This document shows positions 1 to 64,000 of a DNA stretch of 64,000 bases, one piece after another. The notes under the pieces are model-generated. The model saw only the letters and a program-made list of their open reading frames with translations. It was not told the DNA's origin and made no database searches. The stretch is from Candidatus Heimdallarchaeota archaeon. GTDB lineage: Archaea; Asgardarchaeota; Heimdallarchaeia; Hodarchaeales; Hodarchaeaceae. A program made the translations under genes and the position numbers. The stretch is taken from contig DXJL01000104.1 of NCBI GenBank assembly GCA_019057635.1, positions 1-64,000 on the forward strand. Reading direction: 5' to 3'. Positions within the stretch are counted from its first letter, which is position 1. The number at the start of each line of letters is the position of its first letter.

Positions 1-2259
1 AACCCTCTGTATTGCATTCAAAATGACTGAGGGAGGGCCTAACGCAGGATGTTCTGCAATAGGACGTGCGCCAAAAGGCCCATCTGGTTGAGGGGTTTCA
101 ATAAAGATACAACTAAATTTCTCTGGCATGTCAGACAGTCGCGGAATCGCATATCTCCGCAGATTGGTTGTTGTCATATTGCCTGATTCATCATAAACAA
201 TTTTTTCTTTTAACGCTTGGCCTATACCTTGCATCACTCCACCGGTGACTTGTCCGCGTGCTAAAGCAGGATTAATTACTTTTCCCGCGTCAAGAGCTGT
301 TACGAAATGTTGAATGCTAATTTCTCCTGTTTTCTTATTGATTTTTATATCAATTCCTTGACTTCCGAACGTCCACTCATAGGGTTGATACTGTCCAGTT
401 TCTAAGTCTGGAAATGTAACATTACGAACAACTGATGAACCAGTAGCCAATATAGGATTACCTACTGTATGCCCATCAGAGTACTGATAGCCACGCACTA
501 ATTCTTTCAGATCTAGAGATTTTTCCTCATAGCTTACCTTGGTACCATCATAAACTATGTCTTTAAGAGTACAGTCCCATACTAAGGCCGCATTTTGCTT
601 AAATTGCATGATAGATTTTTCACACGCAGATATTATTGCATTTCCAACCCGCATTGTGGTCATACTTGCCACTGTTTGCCATTCATAAGGAGTTAATTGC
701 GTATTTATCTCATAATTGATTCTAATATTATTTACTGGAATATGTAACGTTTGAGCCGCAATTTGGGCAAGTACAGTCAAACTACCCTGTCCTAGTTCAA
801 CTCCACCTGTCGAAATATTCACTGTAAGATCTTCATTGAATTTTAGAAAAACATTCGAGGAGGCATTAGCGGCTTGAACTGGAGATTTAATAAGTCCAAC
901 AGCAGCACGCCCATAGAAAAAACTTTCATCTTCAGGAGGGAGAGGTGTTTCATTAAGTTTTGTTATTGTTTGCGTAAAACATTTTCTAATGTCTCCGTTA
1001 TGATCATTGATGATCTGTCCAAGAGAATTTGTATCGCCAGGACGTAGGAAGTTTTTCATTCTTAAATCATCATACTCCATTCCTAACTTTAAGGCTAATT
1101 TCTCCAACAATCGTTCAATCATGAATTGACCTTCGGGATGTCCGTATCCACGGAAAGCTCCGACTGGTGTGGTATTAGTATAAACACCATAAGACTTGAG
1201 ATTACAATTAGGGAAAAAGTACGGCCCCACACAGTTGTGACCAGCAGCTAGCACTACATTACACCCAGTATCCCCGTAAGCTCCATCTGAAAAATATTGT
1301 GTGGCTTCTATCCCGACGAGTGTGCCATCCTTTTTTGCCCCTAGTTTCATGTGACCTTTCATCCCTCGACCCAAAACTGATCCAATGAAAACTTCTTTTC
1401 GAGTTAGCACAAATTTGACATGATAACCTGGAACTAATCTTGCAGCTAATGCAACAAGAGGTTCAATGGTGTAGTCACTTTTTCCTCCAAATCCTCCTCC
1501 TAAGTATGGGATATGGATATGTATCCTCGTCATTTGTTCAATTTTAAAGTAGTTTGCAAGTACTTCACGAAGTACGAATGGTGCTTGGGAACTACTCCAT
1601 AGATGTAGTTCTCCTGTATGGTCCCATCGGGCAATGGCACCGTGAGGTTCAATAGCCGCGTGGTTCATTAGCGGGTAATCAAAACTATCCTCTACTGTAA
1701 CTTCTGCATCCTGGAAAACATATTCATAATCGCCTTTCTTGAGATGGTACTTGTAAAATATATTTGTCTGAGGTTCTGGGACAAATGTAGGGACATGATG
1801 ATATTTACCATTCTGTTCATGAATAAGGGGCGCTTTTTTATCAGCGGCCTCTATTGGATCCAAAATAAAGGGTAATTCTTTAAAGTCCACATCAATATTT
1901 TCAATTGCAGCCAATGCTTGCTTTTCTGTTTCTGCTATAACGACGGCAATTATCTCACCAGCATGTCTTACCTTATCAATAGCTAATGGTGGTTGATCAA
2001 AGATACAGGTTCCCAACAAATGATTTTTATCTAGGTTTAAAGATTTCCCAGTGAATACTTCATGTACTCCTGGCATATCTATGGCTTTAGTTATTTCAAT
2101 TGAATTAATGATAGCATGAGGAACACCAGCCCTCAGCACTTTCATAATTAAAGTTCTAGGAAAACGTAAATCATCAATATAGAGAGCTGTACCTGTAACT
2201 TTTTCATGGCCATCTGCTCGCGGAATACTAGTCCCTACTACATTATTAAACAACTTCAA
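1..2259 (-). CDS. Xanthine dehydrogenase/CoxL-family molybdopterin-binding large subunit (3' end runs off the window)
   Basis: Not in the ORF track. Manual minus-strand translation gives VVGTSIPRADGHEKVTGTALYIDDL, HAAIEPHGAIA, SSQAPF, PYLGGGFGGK, GAFRGYGHPE and AIGRAPKG. TTG start at 2259 or 2253. Confidence 0.9.
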   Translation of the reverse strand, partial: MKLFNNVVGTSIPRADGHEKVTGTALYIDDLRFPRTLIMKVLRAGVPHAIINSIEITKAIDMPGVHEVFTGKSLNLDKNHLLGTCIFDQPPLAIDKVRHAGEIIAVVIAETEKQALAAIENIDVDFKELPFILDPIEAADKKAPLIHEQNGKYHHVPTFVPEPQTNIFYKYHLKKGDYEYVFQDAEVTVEDSFDYPLMNHAAIEPHGAIARWDHTGELHLWSSSQAPFVLREVLANYFKIEQMTRIHIHIPYLGGGFGGKSDYTIEPLVALAARLVPGYHVKFVLTRKEVFIGSVLGRGMKGHMKLGAKKDGTLVGIEATQYFSDGAYGDTGCNVVLAAGHNCVGPYFFPNCNLKSYGVYTNTTPVGAFRGYGHPEGQFMIERLLEKLALKLGMEYDDLRMKNFLRPGDTNSLGQIINDHNGDIRKCFTQTITKLNETPLPPEDESFFYGRAAVGLIKSPVQAANASSNVFLKFNEDLTVNISTGGVELGQGSLTVLAQIAAQTLHIPVNNIRINYEINTQLTPYEWQTVASMTTMRVGNAIISACEKSIMQFKQNAALVWDCTLKDIVYDGTKVSYEEKSLDLKELVRGYQYSDGHTVGNPILATGSSVVRNVTFPDLETGQYQPYEWTFGSQGIDIKINKKTGEISIQHFVTALDAGKVINPALARGQVTGGVMQGIGQALKEKIVYDESGNMTTTNLRRYAIPRLSDMPEKFSCIFIETPQPDGPFGARPIAEHPALGPPSVILNAIQRV

Positions 2260-2657
2260 TTACCAAAAAATATCGGTGTATTCTTGTGTAAAAAATCTTG
2301 TTTCTTCAAGTTCATGAGATTACTAATTCCCTTTGATCATAGGAAAGATGAAAAATTCAAGAAAATGCTTCTCTTAAAATAATTACTAGCTTTTCAATTG
2401 GGTTGTTTTGGATTATGGCATTCACAAATCAAATGAAAATGGGAATAATCAATCTTTCTTCAGGTAAAGTCAATTCTGAAGAAATTTCTTTCAATGATGA
2501 AAGATTTAAGAAATATTTAGGTGGGGAAGGAACCATAATAGAATATCTTTTGAATAATATGCCTACTGATATCGACCCCTTATCTCCTGATAATTATATA
2601 TGCTTTATTACTGGTATATTGAGTGCAACAAAAGTTCCATTTTCTGGTAGGTATACG

Positions 2658-3057
2658 CATACTATAATCTTACCAAAAGTTGTAGCTAAGAACAACTAAG
2701 GGAGGAAAATCGCTGGTATGCGGACAGCGATGATAGGAAGCAAGACTTGACTAACATATGGAAGTAGGGGGAAAGCTCTTTTATTTTTCACCTCGTACAC
2801 GAATCACATTTTACATAACATTCACAGCTAAGTAAACTCTTAATTCATTTTTACAGTCCCATAATACCTTTTCGGGTCAGGAGTGCTGAGTTTTTCTTAT
2901 AATGCATTATGTAATCACTCACCATCTACTTTTTTGATGAATTATTTATAATGTCCTAACTTTTTTCTACTTCCTCTTATCACGGGAACGTGTAAGTTTT
3001 ATACCGTTTTCCTTCCTTCTTTACAATTTTTCCCAACATTTTTTTAGCTGTGAATTA
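2658..3057. mobile_element. Composite insertion inside the AOR gene, flanked by an ACG direct repeat
   Basis: ACG at 2655-2657 and 3058-3060. Removing 403 bp restores SGRYT-VVCKSPLTGG in frame. Confidence 0.8.
2820..3055 (-). mobile_element. MITE (236 bp) with a 12-bp perfect TIR and a 4-bp target duplication
   Basis: ATTCACAGCTAA at 2820-2831 and its reverse complement at 3044-3055. TAAC flanks both sides (2816-2819, 3056-3059). The minus strand has TATAAATA, GGTGA and a 22-codon ORF. Confidence 0.7.
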
Positions 3058-4929
3058 ACGGTTGTTTGTAAATCACCTCTCACAGGCGGTTGGGGTGAAG
3101 CAAATTCAGGAGGCCGTTTTGGATCTGAGCTACGAAAAACAGGATATGATTCGCTCATCATAACAGGAAAAGCCGAACAATTATCAATCATTGTAGTGAC
3201 TGATGATAGAATTGAAATCATAATTGCAAATCAGTTTAAGGGGCTAGATTGTGTTCATACAGAGGACATCTTGAAGGAAGAATATGGTAAAAAAACACAA
3301 ATTGCTAGTATTGGGTTAGCAGAAGAAAATTTAGTATTATTTTCTGGAATTGTTACTGATAAAGGTCGAATTGCCGCTCGGAGTGGAGTAAGCGCTGTTA
3401 TGGGATCGAAAAATCTGAAGGCAGTCGTAGTATGGGGAACTAAATCGATTAAGTCGGCGGATCCTTCAGGTCTCAATGAGTTACGAAAACTGGTCAATAA
3501 GCGGATCAATAAAGGTATTAGTCCACTTATGAAACCTGGACTGAAGGCATCGACAACTTTTGCTCCTTGGATTCGTCGTTTTCGGATAAAGAATTTTGGC
3601 TCAATGAGTCCCAGTAATATGATTATTGAAAGCTATCGACGTTGGGGAACCTGTGCTGGGAGTGCGATTCTTGTAGAAACAGGTGATGCTCCCATTAAAA
3701 ACTGGAAAGGATCATACATTGATTTCCCCTTGAAAAAAAGCTCTAGAATTACTGGGGATAATGTAACCAAATTTCAAGTAAAGAATTATAGTTGTCACAG
3801 CTGTCCTATGGCATGTGGAGGAATAATGAAATACTCAAATGAGCAATTCACTCTTGAAGAAACTCATAAACCTGAGTATGAGACTTTAATCATGCTAGGG
3901 GCAAATTTATTGAATGATGACATCGGAGCAATATATCAATTAAATGATTATTGCAATCGTCAAGGTTTGGATACAATAGCCGCTGGTGCTATCCTAGCTT
4001 TTGTAATAGAAGCGTCAGAAAGCGGAAAAATTCCAAAAGATGAAATGAACGGTTTAAATCCGATTTGGGGTGATCCTAAAGATTATTTATCTTTGTTAAA
4101 ATTGATTACGACGAGAAAAGGGATAGGCGATATACTTGCGGATGGTTTTGCTCGTGCATCAGAACTATATGATACGAATAGTGGAATGCACATCCAAAAC
4201 CAACCTTTACCCGCTCACGACCCTAGATTCTCCAAAAGTATGATTTTACCGTACAGATTGGATCCAGCACCTGGTAGACATACTCCGTTCTCGGAACTAA
4301 TGATTGACCTCACTAAATTTAGTCAAATGTTTCCAGAGATCCCTAAAACCGATCGTTTTTTCAATTTCTATTGTTATCATAAAACTGTATCTTCGCTAGG
4401 GCTGTGTCAGTTCAATTTATTAACAGGAAATTTTCCTGTACTTGAATTCGTAAATTTAGTTATTGGGTTCGACCTCTCAATTGAAGATATTGTGACTATT
4501 GGAGAGAGGATTCTAATTCTAAAACATATATTTAATTTAAGGGAAGGGAAAAATCCTCTTGATTATAAACTACCTGAAAGAGTCTTAGAAAAAGCAGAAC
4601 GAGGGCCAAATAGGGCAATTTCTACTAGTAAGGAAAAAGAATTAATTATGGATTTTCTCGATTCGTTAAATTGGGATACCACTACAACCGTGCCAAATGA
4701 AAAAACGATTGAGGGCACTTGGATTAGATGAATTTATCTAAATCACTGAAATTCCAGTTAGAAAACCTATTCTGATTCGAATTTTCCTCTAATTTTGTCC
4801 TTCATTACATGGTAATGACAGAATGCTTTTGTAATCATCAATTTCTTCTTAGATTTACTTCCTAGATTCATATCGGAGATTTATTTTACAAAATGACGGT
4901 GAACAATTGTAGCTGAAGAAGAATATATT

Positions 4930-5244
4930 GTGATGATCAACAAGCTAAGGGAGAATTTTCTGACAGAAAAAGCCAAGAAAACTTATAGGAAATGGAATAA
5001 AACAATGGCTTTTAATTTAACGGATTTAGATAAAACATTTTACTTTAATATAGAAGCTGGAAATCCTAATGAGCTTATTGAAGGTGATCCAGAGAAAGCG
5101 GATATCAAGATCAGAACAGATTCAGAAACTTGGGTTGGGATCATGAAAGGTGAGATTGGAGGTATGAAAGCATATACTTCCAAGAAACTAAAAGTGAAAG
5201 GAAGAATGCCTGACCTTTTAAAGCTACAAAAGCTAATGAAATAA
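4930..5244 (+). CDS. SCP2 sterol/lipid-binding domain protein
   Basis: ADIKIRTDSETWVGIMKGEIGGMKAYTSKKLKVKGRMPDLLKLQKL matches the SCP2 pattern. The start may lie up to 9 codons further upstream. Confidence 0.85.
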   Translation: MMINKLRENFLTEKAKKTYRKWNKTMAFNLTDLDKTFYFNIEAGNPNELIEGDPEKADIKIRTDSETWVGIMKGEIGGMKAYTSKKLKVKGRMPDLLKLQKLMK

Positions 5245-5291
5245 CTTTTTATTCTTCCCAAAAGGTAATCTGTTAAACTGGTGAATTACTT

Positions 5292-5915
5292 GTGACCGAT
5301 CACGAAAGAAAAGTGTCTTTATGTCTTACCATGAAAGAGCTGTACCAAGAGAAAATACTGACTGATATCGGAGGAAATCTTAGTTTTCGATCTATCGAAG
5401 ATCCTAAAAAGTATTTTTGGATTACTCCTTCAGGTATGAAGAAAGATCTGGTTGAACCTGAGCACCTAATCAAAATGACTATGGACGGTGAAGAAGTAGA
5501 TAGCGATAGTGAACTATCTCCAAGTGTAGAATGGCCTATACATCTTCGTATTTATCAGGAAGACGATGATTTTCAATTCGTAGTCCATTCACACGCACCG
5601 CTTGCTACAGCATTTTCAATTTTAGCGGAACCTCCCAAAATTCCACCGCTTACCGCTGAATTAGGTTTTTTAGTTCCCGAGATCATTATTGTACCGTATC
5701 AACAAAGCGGATCAACAGAATTAGGAGACGCTGTTGCTGAATTATTGTGGGATAGCCAAACTCTTATTCTGGAGAACCACGGTGTTGTTGCGGTTAGTGA
5801 AGACTCGTTTCAGAATGCAGCTATAAAAACACGAGCATTAGAAGAATACCTTCAGCTTTATCTAAATATTAAGAAATTTGGAGAAAAAATTCGTCCTTTT
5901 CCAGGTTTTGATTAG
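5292..5915 (+). CDS. Class II aldolase/adducin family protein
   Basis: GGNLSFR, WITPSG, PSVEWPIH, VVHSH and ILENHGVVA motifs. Confidence 0.9.
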   Translation: MTDHERKVSLCLTMKELYQEKILTDIGGNLSFRSIEDPKKYFWITPSGMKKDLVEPEHLIKMTMDGEEVDSDSELSPSVEWPIHLRIYQEDDDFQFVVHSHAPLATAFSILAEPPKIPPLTAELGFLVPEIIIVPYQQSGSTELGDAVAELLWDSQTLILENHGVVAVSEDSFQNAAIKTRALEEYLQLYLNIKKFGEKIRPFPGFD

Positions 5916-5944
5916 AGTGTGATAAGAAATTGCCATAGTACTAC

Positions 5945-6037
5945 CTTTCTCTTGTTGCTAACCTGCCGGATAGCGGATGTGTGACTCATCCTGTCCAGAA
6001 CTATTTTCCAAATAGTTGTCTGACAAATCTAGTCATG
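5945..6037 (+). mobile_element. Right-end relic of the TnpB/CATG element (tnpB 3' end, putative omegaRNA region and TIR)
   Basis: GGATAGCGGATGTGTGACTCATCCTGTCCAGAACT...GTTGTCTGACAAATCTAGT-CATG is near-identical to the reverse complement of ~31895-31965 and to 49283-49374. No left end found upstream. Confidence 0.85.
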
Positions 6038-6233
6038 TGAATAGTACATTGGTGATATTAGTGGAACTCAAAAAATTCACTCACCGTTACATTTCTACTT
6101 AGGGTTCGAATTTTAGGGAAGATTAACTTCAAGATTTTTATGTTAAATCTAGAAAGTGGAAAAAGTTTTTAGGCCTATTCAGCACTAAAGGACTTAACTT
6201 TTGAAAATTTAATTAGAAAAGGAGAAATTTCTG

Positions 6234-7484
6234 ATGTTGGATATTTTACTCACAGGTAATGAGAAGGAAATTAAATATAAGGTACGAAAAGTCATTAAAA
6301 CCATTCCTCCTTCTATGTTACGAAAGATGGATCAGGAGGAAATTCAATATCCTACGAATTTCATCAAAGATCTAGCTAAGCAAAACCTCCTTGGAGTACG
6401 CTTTCCTGTGGAGTTTGGTGGTTTGGGACTAAGCTGGGTTGCCGAATCAGCTGTTATTGAAGAAGTTGGTGTTCTGGGCCCAGCCCTAGGTTGTCTCTAT
6501 TCTCTTCCAAGTATTGTTGGAGAAGCAATCAATCAATTTGGGACGCAAGAACAGAAACAGAAGTACTTACAACCGATACTAGAAGGAAGACTCTATACCG
6601 CAGAAGCGTTGACTGAGCCTAGAGGGGGATCAGATTTTTTTGGGGCAACATGTAAAGCGGAAAAGCAGGGGGATTCATATATACTCAATGGGCAAAAACG
6701 TTTTGTAGTTGGTGCCGAAGGAGCTGAAATTTTTCTAGTTTACGCAAAAACAGACCTAAAGGCATCAGACCCCAGAGCCTCTATTAGCACTTTTCTTGTA
6801 GAAAGAGTATCTGGTGTAGAAATAAAGCATGTCTATGGTTTGATGGGATCAAGGGGAGGAGGTACTGGTCGTCTTGTTTTTGAAAATGTTGAAATTCCTG
6901 AAGAAAACCTTATAGGTGAGTTAAATGCTGGAGGTGAAATTTTCAATCAAATGATGATTCCAGAACGAATGACTTCCGCTGCTGGTGCTATTGGAGCTGC
7001 ACGTGCTGGTCTTCGAGTTGCTGGTAAATATAGTTCTCGACGTAAAGCATTTGGACGACCTATTCGGAAATTTCAAGCTGTTTCATTCAAAATTGCAGAA
7101 AGCCTAACACTTCTTGATGCAGCGAGTAGTCTCCTCTTTACAACAAGTCGAACAATAGATCAAAATAAAGGGTTAACAAGCGGAGTAATTCGTCGACTGG
7201 TATCTGAAACTAAGAAATTCGCCACTGATTCGGCTTGGAATGTTATAAATCATGCAATGCAAATTCTTGGGGGCATAGGGTATACCAATGTGTATCCAAT
7301 TGAACGTCTTCTAAGAGACATTAGATTAATGAGTATTTGGACCGGTACAAATGAAATTATGAGTTTACTTATCCAGCATGAGTATTATAAGGAAATTCTC
7401 GAATCTGATCCAAACTTGGAGTCAAGGGATGTGGAACATGATGCTACTGGGGCAGAATTTACTGAAGAGAAGGTATATGAATAA
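6234..7484 (+). CDS. Acyl-CoA dehydrogenase
   Basis: ALTEPRGGSD, LNGQKRF, RKAFGRPIRKFQAV, AMQILGGIGY and IWTGTNEI. Confidence 0.95.
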   Translation: MLDILLTGNEKEIKYKVRKVIKTIPPSMLRKMDQEEIQYPTNFIKDLAKQNLLGVRFPVEFGGLGLSWVAESAVIEEVGVLGPALGCLYSLPSIVGEAINQFGTQEQKQKYLQPILEGRLYTAEALTEPRGGSDFFGATCKAEKQGDSYILNGQKRFVVGAEGAEIFLVYAKTDLKASDPRASISTFLVERVSGVEIKHVYGLMGSRGGGTGRLVFENVEIPEENLIGELNAGGEIFNQMMIPERMTSAAGAIGAARAGLRVAGKYSSRRKAFGRPIRKFQAVSFKIAESLTLLDAASSLLFTTSRTIDQNKGLTSGVIRRLVSETKKFATDSAWNVINHAMQILGGIGYTNVYPIERLLRDIRLMSIWTGTNEIMSLLIQHEYYKEILESDPNLESRDVEHDATGAEFTEEKVYE

Positions 7485-7530
7485 TAGAAAATCTTAAGTA
7501 CTCATAAACCAATTCTTTTGTGATTGGGAT

Positions 7531-7830
7531 ATGGATGAGCGCACAAAAAATAATCAAAAGACTCTATACGAGAGCTTTTTTGGTGGAAAAGATTATTCAC
7601 TTAGTGGGCCCATTTTTTATTTAGCCTCGGGTATTATTTGTTTATTTGTTGTATTTGGTCTACTTTTTACCGAGATCTATCTCCCAGATGTCGTTGATAA
7701 TTTCCAATCAATACGTCCTGATATTAGTTTTCCCTTTTTTGGTATATTATTAATTCTATGCATTTCAGGAGGAGTAATTGGAGTCTGTTTCGGTCTTATT
7801 GGGATTTTATGGAGAAATTCAAAAAAATAA
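7531..7830 (+). CDS. Small two-TM membrane protein, unknown function
   Basis: Two long hydrophobic segments; ATG start; co-oriented with its neighbours. Confidence 0.65.
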   Translation: MDERTKNNQKTLYESFFGGKDYSLSGPIFYLASGIICLFVVFGLLFTEIYLPDVVDNFQSIRPDISFPFFGILLILCISGGVIGVCFGLIGILWRNSKK

Positions 7831-7935
7831 TTTATAATCGTCTTTCTCCAGCTGATATTATTCACGAAAAATTCTTTATGACTGTGAAGAGTGCACATAT
7901 ATTGTCTGCTTTACCGACGAATACGTGTGTTAGTA

Positions 7936-9516
7936 ATGGCTATTGTTAGAACCCACCTCATACATCAGGAATATCGTGATTCAGTTCAGTTAATGAGAGC
8001 TGCATCTAGTGTCAGCAAAGAAATTGACGGTGTCAAAATAGCTTCTGTAATGATGGGCACAAAAAAGAATAAACCTTTATTAGAAGAGGTTGGACTCCTC
8101 ACTCCCGAGGCTATTATAGCAGACGCGAATGATATAATTATTTCAATTCGAGCTGACTCGGAAGCAATTGCAGAAGCAGCCATCAGTTTTATCATTGATT
8201 ATCTTTCTCAATCTGTTCAATCCTCTCATGATAGCACATTATTGTACCGGTCTATTCGAGGTGCTCTTACGGGTCTCCCTGATGCAAATTTGGCTGTGAT
8301 TTCAGTTCCAGGAGAATATGCTGCAAGAGATTCTCATATTGCTTTAATGAATGATCTTAATGTTCTTCTTTTTTCTGATAATATCTCTTTAGAAGATGAA
8401 ATTCGATTGAAAAAGGAAGCACATAGTAAAGGCCTTCTATTAATGGGACCAGACTGTGGTACCGCCATGATTAAAAATGTTGGATTGGGTTTCTGTAATA
8501 TAGTAAATCCTGGTTCCATTGGTATTATAGCTGCATCTGGTACAGGAACTCAAGAGGTAATGACATTATGTCATCATCTGAATTTAGGTGTAACACATGC
8601 TATTGGTACAGGATCGAGAGATGTGACGGATACTGTTGGAGGAATCACAATGATAGATGGGTTACATGCTTTAGAAAGGGACACCTCTATTAAACTTATT
8701 ATATTGGTTTCGAAACCTCCAGAAGCAAATACGATGTCCAAAATCGTGAGGGAAATTAGGAATTGTTCGAAACCAGTTATCATAAACTTTCTCGGTAAAC
8801 ACCACGGATATTGTGATTTTCCAAATAAATCTGTGACTGTTGATACACTTGAAGAAGCAGCTTACACTGCAGCAACGTTTATACAGTCAGGTAAGTTAAC
8901 ACGAACAACTATTCAGTTCGAAGATGAAGTGAAAGTAGTAAATTCCCTAAGAGAAGCAAAACAACGTCTCCATCCTGATCAAAAATTTATTCGAGGACTG
9001 TTCGCTGGAGGCACTTTCACCTTTGAAGCAGCTCAGATCATCAGAGATCTGTTATTAACAAAGGATTCACTCTATACCAATGTCCACCTTGATGGGACAC
9101 GGATTATTGAAAATGTTAAGACAAGTCAAGGTAATACTCTGATTGATATGGGAGCAGATGAGTTTACACTTGGTAAACCTCATCCTATGATTGATCAAAC
9201 TGAGCGTACTCAGCGATTTTTGAAAGAAATTAATGATCCTGAAACAGCTGTGATTCTACTGGATTTTGTACTAGGGTACGGATCCCATCCTGATCCAGTC
9301 CTTGATATGGAAGATGCATTTCTCCAATGGAAAAAGAATGACAGGTTCATTCCTATTGTAGCACATGTTTGCGGTACACCTTTAGATCCACAGGATTATA
9401 ACAATTCTCTCAATCGATTGGCGTCTCATGGTATAATTACAATGCCTACTAATGCTCAAGCAGCAAAATTAGCTGCTTTAATCGCCTTAAAGAAAGATAA
9501 AACTGAAATAAAATAA
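7936..9516 (+). CDS. fdrA: FdrA/AllF-family protein (succinyl-CoA synthetase-like; oxamate carbamoyltransferase subunit)
   Basis: YRDSVQLM, ISVPGEYAA, FSDNI, LLMGPDCGTA, ASGTGTQE, GLFAGGT, DEFTLGKPHPMID and LGYGSHPDP. ATG at 7936 chosen over GTG at 7891. Confidence 0.9.
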   Translation: MAIVRTHLIHQEYRDSVQLMRAASSVSKEIDGVKIASVMMGTKKNKPLLEEVGLLTPEAIIADANDIIISIRADSEAIAEAAISFIIDYLSQSVQSSHDSTLLYRSIRGALTGLPDANLAVISVPGEYAARDSHIALMNDLNVLLFSDNISLEDEIRLKKEAHSKGLLLMGPDCGTAMIKNVGLGFCNIVNPGSIGIIAASGTGTQEVMTLCHHLNLGVTHAIGTGSRDVTDTVGGITMIDGLHALERDTSIKLIILVSKPPEANTMSKIVREIRNCSKPVIINFLGKHHGYCDFPNKSVTVDTLEEAAYTAATFIQSGKLTRTTIQFEDEVKVVNSLREAKQRLHPDQKFIRGLFAGGTFTFEAAQIIRDLLLTKDSLYTNVHLDGTRIIENVKTSQGNTLIDMGADEFTLGKPHPMIDQTERTQRFLKEINDPETAVILLDFVLGYGSHPDPVLDMEDAFLQWKKNDRFIPIVAHVCGTPLDPQDYNNSLNRLASHGIITMPTNAQAAKLAALIALKKDKTEIK

Positions 9517-9529
9517 GAGATGTAAGGTT

Positions 9530-9703
9530 ATGACGAAGAAAATTGATGAATTAGTAAAAGATGGGCCAGTGGTAATAAATATCGGATTACGTTCTTTTTT
9601 TGAGGCATCTAAAACTCAAGGTATCCCAGTAGTTCATATTAAATGGGAACCACCAGCAAGGGGTAATCGTGAGCTCCTACATTTATTGGATAAGCTGCTC
9701 TAA
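9530..9703 (+). CDS. FdrA C-terminal-domain small protein (57 aa)
   Basis: Below the ORF-track cutoff. MTKKIDELVKDGPVVINIGLRSFFEASKTQGIPVVHIKWEPPARGNRELLHLLDKLL resembles the C-terminal segment of enterobacterial FdrA (VINIGLRSF...W.P...GN..L..LL). Confidence 0.85.
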   Translation: MTKKIDELVKDGPVVINIGLRSFFEASKTQGIPVVHIKWEPPARGNRELLHLLDKLL

Positions 9704-9729
9704 TCTACTTTACTAGCTAACATACAAGT

Positions 9730-10992
9730 GTGGTATCAATGAACATAAAAAAATCAATAGACACGGCAAATCAAGAAGCTCTAGAAAAGATGGCACGTGT
9801 ACAACCAATTTTGGTTGACATCGATCTTGCGATTAACGTTATTCCTGGAATGGATAAAAAAACAGTTTTGCATGCAGGCCCGCCTATTGACTGGGAAAAA
9901 ATGTCAGGACCGACAAAAGGTGCAATTGCTGGGATATTAGTATACGAAGGATTAGCTGATTCAATTGAAGATGGTTACGATTTAGCCGCATCAGGGGAGA
10001 TAAAATTTGATCCAAATCATGATCATGATGCAGTTGGCCCCATGACAGGGGTTACTGCGCCTCATCAATCCGTATTTGTATTAGAAGATCCCAAAACTAA
10101 AGCAAGAGCTTTTTGTACACTAAACGAAGGTAGAGGAAAAGTTCTAAGATTCGGTGGGTGGGGTGATGATGTTTTAAAGCGTCTTAACTGGATGAAAGAT
10201 ATTTTAGCACCTACTATGAAAAAAGCCATCATTCATTCCAAAGGAATTGATATTAAGTCAATAATATCTGAATCCCTTCATATGGGGGATGAGGCCCATA
10301 ATAGAAACCGATCAGGTACTTATCTTTTCTTAAGTGAACTAACACCTCATCTTTTAGATACCGCTGATTCAGAAATCGTAAAAGAAGTATTTCAATTTGT
10401 TAAAGATAATGCAGATATTTTTCACTTAAATTTATCTATGCCTCACTCAAAGCTAATTGCGGATGCGGCTCGTGACATCGAATATTGTTCTTTAATGGTC
10501 GCTATGGCTCGGAATGGTACTGATATTGGTATTCAAGTTTCGGGATTAGGTCGATCATGGTTTACCTCCCCAGCAACGATGGTAGATGGATTGTATTTTC
10601 CTGGATATTCAACAGCCGACGCCTGCCCAGATTTAGGCGATTCCACGATTTCTGAAGTTATTGGAATAGGTGGATTTGCAATGGCAGCCTCTCCAGCCAT
10701 TGTATCTTTTGTTGGTGGGGTTGCAACCGATGCAGTGTCCAGAACTGAAAGAATGTACGAAATAACAGAGGGGATAAGTAAATCATTTACAATTCCAATT
10801 CTAAATTTTCGCGGAACACCGACAGGTGTCGATATACGACGAGTGGTAGAATTAAATGAGACTCCTCTCATTAATACTGGTATTGCTCATAAAGATGCTG
10901 GAGTTGGCCAAATCGGTGCAGGTTTAACAGCTGCTCCTATCGAAATGTTCCAAGATGCATTGCGTACATTTGGAAAGAAATTTCTTGGTTAA
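9730..10992 (+). CDS. ylbE: DUF1116 / YlbE (AllG) family protein
   Basis: LHAGPPI, HDAVGPMTG, LNEGRGKVLRFG, MGDEAHNRN, MARNG, DLGDS, PLINTGIAHK and GVGQIGAG. Confidence 0.9.
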   Translation: MVSMNIKKSIDTANQEALEKMARVQPILVDIDLAINVIPGMDKKTVLHAGPPIDWEKMSGPTKGAIAGILVYEGLADSIEDGYDLAASGEIKFDPNHDHDAVGPMTGVTAPHQSVFVLEDPKTKARAFCTLNEGRGKVLRFGGWGDDVLKRLNWMKDILAPTMKKAIIHSKGIDIKSIISESLHMGDEAHNRNRSGTYLFLSELTPHLLDTADSEIVKEVFQFVKDNADIFHLNLSMPHSKLIADAARDIEYCSLMVAMARNGTDIGIQVSGLGRSWFTSPATMVDGLYFPGYSTADACPDLGDSTISEVIGIGGFAMAASPAIVSFVGGVATDAVSRTERMYEITEGISKSFTIPILNFRGTPTGVDIRRVVELNETPLINTGIAHKDAGVGQIGAGLTAAPIEMFQDALRTFGKKFLG

Positions 10993-11019
10993 CAATAAAA
11001 ATGAAATGTGTGAGTAAAA

Positions 11020-11568
11020 CTGGAGCCAACAAACAAATCTCATTCTTCGAGCCATTCTCATGAAGCAATTTCCCTTCGAAAGGAACTTCTAGAACTATTA
11101 GAAAATGCTAGCACTCGAATCGAATTTTTAAGTGCAGCAGTAACTCCCCTTGTATCAGTTGCTATGTCCGCATCTGTGCTAACCTTTCTTTCTCTTCAAT
11201 TTTTCTTTAGTGGAACATTACTTTCAACCCGATTACTTGCTGGTGTTAATATACTAATGCTTCTTTGTATGGTATTTATTTCCTTAATTACGCAAATTAT
11301 GATTCATCGTGCTCGACTGCGTTTAGCTCGAGTGAAACACGATTTGAATATCGAAAAGATATTGGATCAGGATCATTTTAACGAGAAGGAACACCAAGTG
11401 TTAATCAAGTTAAGCCATTTAGCAATTAAAAGTAGATCAACCATTGATCGCGTACAATGGTTATACAACCACGGCTTATTCCAAATCTTATATATTCTAA
11501 TTTCATTGACTGTAGTTGGTCTCATTTTGATTACGATAAGTGAAATTCCATTGAGGGTCCATTTATAG
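11020..11568 (+). CDS. Hypothetical membrane protein (3 TM)
   Basis: The frame is open from 11014. CTG at 11020 is a possible start; the first ATG is at 11164. Three hydrophobic segments. Confidence 0.6.
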   Translation: MEPTNKSHSSSHSHEAISLRKELLELLENASTRIEFLSAAVTPLVSVAMSASVLTFLSLQFFFSGTLLSTRLLAGVNILMLLCMVFISLITQIMIHRARLRLARVKHDLNIEKILDQDHFNEKEHQVLIKLSHLAIKSRSTIDRVQWLYNHGLFQILYILISLTVVGLILITISEIPLRVHL

Positions 11569-11680
11569 AGATTCATGGGCTATAAGCAATTTCTGCAATT
11601 ACCACCATAACAAGAGGACCGTTAAAGTAGTTTATATACAATTTATTCTTGGTAAGAATTTACTAATGGGGAGGGAATTT

Positions 11681-14050
11681 TTACCCCCATTTCAATATAA
11701 GGCGTCCTTCTGCACGAGCAATGATATCCTCTCGCTCCCATAACATAGGATGATATTCTCCATTATACCAAATTGGTATCAAATCATCGTAATGTTCACT
11801 CGCTAAATGTCCCGATTGACCTGGAGCATATATCATCAATGATTTTGATAAGTCATTCATGTCAATTATTTGTCTATGAGATGGAGCCCACGCATTAACA
11901 TCGTATGGGTCATCTGCGTGAATTGCAGTTTGACAAAGAGTGTCTGTATCTCCACCGATTGGAATATTACCCCGATCAAAAACCTGATCAAGTGGTTTTT
12001 TAAGCCCTAATGCATGGGGGAAGTGGATCTTGTGAAGTATACCCCACCGCCAACCTGTAGGTTTTTTACCGCATGAATTTGATAACCATATGACTGTTTT
12101 CTTCAAATTCCGGATGATTATTTCTTTTGTTCCCCCTGCCTCTTGGATCCACCAAGAATCAGGTGTTTTTAGCAAACGCATAATAGTATAAGTATCATGA
12201 CCATAAAATTCATTAGCATGATACAAAACTGGATTAAATCCTTTTCCCATAATTTCTAGTACTAATTTCTCGCTTAAACCACAACTTAGAATATCGCGAA
12301 CTATATTGTATCGTAAAACTTCGTAAATCGCTCCACCTATTGAGTCAGTAGATAATACTCCATTCCAATCGGTTAAGAGCTGTAAAGCCACTGAGGCTTC
12401 TGTGTCATCGTTGATAGCTATTTCTAAATCTCTTACGAATTCCACAAATTGCTGTCCAGGTAAACATGTAACATCCATTTGCATTGCTTTGAAATCTTCC
12501 ACAGAAAGTTTGCCTCCTTTATCAGCAAGAATTTGTTCGAATCGTTTTGCTCTCGCTCCATTCATCCACACCTCACCCAAAAAATAGGGAAAATCATCAG
12601 GAACGATTTTATGATTACAATTAATGATATATCCTTGTTTTGGATTTAGAGCGTGCGGCATCGATTCAAAGGGAACTTCTCCCTGCCATTCGTTTGAATC
12701 ATTCCATCCTGGAACAGGTATATTCCCCTTATGTCCATTTGCTCTAATCGGAACTTTTCCTGTAACCCAATAGCCTATATTATTGTTCACATCCGCATAA
12801 GACATATTTAATTGTGTGGCATCAATGAATTGCATAGCTTCTACAAATTCATTCCAATTAGCTGCTTTATTCAACAAGAAATAACCCTGTAACGCTTGAC
12901 TGGGCTTTAAGGCCATTGAATTAGTTGCAATTCGGGTTTTTGTCCCCTCGATGACATCACTTATTATTGGCCCATGGCGAGTAATCAATACTTTCTCTAT
13001 ATGAGGTTCCTCTTGTCCTTTAACAATAATCTCTTCTTCAATAACTTCGGCATCTACCCATTTTCCATTTACTTCATATTGTGTGGGATCTTCTTCATTC
13101 ATTTTCTCGATAAATAGATCTTCTGCATCAGTAAAGGCTAAAGTACTTCCCCAGGCAATGTTTTGATTGTGGCCTACGAGAATCAACGGGTTTCCACTTA
13201 ATGAAACTCCAGAAACGTTAAACCCAGCTCCGATTAAATGAGTTTCATACCAAATACTCGGAAGCATTAGTGATAAATGCATATCATTGCACAAATAAGT
13301 ATGTCCAGATGTACTTCTCTCCGAAGAAATAACCCAAGTATTACTTCCTTGACTTCGTGCTAGGAAAGGACCACTAGACCCCGAAAGTATTCCATTTTTA
13401 TTCAAGACATTAAATTCTATACCATTAGGTAGAGTGATGGGGTGTGTATCAGGAAAATTAATTTCTAATTCTGCAGCGTGCGCACTCCCAACTTCCTCAA
13501 CAATTTTTGCCCGAATAAGTTCTCCCAGCCATGCGTGAGAGAGTTGCCATAACATGACTCGTGTAAATGCACAGCAGTCTTGCGGAGTCCATACTCCCGG
13601 CCTATGCCTAATCAGAGTGAATTCTACAGGTAATTTTGATTTTTTATTCTTTAAAAATGCGTTAACACCATTTGTATATGCTTGTATACATTCTTTCACT
13701 TCCTCTGAGGCATAATCCCAATCTATTTTGCCTAATCTAGCGAATCCAAATGTTCGAGCAGTACGATCTGTTTCGATAGCAATATCACCAAAAATCTCGC
13801 TTAATGTTCCATTCGCAGTCCTTCTGTTAATTTCCATCTGCCATATTCGATCTTGCGCCTGCACGAATCCTTGGGCAAAAAATAGATCATGTGAATGGTC
13901 GGCAAATATGTGTGGAATACCCCATTTATCCCGAATGATCTCAACTGATTTCCCTCTTAATCCTTCTACGTCTATCTGTCCATCAGTAATGGGTAATCGA
14001 CGTTTACTCATCTGAGTTAATGTAAACCTCATTATCTTGCCTATAACCAT
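11681..14050 (-). CDS. Penicillin acylase family (Ntn hydrolase)
   Basis: IIRDKWGIPHIFA, AQGFVQAQDRIWQM, GSNTWVIS (nucleophile Ser), NDMHL and PGQSGH. Confidence 0.95.
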   Translation of the reverse strand: MVIGKIMRFTLTQMSKRRLPITDGQIDVEGLRGKSVEIIRDKWGIPHIFADHSHDLFFAQGFVQAQDRIWQMEINRRTANGTLSEIFGDIAIETDRTARTFGFARLGKIDWDYASEEVKECIQAYTNGVNAFLKNKKSKLPVEFTLIRHRPGVWTPQDCCAFTRVMLWQLSHAWLGELIRAKIVEEVGSAHAAELEINFPDTHPITLPNGIEFNVLNKNGILSGSSGPFLARSQGSNTWVISSERSTSGHTYLCNDMHLSLMLPSIWYETHLIGAGFNVSGVSLSGNPLILVGHNQNIAWGSTLAFTDAEDLFIEKMNEEDPTQYEVNGKWVDAEVIEEEIIVKGQEEPHIEKVLITRHGPIISDVIEGTKTRIATNSMALKPSQALQGYFLLNKAANWNEFVEAMQFIDATQLNMSYADVNNNIGYWVTGKVPIRANGHKGNIPVPGWNDSNEWQGEVPFESMPHALNPKQGYIINCNHKIVPDDFPYFLGEVWMNGARAKRFEQILADKGGKLSVEDFKAMQMDVTCLPGQQFVEFVRDLEIAINDDTEASVALQLLTDWNGVLSTDSIGGAIYEVLRYNIVRDILSCGLSEKLVLEIMGKGFNPVLYHANEFYGHDTYTIMRLLKTPDSWWIQEAGGTKEIIIRNLKKTVIWLSNSCGKKPTGWRWGILHKIHFPHALGLKKPLDQVFDRGNIPIGGDTDTLCQTAIHADDPYDVNAWAPSHRQIIDMNDLSKSLMIYAPGQSGHLASEHYDDLIPIWYNGEYHPMLWEREDIIARAEGRLILKWG

Positions 14051-14575
14051 CTTATTTTTCGTCCTGATCTTAAATGCATTTTCAAAATTATTTCATTGAG
14101 CAACTTGGAAGGAATTCTTAAACTTTTAGGATTAGATATTGAATATAGGTAGGAAATCTAGTATAAAAAGCGGATTTAGACTAAGGGTACGGAACAAAAC
14201 GTCCAGACAGGTCTTAAGGAATGAATTTATGCTTAAAGAACTGATGAGAACAGAAATTTTATTCTTAGTAAAACCAAAGGCACTTCTCTTCTTAGGAGAA
14301 ATTAAATGTGAAAAGACTGGATAGAGGTTAAGAACTGGGAAGATAAATGGGGGTAGATTAATTTGATATCCGTCTACAAGACTTTTTTATTTCTAAATTG
14401 ACCTCTTCATACCAACGTCAAACTACTTTAAAATGGCAATAGTAATTTCTCGTTGGTTCTAGGATAAAGGAAGAGTCCAAGGAAGAGTATAGTGAATACT
14501 AGGTCTATTTCTATTTCCTAAACCGTTTGCCAGATTCTATGTATATAAATATGCTATTCACGAAGAGTATATATA

Positions 14576-17476
14576 ATGGTTTCCAGTAAGAAAGAGGTAA
14601 TTTCTGTTCAAAATGCTCGTGTTCATAATCTCCGTAACCTATCGGTAGATATCCCTCATAATAAGCTAGTAGTAATAACAGGCGTTTCTGGGAGCGGAAA
14701 ATCAAGCTTAGCTTTTGATGTAATTTTTGCAGAAGGACAGAGACGATATGTAGAATCTTTATCTGCATATGCACGACAATTTCTTGGAAGAATGCAAAAA
14801 CCTGATGTTGACCTAATTGAAGGGTTAAGCCCCGCAGTTAGTATTGAACAGAAAACGACAAGTAAAAATCCTCGTTCGACTGTTGGAACTCAAACAGAAA
14901 TTTATGATTATCTTCGCCTTCTATATGCAAACGTTGGAATCCCTCATTGTACATCATGTGGTAAAGAATTAAAGATTCAAACCCCTCAATCTATTGCCAG
15001 AACAATTCGTTCATGGGAAGAAGGAACACGCATCAAAATATTGGCACCAATAATTCGAGGGAAGAAAGGAACTCACCACACACAGTGGGATCGTCTGACG
15101 GAAATGGGATATGCGCGAGTGCGTGTAGACAATGAGGAATATGAACTCACCGATCCACCTAAATTAGATCGGTATAAAATTCACACAATCGAGGTAATTA
15201 TTGACCGATTGGTGATTAATGCAAACCTTGCGAAATCACGTCTTATCGAGGCCATTGAGCAAGCCTTAGCGCTGGGCGAGGGGATTATCCTTGTCACAAA
15301 GATTGAAAATGGTGCAAAATCTGAGTCCGATAATTTATTCTCGGAAAATTATGCATGTGCAGATTGTTCATTATCCTTTGAAGAATTAAAACCACGAAAT
15401 TTTAGCTTTAACTCTCCATGGGGAAGTTGTCCAGACTGTCAGGGATTAGGTAAAACCCTTAAAATCGACCCTGACCTGATCATAACCAATTTTGACCTAA
15501 CCTTCCGCAATGGAGGTGTTATGGATAAACAACTGGAACCAGGAACATGGAGATACTCTTATTATACCGCTCTTGATAAGGCTTGGGATGACTTTTCAGT
15601 CGATACTCCTATGAAGGATCTTTCTGAGGAAGTAATTAACCGTCTTCTCCATGGTTCTTCGGAGAATATTAGTGTAGTTTTTGAATCTGAAAAAAGCCGC
15701 TGGGAATCGAAACAACATCATCACGAAGGTATTGTTAATACTTTATACCGTCGGTACCAGGAAACTAAATCCGATTATTCTCGGAGATATTACGAGAGTT
15801 TTATGCGAAAAGATCTTTGTGCAACGTGTCAAGGGAAACGTCTCAAACCTTCCAGTCTCGCAGTCACTATCAATGATAAAACTATTGTAGACATTAGTAA
15901 TACTACGATTGAGCAATGTTTGACTTGGATTGCGGAAACAAGAGAAGGTTTGTCCAAAACCCACCAAAAGATTGCATATAATATCTTAAGAGAAATTGAA
16001 AGTCGATTAAAGTTTCTGATTTCCGTCGGTTTACCGTATTTAACCTTAGATCGAGCATCAATGACACTTTCAGGTGGAGAATCCCAGCGTATACGATTAG
16101 CGACTCAAATTGGCTCGGCACTTGTAGGAGTCACTTACGTTTTGGATGAGCCTTCAATAGGTCTTCATGCGAGAGATCAAGATAAATTACTAATGTCTTT
16201 AAAGAATTTACGGGCAATTGGGAATACTGTTATTGCAGTTGAACATGATCATCAAACAATTCTGGCAGCTGACCATGTTATAGATCTTGGGCCTGGTCCA
16301 GGTATTCATGGTGGCACTCTTGTCGCTCAAGGGACACCAGAAGTTATTATGAACACTCCAGAATCATATACAGGAGCATACTTATCTGGAAAAAAGGTCA
16401 TTCAAATTCCTAAAAGCCGAACAAATGGAAATGGAAATAAAATAACAATTGTTGGTGCCAAAGAAAACAATTTGAAGAATATTACAATCGCATTTCCTCT
16501 TGGAAGATTCATTTGTCTTACAGGTGTATCAGGTTCAGGAAAATCGACGTTGATGAACGATACCTTGTATAAAGGAATGATGAAATACTTACATGGATCA
16601 AAAGGAAGAGTAGGTATCCACAAAAAGTTTGTAGGGCTCGAAAATGTTGATAAAGTCATAAATATCGATCAGAGTCCTATCGGAAGAACTCCACGGAGTA
16701 ATCCAGCTACATATACGGGGGTATGGGATCATATTCGACAACTATTTTCTCAATTAAAAGAAGCTAAATTACGAGGGTATAAACCAGGTCGTTTTTCGTT
16801 TAATGTCAAAGGTGGTAGGTGTGAAACGTGTCACGGAGGAGGGCAAATCAAAATCGAATTGTCTTTTTTACCTGATGTCTGGATTACGTGTGAAGAATGT
16901 AAGGGAAAAAGATACAACTCAGAAACTCTTGAGATTCGTTACAAAGGTAAAAATATCTCTGATATCCTTGTTCTAACTGTTGAGGAGGGGTTGGAATTCT
17001 TCGCAAATATTATCCCTATCAAAAAGAAGCTTCAAACAATTGTTGATGTAGGACTTGGGTATATCCAAATTGGTCAAGCTGCAACTACTTTATCAGGTGG
17101 TGAAGCTCAACGTGTCAAATTAGCGAAGGAATTGTCAAAGAAATCCACAGGTAAAACTTTTTACATCCTAGACGAACCCACTACTGGACTCTCAACTCAC
17201 GATATTTCATTTCTACTCACAGTTCTGCAGCGACTTGTCAAAGAAGGTAATACTGTGGTAGTCATTGAGCACAATCTTGATGTGATTAAGACTTGTGACT
17301 GGATCATTGAGTTAGGCCCCGAAGGGGGTGAGAATGGCGGGTTAGTTCTTGCAACTGGAACTCCTGAAAAAATTTCTAAAACAGACTGCCCAACTGGGTT
17401 ATTTTTGCGAGATATTCTTGAACTATATTCTACGAGCACTTCACTAAAAGCTAAGCCAATTGAAACAGCGGAATAG
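14576..17476 (+). CDS. uvrA: Excinuclease ABC subunit A
   Basis: GVSGSGKSSLAFD, EGQRRYVESLS, LSGGESQRIRLA, second Walker A GVSGSGKST, LSGGEAQR and Zn fingers. Confidence 0.98.
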   Translation: MVSSKKEVISVQNARVHNLRNLSVDIPHNKLVVITGVSGSGKSSLAFDVIFAEGQRRYVESLSAYARQFLGRMQKPDVDLIEGLSPAVSIEQKTTSKNPRSTVGTQTEIYDYLRLLYANVGIPHCTSCGKELKIQTPQSIARTIRSWEEGTRIKILAPIIRGKKGTHHTQWDRLTEMGYARVRVDNEEYELTDPPKLDRYKIHTIEVIIDRLVINANLAKSRLIEAIEQALALGEGIILVTKIENGAKSESDNLFSENYACADCSLSFEELKPRNFSFNSPWGSCPDCQGLGKTLKIDPDLIITNFDLTFRNGGVMDKQLEPGTWRYSYYTALDKAWDDFSVDTPMKDLSEEVINRLLHGSSENISVVFESEKSRWESKQHHHEGIVNTLYRRYQETKSDYSRRYYESFMRKDLCATCQGKRLKPSSLAVTINDKTIVDISNTTIEQCLTWIAETREGLSKTHQKIAYNILREIESRLKFLISVGLPYLTLDRASMTLSGGESQRIRLATQIGSALVGVTYVLDEPSIGLHARDQDKLLMSLKNLRAIGNTVIAVEHDHQTILAADHVIDLGPGPGIHGGTLVAQGTPEVIMNTPESYTGAYLSGKKVIQIPKSRTNGNGNKITIVGAKENNLKNITIAFPLGRFICLTGVSGSGKSTLMNDTLYKGMMKYLHGSKGRVGIHKKFVGLENVDKVINIDQSPIGRTPRSNPATYTGVWDHIRQLFSQLKEAKLRGYKPGRFSFNVKGGRCETCHGGGQIKIELSFLPDVWITCEECKGKRYNSETLEIRYKGKNISDILVLTVEEGLEFFANIIPIKKKLQTIVDVGLGYIQIGQAATTLSGGEAQRVKLAKELSKKSTGKTFYILDEPTTGLSTHDISFLLTVLQRLVKEGNTVVVIEHNLDVIKTCDWIIELGPEGGENGGLVLATGTPEKISKTDCPTGLFLRDILELYSTSTSLKAKPIETAE

Positions 17477-17606
17477 ATTTTGACCATCTAATTCACTGAT
17501 CAAATTCTACCCACAGCTTCTTCTTTAGTGATTAGTTCATTTCATAACCAAGCGTTTTTATGAAATGATCTAGTGATTATTATTAGTGACTGTAAACTAG
17601 GTCTGC

Positions 17607-18740
17607 ATGGATATGACTCAAAATAATCCAACTAACTTAATCGATGAATCAGAGATTCTCACGATCGACGACTTAAAACGTTTAACAAAGTTAGTTTTCA
17701 TCCCCTCAGGATATATCGTTCAATTAAAAGATCTCGACAATCAAATACTGTGGGAAGATTCTCTAACTACTAAACTCCGCGGTAGTATGATTGGACAAAA
17801 ATGTTACAAAGTTAACTTTGGAAGGGACTATCCTTGTCCCCATTGTACCGCTATGAATAGTATAGAAAAAATGACTCCGCACATAAAGGAAGATCGAAGT
17901 ATTATTGATGGAAAATGGTATCGAATAATCGCCCTTCCCATTATATATGAGGGAAAAGTTGCAGCAATCGAACTCATTCAGAATATTACCGCAGAAAGAC
18001 ATCAAAGACAACTTTATGATTCCCTGCAATCCAAAGATTCTCTAGTATTGAATATTGTCAGACATGATATCCCTAATTATTTGAATATCATAAATATGGC
18101 TTTAGAAAGTCTTAGATTAAACAAAACATTTAAAGAGGAGGATAAACGATTTTTAGATATTGCACAGTCCAACATATCACATACAATATCCATCTTAGAA
18201 GAATTACGAGATTTCAGTAGACTTGAAGATCCATTAACTAATTTAGAGCAACTAGACGTAATTCCAATTCTGGAAAATTGTATCGATGAAATTTCCTCTA
18301 TGTTTCCAGAAAAATCCTTAGATACAGTAATCGATGTGAAAGTTTCGGATCATACTGCAATCATTTGGGCCAATAAACTACTCTCAGATATCTTTCTCAA
18401 TATACTCACTAACGCGGTAAAATTCACTCCTAGCCAAACGGTAGGATTAGAGGTACAAATAACGAACCATCTGGAAGATCAAGAATATATTCAAATTGAA
18501 ATTGTTGATTATGGTAAAGGTATAACTCCCGAGATTAAAGAAGTGTTATTCGATAGGGCAGAGAGGATTAATCGTGGTTGGAAATCCTCAAAAGGATCGA
18601 CAGGTCTCGGTGTGACCATCATTAAATCCTTAGTAGAAATGTTTGGAGGACAAATATTCTACTTGAACAGAGTAAAGGAAGATTGGACAAAAGGAACGAA
18701 AATAATCCTACGATTTCCTCAGGTACTTAGAAAAGATTAA
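17607..18740 (+). CDS. PAS-domain sensor histidine kinase
   Basis: PAS-like GQKCY...PCPHC; H-box RHDI.N; N-box NILTNAVKF; G1 DYGKGI; G2 GSTGLG. Confidence 0.9.
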   Translation: MDMTQNNPTNLIDESEILTIDDLKRLTKLVFIPSGYIVQLKDLDNQILWEDSLTTKLRGSMIGQKCYKVNFGRDYPCPHCTAMNSIEKMTPHIKEDRSIIDGKWYRIIALPIIYEGKVAAIELIQNITAERHQRQLYDSLQSKDSLVLNIVRHDIPNYLNIINMALESLRLNKTFKEEDKRFLDIAQSNISHTISILEELRDFSRLEDPLTNLEQLDVIPILENCIDEISSMFPEKSLDTVIDVKVSDHTAIIWANKLLSDIFLNILTNAVKFTPSQTVGLEVQITNHLEDQEYIQIEIVDYGKGITPEIKEVLFDRAERINRGWKSSKGSTGLGVTIIKSLVEMFGGQIFYLNRVKEDWTKGTKIILRFPQVLRKD

Positions 18741-19042
18741 CGTTTACTGTTCGGTAAGGATCACAGTTCTTGATAACCGGTCCATAATGTAAGTAAACTG
18801 AAGAATTTCGTCATGGCATAAATCTAGTCTAAAGACATATAGACAAATCGATAACTTACTTACTTGCGAGATATGTGTTGAAACAAGTATCTGAATATTA
18901 TTATTCCTTTAATGGAATATTAAATGTCATAATCTAAAGCATTAGACGGGAAGTGGAAGTTCCTCAATATAATGATGCTGAAATAGGCAGTGTTTTCGAC
19001 AATAGTGCTTTAGATACAAAATAACAATAGAAGGTATTAAAT

Positions 19043-19213
19043 ATGACAAAAATAAGCGAAAAATTCAATGAAGCAGCCAGTTTTGGTGCAGTTTTCAATT
19101 CCCTCTTTACATCAGTAAACAGTAATCGACCTAATAAACTAGAACCGTACGTTCCTATCAATATGCGATGTTTAGATTATTCTAAGCCTATCTTTTATTT
19201 GCATATCGGTTGA
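19043..19213 (+). CDS. Possible 56-aa small protein
   Basis: ATG preceded by GAAGGT; fills an otherwise empty gap; no recognisable motif. Confidence 0.3.
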   Translation: MTKISEKFNEAASFGAVFNSLFTSVNSNRPNKLEPYVPINMRCLDYSKPIFYLHIG

Positions 19214-19223
19214 CTTTAAGAAG

Positions 19224-20585
19224 TTACCAATTTCTTATATCGTTCATGATTGACAGAAATTCATTTTCCCAATCAGGAAACTCCTGGGGAGTGCTGGGAT
19301 ATCTATCAAAGAGTTTATCAAATTTTTGTACCCCTTTAGCGATTTTATAGAGATTGAGCAAGAGGTCATAACGTGGAAAACCTTTCAGTATGATTTTCAA
19401 TATTTCACCCTTTCCTAAACCTTTTCCACTGTGTAGGGTCATAAACTGATCCTGAGTGAGGATGTTGCGCTTAAAAAGGTATTCTAGCCCAGGAGTTTTA
19501 ACTTTACGTAACGCCTCTGTGAACAACTGTAATTTGGTATGCGATAAGCCGAAATCTTTCATTACTGCCATGTTATATCCCCATAATTGTTGTTCGCTCG
19601 CATCTTTTACTTTTAAAGCCTCGGAGGATATTTTGCCTGCATAATATCCAGCAGAAAGAGCTGGCCCATGACCTTCTGCTGAAAAAGGGTTCACATGAAA
19701 AGCACTATCACCAGCGGCTATAAAACCAGGAGCGACCGCATTCATTAAAGGATAGCGCGTAGGAATAGTATATCCTCCTTTATCTTCCACCTCATACGTT
19801 CCTTGTGGATAATATTTATGAAGGACTTCCCGAAAAAGCTCTTTCATTCCTTTTTCAACGGACATATCAAGGTACCAACCAATACCTATGTTAAGTCTTT
19901 TTTTTCCTTTGCTAAAGATCCAAAAATATCCTGGCTCAGGAATTATACTGTCATATATTAGTAATACCTTATTATCATACGGATGATCTTCTTTAAGTCG
20001 AATAATTTCCCTATATGAGGCAGCTACATCTCTCTTCTCCATTTTCTTTTCTAAATTAGGAAATAACTCGGGAGGAATCGTTTTTCTTATTTGGTAATTT
20101 CGACCGCTACAATCAATAGTGATGAACGCATGAATTTCATAAGATTCATTGCTCTCTTTCTCTTGGACGATCGCACCTTTTACACCAGTTTCATCAATTA
20201 TTGCTCTAATAGCTTTAGTATCAGCCCGTACTTCTACTCCACTCTCTACTGCAATTTTTAACAGGCGTTGCCCGTACGGATGCCGATTGAGTACGAGTCC
20301 AGGACCAAATAAGGGAAATGTTACCCGTTCTGTCTGGAAGACTAATGATTCTACACTATCAGCCACTTCTTCTCCATGGGGTAATTGAATACCTAATTCC
20401 TTGTCTAGCAATTTTAAGGGACCAAGATTGATCGCATCCCCACAAGTTTTATTCCCAATTTCTGTATATGATTTAGAATCCACTAAGATTACGCTATGCC
20501 CGTTTTTTGCTGCAGTTAATGCTGAAATCACTCCTGCAGGACCCCCACCAACCACTAAGACTTCCGTATTCACCATTATACCCAC
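19224..20585 (-). CDS. Geranylgeranyl reductase family flavoprotein (DGGGPL reductase-like)
   Basis: VVGGGPAG, KTCGDA, GYFWIF and AGDSAFHVNPFSAEG. Confidence 0.9.
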   Translation of the reverse strand: MGIMVNTEVLVVGGGPAGVISALTAAKNGHSVILVDSKSYTEIGNKTCGDAINLGPLKLLDKELGIQLPHGEEVADSVESLVFQTERVTFPLFGPGLVLNRHPYGQRLLKIAVESGVEVRADTKAIRAIIDETGVKGAIVQEKESNESYEIHAFITIDCSGRNYQIRKTIPPELFPNLEKKMEKRDVAASYREIIRLKEDHPYDNKVLLIYDSIIPEPGYFWIFSKGKKRLNIGIGWYLDMSVEKGMKELFREVLHKYYPQGTYEVEDKGGYTIPTRYPLMNAVAPGFIAAGDSAFHVNPFSAEGHGPALSAGYYAGKISSEALKVKDASEQQLWGYNMAVMKDFGLSHTKLQLFTEALRKVKTPGLEYLFKRNILTQDQFMTLHSGKGLGKGEILKIILKGFPRYDLLLNLYKIAKGVQKFDKLFDRYPSTPQEFPDWENEFLSIMNDIRNW

Positions 20586-20741
20586 TTTCGCACCATTCTG
20601 AGAAAAAATTGCACCTGTTAAAAAGAAAATCGGTCATCCACCTCGAATTCAAATTCACAAAACTTTTTTAGTGCGATACCTAGACTCAGACAAATATTAC
20701 TTACAATTTTATTTTGAGCTAGAATCGGAGTAATTAACAAA

Positions 20742-21773
20742 GTGGAATCAGACCAACGGCGACTATATCTTAATAATTGGGCTTTAATGACTTCAGACAA
20801 TCGTATAATGTGGTCCTTCGGTGATATCAACCAAGAAAAGCAAGAAATGACACTTGATTTTATCACAGCATTATCTAAACTCGGTCATGAAGTTTGGGGG
20901 AAGGATCAATCAATAGGCACAATTCGATTACGGTATGCTACTCCTCATCCAAGTCATGCTCGAGAAATTTTGATCATTGACTTACATCGGGAATATAATA
21001 TTGTTATTTCTGATCCTCTAGTTACTACAAGACTTATGAGCAAGATTACTGTGGATGATGATCAATCTCAAGATTTTGATAATATTAGGAGTATTTTAGC
21101 TGGTTCAGCTGCGGTAACTTACTCAAAATTCTTTTCAGAGGGGAATACTCTAGAACCTTCCATTGTTGATGAAATCTTCCAAGAAGCTGTTACTGCTGTA
21201 ACTTTTAATAAAAAAGTAACTGTGGGGAATGGAGAATGCTCATTTTCAGCTCTTTCAGTCGAGGAACTCCTCTTTTTCCATGCACTGTTAAAAAACTTAT
21301 TCGAATCTTACTCTCACTATTCTAATTTTCCCCAGACTTCTCCTTGGGGAGTTGTACATTCTAGCACAGGTGCTCAAGTTTATCTTGAACATGAACCTCC
21401 AATAGATGGGGCTTTAATTAGTGCATTTTCCTCTGTAACCGCTACGTACTGTAATCTTCTTTTTTCTGCATATCCGTCTCGTCTTGTTTTTGGCTATGAT
21501 GCCTCTTTGGGTATGGAGTTTATAACGACAACAAATAATATTTTTGTAATTAATAACCCTCAACGACTTTTAAAACTCCAACGTTTCATCCGTCAATGGA
21601 AAAAAGTACCCAAACACATCAAAGAAGACCTCATTCCGGCAATGAAGTCATATTTTGTCGAATTAGCAATTTTAGAAGAGCGCCAGCGTCTTAAATCACT
21701 TGAATTTCACCAAGTTATCAACAATTTAACGCATATGGGTATTCGTAGAGCAAGGGAGTATAAAGAATTATAA
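20742..21773 (+). CDS. Hypothetical protein with two putative longin/roadblock-like domains
   Basis: 343-aa ORF with two beta-beta-alpha-beta-beta-beta-alpha-like segments (LDFITALSKLGHEV; DGALISAFSSVTATY). The fold call is inference. Confidence 0.55.
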   Translation: MESDQRRLYLNNWALMTSDNRIMWSFGDINQEKQEMTLDFITALSKLGHEVWGKDQSIGTIRLRYATPHPSHAREILIIDLHREYNIVISDPLVTTRLMSKITVDDDQSQDFDNIRSILAGSAAVTYSKFFSEGNTLEPSIVDEIFQEAVTAVTFNKKVTVGNGECSFSALSVEELLFFHALLKNLFESYSHYSNFPQTSPWGVVHSSTGAQVYLEHEPPIDGALISAFSSVTATYCNLLFSAYPSRLVFGYDASLGMEFITTTNNIFVINNPQRLLKLQRFIRQWKKVPKHIKEDLIPAMKSYFVELAILEERQRLKSLEFHQVINNLTHMGIRRAREYKEL

Positions 21774-22223
21774 GGAACCTGATATATCTGCAATTAATGG
21801 ATGGGTACAATCTATTAGCTCCTCAACTGATAAAAACAAATTTTGGCCTAACTCTCCACCTCCTCCATATACATTTTGTTGATTTAAGACAAGTTCATCA
21901 AGGATTGCAGGAATTTCAAGACTAATCGGAGGAACATCTCCAACAGAATAACCTGTATACTTTTTAACTTCTTTAGGTGAGGCTAACTTAATATCTTTTA
22001 CAAGTAATAGTTTTTTCAACTTTGATGTCTTAATTTTCCTATTTCCTTGCAGAATAACTAAATAAACCATATTAGATGAATCTATAACGACAATTGACTT
22101 TATTATCTCTTCACTACTGCATCTAAGTGCCTTACAAGTTTCTTCTACTGTTCGCGTTGAGGCATCGACCGTAATTATTGAAGCTAGTAATCCTTTTTCT
22201 CTAATATAATCTAGTAAATTCAT
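21768..22223 (-). CDS. YbaK/EbsC aminoacyl-tRNA deacylase family
   Basis: IIKSIVV, LASPKEVKKYTGYSVGDVPP and VYGGGG. Confidence 0.9.
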   Translation of the reverse strand: MNLLDYIREKGLLASIITVDASTRTVEETCKALRCSSEEIIKSIVVIDSSNMVYLVILQGNRKIKTSKLKKLLLVKDIKLASPKEVKKYTGYSVGDVPPISLEIPAILDELVLNQQNVYGGGGELGQNLFLSVEELIDCTHPLIADISGSL

Positions 22224-22288
22224 CGCAAATCCCTATAAAATACAGAATTCAGAGAGCTAAACCTAATTAGTTTTGTTTAAAAATATGC

Positions 22289-22849
22289 ATGAATATCTTC
22301 CTTATTATGTTATTTGGTCAGAATATCTACTTACGTGGTTTAGAACTTTCCGATGTACCTGAACTCATGAAACACTGGAACAATCGTGAGTTAAAACAAT
22401 TTTTAAACAAAATCACACCACAATCGATCCAAGAAGAAGAACAATGGATTCGGAATACTTGGAATGAGAGAAAGAATGGCAATTCCTATGTATTTGGAAT
22501 ATGTCTTGTCGAAACTGATCTTTATATTGGAAATAGTGAAGTGAGAATACTTGACACAATAAGTCGTCGTGGGAACTTGGGAATATCTATATTTAATCCT
22601 GATTATTGGAACAAGGGATATGGAACAGAGGCTATTCGATTAATCCTTGATTATTCATTTACAACATTAAATTTACATTCTGCAGAATTGGAAGTATTCT
22701 CTAATAATCCACGAGCTCAACGTTGTTATGAAAAAAACGGATTTAAGAAGACTGGAGTCCGTCGGGAAGCTCTCTTTCGAGATGGGAAGTATATTGACAT
22801 CTTTTTACTTGATATCACGAAGAAAGAATGGAATAACCTGAATATCTAG
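22289..22849 (+). CDS. GNAT acetyltransferase (RimJ/RimL/SpeG-like)
   Basis: YWNKGYGTEA, LNLHS and NPRAQRCYEKNGF. Confidence 0.9.
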   Translation: MNIFLIMLFGQNIYLRGLELSDVPELMKHWNNRELKQFLNKITPQSIQEEEQWIRNTWNERKNGNSYVFGICLVETDLYIGNSEVRILDTISRRGNLGISIFNPDYWNKGYGTEAIRLILDYSFTTLNLHSAELEVFSNNPRAQRCYEKNGFKKTGVRREALFRDGKYIDIFLLDITKKEWNNLNI

Positions 22850-22861
22850 TAGAAATCAGAT

Positions 22862-23590
22862 TCATTTCACACTTTTTGGCTTATTAATTGAATTTTGGAT
22901 TTGCATGAGTTCAGGTTGTGTTTGGTTGTACTGTCCATAGATACACTGACTTTCTAACGGGCATTGCTCACAAAGAGGAAGAATTTTCTGACAGAATTGT
23001 TGACAGTGACTGACAATTAAGGCATGAAATTTCCCTAAAACGTAGTAATCTCGGTCGAGAGAGTTAGAGATAATTTCCTGAATATTTTCATATTTTTCTT
23101 TCAAGTATTTGACCTTACCAAACATCCTGGCAATAAATCTCCTTGTATAAGTTCCAACAATTGGTACTGCTTCGTAAAAGCAGTATACTAGTAGAGAATC
23201 AGCTGTTTCCTTCCCAACACCCTTTATTCGCAACAAATCATTTCTAGATGGGGTTTTTGATCCTTTGGAATAATCAAGAAAAATTTCAGCTAATGAATAC
23301 AGAGACTGTGCTTTTTGTTTATAGAATCCTGCTGGTCGTATTAGCACCTCAAGTTGTGCACATTTAACAGCCTTGAGACGCTTAAAAGAAGTAATATTAT
23401 GCTTAAAGAGATTTGAAATTGCTAAATCCACATTTATCCAATTTGTATTTTGGACAAGAATGGTTCCAATTGCTACTTCGAATAATTCTTCTTCTGACTT
23501 TTTCTTGAGCCAAAGCATCCAAGTCTCGTGATGTGGATCGATCCGATTATAGGACATGGATAGTGACTGATATAGATCATTTAATTCCAT
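22862..23590 (-). CDS. Endonuclease III-related HhH-GPD protein
   Basis: ILVQNTNW, IRPAGFYKQKA, HhH LLRIKGVGKETADS and the FeS loop CQKILPLCEQCPLESQC. Confidence 0.9.
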   Translation of the reverse strand: MELNDLYQSLSMSYNRIDPHHETWMLWLKKKSEEELFEVAIGTILVQNTNWINVDLAISNLFKHNITSFKRLKAVKCAQLEVLIRPAGFYKQKAQSLYSLAEIFLDYSKGSKTPSRNDLLRIKGVGKETADSLLVYCFYEAVPIVGTYTRRFIARMFGKVKYLKEKYENIQEIISNSLDRDYYVLGKFHALIVSHCQQFCQKILPLCEQCPLESQCIYGQYNQTQPELMQIQNSINKPKSVK

Positions 23591-23819
23591 ACAAACTTCT
23601 CTTTACAGTATTTGATTATAATAAATTTTTGATCATCAGATAATCTGTTTATCACTCGCAATGGATATTTTACTAAGTCCGTTGATTCAAACTTCTGAGT
23701 CATTCCCAAAACGAATTGTTAATAAATCCCTACTTCATCCAATAATTAATTGCTCCTCCTTTCCTTCGAACGTCAAATTGTCGGGCAAGGTTAGGGAACG
23801 ATAAACATTTTGGGATGAT

Positions 23820-24263
23820 TTGTCTAGTCAGACTCTTATAGTAAGAAATGGTGTTTTGATTTGTATGTCTGGTCATGAATCAGAAGTTCAATTAGAGACT
23901 ATCGCGTGGCAGGTGATGATTGTTTCCGTTTTTCGACATACAGAGCGGCAAACTTTAAATTTATTACTCTCTCTTTTAGGTATTTCATCAATAGAGGATG
24001 CAACGCGTCTTCTAGAGCAAATATTTAAACTAATAAGAAAGGGTATGATATACATTCCCGAAGCTAGGCTAGAAATATTTCATGAAGCGCCTGAATTAGT
24101 AGATGTGTATTTGATCAAAGAATTTGACGTTGCAATGAGATCTTTAGTTAAAGAACTATCTGAACTTAGAGTGAGATTAAGTCAAGTTGAGGAGTTAGAT
24201 TTCATTCCTCAAAAGGTTCACATTGACTGGAAAAATTATGTAGAGGGTAAATATATCCACTAA
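23820..24263 (+). CDS. Hypothetical protein (possible winged helix plus short coiled coil)
   Basis: 147-aa ORF; no family recognised. Confidence 0.5.
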   Translation: MSSQTLIVRNGVLICMSGHESEVQLETIAWQVMIVSVFRHTERQTLNLLLSLLGISSIEDATRLLEQIFKLIRKGMIYIPEARLEIFHEAPELVDVYLIKEFDVAMRSLVKELSELRVRLSQVEELDFIPQKVHIDWKNYVEGKYIH

Positions 24264-24419
24264 CGGAAGAATTACTAACCTTCTCGAAGTAATTATTTCC
24301 ATTAAACTAATTGTGGTTATAACCCATAAGTTCCCTCAGATTTTTATTCCTCTCTCAACCCTCCTTCAATCCTCCTCAGTGAATATCCTCTGAAATACAT
24401 CTAATGGATTAGTTCTCAA

Positions 24420-24629
24420 ATGACCAAAATATCAGTCGAAGTTCCCCAACACATACTAGATGATCTTCAACTCCATATTGGAACCGATAAGAAATATGTA
24501 AGCCTTAGTGATGCCATTCGCGCTGCATTACGTAAGTTATTAGATACTCTAGATGAAATTGATAATCGACATGGAAGAAGACCCGAATCTCAGCCTGAAA
24601 TAAACCCCTACAATTCACCTTCTGAATAG
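24420..24629 (+). CDS. Ribbon-helix-helix (CopG/Arc-like) regulator
   Basis: KISVEVPQHILDDL...YVSLSDAIRAALRKLL. Confidence 0.85.
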   Translation: MTKISVEVPQHILDDLQLHIGTDKKYVSLSDAIRAALRKLLDTLDEIDNRHGRRPESQPEINPYNSPSE

Positions 24630-24652
24630 GAATTAACTGGAGCAGAAAAACC

Positions 24653-25414
24653 TTGGAAACATTGATAATCTCAATTGGTATCTTTATAACACTTGGAATA
24701 TTTACATACATAACCGCAAAATACACAGCGATAACAAATTCATATTATGGATTGTTAGCAAGTTATATTCTCTTTCTTACTCTCGCCCAATTCTTTGCCA
24801 CGAAGATAGCAGTGTTTAATCTTGATTTCATTTTACTTGGAGAATTTAAAGCTCCAGTGGGAGTGATAGTCTTCCCTTTTACACTGCAGATAACTGATAT
24901 GGTTAATGAAAAATTTGGCCGAAAAGCCGTTTATAATATGATATGGATCGCATTGGTTTGTCAAATTGTAATGGTTATCTTTTTGATATTTGCCTCATAT
25001 TTACCTGTAGTTAATGAGCCAGATCCTTTCGCTGCATTTGCAATTGTCCCTGCAATTACTCTTGCATCCTGGACAAGCTTTCTCATTAGTGAAAGATTCG
25101 ATGCTTGGATATATGACAATATTAGAGAGTGGATACGAAATAGAACTCAAGACGATGACGATTGGTGGAAATATCTTTGGATTCGAAACGTATTTAGCGA
25201 TGTACTCAGCTTAGGTCTCGATTCGATAATTTTTGTCCCATTGGCCTTCTATGTCTTACCCAGTATTCAAGGATTCATTGATACAACAATACAACCTGCA
25301 GACATTGATTTCGTTTTGGTGTTAATTCTCGGCCAAGTGGCTATTAAATGGTTCTTAGGAGTGATCGATACTCCGTTCATGTATCTAACACGATGGATAT
25401 ATGATAAGAATTAG
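24653..25414 (+). CDS. Queuosine/preQ0 precursor transporter (VUT/YhhQ family)
   Basis: FPFTLQITDMVNEKFGRK, SFLISERFDAWIY, LWIRN.FS...LDSIIF and DTPFMY. Confidence 0.9.
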   Translation: METLIISIGIFITLGIFTYITAKYTAITNSYYGLLASYILFLTLAQFFATKIAVFNLDFILLGEFKAPVGVIVFPFTLQITDMVNEKFGRKAVYNMIWIALVCQIVMVIFLIFASYLPVVNEPDPFAAFAIVPAITLASWTSFLISERFDAWIYDNIREWIRNRTQDDDDWWKYLWIRNVFSDVLSLGLDSIIFVPLAFYVLPSIQGFIDTTIQPADIDFVLVLILGQVAIKWFLGVIDTPFMYLTRWIYDKN

Positions 25415-25420
25415 AATGAA

Positions 25421-27544
25421 TTAATCTTGAGAGAAGATTTCCAATACATCTTTAATTGAAATATTCTCCCCCCTTAATTCAATTGAATGGTGATATTGAG
25501 TATAAAATTTGAGTCCTACACCCATTTTAAGGACAAAACAGTCAATTTCTGACAGATCCATAATTGTATCATGTAAAATACTTAATTTTTCATTTATCTC
25601 ACTTTTTGCTTCTTTGATAACCTCTTTCCATTCTTTCGTCAAAACCTCATCTAACTGCTTTCTACAAACAAATATTACATCAATTCCGATGCTTTTGGTT
25701 CCTCTAATCTGAGTGCTTGTTTTCATTTCTGAATGGACTGGATAAATGCTTTTTATTATGAACTTTTGCTCTATTAGGCTATTTATTAATTTAACCCATG
25801 CATCTAACTCTTTATGATGGAACGTAAAGATAAGTAAGCCATCGTCTTTCATAACTCTTGATATCTCTTGAAAAACAGCTGTAAGTTCTACTTGATATTG
25901 TTCACCTGATTTTCCTCTCTTTATATTCTTTACAATTTCAGTATCTTTTGGTGTATATTCTGGTACAAACCAAGGGTATGAATTTTGTAAACCCAGTCTT
26001 AGCCATACATAGTAGAAATCAGCCAGCTCTGCATATTGTACATTATCGTAATACGGGGGATCAGTAACGACGAGATCAATCGATTTCCCAGATAGGGGAA
26101 TTTCAGTAGACGAATGACAGTATAAATGAACGAGTTTAGAGTTATCTATGGTATCAATAGTTCTAGAATTGAAATTAACCTCTGCTACAATTGGGTGATT
26201 CATTTGTTTCCGAGTTGTTTTTCCAGAAGAATCAATGTAAACCTCGTAAGGGGCCTTTGAATACATTTTTACCTTTATCATCTTCTTGAAAAAATTCTTG
26301 AAAGTCCCTGTTCCATAACGTGCTCCCCATGGATTATTTTCGCATGGATTCAACGTAGCGGGATATGCATGTTTTCTAAATAAATTGTAGACATAATGAT
26401 TTTTTCGATGGTACTCACATAATAGATTATTATATTCAAGAGCCGTAGAAAAAGTTATAAGCAAAAACTCTCTAATATTTTGATCTGCTATTTCAAGTAT
26501 GGCTTGCAAAAGCCTACCTAGTGATAAAAGCTGTCGTTTATTGTACATGTCAGTGAAATAGGTAATCTGATGATTCAACAGTTCTTGAGTCTTTGCTCCA
26601 GGGGGTATTTTTTGTTGAGGTAGAGGTAAACGATCTTGTAATGAGTTAAATTCCGATTCTGCTTGCTTAAATAGATCTAAATCGTCTTCATTAGCTGTTT
26701 TAAATCCTCGGGTTTTACATTCAGTACAATAGAATTCAAGAGCATAGAGTCTTTCAAAAGGTTTTCCTTGACTCTTATTTACATTAACAATTCGTCCTGT
26801 GTGTTGACATGAAGGACAGAAATAGCGTCCCCTTTTTACATAAAAGTCTGATGCTGCAAAACTTGTTGAGCACTTTGGGCACAAACAACTAGCCTTTCTA
26901 TCAGTTAAAAATAGTTGATTGCATTCAGGGCAAATTACATACTGCGTTGTTGCATCTTTTCTATTATACGCAAAGAGAAAACTGCGAAATAGCGGGATAT
27001 TGTGTTGACATTTTTCACATTTAATTTCTTTAATCCAGAAATGGTACATGACGTCAGCGATGCTAGAACAAAATGAACATTGGGATTTATAGTATCGCTG
27101 AATATCTAGCTTAACATTTTTTGAGATATTATCAAATTCTTTCTGTAGTAAACTTATTTCTGCATCTTCGATTTCCTTTTTGACAGTAAACCATGCAACG
27201 GGATTTAAATCTCCTCCAATGACTTTGGCATAACCCAATCTCAATGCCTCAACAACAGTAGTCCCACCCCCCATAAAAGGATCTAGAACTGACATATTTG
27301 AGAAAGAGTGATCTTTTAAATATAAATCCCAAAAGGGAACCCCTCCAGTTTTTTTAGTGTGAGCTAGTGGTTTAATACTTGCGTATATCAATATAGAGCG
27401 AAAAACAGATCCTAGTCTACGGGCAAACCATTTATGAAGAGTTAAGATTGGACGATAGTACCTCTTTGCATTGCTTTCGCGATTAGCAATCTCACTGACT
27501 TGAGAGAAGGGAAATTCTTTTTCGATTTCTTTCTCTTGGATCAA
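25421..27544 (-). CDS. DUF1156-type adenine DNA methyltransferase with Zn ribbons (paralog 2)
   Basis: HKWFARR, LDPFMGGGT, DLNPVAW, several CxxC pairs, TDPPYYD and FTFHH. The likely start TTG at 27544 overlaps the tdk stop (TTGA); the ORF track starts at 27583. Confidence 0.9.
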   Translation of the reverse strand: MIQEKEIEKEFPFSQVSEIANRESNAKRYYRPILTLHKWFARRLGSVFRSILIYASIKPLAHTKKTGGVPFWDLYLKDHSFSNMSVLDPFMGGGTTVVEALRLGYAKVIGGDLNPVAWFTVKKEIEDAEISLLQKEFDNISKNVKLDIQRYYKSQCSFCSSIADVMYHFWIKEIKCEKCQHNIPLFRSFLFAYNRKDATTQYVICPECNQLFLTDRKASCLCPKCSTSFAASDFYVKRGRYFCPSCQHTGRIVNVNKSQGKPFERLYALEFYCTECKTRGFKTANEDDLDLFKQAESEFNSLQDRLPLPQQKIPPGAKTQELLNHQITYFTDMYNKRQLLSLGRLLQAILEIADQNIREFLLITFSTALEYNNLLCEYHRKNHYVYNLFRKHAYPATLNPCENNPWGARYGTGTFKNFFKKMIKVKMYSKAPYEVYIDSSGKTTRKQMNHPIVAEVNFNSRTIDTIDNSKLVHLYCHSSTEIPLSGKSIDLVVTDPPYYDNVQYAELADFYYVWLRLGLQNSYPWFVPEYTPKDTEIVKNIKRGKSGEQYQVELTAVFQEISRVMKDDGLLIFTFHHKELDAWVKLINSLIEQKFIIKSIYPVHSEMKTSTQIRGTKSIGIDVIFVCRKQLDEVLTKEWKEVIKEAKSEINEKLSILHDTIMDLSEIDCFVLKMGVGLKFYTQYHHSIELRGENISIKDVLEIFSQD

Positions 27545-28149
27545 GTTTTGGGTTTCTTGGGTACCTGGTGGTGATTTACGCATCTTGGCTCATAATTATC
27601 TGATTGTCCTGATTTTTCAATTAAGACTAGCGGACTGTCATAAGGACTGGGCTTTCCATCTATCAATCGCTGAGTAAGGACGGCCCAATGATTGCAGTTT
27701 GGATATTCACATATTGCAGTGAGCCGAGTCACGTGATTTGCTCTTCCAACTAACGAGGGCATTGGTCCAAATGGTTCTCCGCGAAAACTCAATAATAATC
27801 CACAAACAATGACGTGATATTCTTTTTTGATCAAATCTTCTACAACATCAACTAGATTATCTGTAAAGAATTGAGCTTCATCAATTCCAACGAATTTACA
27901 TTCTAGAGTCTCTAAATGGGACAATATCTTTTCAGGATATTTTTCATCTATTACAATTGCTTCTAGCTGCATATTACTGCCCCTCGACGCAATTCCAGGC
28001 TCTCGGGTGTTGACTGCAGGTTTAAATACGATACCTTTAATATCTGAATACCGTAACTCGTTGAACATACGAATTAAATATTCGCTTTTCCCAGATTTCA
28101 TCGGTCCGAAGATTGCTTCGAGATATCCAGGTTTATAGATTTCTGGCAA
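27541..28149 (-). CDS. tdk: Thymidine kinase (type II)
   Basis: GPMKSGKS, FKPAVNTR, GIDEAQFF, FRGEPFG, LTAIC and YEPRCVNH. Confidence 0.95.
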   Translation of the reverse strand: MPEIYKPGYLEAIFGPMKSGKSEYLIRMFNELRYSDIKGIVFKPAVNTREPGIASRGSNMQLEAIVIDEKYPEKILSHLETLECKFVGIDEAQFFTDNLVDVVEDLIKKEYHVIVCGLLLSFRGEPFGPMPSLVGRANHVTRLTAICEYPNCNHWAVLTQRLIDGKPSPYDSPLVLIEKSGQSDNYEPRCVNHHQVPKKPKT

Positions 28150-28210
28150 TAAATATGACCTCCATTAGCGATTGACCTTTTAACTTGCTCTTTTCTTTTA
28201 AGGGAGGAGG

Positions 28211-30301
28211 TTATAAAAATTTCTTCATTTGAAATAGTTCAGCCAAAGTTTTTTTTAGATCATTTTCAGTACCGTGTAGTAAATAAAATGATAGTAATGG
28301 TAATATTTCTGCAAATAATTTCTCCCACTCTCCCTCTTTCCTTTTTCCATATTTATCTGAAAATTTCTGAAATTTTACTTTGATTTCCTCCTCTATTGAG
28401 GTACATGTGTCCACTGTGATCGGAGTATCATCTTCTGTTGTTTTTCTAGCTACTAGAATTATATCGAAATTACTACCTGTGACGGGTCGGGCACGAAATT
28501 CGCTAATTATAGGGAAAGCTGCTTTGAGTAGAAACTGGCTTTCATTTAAAGCTTTAAGTATTAAGCTCCATGCTTTCGGATTAGAATGATGGAAAGTGAA
28601 TATTAAAGGAGATTTATCTTTTAATACCCGACGACATTCTCTAAAGACCTTAATTAATTGAGAAACAAATAATAAATCATCTTTTTGTAATCCAATTTCT
28701 TCTTCACTGATGATAGTGGAGGATTCAAACCATGAATATGTTTCTTTTAAAGCTAACCGCAACCACACATAGAAAAAATTTGCTAATTCGCTATATTGTA
28801 TATAATCAAAGTATGGTGGATCAGTCAAGACTAAATCGACAGATTGATCAGGAATACCATACTTCATCAGGTTAATGGACGTACCTGCAATTAACAAAGT
28901 GTCGGCGTTGACACTCTCTTTAAGTTGATCAAAATTTTCAAGTATCTGAGCATGGATTCGATCACCAGGAATAGGTATGCGAGTAATTCGATTCTCTTGG
29001 ATTCTGATCTCAAATGGGGCTTCACAATATTCTTTTGCTCTTTTTATCTTTTCTAGATAAGTGATGAATGTTCCATTACCCTTATCAGTTCCCCAGACGT
29101 TATTCTCAACATACTGCAAAGGAACAAGGAATGATTGAAAATTAAAAACATTTACAATTTGTTTCATGGTATAATTATATGGAGAGAGCACGGTATGAAA
29201 TTCCAAGCTACTAGAAAAGGCACTAACAAAAAATTCTTTTAAGTTTTGATCTTTAATTAACAAGATGGTTTCTAGAAGTAAACTTAGGCTAAATAATTGT
29301 CGAGGATTGAATAAGGCTGCGAAAGTCTTAAAGCCGTAGTTGATTAGATTTTTTACATTTGACCCGCTTTCAGGAAGTATCTCTCTTGGATATGGTAAAT
29401 TCTCTTTTTGCTCTTCAAATAAATCAACGATTTTATTATAATTTTTAATATCCTCTTCATCCACCGATTTGTATCCTCTGTACCTACACTTTTTACAATA
29501 AAATTCAATAGCAATCTGTCTTGATGAGAATGATTGAACATTTTCCTTTACTATATCCACTAACCGGAATTCACTTTCACACTTTGTACACGTGAATATC
29601 TTCTTCTTACAGTTCCCCTTTTGCGGGATGAACTTTGTTTCACAATTGAGACAAGTACTTTGAGAAGAGAGATCCTCTCTAGTGGAAAACAACATGTGAC
29701 ATTCTGGACAAATTACTAATGTTTCTCGACTCTTACGTTGCATCTTCCCTATGATGTAATATTTGAATAAATCCTCATTCGATTGGCAACTAGGGCATTG
29801 AATAGTACGAACCCAAAATGTATACATAATGTCTGCGTGATGAGATCCACATTCAGAACATTTTGTCTGATAGAACTCTTTAATTCGTTTTCCCACGTGG
29901 TTAAAAATCCAAGTTATTTTTTGGTTGAATTTTTCTGTGTTTAAGCTATCAAGCTCCTTTTTTGTTGTGAACCAAGCAACAGGATTTAGATCAATACCAA
30001 TAGATTTTACCCCCAATCTATTAAGCTCAATCAGGCTTGTTCCTCCTCCACAGAAGGGATCCAAGACAATTTTTCCAGAAAAATTATGATTTCTATAGAA
30101 TGCTCCTTCGTCATCTTCTGTAGAGCTAAATAAGTGGGTATCTGAAAAGTGAGCTAAACCTATTGCTCGAAACGTTGATCCGGGTCTTCGTGCCCATGAT
30201 TTGTGAATTGAGTAAATCGGTCGATAGAATTGGCGTCTTTGCGACTCAACCTTTGCAATTTCTTGAATAGATGCAACAGGGAAATTTTTTTCTATAGGCA
30301 C
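28211..30301 (-). CDS. DUF1156-type adenine DNA methyltransferase with Zn ribbons (paralog 1)
   Basis: HKSWARR, LDPFCGGGT, DLNPVAW, CxxC clusters, TDPPYFD and FTFHH. Confidence 0.9.
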   Translation of the reverse strand: MPIEKNFPVASIQEIAKVESQRRQFYRPIYSIHKSWARRPGSTFRAIGLAHFSDTHLFSSTEDDEGAFYRNHNFSGKIVLDPFCGGGTSLIELNRLGVKSIGIDLNPVAWFTTKKELDSLNTEKFNQKITWIFNHVGKRIKEFYQTKCSECGSHHADIMYTFWVRTIQCPSCQSNEDLFKYYIIGKMQRKSRETLVICPECHMLFSTREDLSSQSTCLNCETKFIPQKGNCKKKIFTCTKCESEFRLVDIVKENVQSFSSRQIAIEFYCKKCRYRGYKSVDEEDIKNYNKIVDLFEEQKENLPYPREILPESGSNVKNLINYGFKTFAALFNPRQLFSLSLLLETILLIKDQNLKEFFVSAFSSSLEFHTVLSPYNYTMKQIVNVFNFQSFLVPLQYVENNVWGTDKGNGTFITYLEKIKRAKEYCEAPFEIRIQENRITRIPIPGDRIHAQILENFDQLKESVNADTLLIAGTSINLMKYGIPDQSVDLVLTDPPYFDYIQYSELANFFYVWLRLALKETYSWFESSTIISEEEIGLQKDDLLFVSQLIKVFRECRRVLKDKSPLIFTFHHSNPKAWSLILKALNESQFLLKAAFPIISEFRARPVTGSNFDIILVARKTTEDDTPITVDTCTSIEEEIKVKFQKFSDKYGKRKEGEWEKLFAEILPLLSFYLLHGTENDLKKTLAELFQMKKFL

Positions 30302-30468
30302 GAACTTTTCTCCTATTTACCACACTAGATAAGGTCTCACTTAGTCACCTGAACTCATAATTTCAGTTCATGATATTTTGGAGTTTAAATGACACCTTAA
30401 AATATTTAACGAGAAAATGCTATACTTACTATGATGTTGATTTAATATAAATTAATTGGTGTTTTATC

Positions 30469-31344
30469 ATAGCGAATTCTCTTATCAGATCTGCAAAAAA
30501 AGAAGATTTACAGGCTCTTGAATCTTTGTACATTCAATGCATGGGAAAATTTGAATATACATATTATAAGACAAATTTTTACTCCTACATTACATCGAAT
30601 CGTGATTTAATAAAAGTGTCAGAAGAACCATCAGGTCAAATATCAGGTTTCGCAATGGGATATATATCTAACCCTCAAGAAGCAAAAATTCAAGCAATTT
30701 TTGTGTCTGCTGATTATCGTAACCAAGGTATTGCTACAAATCTTCTTAAATCATTAGAAAGCGAAATAGTATCAAAAAATTACAGTCTTCGCTACCTATC
30801 TGTGAGAATACCGGAGGAGTATTTTAAATTCCAATCATTTTTCCTCAGAAGAAAGTTTTCAATTATCGCAGAAATTAATGGATACATAAAAAACAGTTTA
30901 GACTTCCCTTTTTCTGTCAATAAAGAAATAACCGTTCGAAAAGCTAAGAAATCTGATATTGATGGAATTTTACAGATCGAAAAAGCATGCTTTTCGGATT
31001 ATTGGCAAAAGAATCGTGAGGAATTTAAAAAAATAATGAAAGACGTATTCGAAATCTTATTTGTAGCTATTTGGGGTAATACCATTGTTGGTTACAATTT
31101 TAATGCAGTATCACGTACTAATCAAAGTGGTAATTATATTAGGATAGCAACTCTTCCAGATCAGCGGCAAAAACGTGTGGCCACTACCCTTACTGCACAC
31201 GCTTTCAAATGGTTCAGATCAAAACATGTTACCCGAGTTTTATTATCTACTTACGCCAACTCTCCCCATCATAATAAGATGTACAATAAATGGGGATTTA
31301 GAATAAATGACCGTGAAATAATTTTAAGTCGAAAATATTCATAA
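30469..31344 (+). CDS. Tandem-GNAT acetyltransferase
   Basis: Two GNAT domains (YRNQGIA; QRQKRVA). The first domain's LIRSAKKEDL lies upstream of the track start at 30526, implying an ATA or ATC start at 30469 or 30466. Confidence 0.85.
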   Translation: MANSLIRSAKKEDLQALESLYIQCMGKFEYTYYKTNFYSYITSNRDLIKVSEEPSGQISGFAMGYISNPQEAKIQAIFVSADYRNQGIATNLLKSLESEIVSKNYSLRYLSVRIPEEYFKFQSFFLRRKFSIIAEINGYIKNSLDFPFSVNKEITVRKAKKSDIDGILQIEKACFSDYWQKNREEFKKIMKDVFEILFVAIWGNTIVGYNFNAVSRTNQSGNYIRIATLPDQRQKRVATTLTAHAFKWFRSKHVTRVLLSTYANSPHHNKMYNKWGFRINDREIILSRKYS

Positions 31345-31874
31345 TAACCCTCATTTTCTCAATGTGCAGCAAATTGAGTTTGTAATAAGTTCAGATTCCA
31401 TTGTTTCTATACTAATATAATCTGTAGTATTCATTTGAAAAGATTTTCTAAAATTTGAATCCAGATTTGAAACCAGAAATGGTAAAGAACTCATTATTGT
31501 TCCACCATGACTGACTGTAATAATTCTTGCATTAGAATTATCTGAATATCTCGTTTTCATAGAATCCAGATAATTTCGAATTCGAGTAATTATTTGCAAA
31601 AGTGATTCCCCCCAGGCAATGAAGTATTAAGATTTTCTTTCTCAAACCATTCTTTCCAGAGATCCATAAACATAGACCAACTAGTTGGATCGGATTTGCC
31701 TTCTAACTTTCCTACACTGAATTCTACAAGCCTTGAGTCAATTTCATAGTTTAATTCAAGTTTATTTGATAAAATATCAGCTGTTTCCACTGCTCGCTTA
31801 AGCGGATTACAATAAATTTTATCAAAGCAGGAATAAGCTCTTTTTAGTCGTTCAGCAAGCGACTTGACCTGCAT

Positions 31875-32010
31875 TATCCCCCTGTCTGTAAGTCCATGAC
31901 TAAATTTGTCAGACAACTCTGGAAAAAGAGTTCTGGACAGGATGAGTCACACATCCGCTATCCAGCAAGTGAGCCACCACTGAAGGTGAACTGACTGTAG
32001 GGATTACTTG
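31875..32010 (-). ncRNA. Putative omegaRNA (reRNA) overlapping the tnpB 3' end, with its guide taken from the flank
   Basis: TnpB guide RNAs are known to derive from the element right end. This segment is the part conserved in all three copies. Boundaries are estimates. Confidence 0.55.
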
Positions 32011-33314
32011 GCTGCTGTTAATATACCGCTGCAGGATATTACAGGCAGCATTATAATCAGCATTCAGGTGATGACCACATTTACGACAACAGAAGCATCC
32101 GCGCGATTTCCGGTTACGTTTGTCTACATAGCCACACTGACTACATTGTTGGGAGGTATACGCCTCATTTACGCGCACTACCGTCATCCCCACAAGTTTC
32201 GCTTTATACTCGAGCATTTTAATAAATTTGAAGAAGGGGATTTGAACAAAAGACTGATTGGTACGTTTTCCTAAGTTACAGTGGTGTTTCCACCTGGCAT
32301 TGTAACCGATGACCAATGTCTCGATATTGTGCTGTAAACAGTAAGTAATAATTCGGCGGGAGGTTTGATGGAAGAAATTCTGAAGGCGGTTCATCCGCAC
32401 TCGCTGAAGACCTTGAATCCGGCGAGTGGTAAACTGTTGATTGTGAGTGGTTGCTAGCGATCGATAATGGGCCAGTTGTTTGTTATACCACTGATTAATG
32501 GTCTTCCCCACCCCGCCTTTGACGAGTAAGCCGTCTGACGTAGTTACGAGGTTGTTAAGACCAAGATCTATTCCCATAGCTCGGGGAGAAGACGAATCAG
32601 AGGAGGGAAAAGGGAGAACTTGCACTTCATAGAGTAATTCTACCACAAATCGATCATAATACGGTACCAATCGAGCGCCCACACACGTTTCTACAGTTAA
32701 TGGAAGGGTTCCGAGTGAAAAAGTGGGAAAGCCGCGTGCCATGAGATTCCGAGCAAAAAGAATCTGGTTCTCCCGAATTCGAACGCGGGGGCGGGGAAAG
32801 TTCAGCATGTGCAGCCCATTCTTGGGTTTATACCTGGGCGCTCGGGGCCGGGTCTGAAATTTGGTCGGATCGGTTTTCCATGCTTTCAGTCCATTGAAAA
32901 AGCTCCGCCAAATTTGTTCTACTTGACGGAGGACTTGTTGCGGTAAATAACTATCCGAAATGTCCTTTAATGCGAGATACACTGGTTCGTGCTTGAGGCG
33001 ATGATACAAGCTCGTGTATTGGAGCCATTTCCCCGTCTTAAAGAATTCTTGGCGCACCTCATAGGTGGCGCGATTATACAGATTTTTGGCACAGGTGCAC
33101 AAATCGGTAAAAATGGGCCGCGGTTTCATCTGCATTCGGATAGCTAACTGGGGGTGAGAGTGTTTCGTGGTACGCATTCCCATTCCAAGAAGACTCATTC
33201 GCTCTTATAAGCTCGAGACAGAGAGAGATCAGTGAAAATAACAAATGTGACGAAAATGAACCTTTTTTCTTCCTGGCTTAGAATAATAAATACTGGTTGT
33301 CAGACAAATTTGAT
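31899..33314 (-). mobile_element. TnpB-only element (1416 bp) with 19-bp imperfect TIRs and a CATG direct repeat
   Basis: Ends ACTAAATTTGTCAGACAAC (31899-31917) and GTTGTCAGACAAATTTGAT (33296-33314) match 16/19 as inverted repeats. CATG at 31895-31898 and 33315-33318. Removal restores KH-GL of the host gene. GC content is visibly higher than the flanks. Confidence 0.9.
31909..33198 (-). CDS. tnpB: TnpB RNA-guided endonuclease with rearranged RuvC-II
   Basis: AKNLYN, GIDLG (RuvC-I), VIGYN, VNEAYTSQ, CSQC/CRKC Zn finger and NADYNAACNI (RuvC-III). A TTATAA about 28 nt upstream suggests the true start is ATG 33177. Confidence 0.95.
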   Translation of the reverse strand: MSLLGMGMRTTKHSHPQLAIRMQMKPRPIFTDLCTCAKNLYNRATYEVRQEFFKTGKWLQYTSLYHRLKHEPVYLALKDISDSYLPQQVLRQVEQIWRSFFNGLKAWKTDPTKFQTRPRAPRYKPKNGLHMLNFPRPRVRIRENQILFARNLMARGFPTFSLGTLPLTVETCVGARLVPYYDRFVVELLYEVQVLPFPSSDSSSPRAMGIDLGLNNLVTTSDGLLVKGGVGKTINQWYNKQLAHYRSLATTHNQQFTTRRIQGLQRVRMNRLQNFFHQTSRRIITYCLQHNIETLVIGYNARWKHHCNLGKRTNQSFVQIPFFKFIKMLEYKAKLVGMTVVRVNEAYTSQQCSQCGYVDKRNRKSRGCFCCRKCGHHLNADYNAACNILQRYINSSQVIPTVSSPSVVAHLLDSGCVTHPVQNSFSRVV

Positions 33315-33498
33315 CATGTTTATATCCTGTATTCGAAAAAATCTTCATGATATTAGCTTTACTTTCGCCATGTCGTACAAAAATGATCTCCAGTTCATAG
33401 CCACCTTTTTAAATCAATAACTGTCCTTATGCCTGTGATGCTATTAAATTATGTTGATGTAGTAATTCATAATTTCAATTTTCCAATAATTCTTACTG

Positions 33499-34910
33499 TT
33501 ACGTCTCTCTAGTTGAAGAATAAGATGCCATCAGGTCTAGTATTTTAACAGCAGTATTGATATCATCATAAACAACTCCACCATTGGACCGAATCTGAGA
33601 AGTCCATCGAGATTTTATGGAATTATCTCCCACTATATAAGTGATAATTGGTTTCCTATATTTTTGCATATCATGTAAAACGGTGGGATCAAATGTGATG
33701 GCAACCTGCATCGCCGCAATCATCAACAAATCATGTCAATTTCATTACTTTCACATAGAATGGGTATAATTCGACGGAGAGCTTCATCTAATCCATGAAT
33801 TTCAAAAGCAGACCATGAATCAACAGGGTTCTTTGGAGGCATCCATTCTGGGAAGAGCTTTTGTAATTTTTGTGTTGTCGATTCTGAGAACTCAGGTATT
33901 TTTATATTATATTTCGCTGCGATATCTGCCCCAATAACACCTCCTGCACCAGTTATAGTTACGATTGCAAGACGATTCCCATTAGGGAGCGGTAATTTAG
34001 CAAAGGCCTCTACAATATTAAAAAAGTCTCCAAATTCAGTCGCTTGTATAATTTTTGATTGTTTTAGTAGATCTGATAATAATTGAGGGGAACCATGGGC
34101 AGTACTAGATGTGTGGCTTAGTGCAGCTGATCTACCTACTTCTGATTGACCTCCAAGTAAACAAATCAGAGGTTTAGACTGTGTAAACTCTTTAGCAAGT
34201 TTTAAAAATTTACGTGGCCGTTTCAAACCTTCAAGATAAAATGCTGCAACTTTTGTTTCTTCATCCTTTAGGAAATCTTGGAGCAAATCACATTCATCAA
34301 TATCTATCCTATTCCCAATAGATGCAGCTTTACGGATACCGGTGTAACGTTCTGTGAATAATTGTAATATAACTGCTCCAGAAAAATACCCTGATTGACC
34401 TACGATTGAAACAACTCCTTTTCTCCTCATATCTGCAGTAATTGGCTCGAAAGTCGTGATTAACTCGTCTGTTACTGTTCCCATACAATTTCCTCCCCAG
34501 ATGCGTATGTTTAATTGCTTTCCAAGTTTACCTATTTCCTCTTGTATGGCTTTTCCTTCCTTACCCGCTTCAGCAAACCCAGCACTTTCAATAATTATAC
34601 CTTTCACACCTTTTTGGTGACATTCTTTCAATAGAGAGGGTATACTTTTGGGCGCAACAAAACATATTACCAAATTAATGTTTTCTGGGACTTCCATTAG
34701 GGAATGATAAACTTTCAATCCTAGTATTTCTTTTGCCTTAGGATTAATTGGAAAAATTTGTTCTGTCCTAGAAAATGTCCAAAGAACATTCTTTAAAATG
34801 CCATAACCCGCTTTAGAACTATTTCGACTAACACCAATGATTGCTATCGATTCTGGGTGAAAAAAGCATGAGAGATCAGGTTGCATAGGATTTCCTCTTC
34901 GATCAATCAT
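33499..34910 (-). pseudogene. ADP-forming acyl-CoA synthetase alpha-type (CoA-binding) protein with a 1-nt frameshift near 33729
   Basis: SIAIIGVS, ESAGFAEAG, GNCMG, QSG, YLEG, AALSHT and NPVD. EIDMI continues as LMIAAM in the next frame. Could be a sequencing error. Confidence 0.8.
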
Positions 34911-34997
34911 AGGACGCTCAGGATCCCTGAAAATATAAGAGTTTCATAAACCAGCGTATATTATTCACATCAAGTATAATTTCTGTAGAGATGAATA

Positions 34998-35582
34998 ATG
35001 GCTCAGCGTAAAGATCAATCGATAAAAGATGGGGTTTTTTATCCTCCGTATGACAAATTAATCATATTTAAATGCAATGTTATGAACACTTCTGGCTTTC
35101 TAAGAGATATTTTACTCTCAACTGCCATTATTGGAATATTTGCATTTCTTTTACTTGAATGGCTTGCACTTCTGATCGTACCACTGAGCTGGCCTTTTCT
35201 AGTTCAATTTTCTCTACCTAAACATTATCAATACCTTCAATTCAACAAGCATTCGGTATTTTATGGCTCAGGTTCTTTAAAAAATCTTATACTTTCGAGA
35301 TCATTATTCACTGGGAATAAAAATCAATATGGGGATATTTCTTACATGCGTTTTAACAAATGGGAGAAAAGCAAACGAGGAGGAGTGAAAGACAAGTTTG
35401 GAAAAATCGAAATTCAGATTGATCACCAGTCACCTATTTTTCATTTCTTAGTGACAAGTGAGGATTTAGCTAAGATCGTAAAGATTTTTGATACCTACCG
35501 TTTCCATTCCAAAGTGATAAAAAAACGTTCACGAGGAGAACTTCTGTTAATTTTTCCATCATCTCCTCGATATAACACCTAA
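34998..35582 (+). CDS. Hypothetical membrane protein (TM hairpin plus PH-like beta domain)
   Basis: 194-aa ORF; the fold is a guess. Confidence 0.6.
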   Translation: MAQRKDQSIKDGVFYPPYDKLIIFKCNVMNTSGFLRDILLSTAIIGIFAFLLLEWLALLIVPLSWPFLVQFSLPKHYQYLQFNKHSVFYGSGSLKNLILSRSLFTGNKNQYGDISYMRFNKWEKSKRGGVKDKFGKIEIQIDHQSPIFHFLVTSEDLAKIVKIFDTYRFHSKVIKKRSRGELLLIFPSSPRYNT

Positions 35583-35667
35583 ATCCAGACAAATCATTTT
35601 CCTGAAAAGTCTTTGTTAATGCCCAAACGTTTATAATTTTGCATACATGCATTAACTCTAGATTCTA

Positions 35668-36807
35668 ATGAATTCTATGAAATCTTTGCTCTTTGTTATC
35701 TTCATTGCTACTTTATTAACTATTAGTTCTATCCCAAAAAATTCGCAAGCTACTTCAAATCCTGTTAATCTTCCTTGGAATCTTCAACAGATCAGTATAG
35801 CTGGTGCTTGGAATATTACTACAGGGAGAACAGATATTATCATTGCAATTATTGATTCAGGAATTGATTTTTCTCATCCTGCTTTATCTCAAGCTCAATG
35901 GATCAACTCTGATGAAATTATTAATAATTCTCAAGACGATGATAATAATGGCTATATTGATGATTTTTGTGGATGGGATTGGATCAATCAGGACAATAAT
36001 CCAGGTTGGCAGGACGAAGACGAGATACATCACCATGGAACATTTATTGCGGGGATTATTGCGGCTAATGATAGCGAAGTATTTGGGATAGCCCCGAAAG
36101 TAAAAGTTATGTCCTTACGAGTAGTTGATAGAAATACCCTTATCCCTAACACAGCAGGATTAGAAGAAGCAGTAGAATATGCTATTCAAAAAAATGCAGC
36201 AGTTATTATAATGAGTCTCGATTTATTGATAGGCCCTCCAGGATTCAGAGATAGTATTCGGTCTGCGGTATCAGCTAATATTCCTGTTATTGGGGTAGCT
36301 GGAAATTCCGATGAAGGAAATGAATCAGTAGTATTACCTGGTAGATTTTCTGAAGTCATCGCAGTTGGAGCGTCGAACCCAAATGGAGAAAAAGCTTATT
36401 ATAGTAATATTGGTGAGGAAGTTGAGATTCTGGCTCCAGGGGGTCAGTTGAGGAGTACTTCTGTAAAAAGTGGATATCTTTACGGGCAGGGGACGTCCTA
36501 TGCAGCGCCTCACGTCGCTGGTGTCATCGGACTGATAAAATCAATAAGGAGCGATCTTTCGGTGGATGACATACGTTCCATTCTTTATTCTACAGCACAA
36601 GACATAGGAGATTCTGGATGGGATGCAGAAACTGGATATGGAATACTAAATGCCTCAGCTGCGATAGAACTTACACAGACGTATGTTAAAACATCAACTA
36701 TTACCTCCCACTCCCCACGATTATTCGGTATAAACAGTATCCCTCATGTAGAAATCGTGTTATTTATTATTCTGATAATCCCGATATTTGGGAGAAAACA
36801 AAAATAA
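35668..36807 (+). CDS. Secreted/anchored subtilisin-like S8 serine protease
   Basis: Signal peptide; IIDSG, HGTFIAG, AGN and GTSYAAPHVAG; C-terminal TM followed by RKQK. Confidence 0.95.
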   Translation: MNSMKSLLFVIFIATLLTISSIPKNSQATSNPVNLPWNLQQISIAGAWNITTGRTDIIIAIIDSGIDFSHPALSQAQWINSDEIINNSQDDDNNGYIDDFCGWDWINQDNNPGWQDEDEIHHHGTFIAGIIAANDSEVFGIAPKVKVMSLRVVDRNTLIPNTAGLEEAVEYAIQKNAAVIIMSLDLLIGPPGFRDSIRSAVSANIPVIGVAGNSDEGNESVVLPGRFSEVIAVGASNPNGEKAYYSNIGEEVEILAPGGQLRSTSVKSGYLYGQGTSYAAPHVAGVIGLIKSIRSDLSVDDIRSILYSTAQDIGDSGWDAETGYGILNASAAIELTQTYVKTSTITSHSPRLFGINSIPHVEIVLFIILIIPIFGRKQK

Positions 36808-36823
36808 AATACAAAATTACATT

Positions 36824-38497
36824 TCAGGCCTCAGCAGGCCCTTTATCTAAGCATTCAGGGGATATACGATACAGTCCGAGCTTATGACGCACTCCAGAAT
36901 GTATTTCAACCTCTTCGACATTGATCAGCCCACTTTCATAGACAGATATGACATTAAAAGAATTTAATCTACGCGATCGGATTTTTTTGCTTGAAAATGT
37001 ACCCGCATTCACAAATAATGTATTTTCGACCTGCATTGTCGTGGCATAGTGCTCTAATCCTGATAAAACGAGAGGTACATTATGGGAAGTTAAAAACTGT
37101 ATCACATCACCAGCGTCCTTTACTACTCTTTTAAAGTAACTTCTCGGAACTGGTAAGACTGAATGATGCATCGCTACCAAAAAAAATTTGTAATTTCCAT
37201 AACAATCATACTCATGCTCAATCATATGCATTCGGCTGCGACCTACACGACCAGAAGCATCAGCACCTGTATTAATACCTAAGACTCGGACTGTGGGATC
37301 TTCGTATACTGGATCTAAAGGACCGATCTGTTGTACCCACATCTCTCGTCCAAAAGGTTGTAGATCACGAGTTCCTGGAACAATAAGGTAGGGTACTCCT
37401 AATTCTCTCAATTCTCGTAATCTGAGCTTAGCTATAGCAAAATCCTCTGGATAAGAATCATTTGTAAGATCACCCGTATGAATCAAGACATTAGGTTTTT
37501 CACGAATCATCATCTTAATACCTAGATCATAGATTTTGGTTAAAAAGTCACTTCCGTCCGTGAAGTGCGTATCAGAGAACTGACATATTTTTGTTACCAA
37601 ATTTTCCCCTGGAATCAAATAATTTGCCTTAGTAGCTAACTCTCCCTTCCAGATTTGTTGAGATTCCTGATTTGCAGTTAAGAATTTAGAATAAGTATCA
37701 ATTCCATGGAATTGAACATCAATATTCTTATCCTTAACAATTATGTCCACAAATGTGTGACCTGCCGTACCTCTTGTTTTAAAACTGCTAAATGTACCTG
37801 AATTTATTAATAAAGCTCTACGTTCACCATTAGATAAGGAAAACATATTAGGATAATGTCGATGCGCAGTTATCAGAACGTCAATACCTGCTTTCCATAT
37901 CACTTGTGAAACATCACCAGCATCTAAAATCATGGATCTTTCTCTCCCAGTTGAAGGAATTGGCAATAGATGATGGTGAAAACATAGGATTTTAAGGACA
38001 TCGTCTGGTATAGTTTCTAGTTCAGCAATGGCTTCAATCCCTCGGTCTCCAATTCGACCTGTGTTTTCATCAGGTTCTGAAGAATCAATCCCCAGAATGA
38101 CTATGTTTCCGCCCCTCTCTCGAGTATCTATGTAAAACTGTCTCTCACCATAGAATTTTTTCCAAAGTTGATCCCCGATATTTCGCATATCATGGTTCCC
38201 AGGAACGGTGAAAAGTTCTTTTACTGTAGGAAAATGAGTTTGTAAAATCTCCTTTGAAAGATCAAAATCCTCATATGTCCCAGAGTCAGTAATATCGCCT
38301 AAATGCAGTACTAAGGCATCTGGATTCTGTTTCAATCTTTTATTAATTAAAATAGCTCCTGTTTCAAATGCTTCTTGATGAAATAGGCCAGTGAATTTTG
38401 ATATGTGTGTATCAGAAAATATAAGTAATTCTTCAAGCTTGGATTTCCTTTTAGATCGTTTATCCATCTCATGTTCGTCCTTACAAATTTTAATCAA
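36824..38497 (-). CDS. Double-domain calcineurin-like metallophosphoesterase (CpdA-like)
   Basis: SDTH, GD, GNHD and HRH in domain 1; repeated in degenerate form in domain 2 (GTRD, LEH). Confidence 0.9.
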   Translation of the reverse strand: MIKICKDEHEMDKRSKRKSKLEELLIFSDTHISKFTGLFHQEAFETGAILINKRLKQNPDALVLHLGDITDSGTYEDFDLSKEILQTHFPTVKELFTVPGNHDMRNIGDQLWKKFYGERQFYIDTRERGGNIVILGIDSSEPDENTGRIGDRGIEAIAELETIPDDVLKILCFHHHLLPIPSTGRERSMILDAGDVSQVIWKAGIDVLITAHRHYPNMFSLSNGERRALLINSGTFSSFKTRGTAGHTFVDIIVKDKNIDVQFHGIDTYSKFLTANQESQQIWKGELATKANYLIPGENLVTKICQFSDTHFTDGSDFLTKIYDLGIKMMIREKPNVLIHTGDLTNDSYPEDFAIAKLRLRELRELGVPYLIVPGTRDLQPFGREMWVQQIGPLDPVYEDPTVRVLGINTGADASGRVGRSRMHMIEHEYDCYGNYKFFLVAMHHSVLPVPRSYFKRVVKDAGDVIQFLTSHNVPLVLSGLEHYATTMQVENTLFVNAGTFSSKKIRSRRLNSFNVISVYESGLINVEEVEIHSGVRHKLGLYRISPECLDKGPAEA

Positions 38498-38661
38498 ATA
38501 TCCTGGGCTTTTTTCACTTCAAGGTTAGTGTAAGGTTCATTCCTCATCCTTTGAATATAAATAATTCTTCCTTTATGTTAATAAATACTCCCTTTTCAAT
38601 GCTACAAACTGTAATCGCGAAACAAACGATAATCAAATAGCGTTATATTGGAGAATTATCC

Positions 38662-40788
38662 ATGAGTTCTAAAAAATGTCCTCTGTGTACTGGAAGCGGA
38701 ATTATATCAACGAAAACAAAGAAAAAATGTCCTCAATGTCGTGGGATGGGATCCACTAAGATTTTAATTGGAGGAGGAAAGCCCAAAGCAAAAGACACCT
38801 GTTCTAAGTGTAAGGGCTCCGGAAAAATTGAGATAAGTACAGATAAAACTTGTCCTTCCTGTTTAGGAGAAGGCACTCTCAAATTAAAATGTGTCTTATG
38901 TGGAAATCCTTTGAAAGAAGACAATATCGATCTGTGTACAAAATGTCAAGGAAAAACTTCAATACACCAGTTAATCCCTCCAGTAACAAAACAAATGGTT
39001 GAATTTAATCAACTTTATCAAAGTAAAGTTGTAAATATTGTTGATTTTGGTTATTTCGTGCAATTAGCTCCTAAAATCGAGGGATTAGTAAGGAATAAAC
39101 GCTTTGCAGGAAAGAAAGATGATACAGTTATTATAAAATTAATAAACATGAAGGGAGATAGACTTGAATTTGAGGAAGTTAAGATAACTGACTTATCTCA
39201 GTTTTCTATCACAAGAATGCATGACTCTATTCCTTTGCAAAAAATTCATCAGAAACGGGACGTAGGGGCGTTCCTCTCTTTTATTGCCCGAATTGAGAAT
39301 GTTCGTCAGATTCCCAATGGACCAAAAGTATTCACATTACTAGATGAGACTGGAAATATTGAAGCCGCTGCGTTTCGATTAGATTTTGTTGATGAAATGG
39401 CCATCGGTGATATTGTAGAGGTGGCAGGGCAATTTAATGTTCATCGCGGAGCAGAGCAAATTGAAATTGCGGATATGTTCATTGTCGATAAAGCATACTC
39501 AAATGCATTCAACAAGAAGCTAAAAGCACACTTAGATTCAATAAGCGAACCTAAATCCATTGATTTTTTAGTGAAATCAAACGTTCTCAATCTTTTACGT
39601 CCTAAGTTTATTGCCGTTGCAAAACGACTTCGCAGGGCATTTTTTGAATCTCAACCTATTATAATTCGTCATCATAATGACTGCGATGGAATTTCCGCAG
39701 GAATTGCAGTAGAATTATCTTTACGTCAACTATGGATAGACACTTATCAACAGATTGATGAGGATAAATTACGTCATTTAATCAAGCGAACAGTTAACAA
39801 ACCTCCCTTTTATGACCCTTTAGATGCTGTTCGAGATGTTAATTTTGCTTTAGAAGATGAAAATCGCTTTGGTGATAAACTTCCCTTAGTTATTATGCTT
39901 GATACAGGTAGTAGTGAAGAGAGTCTCTTTTCTTATAAACTTCTGCAAACCTATGGTATGGAAGTCATGGTAGTTGATCATCATTTTCCTTCGGCTTCTG
40001 TTCAAGAGGTTATTAGTAATCATTTGAATAATTATTATGCTGGTGGTGATTATAATATATGCACGGGTATGCTTGGTGTTGAGCTAGCTCGTTTTGTGAA
40101 CCCAGCAGTTACTAATAATATAATTCATATCCCAGCCATTGCAGGTATCGGAGATCGAGTTAAAGGGGAAGAATTCGACCAATACCTAGAACTTGCCAAG
40201 CAACGGAATTATACTGAATCATTTTTATCTGATATTGCGATAGCTGTAGATTACCAAGCATATTTCCTTAAATTTTCACCAGGCCGACTTTTGCTGACTG
40301 ATCTACTCGGAATCAAGGGAACTGATGAACGACAGCTAGCTTTTGTGAAGTTGTTAGCCACAGAAGCCCGAGATCTTCTCGAAAAGCAACTACTCATCTC
40401 TCTCGAATATTGTCAAGAAACAGCCTTACCCAATGGAATACAATTAGCCATATTAGATGTTGAGCAATTCGCTAGTCGGTTTGACTATCCTCCCCCTGGA
40501 AAGATCACAGGAAGTCTTTTTGATCATCTTGGTAGACTAAATTCAAAAAAACCATTAGTGACTATCGGATTAGGGCCAGATTTTGCCATATTTCGGTCTC
40601 AACATGTGAAACTCGATTTTCCTAACCTCGTAAGGACTTTAGCCGAAGATATGCCACATGCAAACATTGAAGGAGGAGGTCATGAAATTGTTGGCAGCCT
40701 TAAGTTTATCACTGGTGCGAGAACTGAATTTATTGATTTAATTCAAGAAAAATTAACAATAATTAGCGTTGCAACCTCGGAGAACTAA
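38662..40788 (+). CDS. Archaeal RecJ-like DHH phosphoesterase with DnaJ-type Zn finger, S1 and OB folds
   Basis: Four CxxCxGxG repeats, HHNDCDG, VVDHH and GGGH. Confidence 0.9.
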   Translation: MSSKKCPLCTGSGIISTKTKKKCPQCRGMGSTKILIGGGKPKAKDTCSKCKGSGKIEISTDKTCPSCLGEGTLKLKCVLCGNPLKEDNIDLCTKCQGKTSIHQLIPPVTKQMVEFNQLYQSKVVNIVDFGYFVQLAPKIEGLVRNKRFAGKKDDTVIIKLINMKGDRLEFEEVKITDLSQFSITRMHDSIPLQKIHQKRDVGAFLSFIARIENVRQIPNGPKVFTLLDETGNIEAAAFRLDFVDEMAIGDIVEVAGQFNVHRGAEQIEIADMFIVDKAYSNAFNKKLKAHLDSISEPKSIDFLVKSNVLNLLRPKFIAVAKRLRRAFFESQPIIIRHHNDCDGISAGIAVELSLRQLWIDTYQQIDEDKLRHLIKRTVNKPPFYDPLDAVRDVNFALEDENRFGDKLPLVIMLDTGSSEESLFSYKLLQTYGMEVMVVDHHFPSASVQEVISNHLNNYYAGGDYNICTGMLGVELARFVNPAVTNNIIHIPAIAGIGDRVKGEEFDQYLELAKQRNYTESFLSDIAIAVDYQAYFLKFSPGRLLLTDLLGIKGTDERQLAFVKLLATEARDLLEKQLLISLEYCQETALPNGIQLAILDVEQFASRFDYPPPGKITGSLFDHLGRLNSKKPLVTIGLGPDFAIFRSQHVKLDFPNLVRTLAEDMPHANIEGGGHEIVGSLKFITGARTEFIDLIQEKLTIISVATSEN

Positions 40789-40791
40789 TAG

Positions 40792-40995
40792 ATGATTAGA
40801 AAATGCGCTCTATGTAATTTAAATCTTACTAATGACCCCAAGTTTCGAGTTTTCTCCTATTGGAAAATTAATTGCCCAGGTAAATGGCATATTTTTATTT
40901 GTAATGGCTGTATTACAAAAAATATTGATACTCCATGCACTCAAGACGAAATCAGTAAACAAAAAATAAGAAAAGGATTTCAGATTAAGCATTAA
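40792..40995 (+). CDS. Small Cys/His-rich RING-like zinc-finger protein
   Basis: C-x2-C-x19-C-x4-H-x3-C-x2-C-x8-C-x2-D; starts 3 nt after the upstream stop. Confidence 0.6.
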   Translation: MIRKCALCNLNLTNDPKFRVFSYWKINCPGKWHIFICNGCITKNIDTPCTQDEISKQKIRKGFQIKH

Positions 40996-41022
40996 CTTAC
41001 GTAACCAATGGAGATTAGCTGA

Positions 41023-41619
41023 TTGGATTTACAGATTAAGGATTATACCCCCAACTACGAGGAACAGTGGTTAGAATGTTTGAAAGAGACCTTTTATGCC
41101 TCCTCATACTATGATATGATTCTAAAAATTAAACCTCGGTATGAACAACCTATTGTCGAGCTAATTACTCTTCATGGAGGTAAAATTGTTGCTTTCCTTG
41201 ATATTGAATTGATACCTCTTTCAGAGCAGTTATGTAGTAAAGATGAAGAGTATTGTGGCCAAATATCCCTCATTGGTGTTCATCCGAAATATAGACGCCA
41301 AAAAATTGCCACTAAACTACTTGAAAACGCAATTACCAAGATTAAGAAGAATAGTCAAATTGAAAGATTAGAGGTTTCTTTCCGAGAAGATAAGGAAATT
41401 AGTACGTGGCTCCATTCGATGGATTTTTTTCCTTGCGAGAAATATTATGAAGTGAGTTTTAGTCAAGACTTTTTCATTAAATATGGTATCGAGCTTCCTT
41501 ACGGATTGAATCCTAGTATATTAACTGGATTTGTTGATCAAAAAGGGTTTCGTCTTATATCCACTGATCATCCTCCAGAGAAGACTTTTCCATATTTAAT
41601 TATGGAAAAAAAACTTTAA
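41023..41619 (+). CDS. GNAT acetyltransferase
   Basis: IGVHPKYRRQKIATKLL. Confidence 0.85.
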   Translation: MDLQIKDYTPNYEEQWLECLKETFYASSYYDMILKIKPRYEQPIVELITLHGGKIVAFLDIELIPLSEQLCSKDEEYCGQISLIGVHPKYRRQKIATKLLENAITKIKKNSQIERLEVSFREDKEISTWLHSMDFFPCEKYYEVSFSQDFFIKYGIELPYGLNPSILTGFVDQKGFRLISTDHPPEKTFPYLIMEKKL

Positions 41620-41622
41620 TTT

Positions 41623-42954
41623 CTATTCTTTTCTAAAAATTAAACAGTATATGTGACAACGATTACCTACCCATGCGTTATTGACACCTAACGCAAGCAA
41701 GCGTTTATCATCCTGTAACCAAATCTTTTCATCTTTTAAAACCCAATCTGATTCTGATAAGGTGGTTGCAGTATCGTAAGCTAACGGATAGAGCTTGCCG
41801 TTAGTAAAAACATTGTTCGTAATGACAACTAAATATCCTTTAGGTTTCATCAGGTTATGTATCTGACGAAAAACTCTTTTCTGGGTCTCCAAAAAAGTCT
41901 TGTAGTTGGTAATATTAGCAAGATCGAGTTGGTTTATTTCACTATATTTAGTGTCTAACCCTTTTGTTTTTCGATCTTTTTGACGCATTTCTGTACGATC
42001 TAGTTGACTCCAATATGGGGGAGAGGTGATAACGAAATCAATCTCAGAAAATCCGTATTTTTCCCAAATTTCGTATAACTTCAAACTATTAGCGTGGATT
42101 ACTTCCCATTCTCCTTTTTCTTTTGTTGTATAAAGAGGACTATAAGGAAGGGACGCCAGTTGGGCAAGTCGTTCATTGCTAATCCCCACATATTTTTCTG
42201 CAAGCTCAATTCCAACAGCATTTCTATTGCATTGCTTGGCTGCGATTACTGTACTACCACTTCCTAAAAAGGGATCTACAACTAGCTCTCCAGGTTTTGT
42301 GAAAAATGTGATAAACTTACGGACTAAAATTTCTGGAAATTTCGCAGGATGAAGAATTTCGTTCTTTTTACGAGGAGGAGGGCGAACAATTATCCAAGAC
42401 TTGGTCATTCGAAGCCATTCTCTGCCTGTAAGATAGTTTAACTTATTTTTTTTGTTCAAAATACCAAATGGACGCTTTTTTCTTCCTTTTTTTAGTGTTA
42501 TCAAGTCCCTCATTCCCCCCTGTTGTTCCTCTGTTTTGTAAACAAGAAATGTATTCTCTTCTAATTCATTATCAATATTGATTAGAATTCGTTCAATTTC
42601 TTGATTATAATGAGTGGCAAGTTGTGACCGTATCGATTTTGTAACTGATAAGAAGAGAGAATAACTTTGATAATCTATTGAATTTTTCAGTAAAGGGATA
42701 AATATTAACGGCGTCTCTAGATCCAAGTAAAAGAAAATTAATTTTTGTTTTTGTATCTGTAATTCGATTTGAAAACAATTCAAATTATTGTGCTTAATAA
42801 GCTCCCAAAGCTTTCTGAAGCTGGCTTTTTCTGGATGCTTAAGAAGATCATCAAGAGAAAAAACATGTAATAAAGTGTGAGGATGGCTAATAAACTCAAA
42901 ATACTTCCATATTTCATTAGTAACATCCTCTGGGCCTTTAGATAAAGATTTCAT
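41623..42954 (-). CDS. Amino (N4-C/N6-A) DNA methyltransferase with an N-terminal extension
   Basis: HPAKFP, DPFLGSGST, GIEL and TSPPY. Confidence 0.9.
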   Translation of the reverse strand: MKSLSKGPEDVTNEIWKYFEFISHPHTLLHVFSLDDLLKHPEKASFRKLWELIKHNNLNCFQIELQIQKQKLIFFYLDLETPLIFIPLLKNSIDYQSYSLFLSVTKSIRSQLATHYNQEIERILINIDNELEENTFLVYKTEEQQGGMRDLITLKKGRKKRPFGILNKKNKLNYLTGREWLRMTKSWIIVRPPPRKKNEILHPAKFPEILVRKFITFFTKPGELVVDPFLGSGSTVIAAKQCNRNAVGIELAEKYVGISNERLAQLASLPYSPLYTTKEKGEWEVIHANSLKLYEIWEKYGFSEIDFVITSPPYWSQLDRTEMRQKDRKTKGLDTKYSEINQLDLANITNYKTFLETQKRVFRQIHNLMKPKGYLVVITNNVFTNGKLYPLAYDTATTLSESDWVLKDEKIWLQDDKRLLALGVNNAWVGNRCHIYCLIFRKE

Positions 42955-43089
42955 TTATTATGCTAGCTTCCTATATTCTTAAAACAGCTTGTTTTTTATT
43001 ATGTGATGTATCTCGAAGAGAAAGTTAAAAAGGATATTTGGTTATAGTTAGATGATAATAGCGATATTGTCTTTTAGAGTCGTATCAAG

Positions 43090-43467
43090 ATGCCAGACTA
43101 TTGTGTTAACTGCGGTGAAAAGCTTGTTCAAGATGATATTTTCTGTAGTAACTGTGGAAGTGAAATAAAACAGGAGAAACCATCCTATAGTCCAAGACCT
43201 AGGCGTACATCAGACTATTCCGCTCGTAGTAACGTAACACCTCCCAAATTGTTTCGAAGTCGAAACGATCGGTGGATATTAGGTGTGTGTGGAGGTTTAG
43301 GAAGACATTTCAGTATTGATCCCATCCTCGTTCGAATAGGATTTATTATCACATTTTTTTTCTATGGATCAAGTCTCATTTTGTACATTATTTTAGTAAT
43401 TTTCATTGAAGAAGAAGAGCTAAATTCCGAATTTGCACCATCTCAAATATACGAACCACCCTATTAA
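43090..43467 (+). CDS. Zinc-ribbon plus PspC-domain protein
   Basis: CVNCG...CSNCG; KLFRSRNDRWILGVCGGLG...DPILVRI. Confidence 0.9.
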   Translation: MPDYCVNCGEKLVQDDIFCSNCGSEIKQEKPSYSPRPRRTSDYSARSNVTPPKLFRSRNDRWILGVCGGLGRHFSIDPILVRIGFIITFFFYGSSLILYIILVIFIEEEELNSEFAPSQIYEPPY

Positions 43468-43566
43468 CGGATTTTGTATTCACATTTAACAAATTTCGTT
43501 GAATCTCGTATCGACCCGTTTTAAAACGAATTTTCTACACCGCTGAGTTCAATTAGAATATCGGAT

Positions 43567-43803
43567 TTGACAAATATGAATTATGATATTAAATTACCAG
43601 AAGAACTAGTTAACTTCTTCGATTCTGTTTTTACAGTGTTCGATTTAGAATTTACCGACAAGGAAAATATGTTGAAGCACGTATTACTCGAGAGTCTCGA
43701 GCATAGATTAGAACATATGGCTGAAAACCAAAGTTTTGAGCAACATAAGAAGTATCACAATTTAATTGGTAATGAAAAAGTTAAATGTGTTAGTTCTGAG
43801 TGA
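43567..43803 (+). CDS. Hypothetical protein
   Basis: 78-aa ORF; no family recognised. Confidence 0.5.
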   Translation: MTNMNYDIKLPEELVNFFDSVFTVFDLEFTDKENMLKHVLLESLEHRLEHMAENQSFEQHKKYHNLIGNEKVKCVSSE

Positions 43804-43832
43804 TTTCACATTATCCAATTTATATTCTGAAA

Positions 43833-43859
43833 CTCCTCAAGAGCGCATATCCTTGAGGA
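43833..43859. terminator. Hairpin between convergent genes
   Basis: TCCTCAAG-N10-CTTGAGGA stem. Confidence 0.35.
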
Positions 43860-43863
43860 TACT

Positions 43864-44049
43864 TTATTCTTTTTCCCCGTATTCAATTTCCAGAGAAATT
43901 TTTTGAATATCCATTCCTTTTATACGTAATGAACTTACCATTCCAAAAGTTGAGTATCCAATAAAGTCTTGAACAAACTGTTTGAGGCCAATAGACTTAC
44001 CATTTACTTTGAGCTTTAATTCATTAACTTCTTTCATTTTCAACACCAA
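43864..44049 (-). CDS. Small protein resembling the archaeal MobB C-terminal domain
   Basis: LKVNGKSIGLKQFVQDFI...GMVSSLR pattern. Confidence 0.6.
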   Translation of the reverse strand: MVLKMKEVNELKLKVNGKSIGLKQFVQDFIGYSTFGMVSSLRIKGMDIQKISLEIEYGEKE

Positions 44050-44118
44050 GCCATATTTTAGAATCTTCAGGAGATAATTATTAAAATTCTATCCTAGAAT
44101 TTAGGGGAGTGTGATCCG

Positions 44119-44868
44119 GTGTCAGTTGTGAACTTAATTAATCTTGAGAATGTATCCAAATATTATACAATGGGAGAAGTCCAAGTTAATGCACTATCGG
44201 ACCTTTCCTTAGAGATTGATAGAGGGAAATTTGTCGTTCTGATAGGTCCCTCTGGTACTGGAAAAAGTACATTATTAAATATAATAAGTGCGATTGATAC
44301 CCCATCTAAAGGAAGAATTCTAATTGAAGGAGTTGATATCTCATTCCTGACCCGAAAACAACGTGCTCAATTTCGAAGACACAAGATTGGGTTTATATTT
44401 CAGTTTTTTAATCTTTTACCAACCTTAACTGCAGTAGAAAATGTTGAATTCGGTCTTGCATTAGTAGGTGTTACCAATTCATCTGGAAACATTTCCTACG
44501 ATACAAGAGACATTCACTCGACAGCTTTGGGATGGCTTGAAAAGGTTGGATTAACTCACAGAGCCAATCACTTTCCCAGCCAAATGAGTGGGGGAGAACA
44601 ACAAAGAGTTGCAATTGCGAGGGCATTAGCTAAAGATCCTCCTATTATAATAGCTGACGAACCAACAGGAAATTTAGATTTTCGTACAGGGATTAAAGTT
44701 CTTAAATTAATGAAAGAATTAAACAAACAAACTCAGAAAACATTCATCATTGCTACTCACAACAGTCAACTTGCAAAAATTGCTGATTATGTAATTTCTC
44801 TTCAAATGGGAGGGGTAGAAACCTATGATCAAATACCCAAGGAAGATCTTGACAATCTCATATGGTAA
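44119..44868 (+). CDS. ABC transporter ATPase (LolD/MacB type)
   Basis: [22 protein letters not shown] and ADEPTGNLD. Confidence 0.95.
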
Positions 44869-44871
44869 GAT

Positions 44872-47559
44872 ATGACAAAAAGGACGAAGAATATGAATTT
44901 TCTTTCTCAATATTGGCGTAAAAAACTGATTGGAGATATCAAACAGCAAAAGTTGTTGTTTTCAGCCTTATTTTTCCTTTGTATCTTTGGAGTAGGTTCC
45001 TATGTAACTCTCACCATGGGATATACGAATTTATATGCTTCTTTGGATAGAATATATGCAACTACTAATTTTGCTGATGTGGAAATAAATACACACTCTG
45101 ATATATGGTTTAATATCTCAGAAGTTGAGTCATTCGTCAAAAATTTTTCTAAACAGAACCCTGAAGTCGGTACAATAAATTTTCGTCTATTAGCCGCATC
45201 AGGATATAATTCGTCAATTGAAACTAAAGACGGTACTCGTTTTCAGCTTACTGCTGGACGAGCTATTGGAATTGACTGGACTTTCTCTCAAACTGAGATG
45301 GTTAATGGATTTATTTTTACAGAAGGGATGGAAAATCCTAATCCAGTGAATAATTCGATCCTTTTAGAAGCTCATTATGCTCGTACTTACGATTTGCATG
45401 TCAATGATTCACTCCAAACTAAGATAAACGGACAGGAATTTAATCTTACTATTCAAGGTATTGTTTATAATCCAGAATCACTAATTGTAATTCCTTCACG
45501 TCATGATTTTTTACCCAATAATCGATTTGGTAATATTTATCTACCTTTAAGAGCTTTACAAGAATATACTAATCTCACTGATCTAGCAAATAATATTATA
45601 ATTAAATTAGCAGATGATTTACACGATGAAGCGCGTTCTTCAATAGTTTCTAACTTCTATAGAGAGCTTAATCTATACACCACCAATTCGTTTGCACCAC
45701 CTATTTTTCAAGAATACCAGGTCTCGAATTGGGCAATTAATATGGATTTAGAGGAAATCAATAAAATTGCTATTGTCCTACCTATTCTAATTCTTGGTGT
45801 AGCAAGCATTGCCATTTTTATTACTTTAAATCGTCTAGTACAAAGTCAACGTCGAATAATCGGAATTGCTTCAAGTCTTGGTTATACACCCAATGACATT
45901 CTTCTCCATTATACCTCTTTTTCCCTAATACTGGGGATTTTAGGGAGTCTCGTAGGAATAATTTTGGGAATTTTATTATCTGGAGGTATAACCTGGGTAT
46001 ATGCCTACTTCATGGGTTTTCCAGCCATTATTTCGGTGGAATTACAACTAGAAGTAATCCTAAGTGCATTTTTCATCGGGGTATCAGTGACATTTATCAG
46101 TGGTCTAATCCCCGCTGTTAAAGCTAATTTAATTTCACCACGAGAGGCACTTCAGGGGAATATCACAGTCGGAAAGGGACGATTTTCATTCATTGAGAAG
46201 TTATTAAGGATTCGATCATTTCGTATCCGCTTTACAATTCCTCTTCGTAATCTTTTTAGGCAAAGATCGCGCACTATTGCAACGATATTCGCGATTTCTG
46301 CCTCTGTGATGATTTTAGTTGTATCAGGTGCATTTAACGATTCAATAAACACTGGAATCTCCAAACAATTTTCTGAAACATCACCGTATCACTTAACGGT
46401 TAGTTATGATGGTTTTAAATTTGCAGACCTTGGATTACTAGATGATATTGCTTTTATTGAACAACTACCAGGTGTTGAGTCAGTAGATCCAGTTTTAGAG
46501 CTTCCCTCTATACTTGAGACAAGTAGTCGAAAGGAAGAAGCTCTAATCATAGCATGGAACTCCTCATCTCCTCGAGCTCACAATTTTCAATGGACTTCGA
46601 AAGGAGATCAATTATTACCCAACAGCAGTCTTATACTCACTTCTGGTCTAGCTAGGACTTTAGGTTCCTCTACAGGCAGTATTTTATCTTATGGATATCC
46701 AAGAATTCCTTATTTGAATTCTGCTTTTGAAATTGCTAATGCAACATGGAATATATGGTTTACATTTGGTGAAGAGCGTGCTAGAAATGAGACTTTAGAT
46801 GAAATATATTCACTCATCACCCGAAACAAAGAACGCTTATCATTCTCCCAGACCTCGGAAGGTGTTAACCTTAGGAATGCAGATATCACGGTAACAGGAG
46901 TATCTGAAGAGATATGGGGCAGTGTAGCTTATACCACTGTACAAACTCTTACAGAATCAATGGGTATTGATATTTTCAAAAATTCTCATCTTGACATTGA
47001 CTTATCTCCTTATTCCAAGTTAATTCTAAAGGTAAAAAATCCAAACAATCTTACTATTTTAGAAAATATAAAAACAGAGATCAGTTCTCTTAGTGAAATA
47101 CGTTCTATTACTTTTGGGTACGATTTCCGAACATCAGTCAACCTCACTATGACTGCTTTCAATGTAATTGTAACCATTTTCATTATTTTTGCCTGTATTT
47201 TAGCAGGAGCTGCAATTTTCACAACTATACACATAAACTTTCAAGAACGAGCACGTGAAAGTGCCACAATGTTAACACTTGGTTTATCGGATCAAGAATT
47301 CCTATTCATCATTACAATTGAAAATGTCTTCCAAACAATAATGGGTATCCTCGGTGGAATTCTTCCTGGTCTTTTACTTGCAGATTGGATTCTTAGTAAT
47401 GCTTTAAGAACTTTTTACTTCAGGATCATAGTTACACCCCAAACCTGGATTATTTTATGGTTTGGTGTATTATTAATTGTCCTTATATCACAGATTCCTG
47501 CGATAATACAAGGAGTCAAGATGGATCTTGCAGAAGTCACAAAGGAATTTTCTCATTAA
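44872..47559 (+). CDS. ABC permease with duplicated FtsX/MacB domains
   Basis: Two blocks of TM, large loop and 3 TM; QRRIIGI..SLG and ERARESATM..LG. Confidence 0.9.
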   Translation: MTKRTKNMNFLSQYWRKKLIGDIKQQKLLFSALFFLCIFGVGSYVTLTMGYTNLYASLDRIYATTNFADVEINTHSDIWFNISEVESFVKNFSKQNPEVGTINFRLLAASGYNSSIETKDGTRFQLTAGRAIGIDWTFSQTEMVNGFIFTEGMENPNPVNNSILLEAHYARTYDLHVNDSLQTKINGQEFNLTIQGIVYNPESLIVIPSRHDFLPNNRFGNIYLPLRALQEYTNLTDLANNIIIKLADDLHDEARSSIVSNFYRELNLYTTNSFAPPIFQEYQVSNWAINMDLEEINKIAIVLPILILGVASIAIFITLNRLVQSQRRIIGIASSLGYTPNDILLHYTSFSLILGILGSLVGIILGILLSGGITWVYAYFMGFPAIISVELQLEVILSAFFIGVSVTFISGLIPAVKANLISPREALQGNITVGKGRFSFIEKLLRIRSFRIRFTIPLRNLFRQRSRTIATIFAISASVMILVVSGAFNDSINTGISKQFSETSPYHLTVSYDGFKFADLGLLDDIAFIEQLPGVESVDPVLELPSILETSSRKEEALIIAWNSSSPRAHNFQWTSKGDQLLPNSSLILTSGLARTLGSSTGSILSYGYPRIPYLNSAFEIANATWNIWFTFGEERARNETLDEIYSLITRNKERLSFSQTSEGVNLRNADITVTGVSEEIWGSVAYTTVQTLTESMGIDIFKNSHLDIDLSPYSKLILKVKNPNNLTILENIKTEISSLSEIRSITFGYDFRTSVNLTMTAFNVIVTIFIIFACILAGAAIFTTIHINFQERARESATMLTLGLSDQEFLFIITIENVFQTIMGILGGILPGLLLADWILSNALRTFYFRIIVTPQTWIILWFGVLLIVLISQIPAIIQGVKMDLAEVTKEFSH

Positions 47560-47617
47560 TTTTATCATATACGATTGTCTACAAAATAAGATTTGTGGGT
47601 CATGTGTCTATAGTGGA

Positions 47618-49015
47618 TCAATCAGAGGTGGGTATGTTGGCAACAACTCGTCCATCATGTTTTAAGTCGATTAGATCACGCTGATGTAACGGCTTAAGCT
47701 GGTTTTCTAAAACGATTGGATCCATACCAACACTTTTGGCTAAGGCATCTAAGCTCATTTCCCCATTCATTCTAATAAGGATTGTAATCGGTGCATAGTT
47801 AGAAAGGGATAGAACTTGTTCAATATAATCATTAATATTTCTAACTCTGTTCAAAGTTTGAGTTGTGATCTTTGTTAGCTTTATTTCTGATTCACGATCC
47901 CTAGCTTCTTCTAATTCTGCGTTTACTTTATCTATTTCTATTTTATAATCTGTTAAATTTTTGGATATATTGTCATTTAGCTCTACGAGCTCCGTTATCT
48001 GTACATCCATTTGTGTTGCGTTATTTTCAAGTGAAGCATTTCTTGCAGATAATTCTGTAATTTGAGTATGCAATTCTTTCGAGATATCAGCTTTCTTTGT
48101 TTGAGCTTCTACCAGTTTAGCTTGTAGTTCTTCTATTTCCGCCTGGAATTGTTTGGTGTTATCTCTTAAGCGCGTTTTAGCTGATTCTTCATATTCTTGT
48201 TTAACTTTAGTTAATGAGATCTGGAACTGCTCGTTTTTAAATTTGTATTTTTCTTGTTGCTCTTGTATTAGCTTCTGATATTCTTCCTGTTGTTCAGAAT
48301 ATGCACTGGCCCAAGTTTCCATTGCTTCCGATGCTTGAGAATCCGTAAGAGAGTTTAATCGGGAAATTTCAGCAGTTTTGTCAATTAATTCCATCTGTAA
48401 GGAGGCATTTTTCTCTTCTAGCGTAACGAAATTTTCACCTTTATTATCTAACTTACTTGTTTTTTCACTCAATTCGTTTACAGTTTCTTCCAGTTGAAAT
48501 GATAAATCTTCATTTTTGGTTTTCTCTTCGATTATAAGATTCTGCATTTCTTTTTGATAACTGTCGAATTTTGACTCAATTTCAGCATACTCTTTCTCTT
48601 TCATCTTTAATTGTTCTTGCAAGGATTCATTTATATGATTCAATCGGGACAGATCATTAGTTTGATTTTTTAGCCTTTCTCGGTCGTATTTGGTAAATTT
48701 TTCGTTTGCACCTGTGTCATCGAACGTAACATCTTGGATTAACATATTTTTTATCCAATTAAATGAAGACATTGTAATACGTGTTAATTGGCTCTCGATA
48801 GACCTATTAACATCATCATCAAGTGATTTCAACAATGAATCAACATATACTCGATCTTCATGTCGTGTGATGATATTCGACCGATTCAGTAGGTCATTTT
48901 TGAATCCACTGAATGACACTCCCAATGTTTGAATTGCTATCTTTCTATCCTTCGCTAAATCCTTAATAAATTCTAACCCATATTTTCGTAATTTGGATTC
49001 ATTCGATTCATCCAT
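47618..49015 (-). CDS. Long coiled-coil protein with a C-terminal winged helix
   Basis: About 280 aa of E/K/Q/L heptads, then GEMSLDALAKSVGMDPIVLENQLKPLHQRDLI. The native ATG is the CATG at 49013-49016; the ATG at 49021 lies inside the MITE end. Confidence 0.8.
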   Translation of the reverse strand: MDESNESKLRKYGLEFIKDLAKDRKIAIQTLGVSFSGFKNDLLNRSNIITRHEDRVYVDSLLKSLDDDVNRSIESQLTRITMSSFNWIKNMLIQDVTFDDTGANEKFTKYDRERLKNQTNDLSRLNHINESLQEQLKMKEKEYAEIESKFDSYQKEMQNLIIEEKTKNEDLSFQLEETVNELSEKTSKLDNKGENFVTLEEKNASLQMELIDKTAEISRLNSLTDSQASEAMETWASAYSEQQEEYQKLIQEQQEKYKFKNEQFQISLTKVKQEYEESAKTRLRDNTKQFQAEIEELQAKLVEAQTKKADISKELHTQITELSARNASLENNATQMDVQITELVELNDNISKNLTDYKIEIDKVNAELEEARDRESEIKLTKITTQTLNRVRNINDYIEQVLSLSNYAPITILIRMNGEMSLDALAKSVGMDPIVLENQLKPLHQRDLIDLKHDGRVVANIPTSD

Positions 49016-49016
49016 G

Positions 49017-49370
49017 GTCATTTTTGTCCGACAAAGTGATTTTCTTCATATTCGCTGACCTCTCTCTCTCACAACCTTAAAAGGTCTCCCTCCCTCACAT
49101 CTTCAACCTTGAGGTGATGAAAAAAATACTTCCTTAGCTCCAAGGTCATAATCTCTTGTAACTTCGTTAGACGAGTTACCCGTCAAAGGCAAGAGAGCAT
49201 TGCCCCAAATATGTTGAAAATTATTGATGTTGTGGATGTCAAAACTAGATGTGTTTCAAGTAGTCCCAACGGAAAGCATACATTCTCTTGTTGCTAACCT
49301 GCCGGATAGTAGATGTGTGACTCATCCAGTCCATAACTATTTTTCTAAATAGTTGTCTGACAAATTTAGT
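49017..49370 (+). mobile_element. Internally deleted non-autonomous copy of the TnpB/CATG element (354 bp)
   Basis: Left end CATG-GTCATTTTTGTCCGACAAA, followed by CTGACCTCTCTCTCT (the full element has CTGATCTCTCTCTGT). The right end encodes QVVPTESIHSLVANLPDSRCVTHPV and ends GTTGTCTGACAAATTTAGT-CATG (49371-49374). Confidence 0.85.
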
Positions 49371-49442
49371 CATGAGACTTTTATGTAGAAACTGCAGCAA
49401 AAATATTCGCTAACAGATTGGTGATCCTGCAAATATTTTTAA

Positions 49443-50474
49443 TTATCCTTTCCACACATTGCTAGTATTGCGAGGAACGGGAATATCTTTCATTGTATAG
49501 AGTCCTTCACTGGAATTACATGCCTGTGGAATTAAATTTACGACCATAGCTGCTGTACCAAGATCACCATGTACGCCTCCAATTATTTTTTGATTGATAT
49601 TAGGCGTTCCTTGTATATTAACACTATCATATTCCTCATGATCCCCAGCGAAGGCAATAAAATCCATTGAGATGAAAATTTCTCCTTTATCCAAATTTAT
49701 TTGAGTAGCGTTACTTTTCAAGCCACAAACATCCCCTTTTTGAATTAATTTACCATAGGAAGTCATGAAATCCTGTGTAGCAAGTATGGGTTCAGGGAGT
49801 GATTCTACAATCCTTCCGTAAGATAAACCTAATGCTCCGATAATCATCTGAATTGATTCTTTTAATCCTACATGACCAGTTATTTCTTTCTTCTTAATTT
49901 TATCTTGAAACTCACTCGGTGACAAACCCGTACCAATCTTTCTTTGAAAGGGTTCTCTTCTTTTAGATGAGTTCATCATTCGTGTAATAGATATCTTTTC
50001 TACTTCTTGACAGGGAGCTGTTAACACTATTGGTAATAGATCCATCAAATATCCTGGATTAATACCCGTTCCAATAATAGTACACCCCTTTTCCTTTGCC
50101 AATTTGTCTAACTCCTGTGACAATTCTGGGTGGTTAATATATGGATAAGAAAGCTCTTCACAGATAGATATGACATTTATCCCCTCTAAGACTATCTCTT
50201 TGATAGTAGATGCAGCACTTATTAAGGAGGAGGTCGTAGCAACGATAACAACGTCAACTTGGGTACTAGCCAATATTGGTTTGAAGCTCTTTTGGATTTT
50301 AATTTGAGGAGCTGATGAATTTTCCAAAACATCACTTAATAATTGACCCTCAAGCTGAGGATCAATATCTACAACCCCTAGAAGATTGATATTTTCACGA
50401 GAAATTAGCAAACTGGTAATAAGTTTACCCATTGGACCTAAACCGATTTGTACAATATTAAAACCTTTAGCCAT
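49443..50474 (-). CDS. 2,4-diaminopentanoate dehydrogenase (Ord) / DapB-like oxidoreductase
   Basis: GLGPMG, SICEELSYP, GTGINPG, KIGTGL, GHVGL and GGVHGD. Confidence 0.85.
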   Translation of the reverse strand: MAKGFNIVQIGLGPMGKLITSLLISRENINLLGVVDIDPQLEGQLLSDVLENSSAPQIKIQKSFKPILASTQVDVVIVATTSSLISAASTIKEIVLEGINVISICEELSYPYINHPELSQELDKLAKEKGCTIIGTGINPGYLMDLLPIVLTAPCQEVEKISITRMMNSSKRREPFQRKIGTGLSPSEFQDKIKKKEITGHVGLKESIQMIIGALGLSYGRIVESLPEPILATQDFMTSYGKLIQKGDVCGLKSNATQINLDKGEIFISMDFIAFAGDHEEYDSVNIQGTPNINQKIIGGVHGDLGTAAMVVNLIPQACNSSEGLYTMKDIPVPRNTSNVWKG

Positions 50475-50491
50475 TCTAATTCGAACCACTT

Positions 50492-51451
50492 TTATTTGCT
50501 TAAATTAAAGAATTTTTCTGCATTCTTCCAGTAAAAATGTTCCAAGATCTTATCTGAAAGATTCAAGCCATTAATGTATGTCGGGGAATTTGGATTATCT
50601 TCATCAGGAAAAGGAAGTTCAATTTTTTGGTGGTTACTTTCCCAGAATAACCTCTGGGCCCAATAACGAGTAGCTAGATACTTTTCGTCGCGGTCTTCCC
50701 ATCCAACAGATAGATCTGTTGCAAAAAGTATCCTTTTGTAATGTTGTTCAAAGAATTCTTTTGTACGTTCGATATTATTCCCTAGTTCCCTAATCATCCA
50801 TTTAGTTGAGGCCGTGTCAATGTAGAGGTTTGGAAAATCATGTAAATCCTGAGTAACTTGTTTTAAATTCTCTGGGAGACTATGAAAATGAACACTAATT
50901 AATTTCAAAGACAAATGATTTCTCATTACTTCTCGAAACTCGCTCAATGCCTGCTCTTTTGATCTATATCGCTCCACGTCTTGATATTTTGTGGCATACC
51001 AGATGTCTGGATCAGCAACATGAATATCCATTGGAATGTGGTAATTTTCAATTAATGTAAAAGCTGGATCGAAAATTGGGAGATTAAGAGAAAATGGTTT
51101 ATCTGCTTCAAAAAAATCAAGGAATCTAGGACCAAACCAAACCTTAACCATCGAGTAATTTTCCAAGTGCGCTTCTTCAATAGCAGTGAGTATTCTCTCT
51201 GGTTCATGTTTGGCAAATGCATCAATCGGGAGATAATAAGCAAACTTGATCAGATCGTCGTGTCCATCCTCTTCTAAAGTTTTTTTTACATCAGGCGCAG
51301 CGATTCCCATGAAACGATGCACACCATATTTCCTACCAATCTTTAATAATGGTTCAAAGGCATCAGCGCTCCATATGTGAACATGCGAATCCCATATCTT
51401 CGTATTAAGCTTTGATAGTCCGTTTAGTGGATTAGAAAGATCAAACTGCAT
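50492..51451 (-). CDS. Amidohydrolase_2 family metal-dependent hydrolase
   Basis: DSHVH, IHVADP, PNLYIDTA and RILFATD. Confidence 0.85.
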   Translation of the reverse strand: MQFDLSNPLNGLSKLNTKIWDSHVHIWSADAFEPLLKIGRKYGVHRFMGIAAPDVKKTLEEDGHDDLIKFAYYLPIDAFAKHEPERILTAIEEAHLENYSMVKVWFGPRFLDFFEADKPFSLNLPIFDPAFTLIENYHIPMDIHVADPDIWYATKYQDVERYRSKEQALSEFREVMRNHLSLKLISVHFHSLPENLKQVTQDLHDFPNLYIDTASTKWMIRELGNNIERTKEFFEQHYKRILFATDLSVGWEDRDEKYLATRYWAQRLFWESNHQKIELPFPDEDNPNSPTYINGLNLSDKILEHFYWKNAEKFFNLSK

Positions 51452-51665
51452 GTTTTTGCCATTTTCTCATCAATGCAATAAACTTGATGTTTTTTGAAAA
51501 GGTAAAATTGAGTTGAAGTTTTAGTAACAAAACAGATCTCAGAAAGGATTAATAAAACTAAAAGACACCAACCTTTAAGATCACACAAAAAATTACTCTA
51601 TGTGGAAGATAATAAACGACTATCATGAAAAACAGTTTTTCCTTACCAGGATATTATCAAACTAG

Positions 51666-52400
51666 TTGATGGAATCGAATCATATGTCTAACTTAACTCC
51701 TGTATCACTTAAAGCTATACTTTTTGATTTCGATGGCACTTTGGTCGACACAAAATCATTTTATTTCGGACTAATTGCTGATTATCTTGGTACAGACCAT
51801 ATCAAAACAATTTCCTTAGCGGGTGAGATTATCGAGGCTAAATTAGTACCTGAAGATGCTAATGTAAGATGGAAAATTATAAAGGCTTCCTACCAAGTTT
51901 CCCGAAAAATGGGATTTGGTATTATTCGATCCCTGAAGGCAATTTGGTATCTTTCACAAAATCATTCTAAGCATTTCTCCTCTGCGAAACCAACAGAGGG
52001 GACAATTCAAGGGATAATTAAACTAAAGAAACTAGGAGTTCAAATTGGGATTATCAGTTATACTTCTCGTAAAAAAATCTTATCTTTCTTATCTAAGTAC
52101 TTTCAAGACAGTAGCATAATACCAGAAAGAAATATTCTGGCTAAGGGAGAATTTGGAAAATCGAAGGAAGCGGGAATTGAAAAATTCATTAGATCATTTG
52201 ACCTTGTAGAACATAAATATTTGTGCGCAATTGTTGGTGATCTAGGAGGAGATATTCTTGCAGGCAATAATCTTGGTATCACAACAATTGGATTAACAAC
52301 GGGTTATGCCCCCTCAAAAATACTAAAATTAACTAAACCCTCTAAGATATTTAATTCGGTAATCGAATTAGCCGAAGCCGTCGAAATCCCTTCTAACTAG
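51666..52400 (+). CDS. HAD-superfamily hydrolase (phosphoglycolate phosphatase-like)
   Basis: FDFDGTLVD and VGDLGGDILAG. Confidence 0.9.
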   Translation: MMESNHMSNLTPVSLKAILFDFDGTLVDTKSFYFGLIADYLGTDHIKTISLAGEIIEAKLVPEDANVRWKIIKASYQVSRKMGFGIIRSLKAIWYLSQNHSKHFSSAKPTEGTIQGIIKLKKLGVQIGIISYTSRKKILSFLSKYFQDSSIIPERNILAKGEFGKSKEAGIEKFIRSFDLVEHKYLCAIVGDLGGDILAGNNLGITTIGLTTGYAPSKILKLTKPSKIFNSVIELAEAVEIPSN

Positions 52401-53907
52401 GATCTACCCATGCTTTGGCCTTTGTTACCGCCTTATTCCAATAGTGAAGGTGTTTTTTACGTTCATCCTCACTCATACTCGGCTTAAAAATCCTATCAAC
52501 AGCCCATGTTTCCTTTAGCTCCCTTAAATCCTGCCAGTATCCTACAGCTAACCCCGCTGCGTATGCGGCTCCTAAAGCTGTGGTTTCCTCAATTCTTGGT
52601 CGAATGCACTCAATCCCCAAAATATCCGCTTGAAATTGCATCAACAAGCTATTCTTTGATGCCCCTCCATCTACTCTTAAATTAGATAACTTAACTTTAC
52701 TATCTACTTCCATGGCATCGAAAACATCTACAGATTGAAATGCGATAGATTCCAATACAGCACGGGTGATATGTGCTTTGTTACTTCCTCTAGTTAGCCC
52801 CACGACTGTTCCACGCGCAGTTATATCCCAATGGGGGGAAAATAGTCCAACAAATGCAGGGACAAAATACACTCCTCCATTGTCTTCAACCGAAGATGCT
52901 AATTCCTCAGATTCCTTGGCCGTTGAAAAAAAACCTAATTGATCCCTTAACCACTGTACAGCTGCTCCACTTATCGCAATGCTTCCTTCCAACGCATAAG
53001 TGATTTCGTTACCAACTCCATAGCCAACCGTTGTAATTAATCCTGATTTCGATTGAACAATATTTTTTCCAGTATTCATAAGAAGGAAGTTACCAGTTCC
53101 GTATGTGTTCTTTGCATTTCCACTTTCAAAACAAGTTTGTCCAAACAAGGCTGCTTGTTGATCTCCTAAGTCACCACATATAGGGGGACCTTTTCCTTCG
53201 GCTTTCCATACGTATCCATAAATATTTGAATCGCTAGAAGGACGAATATCAGGTAACATAGATCGAGGAACTTTTAAAATTTCTAATAGCTCATCATCCC
53301 ATTTTAGTGTTTTTAAATTCATCAACATTGTACGAGACGCATTTGAAAAATCTGTGACATGAACTCCACCTTTAATCCCTCCAGTTAAATTCCATAGAAT
53401 CCATGTATCAATATTCCCAAAAAGAAGCTGTTGATTTGTAACTTTTGAGCGTGATTTACTTACATTATCTAAGATCCATTGAATTTTGGGACCTGAAAAG
53501 TAAGTTGCTGTAACTAAACCAGTTCGAGCTTTGATCTCATCTTCTAATCCTTCCCTCTTTAACGATTCACAGATGTCATTAGTACGAGTACACTGCCAGA
53601 CGATGGCATTACAAATCGGGATTCCAGAATTTTTATTCCAAACAACTGTCGTTTCTCGCTGATTTGTTATACCAATAGCTTTTAAATCATCAATAGATAA
53701 CTTAGCAGATTGCAGGGCTTTATGTATGGCGAAATCCGTATTTTTCCATATTTCCAGAGGATCATGCTCTACCCACCCAGGTTTAGGAAAGATTTGTTGA
53801 TGTTCTTTGTAGTGCGAACTAACCAAATTACTTTCGTGATCAAAAATCATGAATCTTGTGCCTGTGGTACCCTGATCAATAGCACCTATGTACTTTTCTG
53901 TGACCAA
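52393..53907 (-). CDS. glpK: Glycerol kinase
   Basis: DQGTTGTR, ITNQRETT, NASRT, GDQQAALFG, KNTYGTG and VDGGA. Confidence 0.98.
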   Translation of the reverse strand: MVTEKYIGAIDQGTTGTRFMIFDHESNLVSSHYKEHQQIFPKPGWVEHDPLEIWKNTDFAIHKALQSAKLSIDDLKAIGITNQRETTVVWNKNSGIPICNAIVWQCTRTNDICESLKREGLEDEIKARTGLVTATYFSGPKIQWILDNVSKSRSKVTNQQLLFGNIDTWILWNLTGGIKGGVHVTDFSNASRTMLMNLKTLKWDDELLEILKVPRSMLPDIRPSSDSNIYGYVWKAEGKGPPICGDLGDQQAALFGQTCFESGNAKNTYGTGNFLLMNTGKNIVQSKSGLITTVGYGVGNEITYALEGSIAISGAAVQWLRDQLGFFSTAKESEELASSVEDNGGVYFVPAFVGLFSPHWDITARGTVVGLTRGSNKAHITRAVLESIAFQSVDVFDAMEVDSKVKLSNLRVDGGASKNSLLMQFQADILGIECIRPRIEETTALGAAYAAGLAVGYWQDLRELKETWAVDRIFKPSMSEDERKKHLHYWNKAVTKAKAWVDPS

Positions 53908-53986
53908 AGGGAATGAACTCCATAACTAGGATTTTAGACGATTAAACTCTTATTAAACAATTTTGTAAATGTCAATACTGGTGAGT

Positions 53987-54517
53987 CTACTTCCCCTGAG
54001 AAGTCTTATCTATTTTTCTTTTCACTTGGTTCAAGAGAGACTGGTTCTTACCAAAACTACATCGAAGCACTTCGTAATCAAATTTTAAACTAAATTCAGA
54101 TAGAAAATCATCAAAAATCGATTCACGAAGAACTATTATATTCCCCTGAGGTCGAGTAAGGGCTGTTTCAAGTACAGGAAAGTACCCTTTTCCATCCATC
54201 TCCAAAATGCCAATTTCATCGATGAAAAGGTATGCACAATCCTGTCCACTAGAAATATGTTGTAGCGCAAGTTGCATGTTCTTTTCACTAATTCGAAATT
54301 TCCCAATAGAAACTGAGGATTCGTGATTTTTAGCCTCAAATGAAATTTTCTCTTCGCTTTGAATTAAATAAAAACATCTCACTGTGTTCAGGATGGTGAT
54401 AACCCCTCCAGCAGAGAGTTCATGGTTTTGAATATGATTTAAAATTTCTAGACATAAGGTAGATTTCCCAGACTTGCTCGGCCCTGTAATGAGAAATGAA
54501 GGGTTCTTACTTACCAT
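53987..54517 (-). CDS. THEP1-type nucleoside triphosphatase
   Basis: ITGPSKSGKST, IGKF and FIDEIGILE. Confidence 0.85.
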   Translation of the reverse strand: MVSKNPSFLITGPSKSGKSTLCLEILNHIQNHELSAGGVITILNTVRCFYLIQSEEKISFEAKNHESSVSIGKFRISEKNMQLALQHISSGQDCAYLFIDEIGILEMDGKGYFPVLETALTRPQGNIIVLRESIFDDFLSEFSLKFDYEVLRCSFGKNQSLLNQVKRKIDKTSQGK

Positions 54518-54690
54518 GATTAACCCTTTTTTACTCTATTTATAAACTCGTATTAGTCTAAATTTCATAATTTGATTTGGTAGGCAACTTAAATTTAAGA
54601 GTTCCGAAAGAAGAATTCGTACTTCAGTTTTTCTATAGCCCACAATTTACACTCGGTTTGGTACAAGGGTTGACAATAGTCAATATTTCT

Positions 54691-54720
54691 GTGGACAAAT
54701 AGAGACAAATATGGACAGAT
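54691..54720. repeat. Three tandem imperfect 10-mers
   Basis: GTGGACAAAT AGAGACAAAT ATGGACAGAT, preceded by the palindrome TTGAC-AATA-GTCAA at 54670-54683. Confidence 0.5.
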
Positions 54721-54784
54721 ATCCCAGAGAAAAGGTGGTTTTCAAGGAAAATTCATATCTCCCTAAAAACCGAGAAATGGCAGG

Positions 54785-55870
54785 CTAGTTCACATCGATA
54801 ATACCATCGCCAGTGATTGCGAATACTGTTTCATTTTCAGGCAAAAGAGGTGAGTCGGCAATTCGAGCAATCCGGCGTTCACCCTTGGATTTTCGAAGGT
54901 AAACACGAGTCTGACTTGCATGAGCTACAATATGTCCACCAACAGGCAAAGTTGGATCACCAAAAAACATATCTGGTTTAGAATGGACTTGATTAGTGAG
55001 AATGACTGCCATATTTCCGACTTCGGCCATTTTTAGTAATGTATGGATATGTTGATTCAATTTTTGTTGTCTGGTAGCTAATGTTCCTCTGCCGATATAT
55101 TCCGCACGAAAATGTGCAATTAAGGAGTCAACTATGACCAATCCGATTGGCTCTGTTTGGCTATCTTGAGCTGCTTTTTCAGCTAGAACCATTTGATGGT
55201 CACTATTATATGCACGGCCATGCATAATGTTTTTTAAGACTTGTTTGACATCCAAATCACCTTCCCATCTCTTAGTCATATTTAAAATACGTTCAGGCCG
55301 AAACGTACCTTCAGTATCGATATAAATTACTTTTATTGGACCATCAACACGTAATCCTCCTAATTCACGCGGTAGCTGCGCAGCAACACATAATTGATGA
55401 GCTAATTGAGTTTTTCCTGTTCGGAATTCCCCATAAAGTTCAGTAACTGCACCAGTTTCAATCCCACCTCCGAAAAGGTCATCCAACGATGCTGAACCAG
55501 TAGTAATCTTTAACATGTTCCGTCGGCGTTCTAATATTTCATCTGCAGATACAAAGCCGAAATTAAGTGAATCTCTCGCCGCTTGGATAATTTTACTCGA
55601 AGTAGCTTCTCCAAGATTCCCCACTGCAACTAACTGGCCAATACTCACCGTAGCGAGTGATTCCAGTGTTCCAAAACCTGATTCCCTCAGTTTTTTTGCG
55701 GTTGCAGGACCAATACCTGGAAGATCATCAATACTTCCCGTTGATGCTTCATTATTAGTAGCTACATTAGGAACAGAAGTGGAATTTTCTGACATTGTAC
55801 CTTCCAACACACCTTCTTCCTCAACAATTTCATTCTTAGCATTATTTGATTTTTTCTTGCGGGGTGGCAT
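54785..55870 (-). CDS. radA: DNA repair and recombination protein RadA
   Basis: HhH LPGIGPATA, GEFRTGKTQ, YIDTEGTFRPER, RAEYIGRGTLATRQQ and PVGGHIVAH. Confidence 0.98.
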   Translation of the reverse strand: MPPRKKKSNNAKNEIVEEEGVLEGTMSENSTSVPNVATNNEASTGSIDDLPGIGPATAKKLRESGFGTLESLATVSIGQLVAVGNLGEATSSKIIQAARDSLNFGFVSADEILERRRNMLKITTGSASLDDLFGGGIETGAVTELYGEFRTGKTQLAHQLCVAAQLPRELGGLRVDGPIKVIYIDTEGTFRPERILNMTKRWEGDLDVKQVLKNIMHGRAYNSDHQMVLAEKAAQDSQTEPIGLVIVDSLIAHFRAEYIGRGTLATRQQKLNQHIHTLLKMAEVGNMAVILTNQVHSKPDMFFGDPTLPVGGHIVAHASQTRVYLRKSKGERRIARIADSPLLPENETVFAITGDGIIDVN

Positions 55871-56562
55871 CCTAAATCACACCGTAGATTTCATATGAGA
55901 TGATAAGACATGATTCACACATCGTTTTAACTAAACAGAGCATATTATCCAAATGATTTTTTGCTTAATCGTAATTCAATGGACTCTACTAGGTAAATCA
56001 AAAAAAATATGTCTGATCTTTGGAAGAGAAGAACAAAGATTTAGTTTCAAGTAGTTATCCCAGCAAGAAATGCGGTAATTACAGGATTTCGTTCATATAT
56101 TTGCAACTCTGCAGTTAAATAGATATTCTGGTTTATTCTTGTCATTTTCGAGGAAGTCACTCTCACTCCAAGAGGTAGTTTTAGAATAAGTCCTTGTTAA
56201 TCACTTTCATTTTACTCTCTATTGAATAACAATTATCTAGAAAAAAGCAAAGAAGAATCTTAGTAATTGTTTTTAGATATCTCATCTGGTGGTTCTGACA
56301 AAAGCTCCGTAAAACTTCGTTGAACTCTATTTACGAAAGAAAATCCAGAAACATCAACACACTACGGGAATTCTCCTGACTCTAAATCACTTATACTTAC
56401 TCCTCAACCATCTATCTGCGGTTAACCCATATTTAGTTACTATTTGATTTTAATAACTGTGTCCTTAAGACTTTTTTACGAAGCGACAATATATTCACTT
56501 AATACCGAATTAAAAGGTAACTTTCTGATTGAACCCGACTTAATTCTGTTCGAGTTGAAAAA

Positions 56563-56596
56563 GTCAACTACCCCGCGGTAAAGCATTGGGGTTTCC
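56563..56596 (+). mobile_element. Degenerate IS200/IS605-type terminal hairpin relic
   Basis: GTCAACTACCCCGCGGTAAAGCATTGGGGTTTCC resembles the GTCAACTACCCC-N-TAAA-N-GGGGCTT end motif of IS605/IscB elements as I recall it. Confidence 0.5.
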
Positions 56597-56609
56597 TTGA
56601 GTTGAAAAA

Positions 56610-57893
56610 ATGAATACCAATAAAAATTACTCTTTTTCAGATCTTTTTGGTTCTCATCCAACAGTTTTTCGCGAAGATGATGGTGATGTAAATCAAGGAG
56701 AAAAAGTGTTTACATCTTCATATACACCTCATTCTATCTGGCATCGGGAAGATGAAATGAAAGCCCTTGTTTCATATTTTAAATCTATCATCACAAGTCC
56801 GACTGCTTCTTCAAAGAAAGTAATTCTTTATGGACCAGTGGGGACTGGAAAAACTGTCATCTCCCATGCTTTTGGAACTGAATTGACAACTTATATAGCT
56901 AAAAATCGTGATCATGGAGAGCCGAGATTTAGATATTTTCATATTAATTGTAGGAAGACTAAAACTCCACATCTCATTCTAACAACCATCCTAAGATATC
57001 TAGTGTCAGGATTTCCCTTGAGAGGGTTTAGTGTAGATGAATTATTACGAATGTTCACCCTCTTACTATATGAACAGAACTTAACAGTGCTCCTTGTCTT
57101 AGACGAAATTGATTACCTGTTACCTGAGGAAAGGACTGACTTTCTTTATTCTCTTTCCCGATTAGAAGAATCACCTATTATTAGAGAAGAATTCGAGCTT
57201 TCTCAGGACCGTTTAGAGTCCCGTTTTAATCTTCTCACGATTACTCGGGATAAGAATTTCCGTTATTATTTAGATACTTCCACCGCTTCATCTTTAGGTC
57301 GCAATTATATTACATTTGCCCCATACACTCGGTATCAACTATTCGATATACTAGCAACCCGAGCAGAGCTGGGGCTATGTGAAGATAGTTATAGCGATGA
57401 GCTACTAGATACAGTTGCCAGTCTTGCAGAAGAAAAAGGTGATGCTAGATTTGCTATTGAACTTCTTTGGAGAACTGCAAAAATTTGTGAAGCCGAGGGA
57501 GAAAAAAAACTTAGTACAGAGCATGTTAGACGAGCAGTTGTGGAAGTACTACCAATTGAAAAATCAATAATTGATGATTTAAACACCCACCAAAAACTTG
57601 TGTTGCTCAGTATTGCCCGTCTTCTTTCGGTTTGCAATCAGTCATTTGTAACTACTCTCGAAGTAAAAGGGGAATACGAAAGGGTGTGCGAAGAAGCAAG
57701 TATACGTAGTAGACGGCAAACACAAGTATGGGCATATCTAAAGGATTTAGGTCGACTTGGTTTAATTCAACAAGAAGTGGAAAATCGTCATACTAATGGT
57801 CGGTCTTTAGGACGAATTTCAACCATAAGGATTCGTGACTTACCGACAGAGGAAATTATCACTTCCCTTGGATCTTTGTTGAACGGAGACTAA
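56610..57893 (+). CDS. cdc6: Orc1/Cdc6 replication initiator
   Basis: HREDE, GPVGTGKT, HINC, LVLDEID, PYT..QL.DIL..RA, GDARFAIELL and a C-terminal winged helix. Confidence 0.95.
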   Translation: MNTNKNYSFSDLFGSHPTVFREDDGDVNQGEKVFTSSYTPHSIWHREDEMKALVSYFKSIITSPTASSKKVILYGPVGTGKTVISHAFGTELTTYIAKNRDHGEPRFRYFHINCRKTKTPHLILTTILRYLVSGFPLRGFSVDELLRMFTLLLYEQNLTVLLVLDEIDYLLPEERTDFLYSLSRLEESPIIREEFELSQDRLESRFNLLTITRDKNFRYYLDTSTASSLGRNYITFAPYTRYQLFDILATRAELGLCEDSYSDELLDTVASLAEEKGDARFAIELLWRTAKICEAEGEKKLSTEHVRRAVVEVLPIEKSIIDDLNTHQKLVLLSIARLLSVCNQSFVTTLEVKGEYERVCEEASIRSRRQTQVWAYLKDLGRLGLIQQEVENRHTNGRSLGRISTIRIRDLPTEEIITSLGSLLNGD

Positions 57894-57904
57894 AAGAGAA
57901 GAGG

Positions 57905-59002
57905 TTACATCCCAAAGCTCAATGCAACATATATCCAATCAACGGCAAACCAGATAATTGCTCCAAGTACTGCAGTTACTGGAACGGTGACTACCCAAGA
58001 AATAACAATTGTATTCACCATTTTTCGTTGAATTGGTAATCTTTCAGCCCAACCAACGGCAATCATTGCGGCTATAAGAACATGGGTTCCACTTAATGGA
58101 AAACCAGCCAATGTTCCTATTGTCATAACTAGCGTCACAGCTACCATGGCCGACAAAGCCGAACCTGCATTCATTGAAACGATTTCCTTCGCAACAACTT
58201 TGATAACTTTCCAACCAACCAAGATTAAACCCAAAGCCATCCCCACCCCCCCAATAATCATTAAATATTCAGTAAAGGTTCCAGGAGAGGTACTATCATT
58301 TAGAATCTGTAATGATAAAACTGGGGCGATAGAGTTCGCGACATCATTCCCAGCTCGAGATGCGGAACTCAGTATTAAAAAAAAACTAAGCAGATATGTA
58401 TAAACGCGATCTAAACGTTCTCGCTCGGTCATTTGAAACCCTACCGCTTGTTCCTCATCTATATCCTTTTCTTCAATGTCTTCCAGTTTTTTGGTAAAAT
58501 AAGTCTCCTCGAATCGCTGTAACCAGAACTGAACCGTTGAAGCAGCAAAAAATCCAATTATTGGACTTAAAATCCAGCCTGCAGCAATTTCTGTAAGTTG
58601 CCAATAATCAACTGAGAAAACACCCCATTCTGGGGATTTCAATCCTGCAACTACACATACACCAATTATCGCACCAATCACCTATTGTGTGGTTGAGATA
58701 GGTAAACCCTCAGCTATACTTGTTGATACAAGAACGATTATCATTGCTATCAATATTGAAATTATCATAGGGTCAGTTAAAACACGATTTCCTATCAAAT
58801 CTTTCCCTATTTTCTAGGCAACAGGTGCACCCATAAGAAACGCACCTAGAACACTAAAGATAGCTCCAAGAATTACAGCCGTACGCAATGTAAATACACC
58901 CGAAGCAATACCAGGTGCCATCATTTCATCATTTGTACCTGCAGCAAAAGCTACAGCGAAAGCCATGGCAAGGGCAAAAAGAAAAATGATAACTTCAATC
59001 AA
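57905..59002 (-). pseudogene. PiT-family inorganic phosphate transporter, full length (365 codons) with two in-frame TAG codons
   Basis: Both PiT signatures are present (GTND and GNDVANS), plus GLPISTTQ and GFPLSGTH. TAG at 58816-58814 and 58684-58682, all in one frame. Confidence 0.85.
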
Positions 59003-59011
59003 AGAGCGCCC

Positions 59012-59692
59012 TCATTGCCCATATTTTACTGTCATAACTTGAATATAATCAGATGTTTGTTCAGCTGCTTCTGCAACGACAATCAAACTAACGGATATCT
59101 TATAGCAATAATATGCATCTTTGGCATCATAATCAGGTGAATTTATCCTCCCAAAAATATGGAAATCTAAATCTCGCGCTTCTTCACGGGTACTATCTAC
59201 CTTCCCTGCATATTTTCTTGCCTTCTCGTGATCCGCATCAACATATTTTAGTGCATCTTGTAAAAAATCAGTGCACTGATGTACTTTCTCTGCTAAAATC
59301 GGCATCTCATGGGGAATTCTCTGTGGAAAATCCTCCCGAGCGACAAGCCGACGGATTACTACTTCTGTTTTATTGACAATATTATCCATATGTCGGACTA
59401 ACCGATGTCTATCTTCTGTTGCTTGCGGTAGGTATGCTCCCTTAGAGAAAATAGTGTCTATCAACTCTTCTTTAATGTCGTCGCATCGACGTTCGGCTTT
59501 CACAATTTCATCCTTTAAATGCATAATCTTTGATCGAGCTTCTGGATCTTTCTCATGATTTGACCAAATAATAATTGCATCAGCTAGTTTAGCTGAAGCT
59601 ATTTGTAATTCCTTTGCTAATTGCACAAATAGCTCCTCGCCTCGTTTCCACAGTTTTTTATCTCTTCGAAATAACAAAAATTCACCATCCAC
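59012..59692 (-). CDS. DUF47 (PhoU-like) phosphate transport regulator
   Basis: ERRCDDIK...YLP...EDRHRL...D and EEARD repeats; lies directly upstream of pit. Confidence 0.9.
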   Translation of the reverse strand: MDGEFLLFRRDKKLWKRGEELFVQLAKELQIASAKLADAIIIWSNHEKDPEARSKIMHLKDEIVKAERRCDDIKEELIDTIFSKGAYLPQATEDRHRLVRHMDNIVNKTEVVIRRLVAREDFPQRIPHEMPILAEKVHQCTDFLQDALKYVDADHEKARKYAGKVDSTREEARDLDFHIFGRINSPDYDAKDAYYCYKISVSLIVVAEAAEQTSDYIQVMTVKYGQ

Positions 59693-59867
59693 TAAGAATG
59701 TCTTTGATAACCATCCTCCAATAATTCATTTATGAATTCCTCGCATTATCCTACAACTAAGTTACATATTCATCTCGGGATATGTTCCATAAATGAAATC
59801 TTTATATCCTCACCTCCAGTTAATTTGGAAATGAAACTATGCTTTCCGCTAGAGGTTTGTTTTCACA

Positions 59868-60836
59868 TTGTCAAAAGAAAAAGAGTTCTTAATTCAAGAT
59901 TTAACAATTGATGATGAGTATGATACAATTTCAGCCAATGCTTCAGTACAAGAAGCGGCATTAAAAATGAAGGAAAAAGGAATTCCGGATTTGGTTGTCC
60001 TTGATGACGATAATATGTATCAGGGCATCATAGCTGATTTTGATATTGTAACTGGCTTGGTTGCAGAAGGGTTATCCGTGGATAAGTCGAAAGTAACCGA
60101 GATTATGTACACAATTGACCCAGTCACAAAAAATACAACAGTATCCGATGCTTTTGCTCGTATGAGAGACTTAGATGTATCAGTCGTTCCTGTTGTAGAA
60201 AATAATGAAGTAATCGGAGTTGCTACGATAACTGATTGCTGGGGATTTTTACCTGAAAAGTATGAAGACCAAAAAGGCCTTATACCTGTTTCTAATCCTC
60301 GATTTGCAAATTATAGTTTTACCATTCTTATGTCGGTGTTATACCTATTTTTCGGGATTTTTGCTCCCCTTATAGGTATTGTTGGTTACCTAAAAGCACC
60401 GATTGCAAGCCAAGGGGGTTTCACAGCCACGTACTATCTTTTTGAGGCTCGAGGAGCTAGTTTTTGGATCCGATATACAGACATCCAAGGTCAATTTAAC
60501 TTTTTATGGCTTTCCCTGTCAATCTTTGGGGTTTTATTTATCGTTCTTGGTCTTGTAAGCATTTATGCAATTTTCCAATGGGCATATGCAGATTATAAGA
60601 TGATTAAAGTCAATCGAAATTGGCATGCTATTGGTACATTATTAGGTCTGTTAGGAATTATAGTAGAATGGCTATTCTTTGTTTCTTTCATTCTGATGGA
60701 TGTCCTACGTGTTTCTAGTACTCAAATTGATTTTGGTGGATTGTTATTCTCAGTTATAGCCATAATTTGTCTACTCGCAGCCGTTTCTCGTGACCTTGTA
60801 TTCCGCGAAACGTCCGCCACACCCGAGGAGGAATAA
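59868..60836 (+). CDS. CBS-pair plus four-TM membrane protein
   Basis: Two CBS repeats (GIIADFDI; VIGVATITD) followed by four hydrophobic helices. Confidence 0.85.
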   Translation: MSKEKEFLIQDLTIDDEYDTISANASVQEAALKMKEKGIPDLVVLDDDNMYQGIIADFDIVTGLVAEGLSVDKSKVTEIMYTIDPVTKNTTVSDAFARMRDLDVSVVPVVENNEVIGVATITDCWGFLPEKYEDQKGLIPVSNPRFANYSFTILMSVLYLFFGIFAPLIGIVGYLKAPIASQGGFTATYYLFEARGASFWIRYTDIQGQFNFLWLSLSIFGVLFIVLGLVSIYAIFQWAYADYKMIKVNRNWHAIGTLLGLLGIIVEWLFFVSFILMDVLRVSSTQIDFGGLLFSVIAIICLLAAVSRDLVFRETSATPEEE

Positions 60837-60840
60837 AAAA

Positions 60841-62523
60841 ATGCCTCGTGGTGGTGGTGGATTTCGAGGCGGCGGAGGGGGCGGTTTTCGCGGTGGTGGT
60901 GGGTTTAGAGGTGGAGGTTTCCGAGGTGGAAGCCGAAGCTTCCGAGTAGGCTCAGTAAGAAGCTCAGGACGTCCATTTGGCCGAACTGGTTCTCGTCGAA
61001 CTGTTTCCCGGGCTCCACGATCTCGTCCAGGAAGAAATTATCATCGCAGACGTCATCGACGTTATTGGGGTGGTTATTATCGGCCATGGTATCGTCGATG
61101 GTGGCATTGGAATTGGTGGTGGGGATATCCATACCGAAGATGGTATTATGCACCTGTTTATTGGGGTGGTGGTGCAGTGTTTGGTATCATTGCCCTACTT
61201 GTAATTTTGCCAATAATTGGTATGGCCTTTATTCCTTATCCATTTGCTAGTAGTAATGCAACTGGAACAGTCACATATCAGGATACACAGACTATTTGGT
61301 ATAATGAGTACTGGTATGAACGAGAACCGATGCAAGAAGATCAAATAATCGATTATAGTGTCGAAGCAACGTCTAAGGTGACGTTTTTAATTTGGGATCA
61401 ACCGTTTGAGAATTTACCGCAAGACCAAGACTTATCTGGGAGCTATTCTGAAAGTATAGTTGTTCAGGCTGATCATGACTATGAATACATTGGGTACTTC
61501 TTAAAGCCTGGTTCTGAATTAACCTACCAATTTAACGTGACCTTAGGCGGTGATATCGAATTCTTTGTTGCTGATGCAAATGCCCTTAATCGTTGGAACA
61601 ATTGGGAGACAATAATACCCGAGGATTCCTACACTGGCTCTGAATCCTATGAGAATAACTTTGTGGTTACCTATGCCCAAGATTGGTACTTAGTATGGTA
61701 CAACCCGACGGCTTCACCAATTCAGATAGATTTTGTAGTAGATTATGTTGCCACGGACAATATTGATATCTCTGCAGCTGAGTATTATATTGAAGATGTC
61801 GAGGATCGACAATCTGATACATTTCCTGTGCCCAGAGATGGCACCTGGTATTTCTTCATATATATGAATCCATTTGTCAACTCTGAAGAATCTGTAGACA
61901 TTACTTTTGAGGTTCGGTATAATACAGAAGTGACTTACGAAGACCATTGGAAGGATGCAAGGCCAGTTTTGTTCATTATAGGCTTTATTGTTGTCCTAGT
62001 TCTCATAGTGGCAGTAGTTCAAAGAAAAAGTTCTAAGAAAAGTGCAATTGCAGCAGCCACGAGTACAGGTACATCATCAACACAGACTGCTACAACTACT
62101 ACGGCCCCGTCACCTCAAAAGACTGAGTGTCATCGATGTAAAGCGGTTTATAGACCAAGTGATGTCTTTTGTACAAATTGTGGGGCTAAACTTCATGGGC
62201 GTGACTATGGTACACCTAAAGCGACAACTCCTGCAAATTCTAAATGGTGTAAAAATTGTGGTGATACTTTGAAGTCAGATAGTCGTTTCTGTAAGAATTG
62301 TGGAACACCAGTCGAGCAGAAGTCCGAATCTCACAAATTTTTCCCTGATGAAAGAAAATCTTTCTTTTGTCAATTAGACAATGAGCAGCATCCCTCAACT
62401 GACTCTGCTTACCAATGTGATCAATGTTCACGAATGGTTTGTGCGAATTGTTATGATGACATCGGAAAAACTGGCATCAGAGTTTGCCCCTATTGTAAAG
62501 GAAATCTAAGTAAAGTTCAATGA
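60841..62523 (+). CDS. Two-TM membrane protein: RGG tail, extracytoplasmic beta domain, zinc ribbons and C-terminal RING-like finger (putative E3 ligase)
   Basis: ATG at 60841, 4 nt after the upstream stop. FRGG x4; TM; acidic beta-rich domain; TM; CHRC/CTNC/CKNC/CKNC; terminal C-x2-D-x12-C-x2-C-x4-C-x2-C-x11-C-x2-C. Confidence 0.75.
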   Translation: MPRGGGGFRGGGGGGFRGGGGFRGGGFRGGSRSFRVGSVRSSGRPFGRTGSRRTVSRAPRSRPGRNYHRRRHRRYWGGYYRPWYRRWWHWNWWWGYPYRRWYYAPVYWGGGAVFGIIALLVILPIIGMAFIPYPFASSNATGTVTYQDTQTIWYNEYWYEREPMQEDQIIDYSVEATSKVTFLIWDQPFENLPQDQDLSGSYSESIVVQADHDYEYIGYFLKPGSELTYQFNVTLGGDIEFFVADANALNRWNNWETIIPEDSYTGSESYENNFVVTYAQDWYLVWYNPTASPIQIDFVVDYVATDNIDISAAEYYIEDVEDRQSDTFPVPRDGTWYFFIYMNPFVNSEESVDITFEVRYNTEVTYEDHWKDARPVLFIIGFIVVLVLIVAVVQRKSSKKSAIAAATSTGTSSTQTATTTTAPSPQKTECHRCKAVYRPSDVFCTNCGAKLHGRDYGTPKATTPANSKWCKNCGDTLKSDSRFCKNCGTPVEQKSESHKFFPDERKSFFCQLDNEQHPSTDSAYQCDQCSRMVCANCYDDIGKTGIRVCPYCKGNLSKVQ

Positions 62524-63512
62524 TTTCCTTTCAAATTCTCTTTTTTCATTTCAGGTATTAAATTGGGGGGTATTAATCCCTTTTCGATTGCAATAATATT
62601 CTCTGCAACCATGATTGCCATTGCTTCACGAGCTTGTTTCGTTGCAGATCCAATATGGGGAGTTAATACTATATTCTTCAATTCGCGCATCTCTTTGGGA
62701 ATTAATGGTTCATTATAGTAGACATCTAGACCCGCACCAGCAATTTTACTTTCACTTAGTGCTTTAATTAGAGCTACTTCATCAATAACCTTCCCGCGCG
62801 ATGTATTAATCAGAAAAGCGTTATTTTTCATCAAATCCAGCTCATTTTCCCCAATAAGGTGATGCGTTTCGTCTGTATATGGTACATGGAGACTTACTAT
62901 ATCACAAGATTCTAATAATTCTTTTAATTTCGGAAGGTATGTCACTTTCATTGATTCGGGTAGATTGTTTGATTTCGAGCGAGAATAATAACAAATTTTC
63001 ATATCAAAACCCGTCCCTCTTTTAGCCACCGCTGAACCAATTCGCCCCATCCCCACGATCCCAAGAGTTTTCCCAGATAATTCATACCCTAGCATGTACT
63101 CAGGTGCCCATCCTGAAAATACAGCTTGTCGACATTCTTGATCCCCTTCAACTATTCTACGTGTAATTGCAAGAATTAAAGCCCAAGTTAGGTCTGCAGT
63201 AGCATTAGTTAAAACATCTGGAGTGTTAGTTACTGGTATACCACATTCAATTGCAACATTGACGTCTATATTATTATAACCGACGGCATAATTCGCAATT
63301 CCCTTCAAATTTGTACAATTTCCTAACAGATTGCTATCTATCCTCACTGATAAAAGAGAGACAAGATAATCAACTGTAGGTAAGATTTTACTCAATTGGA
63401 TATCTGGTGAACTACCAGAATCTAATATAACAACCTCAAAATGGTTCTTTAAAAGTTCTATACCTTTTTTTGGAATTTTATGTGTTAAAAGTACTCGAAT
63501 TTTTCTTTGCAT
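62517..63512 (-). CDS. D-2-hydroxyacid dehydrogenase (glyoxylate reductase/D-glycerate dehydrogenase)
   Basis: AVGYNNID, TNTPDVL, GMGRIG, INTSRG, LDVYYNEP and PHIGSAT. Confidence 0.95.
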   Translation of the reverse strand: MQRKIRVLLTHKIPKKGIELLKNHFEVVILDSGSSPDIQLSKILPTVDYLVSLLSVRIDSNLLGNCTNLKGIANYAVGYNNIDVNVAIECGIPVTNTPDVLTNATADLTWALILAITRRIVEGDQECRQAVFSGWAPEYMLGYELSGKTLGIVGMGRIGSAVAKRGTGFDMKICYYSRSKSNNLPESMKVTYLPKLKELLESCDIVSLHVPYTDETHHLIGENELDLMKNNAFLINTSRGKVIDEVALIKALSESKIAGAGLDVYYNEPLIPKEMRELKNIVLTPHIGSATKQAREAMAIMVAENIIAIEKGLIPPNLIPEMKKENLKGNH

Positions 63513-63558
63513 TTCTAATCATCATTTCTCCATTAAGAGTGATAGTTCAGAACGGTTA

Positions 63559-64000
63559 TTACATAGGATTTGAAGTTCCATCGTGCACACATAATCCTTC
63601 TACATAAGTTTGTTCAATTCTTAATTCCTTTATCTCACTGGAGTTAATTGTAAATGGCGATTTCTCTAAAATAATGAAGTCAGCATATTTACCCTTCATG
63701 ATATTGCCTAATTCATGCTCTACTGAGAGAGCTACTGCATTACTAATAGTATATGCTTTAATTGCCTCCTCAACAGATATATGGATGTCTTTTGAGGGGA
63801 AATTGACTGATTGATGTATCCCAAATAATGGAGAAAGGGGCATATTATCAGAGCCGAAAGATAGATTGGCCCTTAGCTGCAGAATTTTATTAAAACGATT
63901 TAATGAATATATTCTATCTCGTCCGAGCCGTTGCTCATATAATTCTCCAGGATATTGCCATTTCAAGAAATTAGGCTGCATTGACAGTATAATTCCCAAC
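63559..64000 (-). CDS. Amidohydrolase_3 (YtcJ-like), C-terminal part; the 5' end is outside the window
   Basis: SMQP, FGSD.P, EAIKAYT and G.I..GKYADFIIL. Confidence 0.85.
   Translation of the reverse strand, partial: LGIILSMQPNFLKWQYPGELYEQRLGRDRIYSLNRFNKILQLRANLSFGSDNMPLSPLFGIHQSVNFPSKDIHISVEEAIKAYTISNAVALSVEHELGNIMKGKYADFIILEKSPFTINSSEIKELRIEQTYVEGLCVHDGTSNPM

What the first reader, a model, noticed from the sequence alone, without database searches (positions are those of the whole stretch)
31895..33318. TnpB element family with terminal inverted repeats and a CATG core, unlike classical IS200/IS605
Seen: 19-bp TIRs (16/19), each holding the palindrome TTGTCWGACAA. CATG occurs at both junctions but only once in the reconstructed empty site (AAA-CATG-GACTT). 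All five element ends in the window (three loci) abut CATG. No transposase is encoded. Joining the ends gives the near-palindrome GTTGTCTGACAAATTTAGT-CATG-ATCAAATTTGTCTGACAAC. Known: IS200/IS605 elements have no TIR or target duplication, and characterised IS607 elements recombine at a GG core. Inference: mobilisation in trans by a serine recombinase with a CATG-centred core, or by a DDE enzyme making a 4-bp duplication. Because CATG plus flank persists at the right junction, a pure CATG TAM would self-target, and the two left flanks (TATAAA, TTCATC) share nothing else obvious, so the self-avoidance rule is an open question.
Basis: partly seen in the sequence, partly recalled or inferred. Interest (0 to 1): 0.8.

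Follow-up and report, generated by a model that had tools for sequence, protein, structure and literature searches.

The report
Orphan TnpB transposon landing at CATG
A small jumping gene of an Asgard archaeon carries only an RNA-guided nuclease between inverted ends and always sits at the letters CATG. No enzyme that could move it was found, and it is an unusual variant of a known kind of element rather than a new kind.

Summary
Window 31895-33318 is a 1.42-kb element that encodes only TnpB, on the minus strand. It has 19-bp inverted ends, each abutting CATG, and the unoccupied site holds a single CATG. Two orthologues and one metagenome contig that skips exactly 1420 bases show this.

The family has 76 ends in this genome: 5 full copies, 17 miniatures of about 360 bp and one 33-bp solo among the 23 paired elements. 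Among 400 Asgard genomes searched it is confined to one Hodarchaeales-type genus.

I found no Y1 transposase, Cas1 or IS630-type DDE in the three copy-rich genomes. The serine recombinases and IS4/IS5-type DDE elements whose ends I read have other ends. The mover therefore acts in trans and remains unidentified.

Three things are new here:
- The base before the left-end CATG is almost never T (3 of 77), while the right end carries T-CATG (33 of 35). This gives a testable self-avoidance rule that parallels IS607 (TGGG against TCGG).
- Junction variants suggest that only the central AT is shared.
- The right inverted repeat is part of the guide-RNA scaffold.

My best guess, at moderate confidence, is a site-specific recombinase of the serine type. 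A DDE enzyme is nearly as likely. Earlier notes of this scan describe the same family on another genome. I class it as a new variant of a known kind.

The parts
31895..31898 (-). CATG at the right-end junction (downstream of tnpB). Its first three letters on the minus strand are predicted to pair within the guide-RNA scaffold.
   Evidence: 31 of 36 right ends in the genome have CATG
31899..31917 (-). Right-end terminal inverted repeat (19 bp) containing the palindrome TTGTCNGACAA. It overlaps the last codons of tnpB and the 3' stems of the guide-RNA scaffold.
31895..32011 (-). Conserved omegaRNA (guide-RNA) scaffold block shared by full-length copies and miniatures. The inner hairpin shows compensatory changes.
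   Evidence: alignment of 36 right ends; RNAalifold on 32 rows, pairs with GC/UA and CG/AU alternation; read depth far above the flanks at 31870-32017
31875..31894 (-). Predicted guide-template (flank just outside the right end). Its length is inferred, not shown.
   Evidence: Conservation among copies stops at CATG. By analogy with TnpB systems (PMC10711439, bioRxiv 10.1101/2023.11.20.567912).
31909..33198 (-). tnpB, 429 aa, intact. RuvC-I is D-L-G, the glutamate sits six residues before the zinc finger (E-alt arrangement), and RuvC-III D is present.
   Evidence: matches the D{P}G...E-x6-CxxC regex printed in PMC10711439
32499..32551 (-). Internal piece of the tnpB gene also kept, at about 83% identity, in the 3 miniatures whose matches were printed. 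Function unexplained.
   Evidence: blastn of miniatures against the full copy; depth peak 32462-32609 and joints 31963>32514, 32551>33297
33200..33259 (-). Left-end internal region: a TATA-like TTATAAG box upstream of tnpB and two or three direct TTCGTCA-like repeats, conserved among full copies. Role inferred (promoter and/or protein binding).
   Evidence: alignment of 13 left ends
33296..33314 (-). Left-end terminal inverted repeat (19 bp)
33315..33318 (-). CATG at the left-end junction, predicted to be the core of the TnpB target-adjacent motif
31590..31894 (-). Downstream part of the host histidine-phosphatase gene split by the insertion. The upstream part lies at about 33319-33400.
49013..49374 (+). 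362-bp miniature (gene-less) copy with left end, promoter-like region, scaffold and right end
   Evidence: present at the same site in G002
5940..6037 (+). Right-end remnant (scaffold plus inverted repeat plus CATG) without a left end

Best explanation
This is a non-autonomous insertion sequence that carries only tnpB and its guide-RNA (omegaRNA) gene. It belongs to a family of full copies, about 360-bp guide-RNA-only miniatures and 33-bp solos in one genus of Hodarchaeales-type Asgard archaea.

Shown:
- It sits at CATG so that CATG stands at both junctions and once in the empty site.
- The ends are true inverted repeats.
- The right repeat plus CAT is built into the 3' stems of the guide-RNA scaffold, and copy-to-copy conservation stops after CATG.
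- The preferred target is asymmetric: A at -3, non-T at -1, then CATG, then A-A.

Inferred:
- The element moves as double-stranded DNA through an enzyme supplied in trans.
- That enzyme is most likely a site-specific recombinase of the serine type.
- It would excise a circle in which right end, CATG and left end form a near-palindromic site, and exchange strands in the central AT of CATG. This would leave a scarless donor site.
- TnpB then cuts that empty site, using the right flank as guide and a motif of the form V-CATG.
- The occupied site is spared because the right end reads T-CATG.

The recombinase itself was not found.
For: Anatomy and empty site: (the joint skips 1420 bases, with 4 letters shared).

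Family size:
- 76 ends in G000, of which 63 have CATG.
- 23 pairs: 5 full, 17 miniature, 1 solo.

No single-strand hairpins: end folds are -0.9 and -1.8 kcal/mol with z-scores +0.58 and -0.13. A Y1-linked relative, L106, folds at -5.1 and -5.5 kcal/mol.

Asymmetric target:
- T before the left CATG in 2 of 40 ends in G000, against 37.7% of all 8426 genomic CATG sites.
- T in 1 of 37 non-shared ends in five other genomes, p about 1e-6.
- T inside the right end in 33 of 35.
- Left -1 against the complement of right +1 differ, chi-square p 4e-6. A two-fold symmetric transpososome alone would not give this.

Junction variants:
- 10 clean changes of C to T at the outermost base, plus one TCTG end, against 1 change of G to A at the innermost base, among 13 variant ends.
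- In 5 of 5 pairs with a variant, only one side carries it. An exchange within AT predicts this; a 4-bp duplication does not.

Bases next to CATG: the three at the left end vary between subfamilies (ATC, ATT, GTT, GTC, AAC), while the block AAATTTGTC is kept. That fits a spacer next to a crossover better than a DDE terminus.

Precedent: the IS607-family CboIStron shares its GG core at both ends, and its TnpB tells TGGG from TCGG (bioRxiv 10.1101/2023.11.20.567912, passages read).

Relatives: IS607-type TnpA lies directly upstream of tnpB in 10 of 76 non-family metagenome relatives, in L062 and in G000 contig C54.
Against: - No serine recombinase has these ends. G000 has two IS607-type genes; the one whose ends I read (C54) ends differently. 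G002 has one classical resolvase beside a reverse transcriptase. G031 has none, at 84% completeness.
- Characterised IS607 elements have a GG core, no terminal inverted repeats and direct-repeat binding motifs (PMC6188088).
- Four conserved letters, not two, flank every copy.
- The TnpB tree puts the family on its own long branch beside both the serine-linked and the Y1-linked groups, so phylogeny does not favour a serine partner.
- The numbers of junction variants are small, and later mutation could explain them.
- No circle junction was seen, although contigs cannot show rare forms.
- Nearest miniature copies are only 80-94% alike, so the mover may be lost from these genomes.
Confidence: 0.4

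Rival explanations
1. A cut-and-paste DDE transposase, supplied in trans, binds the inverted repeats. It inserts at the palindromic target CATG and duplicates either all four letters or the central AT, as IS630 does with TA inside CTAG or piggyBac with TTAA. The element would then be a non-autonomous member of a DDE family that has captured TnpB.
For: - The inverted repeats lie exactly at the termini and at equal distance from CATG.
- The target is palindromic.
- Miniature copies are abundant.
- All six DDE-linked TnpB branches have inverted terminal repeats, and solo TnpBs with nearly identical ends are described (PMC10691335, section 9 read).
- Fanzor nucleases sit in TIR/TSD transposons whose repeat and duplication enter the guide-RNA scaffold (PMC10711439, passages read).
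- IS4/IS5-type DDE genes exist in G000, G002 and G031.
Against: - Every pair of family ends in G000 encloses only tnpB or non-coding DNA.
- The one DDE_Tnp_1 element whose end I could read shows a different terminal sequence and is itself nested in a miniature.
- DDE_3 (IS630 type) is absent from all three copy-rich genomes. rve is absent from G031.
- The target flanks are asymmetric, p 4e-6.
- Left-end terminal bases vary between subfamilies.
- Junction variants are uncoupled in 5 of 5 pairs. This argues against a 4-bp duplication, though not against a 2-bp one.
Confidence: 0.28
2. It is an ordinary IS200/IS605-type (IS1341 group) element moved as single-stranded DNA by a Y1 HUH TnpA encoded elsewhere. 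It would insert 3' of the target CATG, and its right end would happen to finish with CATG.
For: - The TnpB domains are those of IS605 OrfB.
- A 4-nt target with no net duplication fits peel-and-paste.
- The same palindrome lies near both ends. The deletion to a 33-bp solo mirrors the 52-bp terminal-only form of ISHwa23 in Haloquadratum (PMC3119063, passages read).
- A relative at 27% identity (L106) has a Y1 gene, real hairpins and the same AGTCATG near its right end.
Against: - No Y1 gene in G000, G002 or G031. Only 2 of 22 genus genomes have one.
- The ends do not fold.
- The two ends are related as inverted repeats including the linker, not as same-strand hairpins.
- In the 55% relative L182 the palindrome is degenerate while the outer repeat and CATG are kept.
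- The bases 5' of the right-end palindrome, where a Y1 guide sequence would lie, vary freely.
Confidence: 0.07
3. The mover is another or an unrecognised enzyme: an Asgard Cas1-type integrase, a tyrosine recombinase using the inverted arms with a short spacer around CATG, or a transposase family not yet described. It may sit on an unbinned plasmid or virus.
For: - Cas1-linked TnpB loci flanked by repeats are described for Asgard archaea (PMC10691335, section 9 read).
- All searches for known transposases with these ends came back empty.
- Binned genomes often omit plasmids and viruses (general knowledge).
Against: - Cas1 (PF01867) is absent from G000, G002 and G031 and present in only 3 of 22 genus genomes, none of them copy-rich.
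- The downstream motif reported for the Cas1-linked loci is not next to the right end. The window holds 11 matches against 14.6 expected.
- Tyrosine-recombinase links reported so far go with inactivated TnpB (PMC10691335), whereas this TnpB keeps its catalytic residues.
Confidence: 0.15

Closest known systems
IS607-family insertion sequences and their TnpB-only derivatives (IS607, IS1535, ISC1926, CboIStron)
   Same: - TnpB with a right-end guide RNA.
- The same short sequence at both junctions and once in the empty site.
- A scarless donor joint.
- Self and non-self are told apart one or two bases upstream of the shared core (TGGG against TCGG there; V-CATG against T-CATG here).
- IS607-type TnpA is found beside some TnpB relatives at 30-40% identity.
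   Different: - No tnpA in cis, and none with these ends in trans.
- The core is CATG (perhaps AT), not GG.
- The inverted repeats are true, terminal and equidistant. IS607 elements have unrelated termini with internal repeats at unequal distances (PMC6188088).
- The family is not nested in a serine-linked TnpB clade.
IS1341-type (TnpB-only) elements and PATEs of haloarchaea, e.g. ISHwa23 (PMC3119063)
   Same: - TnpB is the only gene.
- The family is multi-copy with gene-less derivatives.
- Deletion between the two near-terminal palindromes leaves a tiny terminal-only form (52 bp there, 33 bp here).
- Mobility occurs without a matching transposase in the genome.
   Different: Those elements are described as lacking terminal inverted repeats and as having hairpin-forming palindromes. 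Here the ends are inverted repeats that do not fold and the target is CATG.
DDE-transposase-associated TnpB branches with inverted terminal repeats (PMC10691335) and Fanzor1/Fanzor2* in TIR/TSD transposons (PMC10711439, PMC3627910)
   Same: - Symmetrical ends.
- tnpB lies within 250 bp of one end.
- The repeat, plus a duplicated or shared target, is incorporated in the guide-RNA scaffold.
- Solo nuclease copies are presumed to be moved in trans.
- The RuvC-II glutamate is in the alternative position, as in Fanzors.
   Different: - No DDE gene was found with these ends.
- RuvC-I is D-L-G, not the Fanzor D-P-G.
- The host is archaeal.
- The target is CATG with asymmetric flanks.
- The supplementary files listing the ends of those branches could not be read, so identity with one of them is not excluded.
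aCas1-associated TnpB loci of Asgard archaea (Cas1H-Asgard-1/-2, PMC10691335)
   Same: Same host phylum. The TnpB locus is flanked by repeats.
   Different: There is no Cas1 in the three copy-rich genomes. The reported downstream motif is not present at the right end.

Membership tests
IS200/IS605 family (including the IS1341 group) | TnpB/OrfB protein (OrfB_IS605 plus zinc-ribbon/TNB domains) | tested here: met
   Pfam E-values 7.8e-18 and 1.2e-23
IS200/IS605 family (including the IS1341 group) | Y1 HUH transposase in the element or at least in the genome | tested here: not met
   No second ORF in the element. PF01797 gives 0 matches in G000 and 0 in G002 and G031; 2 of 22 genus genomes have one. 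Genome completeness is 84-93%.
IS200/IS605 family (including the IS1341 group) | Subterminal hairpins on the same strand at both ends; no terminal inverted repeats | tested here: not met
   End folds are -0.9 and -1.8 kcal/mol with z-scores +0.58 and -0.13. A 23-nt inverted repeat is present.
IS200/IS605 family (including the IS1341 group) | Insertion 3' of a 4-5-nt target without duplication | tested here: inconclusive
   One CATG in the empty site and two around the element. This is compatible with this model, and equally with a shared core or a duplication.
IS607 family | Serine recombinase TnpA with an N-terminal HTH, in cis | tested here: not met
   Only tnpB lies between the ends. The resident IS607-type TnpA gene whose ends I read (C54) sits in an element with different ends; the C56 element's ends were not read.
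IS607 family | GG at both termini and at the target | tested here: not met
   CATG at 63 of 76 ends
IS607 family | Same short core at both junctions, single in the empty site, no further duplication | tested here: met
   no longer direct repeat in the flanks
IS607 family | Termini unrelated; internal direct-repeat binding motifs | tested here: not met
   The termini are inverted repeats. Short TTCGTCA-like direct repeats exist 60-85 bp inside the left end, but their role is unknown.
DDE-associated TnpB transposons (TIR type) | Inverted terminal repeats | tested here: met
   conserved in relatives down to 55% identity
DDE-associated TnpB transposons (TIR type) | A DDE transposase between the same ends somewhere | tested here: not met
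   All 23 end pairs in G000 enclose tnpB or non-coding DNA. DDE_3 is absent. The one DDE_Tnp_1 element whose end I could read ends differently, and no family palindrome lies on the rve contig. Unbinned DNA was not searched.
DDE-associated TnpB transposons (TIR type) | Target-site duplication | tested here: inconclusive
   CATG stands on both sides, but variants are uncoupled in 5 of 5 pairs and concentrated at the outermost base.
aCas1-associated TnpB (Asgard) | Cas1 homologue adjacent or in the genome | tested here: not met
   PF01867 gives 0 in G000, G002 and G031; 3 of 22 genus genomes have one. Divergent Cas1 could escape the Pfam model.

The most novel reading that the evidence does not exclude
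The family is moved by a transposase or recombinase class not yet linked to TnpB, or not yet described at all. That enzyme would recognise 19-bp inverted ends and exchange strands inside CATG with scarless excision. The family would then be an archaeal counterpart, in the closest known relatives of eukaryotes, of the eukaryotic Fanzor arrangement: inverted repeat plus target core built into the guide RNA, with the alternative RuvC glutamate.
Probability: 0.18. Interest if true: 0.75.

Novelty: new variant of a known kind. Interest (0 to 1): 0.5.

Why it matters
How TnpB-only insertion sequences move is an old loose end. They are very numerous, yet most have no matching transposase and no recognisable boundaries.

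This family is well suited to the question because several things are exact:
- the boundaries are base-precise;
- the target (CATG) is known;
- a natural empty site is on record;
- gene-less derivatives exist;
- the T-CATG against V-CATG rule can be tested with a standard TAM library.

Mini-element assays could then be used to screen candidate enzymes.

The family also shows, in an Asgard archaeon, a guide-RNA scaffold that has absorbed an inverted terminal repeat and the target core. That arrangement has so far been described mainly for eukaryotic Fanzors.

If the mover turns out to be an ordinary serine recombinase or DDE enzyme, the result is a useful extension of known families and not a new principle.

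Tried and rejected
1. ORF-continuity test. Across all 23 insertions I removed the element with 0, 1 or 2 copies of CATG. The result was inconclusive (winners 1:2:2), because most insertions lie at gene ends or between genes.

2. Empty sites in close relatives.
- The miniature at 49013 is shared with G002. In G031 the site reads CATT, and the DNA beyond is too diverged to align.
- G002 lacks about 2 kb around the main element, so it is not a precise empty site.
- Contig C67 gave no clean junction.

3. An apparent 2.6-kb 'composite' in G002 (C8:61897-64531). It is a solo left end, a host membrane-protease gene and a 33-bp solo, not an autonomous element.

4. The G002 classical resolvase. It sits beside a reverse transcriptase and has no family end nearby.

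5. Resident IS607 in C54 and its tnpA-less relative in C163. Their ends differ from this family.

6. IS4/IS5-type DDE elements. No matching repeats were found, and one is nested inside a miniature. PF13701 gave only sub-threshold hits to the same genes.

7. Circle junction or excision in sequencing runs. The runs were available only as contigs. No back-joint was listed, and this does not speak against circles. One RNA-library contig covers 32836-33065; that alone does not show transcription.

8. TnpB tree (140 rows, quick search). The family forms its own lineage, so the tree gives no verdict on the partner enzyme. I left out rows whose open frame was under 330 aa.

9. AGTCATG downstream of tnpB. 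It occurs in 13 of 121 loci, and none of the 9 with an upstream serine TnpA has it. The numbers are too small to mean anything.

10. Sources I could not reach.
- Supplementary files of PMC10691335, which list the ends of the DDE-linked branches, are closed, so identity with a listed branch cannot be excluded.
- PMC7307682 (Asgard Cas1) is not held.
- ISfinder could not be queried.

11. Literature searches. No paper held all of TnpB, CATG and 'transposon-adjacent motif', or all of TnpB, CATG and TAM. None of the 12 papers listed for Hodarchaeales, transposon and TnpB mentions Hodarchaeales.
Full report
**What is there**

Window 31895-33318 holds one long ORF, on the minus strand (31909-33198, 429 aa). 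It carries the Pfam domains OrfB_IS605 and Cas12f1-like TNB, so it is a TnpB.

- The two ends are 23-nt inverted repeats, 87% complementary, each made of CATG plus a 19-bp arm.
- Each arm contains the palindrome TTGTCNGACAA. With up to 1 mismatch this occurs 6 times in the window against 1.87 expected, and 0 of 100 shuffles reach 6.
- In the sense of the gene, the left end is the 33318 side and the right end, with the guide-RNA scaffold, is the 31895 side.
- The window also holds a 362-bp gene-less copy (49013-49374) and a right-end remnant (about 5940-6037). All five family ends abut CATG.

**The empty site**

The element splits a histidine-phosphatase gene.

- When the element and one CATG are removed inside a script, the ORF becomes continuous. 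It then aligns without a gap across the junction to orthologues in two genomes of the same genus, at 64% and 58% identity.
- Independently, a 370-nt contig of a public cold-seep metagenome run (X3) joins 31894 to 33315. It skips 1420 bases, and four letters fit either side.

So the insertion equals the element plus one CATG.

**The family**

The genome (3.19 Mb, 214 contigs, 91.6% complete) has 34 TnpB matches.

- Seven are near full length at 72-100% identity, and four of those have no internal stop.
- It has 76 ends within two mismatches of the end consensus: 36 right ends, 34 left ends and 6 unclassified. Of these, 63 carry CATG.
- They form 23 pairs: 5 of 1336-1424 bp, 17 of 355-365 bp and one of 33 bp. 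Thirty ends are unpaired, many at contig ends.
- No pair encloses anything but tnpB or non-coding DNA.
- Each miniature is 80-94% identical to its nearest relative, so there has been no very recent burst.

Distribution:
- Record titles of the closest loci name Heimdallarchaeota and Hodarchaeota MAGs.
- Among 400 Asgard genomes, the end motif (up to 2 mismatches) is abundant only in one genus: G000 73, G002 75, G031 28, G018 13, G004 7. Elsewhere there are single hits, similar to the reversed-pattern control.
- Of 27 sampled left ends in G002, 24 have flanks unlike any G000 flank. Most insertions therefore postdate the split of these species.

**Guide RNA**

An alignment of 36 right ends shows a block of about 116 nt conserved in full copies and miniatures alike. 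Conservation ends exactly at CATG. RNAalifold on 32 rows (4 divergent rows dropped) predicts three helices:
- an outer helix GUGACU/AGUCAU that uses the CAT of CATG;
- a middle helix that uses the right inverted repeat;
- an inner hairpin with compensatory changes, for example GC 9 / UA 19 and CG 19 / AU 9.

The outer two helices are invariant and so untested. The right repeat therefore serves two purposes.

The motif AGTCATG recurs downstream of tnpB in relatives at 27-34% identity, including one with a Y1 transposase. It is probably an old feature of the scaffold.

**TnpB protein**

The protein matches the 'D, non-P, G ... E-x6-CxxC' pattern printed in PMC10711439, which is the alternative-glutamate arrangement.

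**Which enzyme moves it**

The three copy-rich genomes are G000, G002 and G031. Searches gave:

| Enzyme family | Result in the copy-rich genomes |
|---|---|
| Y1 transposase | Absent in all three; present in 2 of 22 genus genomes |
| Cas1 | Absent in all three; present in 3 of 22 genus genomes |
| DDE_3 (IS630 type) | Absent in all three |
| Serine recombinase | G000 has two IS607-type genes; the element whose ends I read (C54) has neither the repeat nor CATG. G002 has one classical resolvase beside a reverse transcriptase. G031 has none. |
| IS4/IS5-type DDE (DDE_Tnp_1) | Present in all three; no matching repeats found, one element's end is different and it is nested in a miniature |
| rve | One gene in G000, four matches in G002, none in G031 |

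The ends do not fold as single strands, unlike those of the Y1-linked relative L106.

A tree of 140 TnpBs places the family on its own branch, beside both serine-linked and Y1-linked groups. Phylogeny is therefore neutral on the partner.

**Clues to the mechanism**

1. The target is asymmetric.
- T precedes the left CATG in 2 of 40 ends in G000, although 37.7% of the 8426 genomic CATG sites are preceded by T.
- T precedes it in 1 of 37 non-shared ends from five other genomes, p about 1e-6.
- A follows the right CATG in 21 of 35 ends.
- The two sides are not mirror images (p 4e-6).

2. Inside the right end the base before CATG is T in 33 of 35 copies. A motif V-CATG would therefore let TnpB cut the empty site and spare the occupied one. 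Exactly this logic is published for an IS607-family IStron, TGGG against TCGG (bioRxiv 10.1101/2023.11.20.567912, passages read).

3. Variant junctions cluster at the outermost base.
- There are 10 clean changes of C to T at the outermost base, plus one TCTG end, against 1 change of G to A at the innermost base.
- They are never coupled across an element, in 5 of 5 pairs.
- This is as expected if only the central AT is exchanged or duplicated.

4. The three bases next to CATG at the left end differ between subfamilies, while the block further in is kept.

Together these points lean towards a site-specific recombinase acting on a circle junction. A DDE enzyme with a 2-bp duplication, combined with TnpB-dependent retention, is not excluded.

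**Comparison with what is known**

- Early literature states that TnpB-only elements lack inverted repeats and duplications (PMC3627910, passages read).
- Later work describes six DDE-linked TnpB branches with inverted terminal repeats, solo TnpBs with the same ends, and Cas1-linked loci in Asgard archaea (PMC10691335, section 9 read).
- Haloarchaeal IS1341-type elements show the same palindrome-to-palindrome deletion to a tiny terminal-only form (PMC3119063, passages read).
- IS607 elements have a GG core and no terminal inverted repeats (PMC6188088, passages read).
- I found no paper that combines TnpB with a CATG motif.
- Earlier notes of this scan describe the same family on another genome, with three different filings: PATE/IS1341-like, IS607-type and Cas1-linked. 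My tests agree with the first, partly agree with the second and do not support the third.

**Verdict**

This is a clean, well-bounded, orphan TnpB element family with inverted ends and a CATG target. I class it as a new variant of a known kind. Its self-avoidance rule is testable, and its mover is unidentified.

Noticed in passing
window 32499-32551 (minus strand; inside tnpB): A 37-53-bp piece from the middle of the tnpB gene is kept at about 83% identity in the 3 miniatures whose matches were printed. It shows a read-depth peak as high as the ends. It is far from the scaffold, and its role is unexplained (second RNA segment, binding site or shared ancestry).
   Followed up: partly
G000 contigs C104:23050-23082, C84:3071-3103, C152:1633-1665, C191:179-211; G002 C8:64499-64531: 33-bp 'solo' elements made of the left outer half, one palindrome and the right outer half, each between CATG-like tetranucleotides. 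They look like deletions between the two terminal palindromes, as reported for ISHwa23 in Haloquadratum.
   Followed up: partly
G000 C54:5867-7419 (locus L031): A complete IS607-type element: a 195-aa serine recombinase with an N-terminal HTH, plus a 402-aa TnpB whose zinc-finger cysteines appear lost. Its right end carries two ACATTTG-type direct repeats. A tnpA-less relative sits on C163.
   Followed up: partly
G000 C31:73996-74493 and C22:23762-24660 (contig ends): An IS4/IS5-type DDE element (ends beginning CAGTCTTCACG) has inserted into a miniature copy. The two halves lie on two contig ends, which probably explains the assembly break.
   Followed up: partly
window about 31460-33434 compared with G002 contig C34: The closest relative genome lacks about 2 kb here: the element, the phosphatase gene and some flank. 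This is a larger deletion or rearrangement, not a precise excision.
   Followed up: no
loci L073, L088, L214, L231 (bacterial relatives at 32-34% identity): TnpB-only elements of Bacillota and Selenomonadaceae carry inverted repeats and the motif GACTT(T/C)AGTCATG followed by a conserved GGGAGG-like flank. L073 shows CATG near both ends but at unequal distances from the repeat. Similar end designs may be widespread in bacteria.
   Followed up: partly
window 32836-33065: A 230-nt contig from a metatranscriptome library (run X19) matches the 5' half of tnpB with one difference. This hints at expression but does not prove it.
   Followed up: no
window 49013-49016: The miniature copy sits on a CATG that contains the start codon of the neighbouring minus-strand gene. 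Several other copies also lie at gene starts, which may simply reflect ATG within CATG.
   Followed up: no
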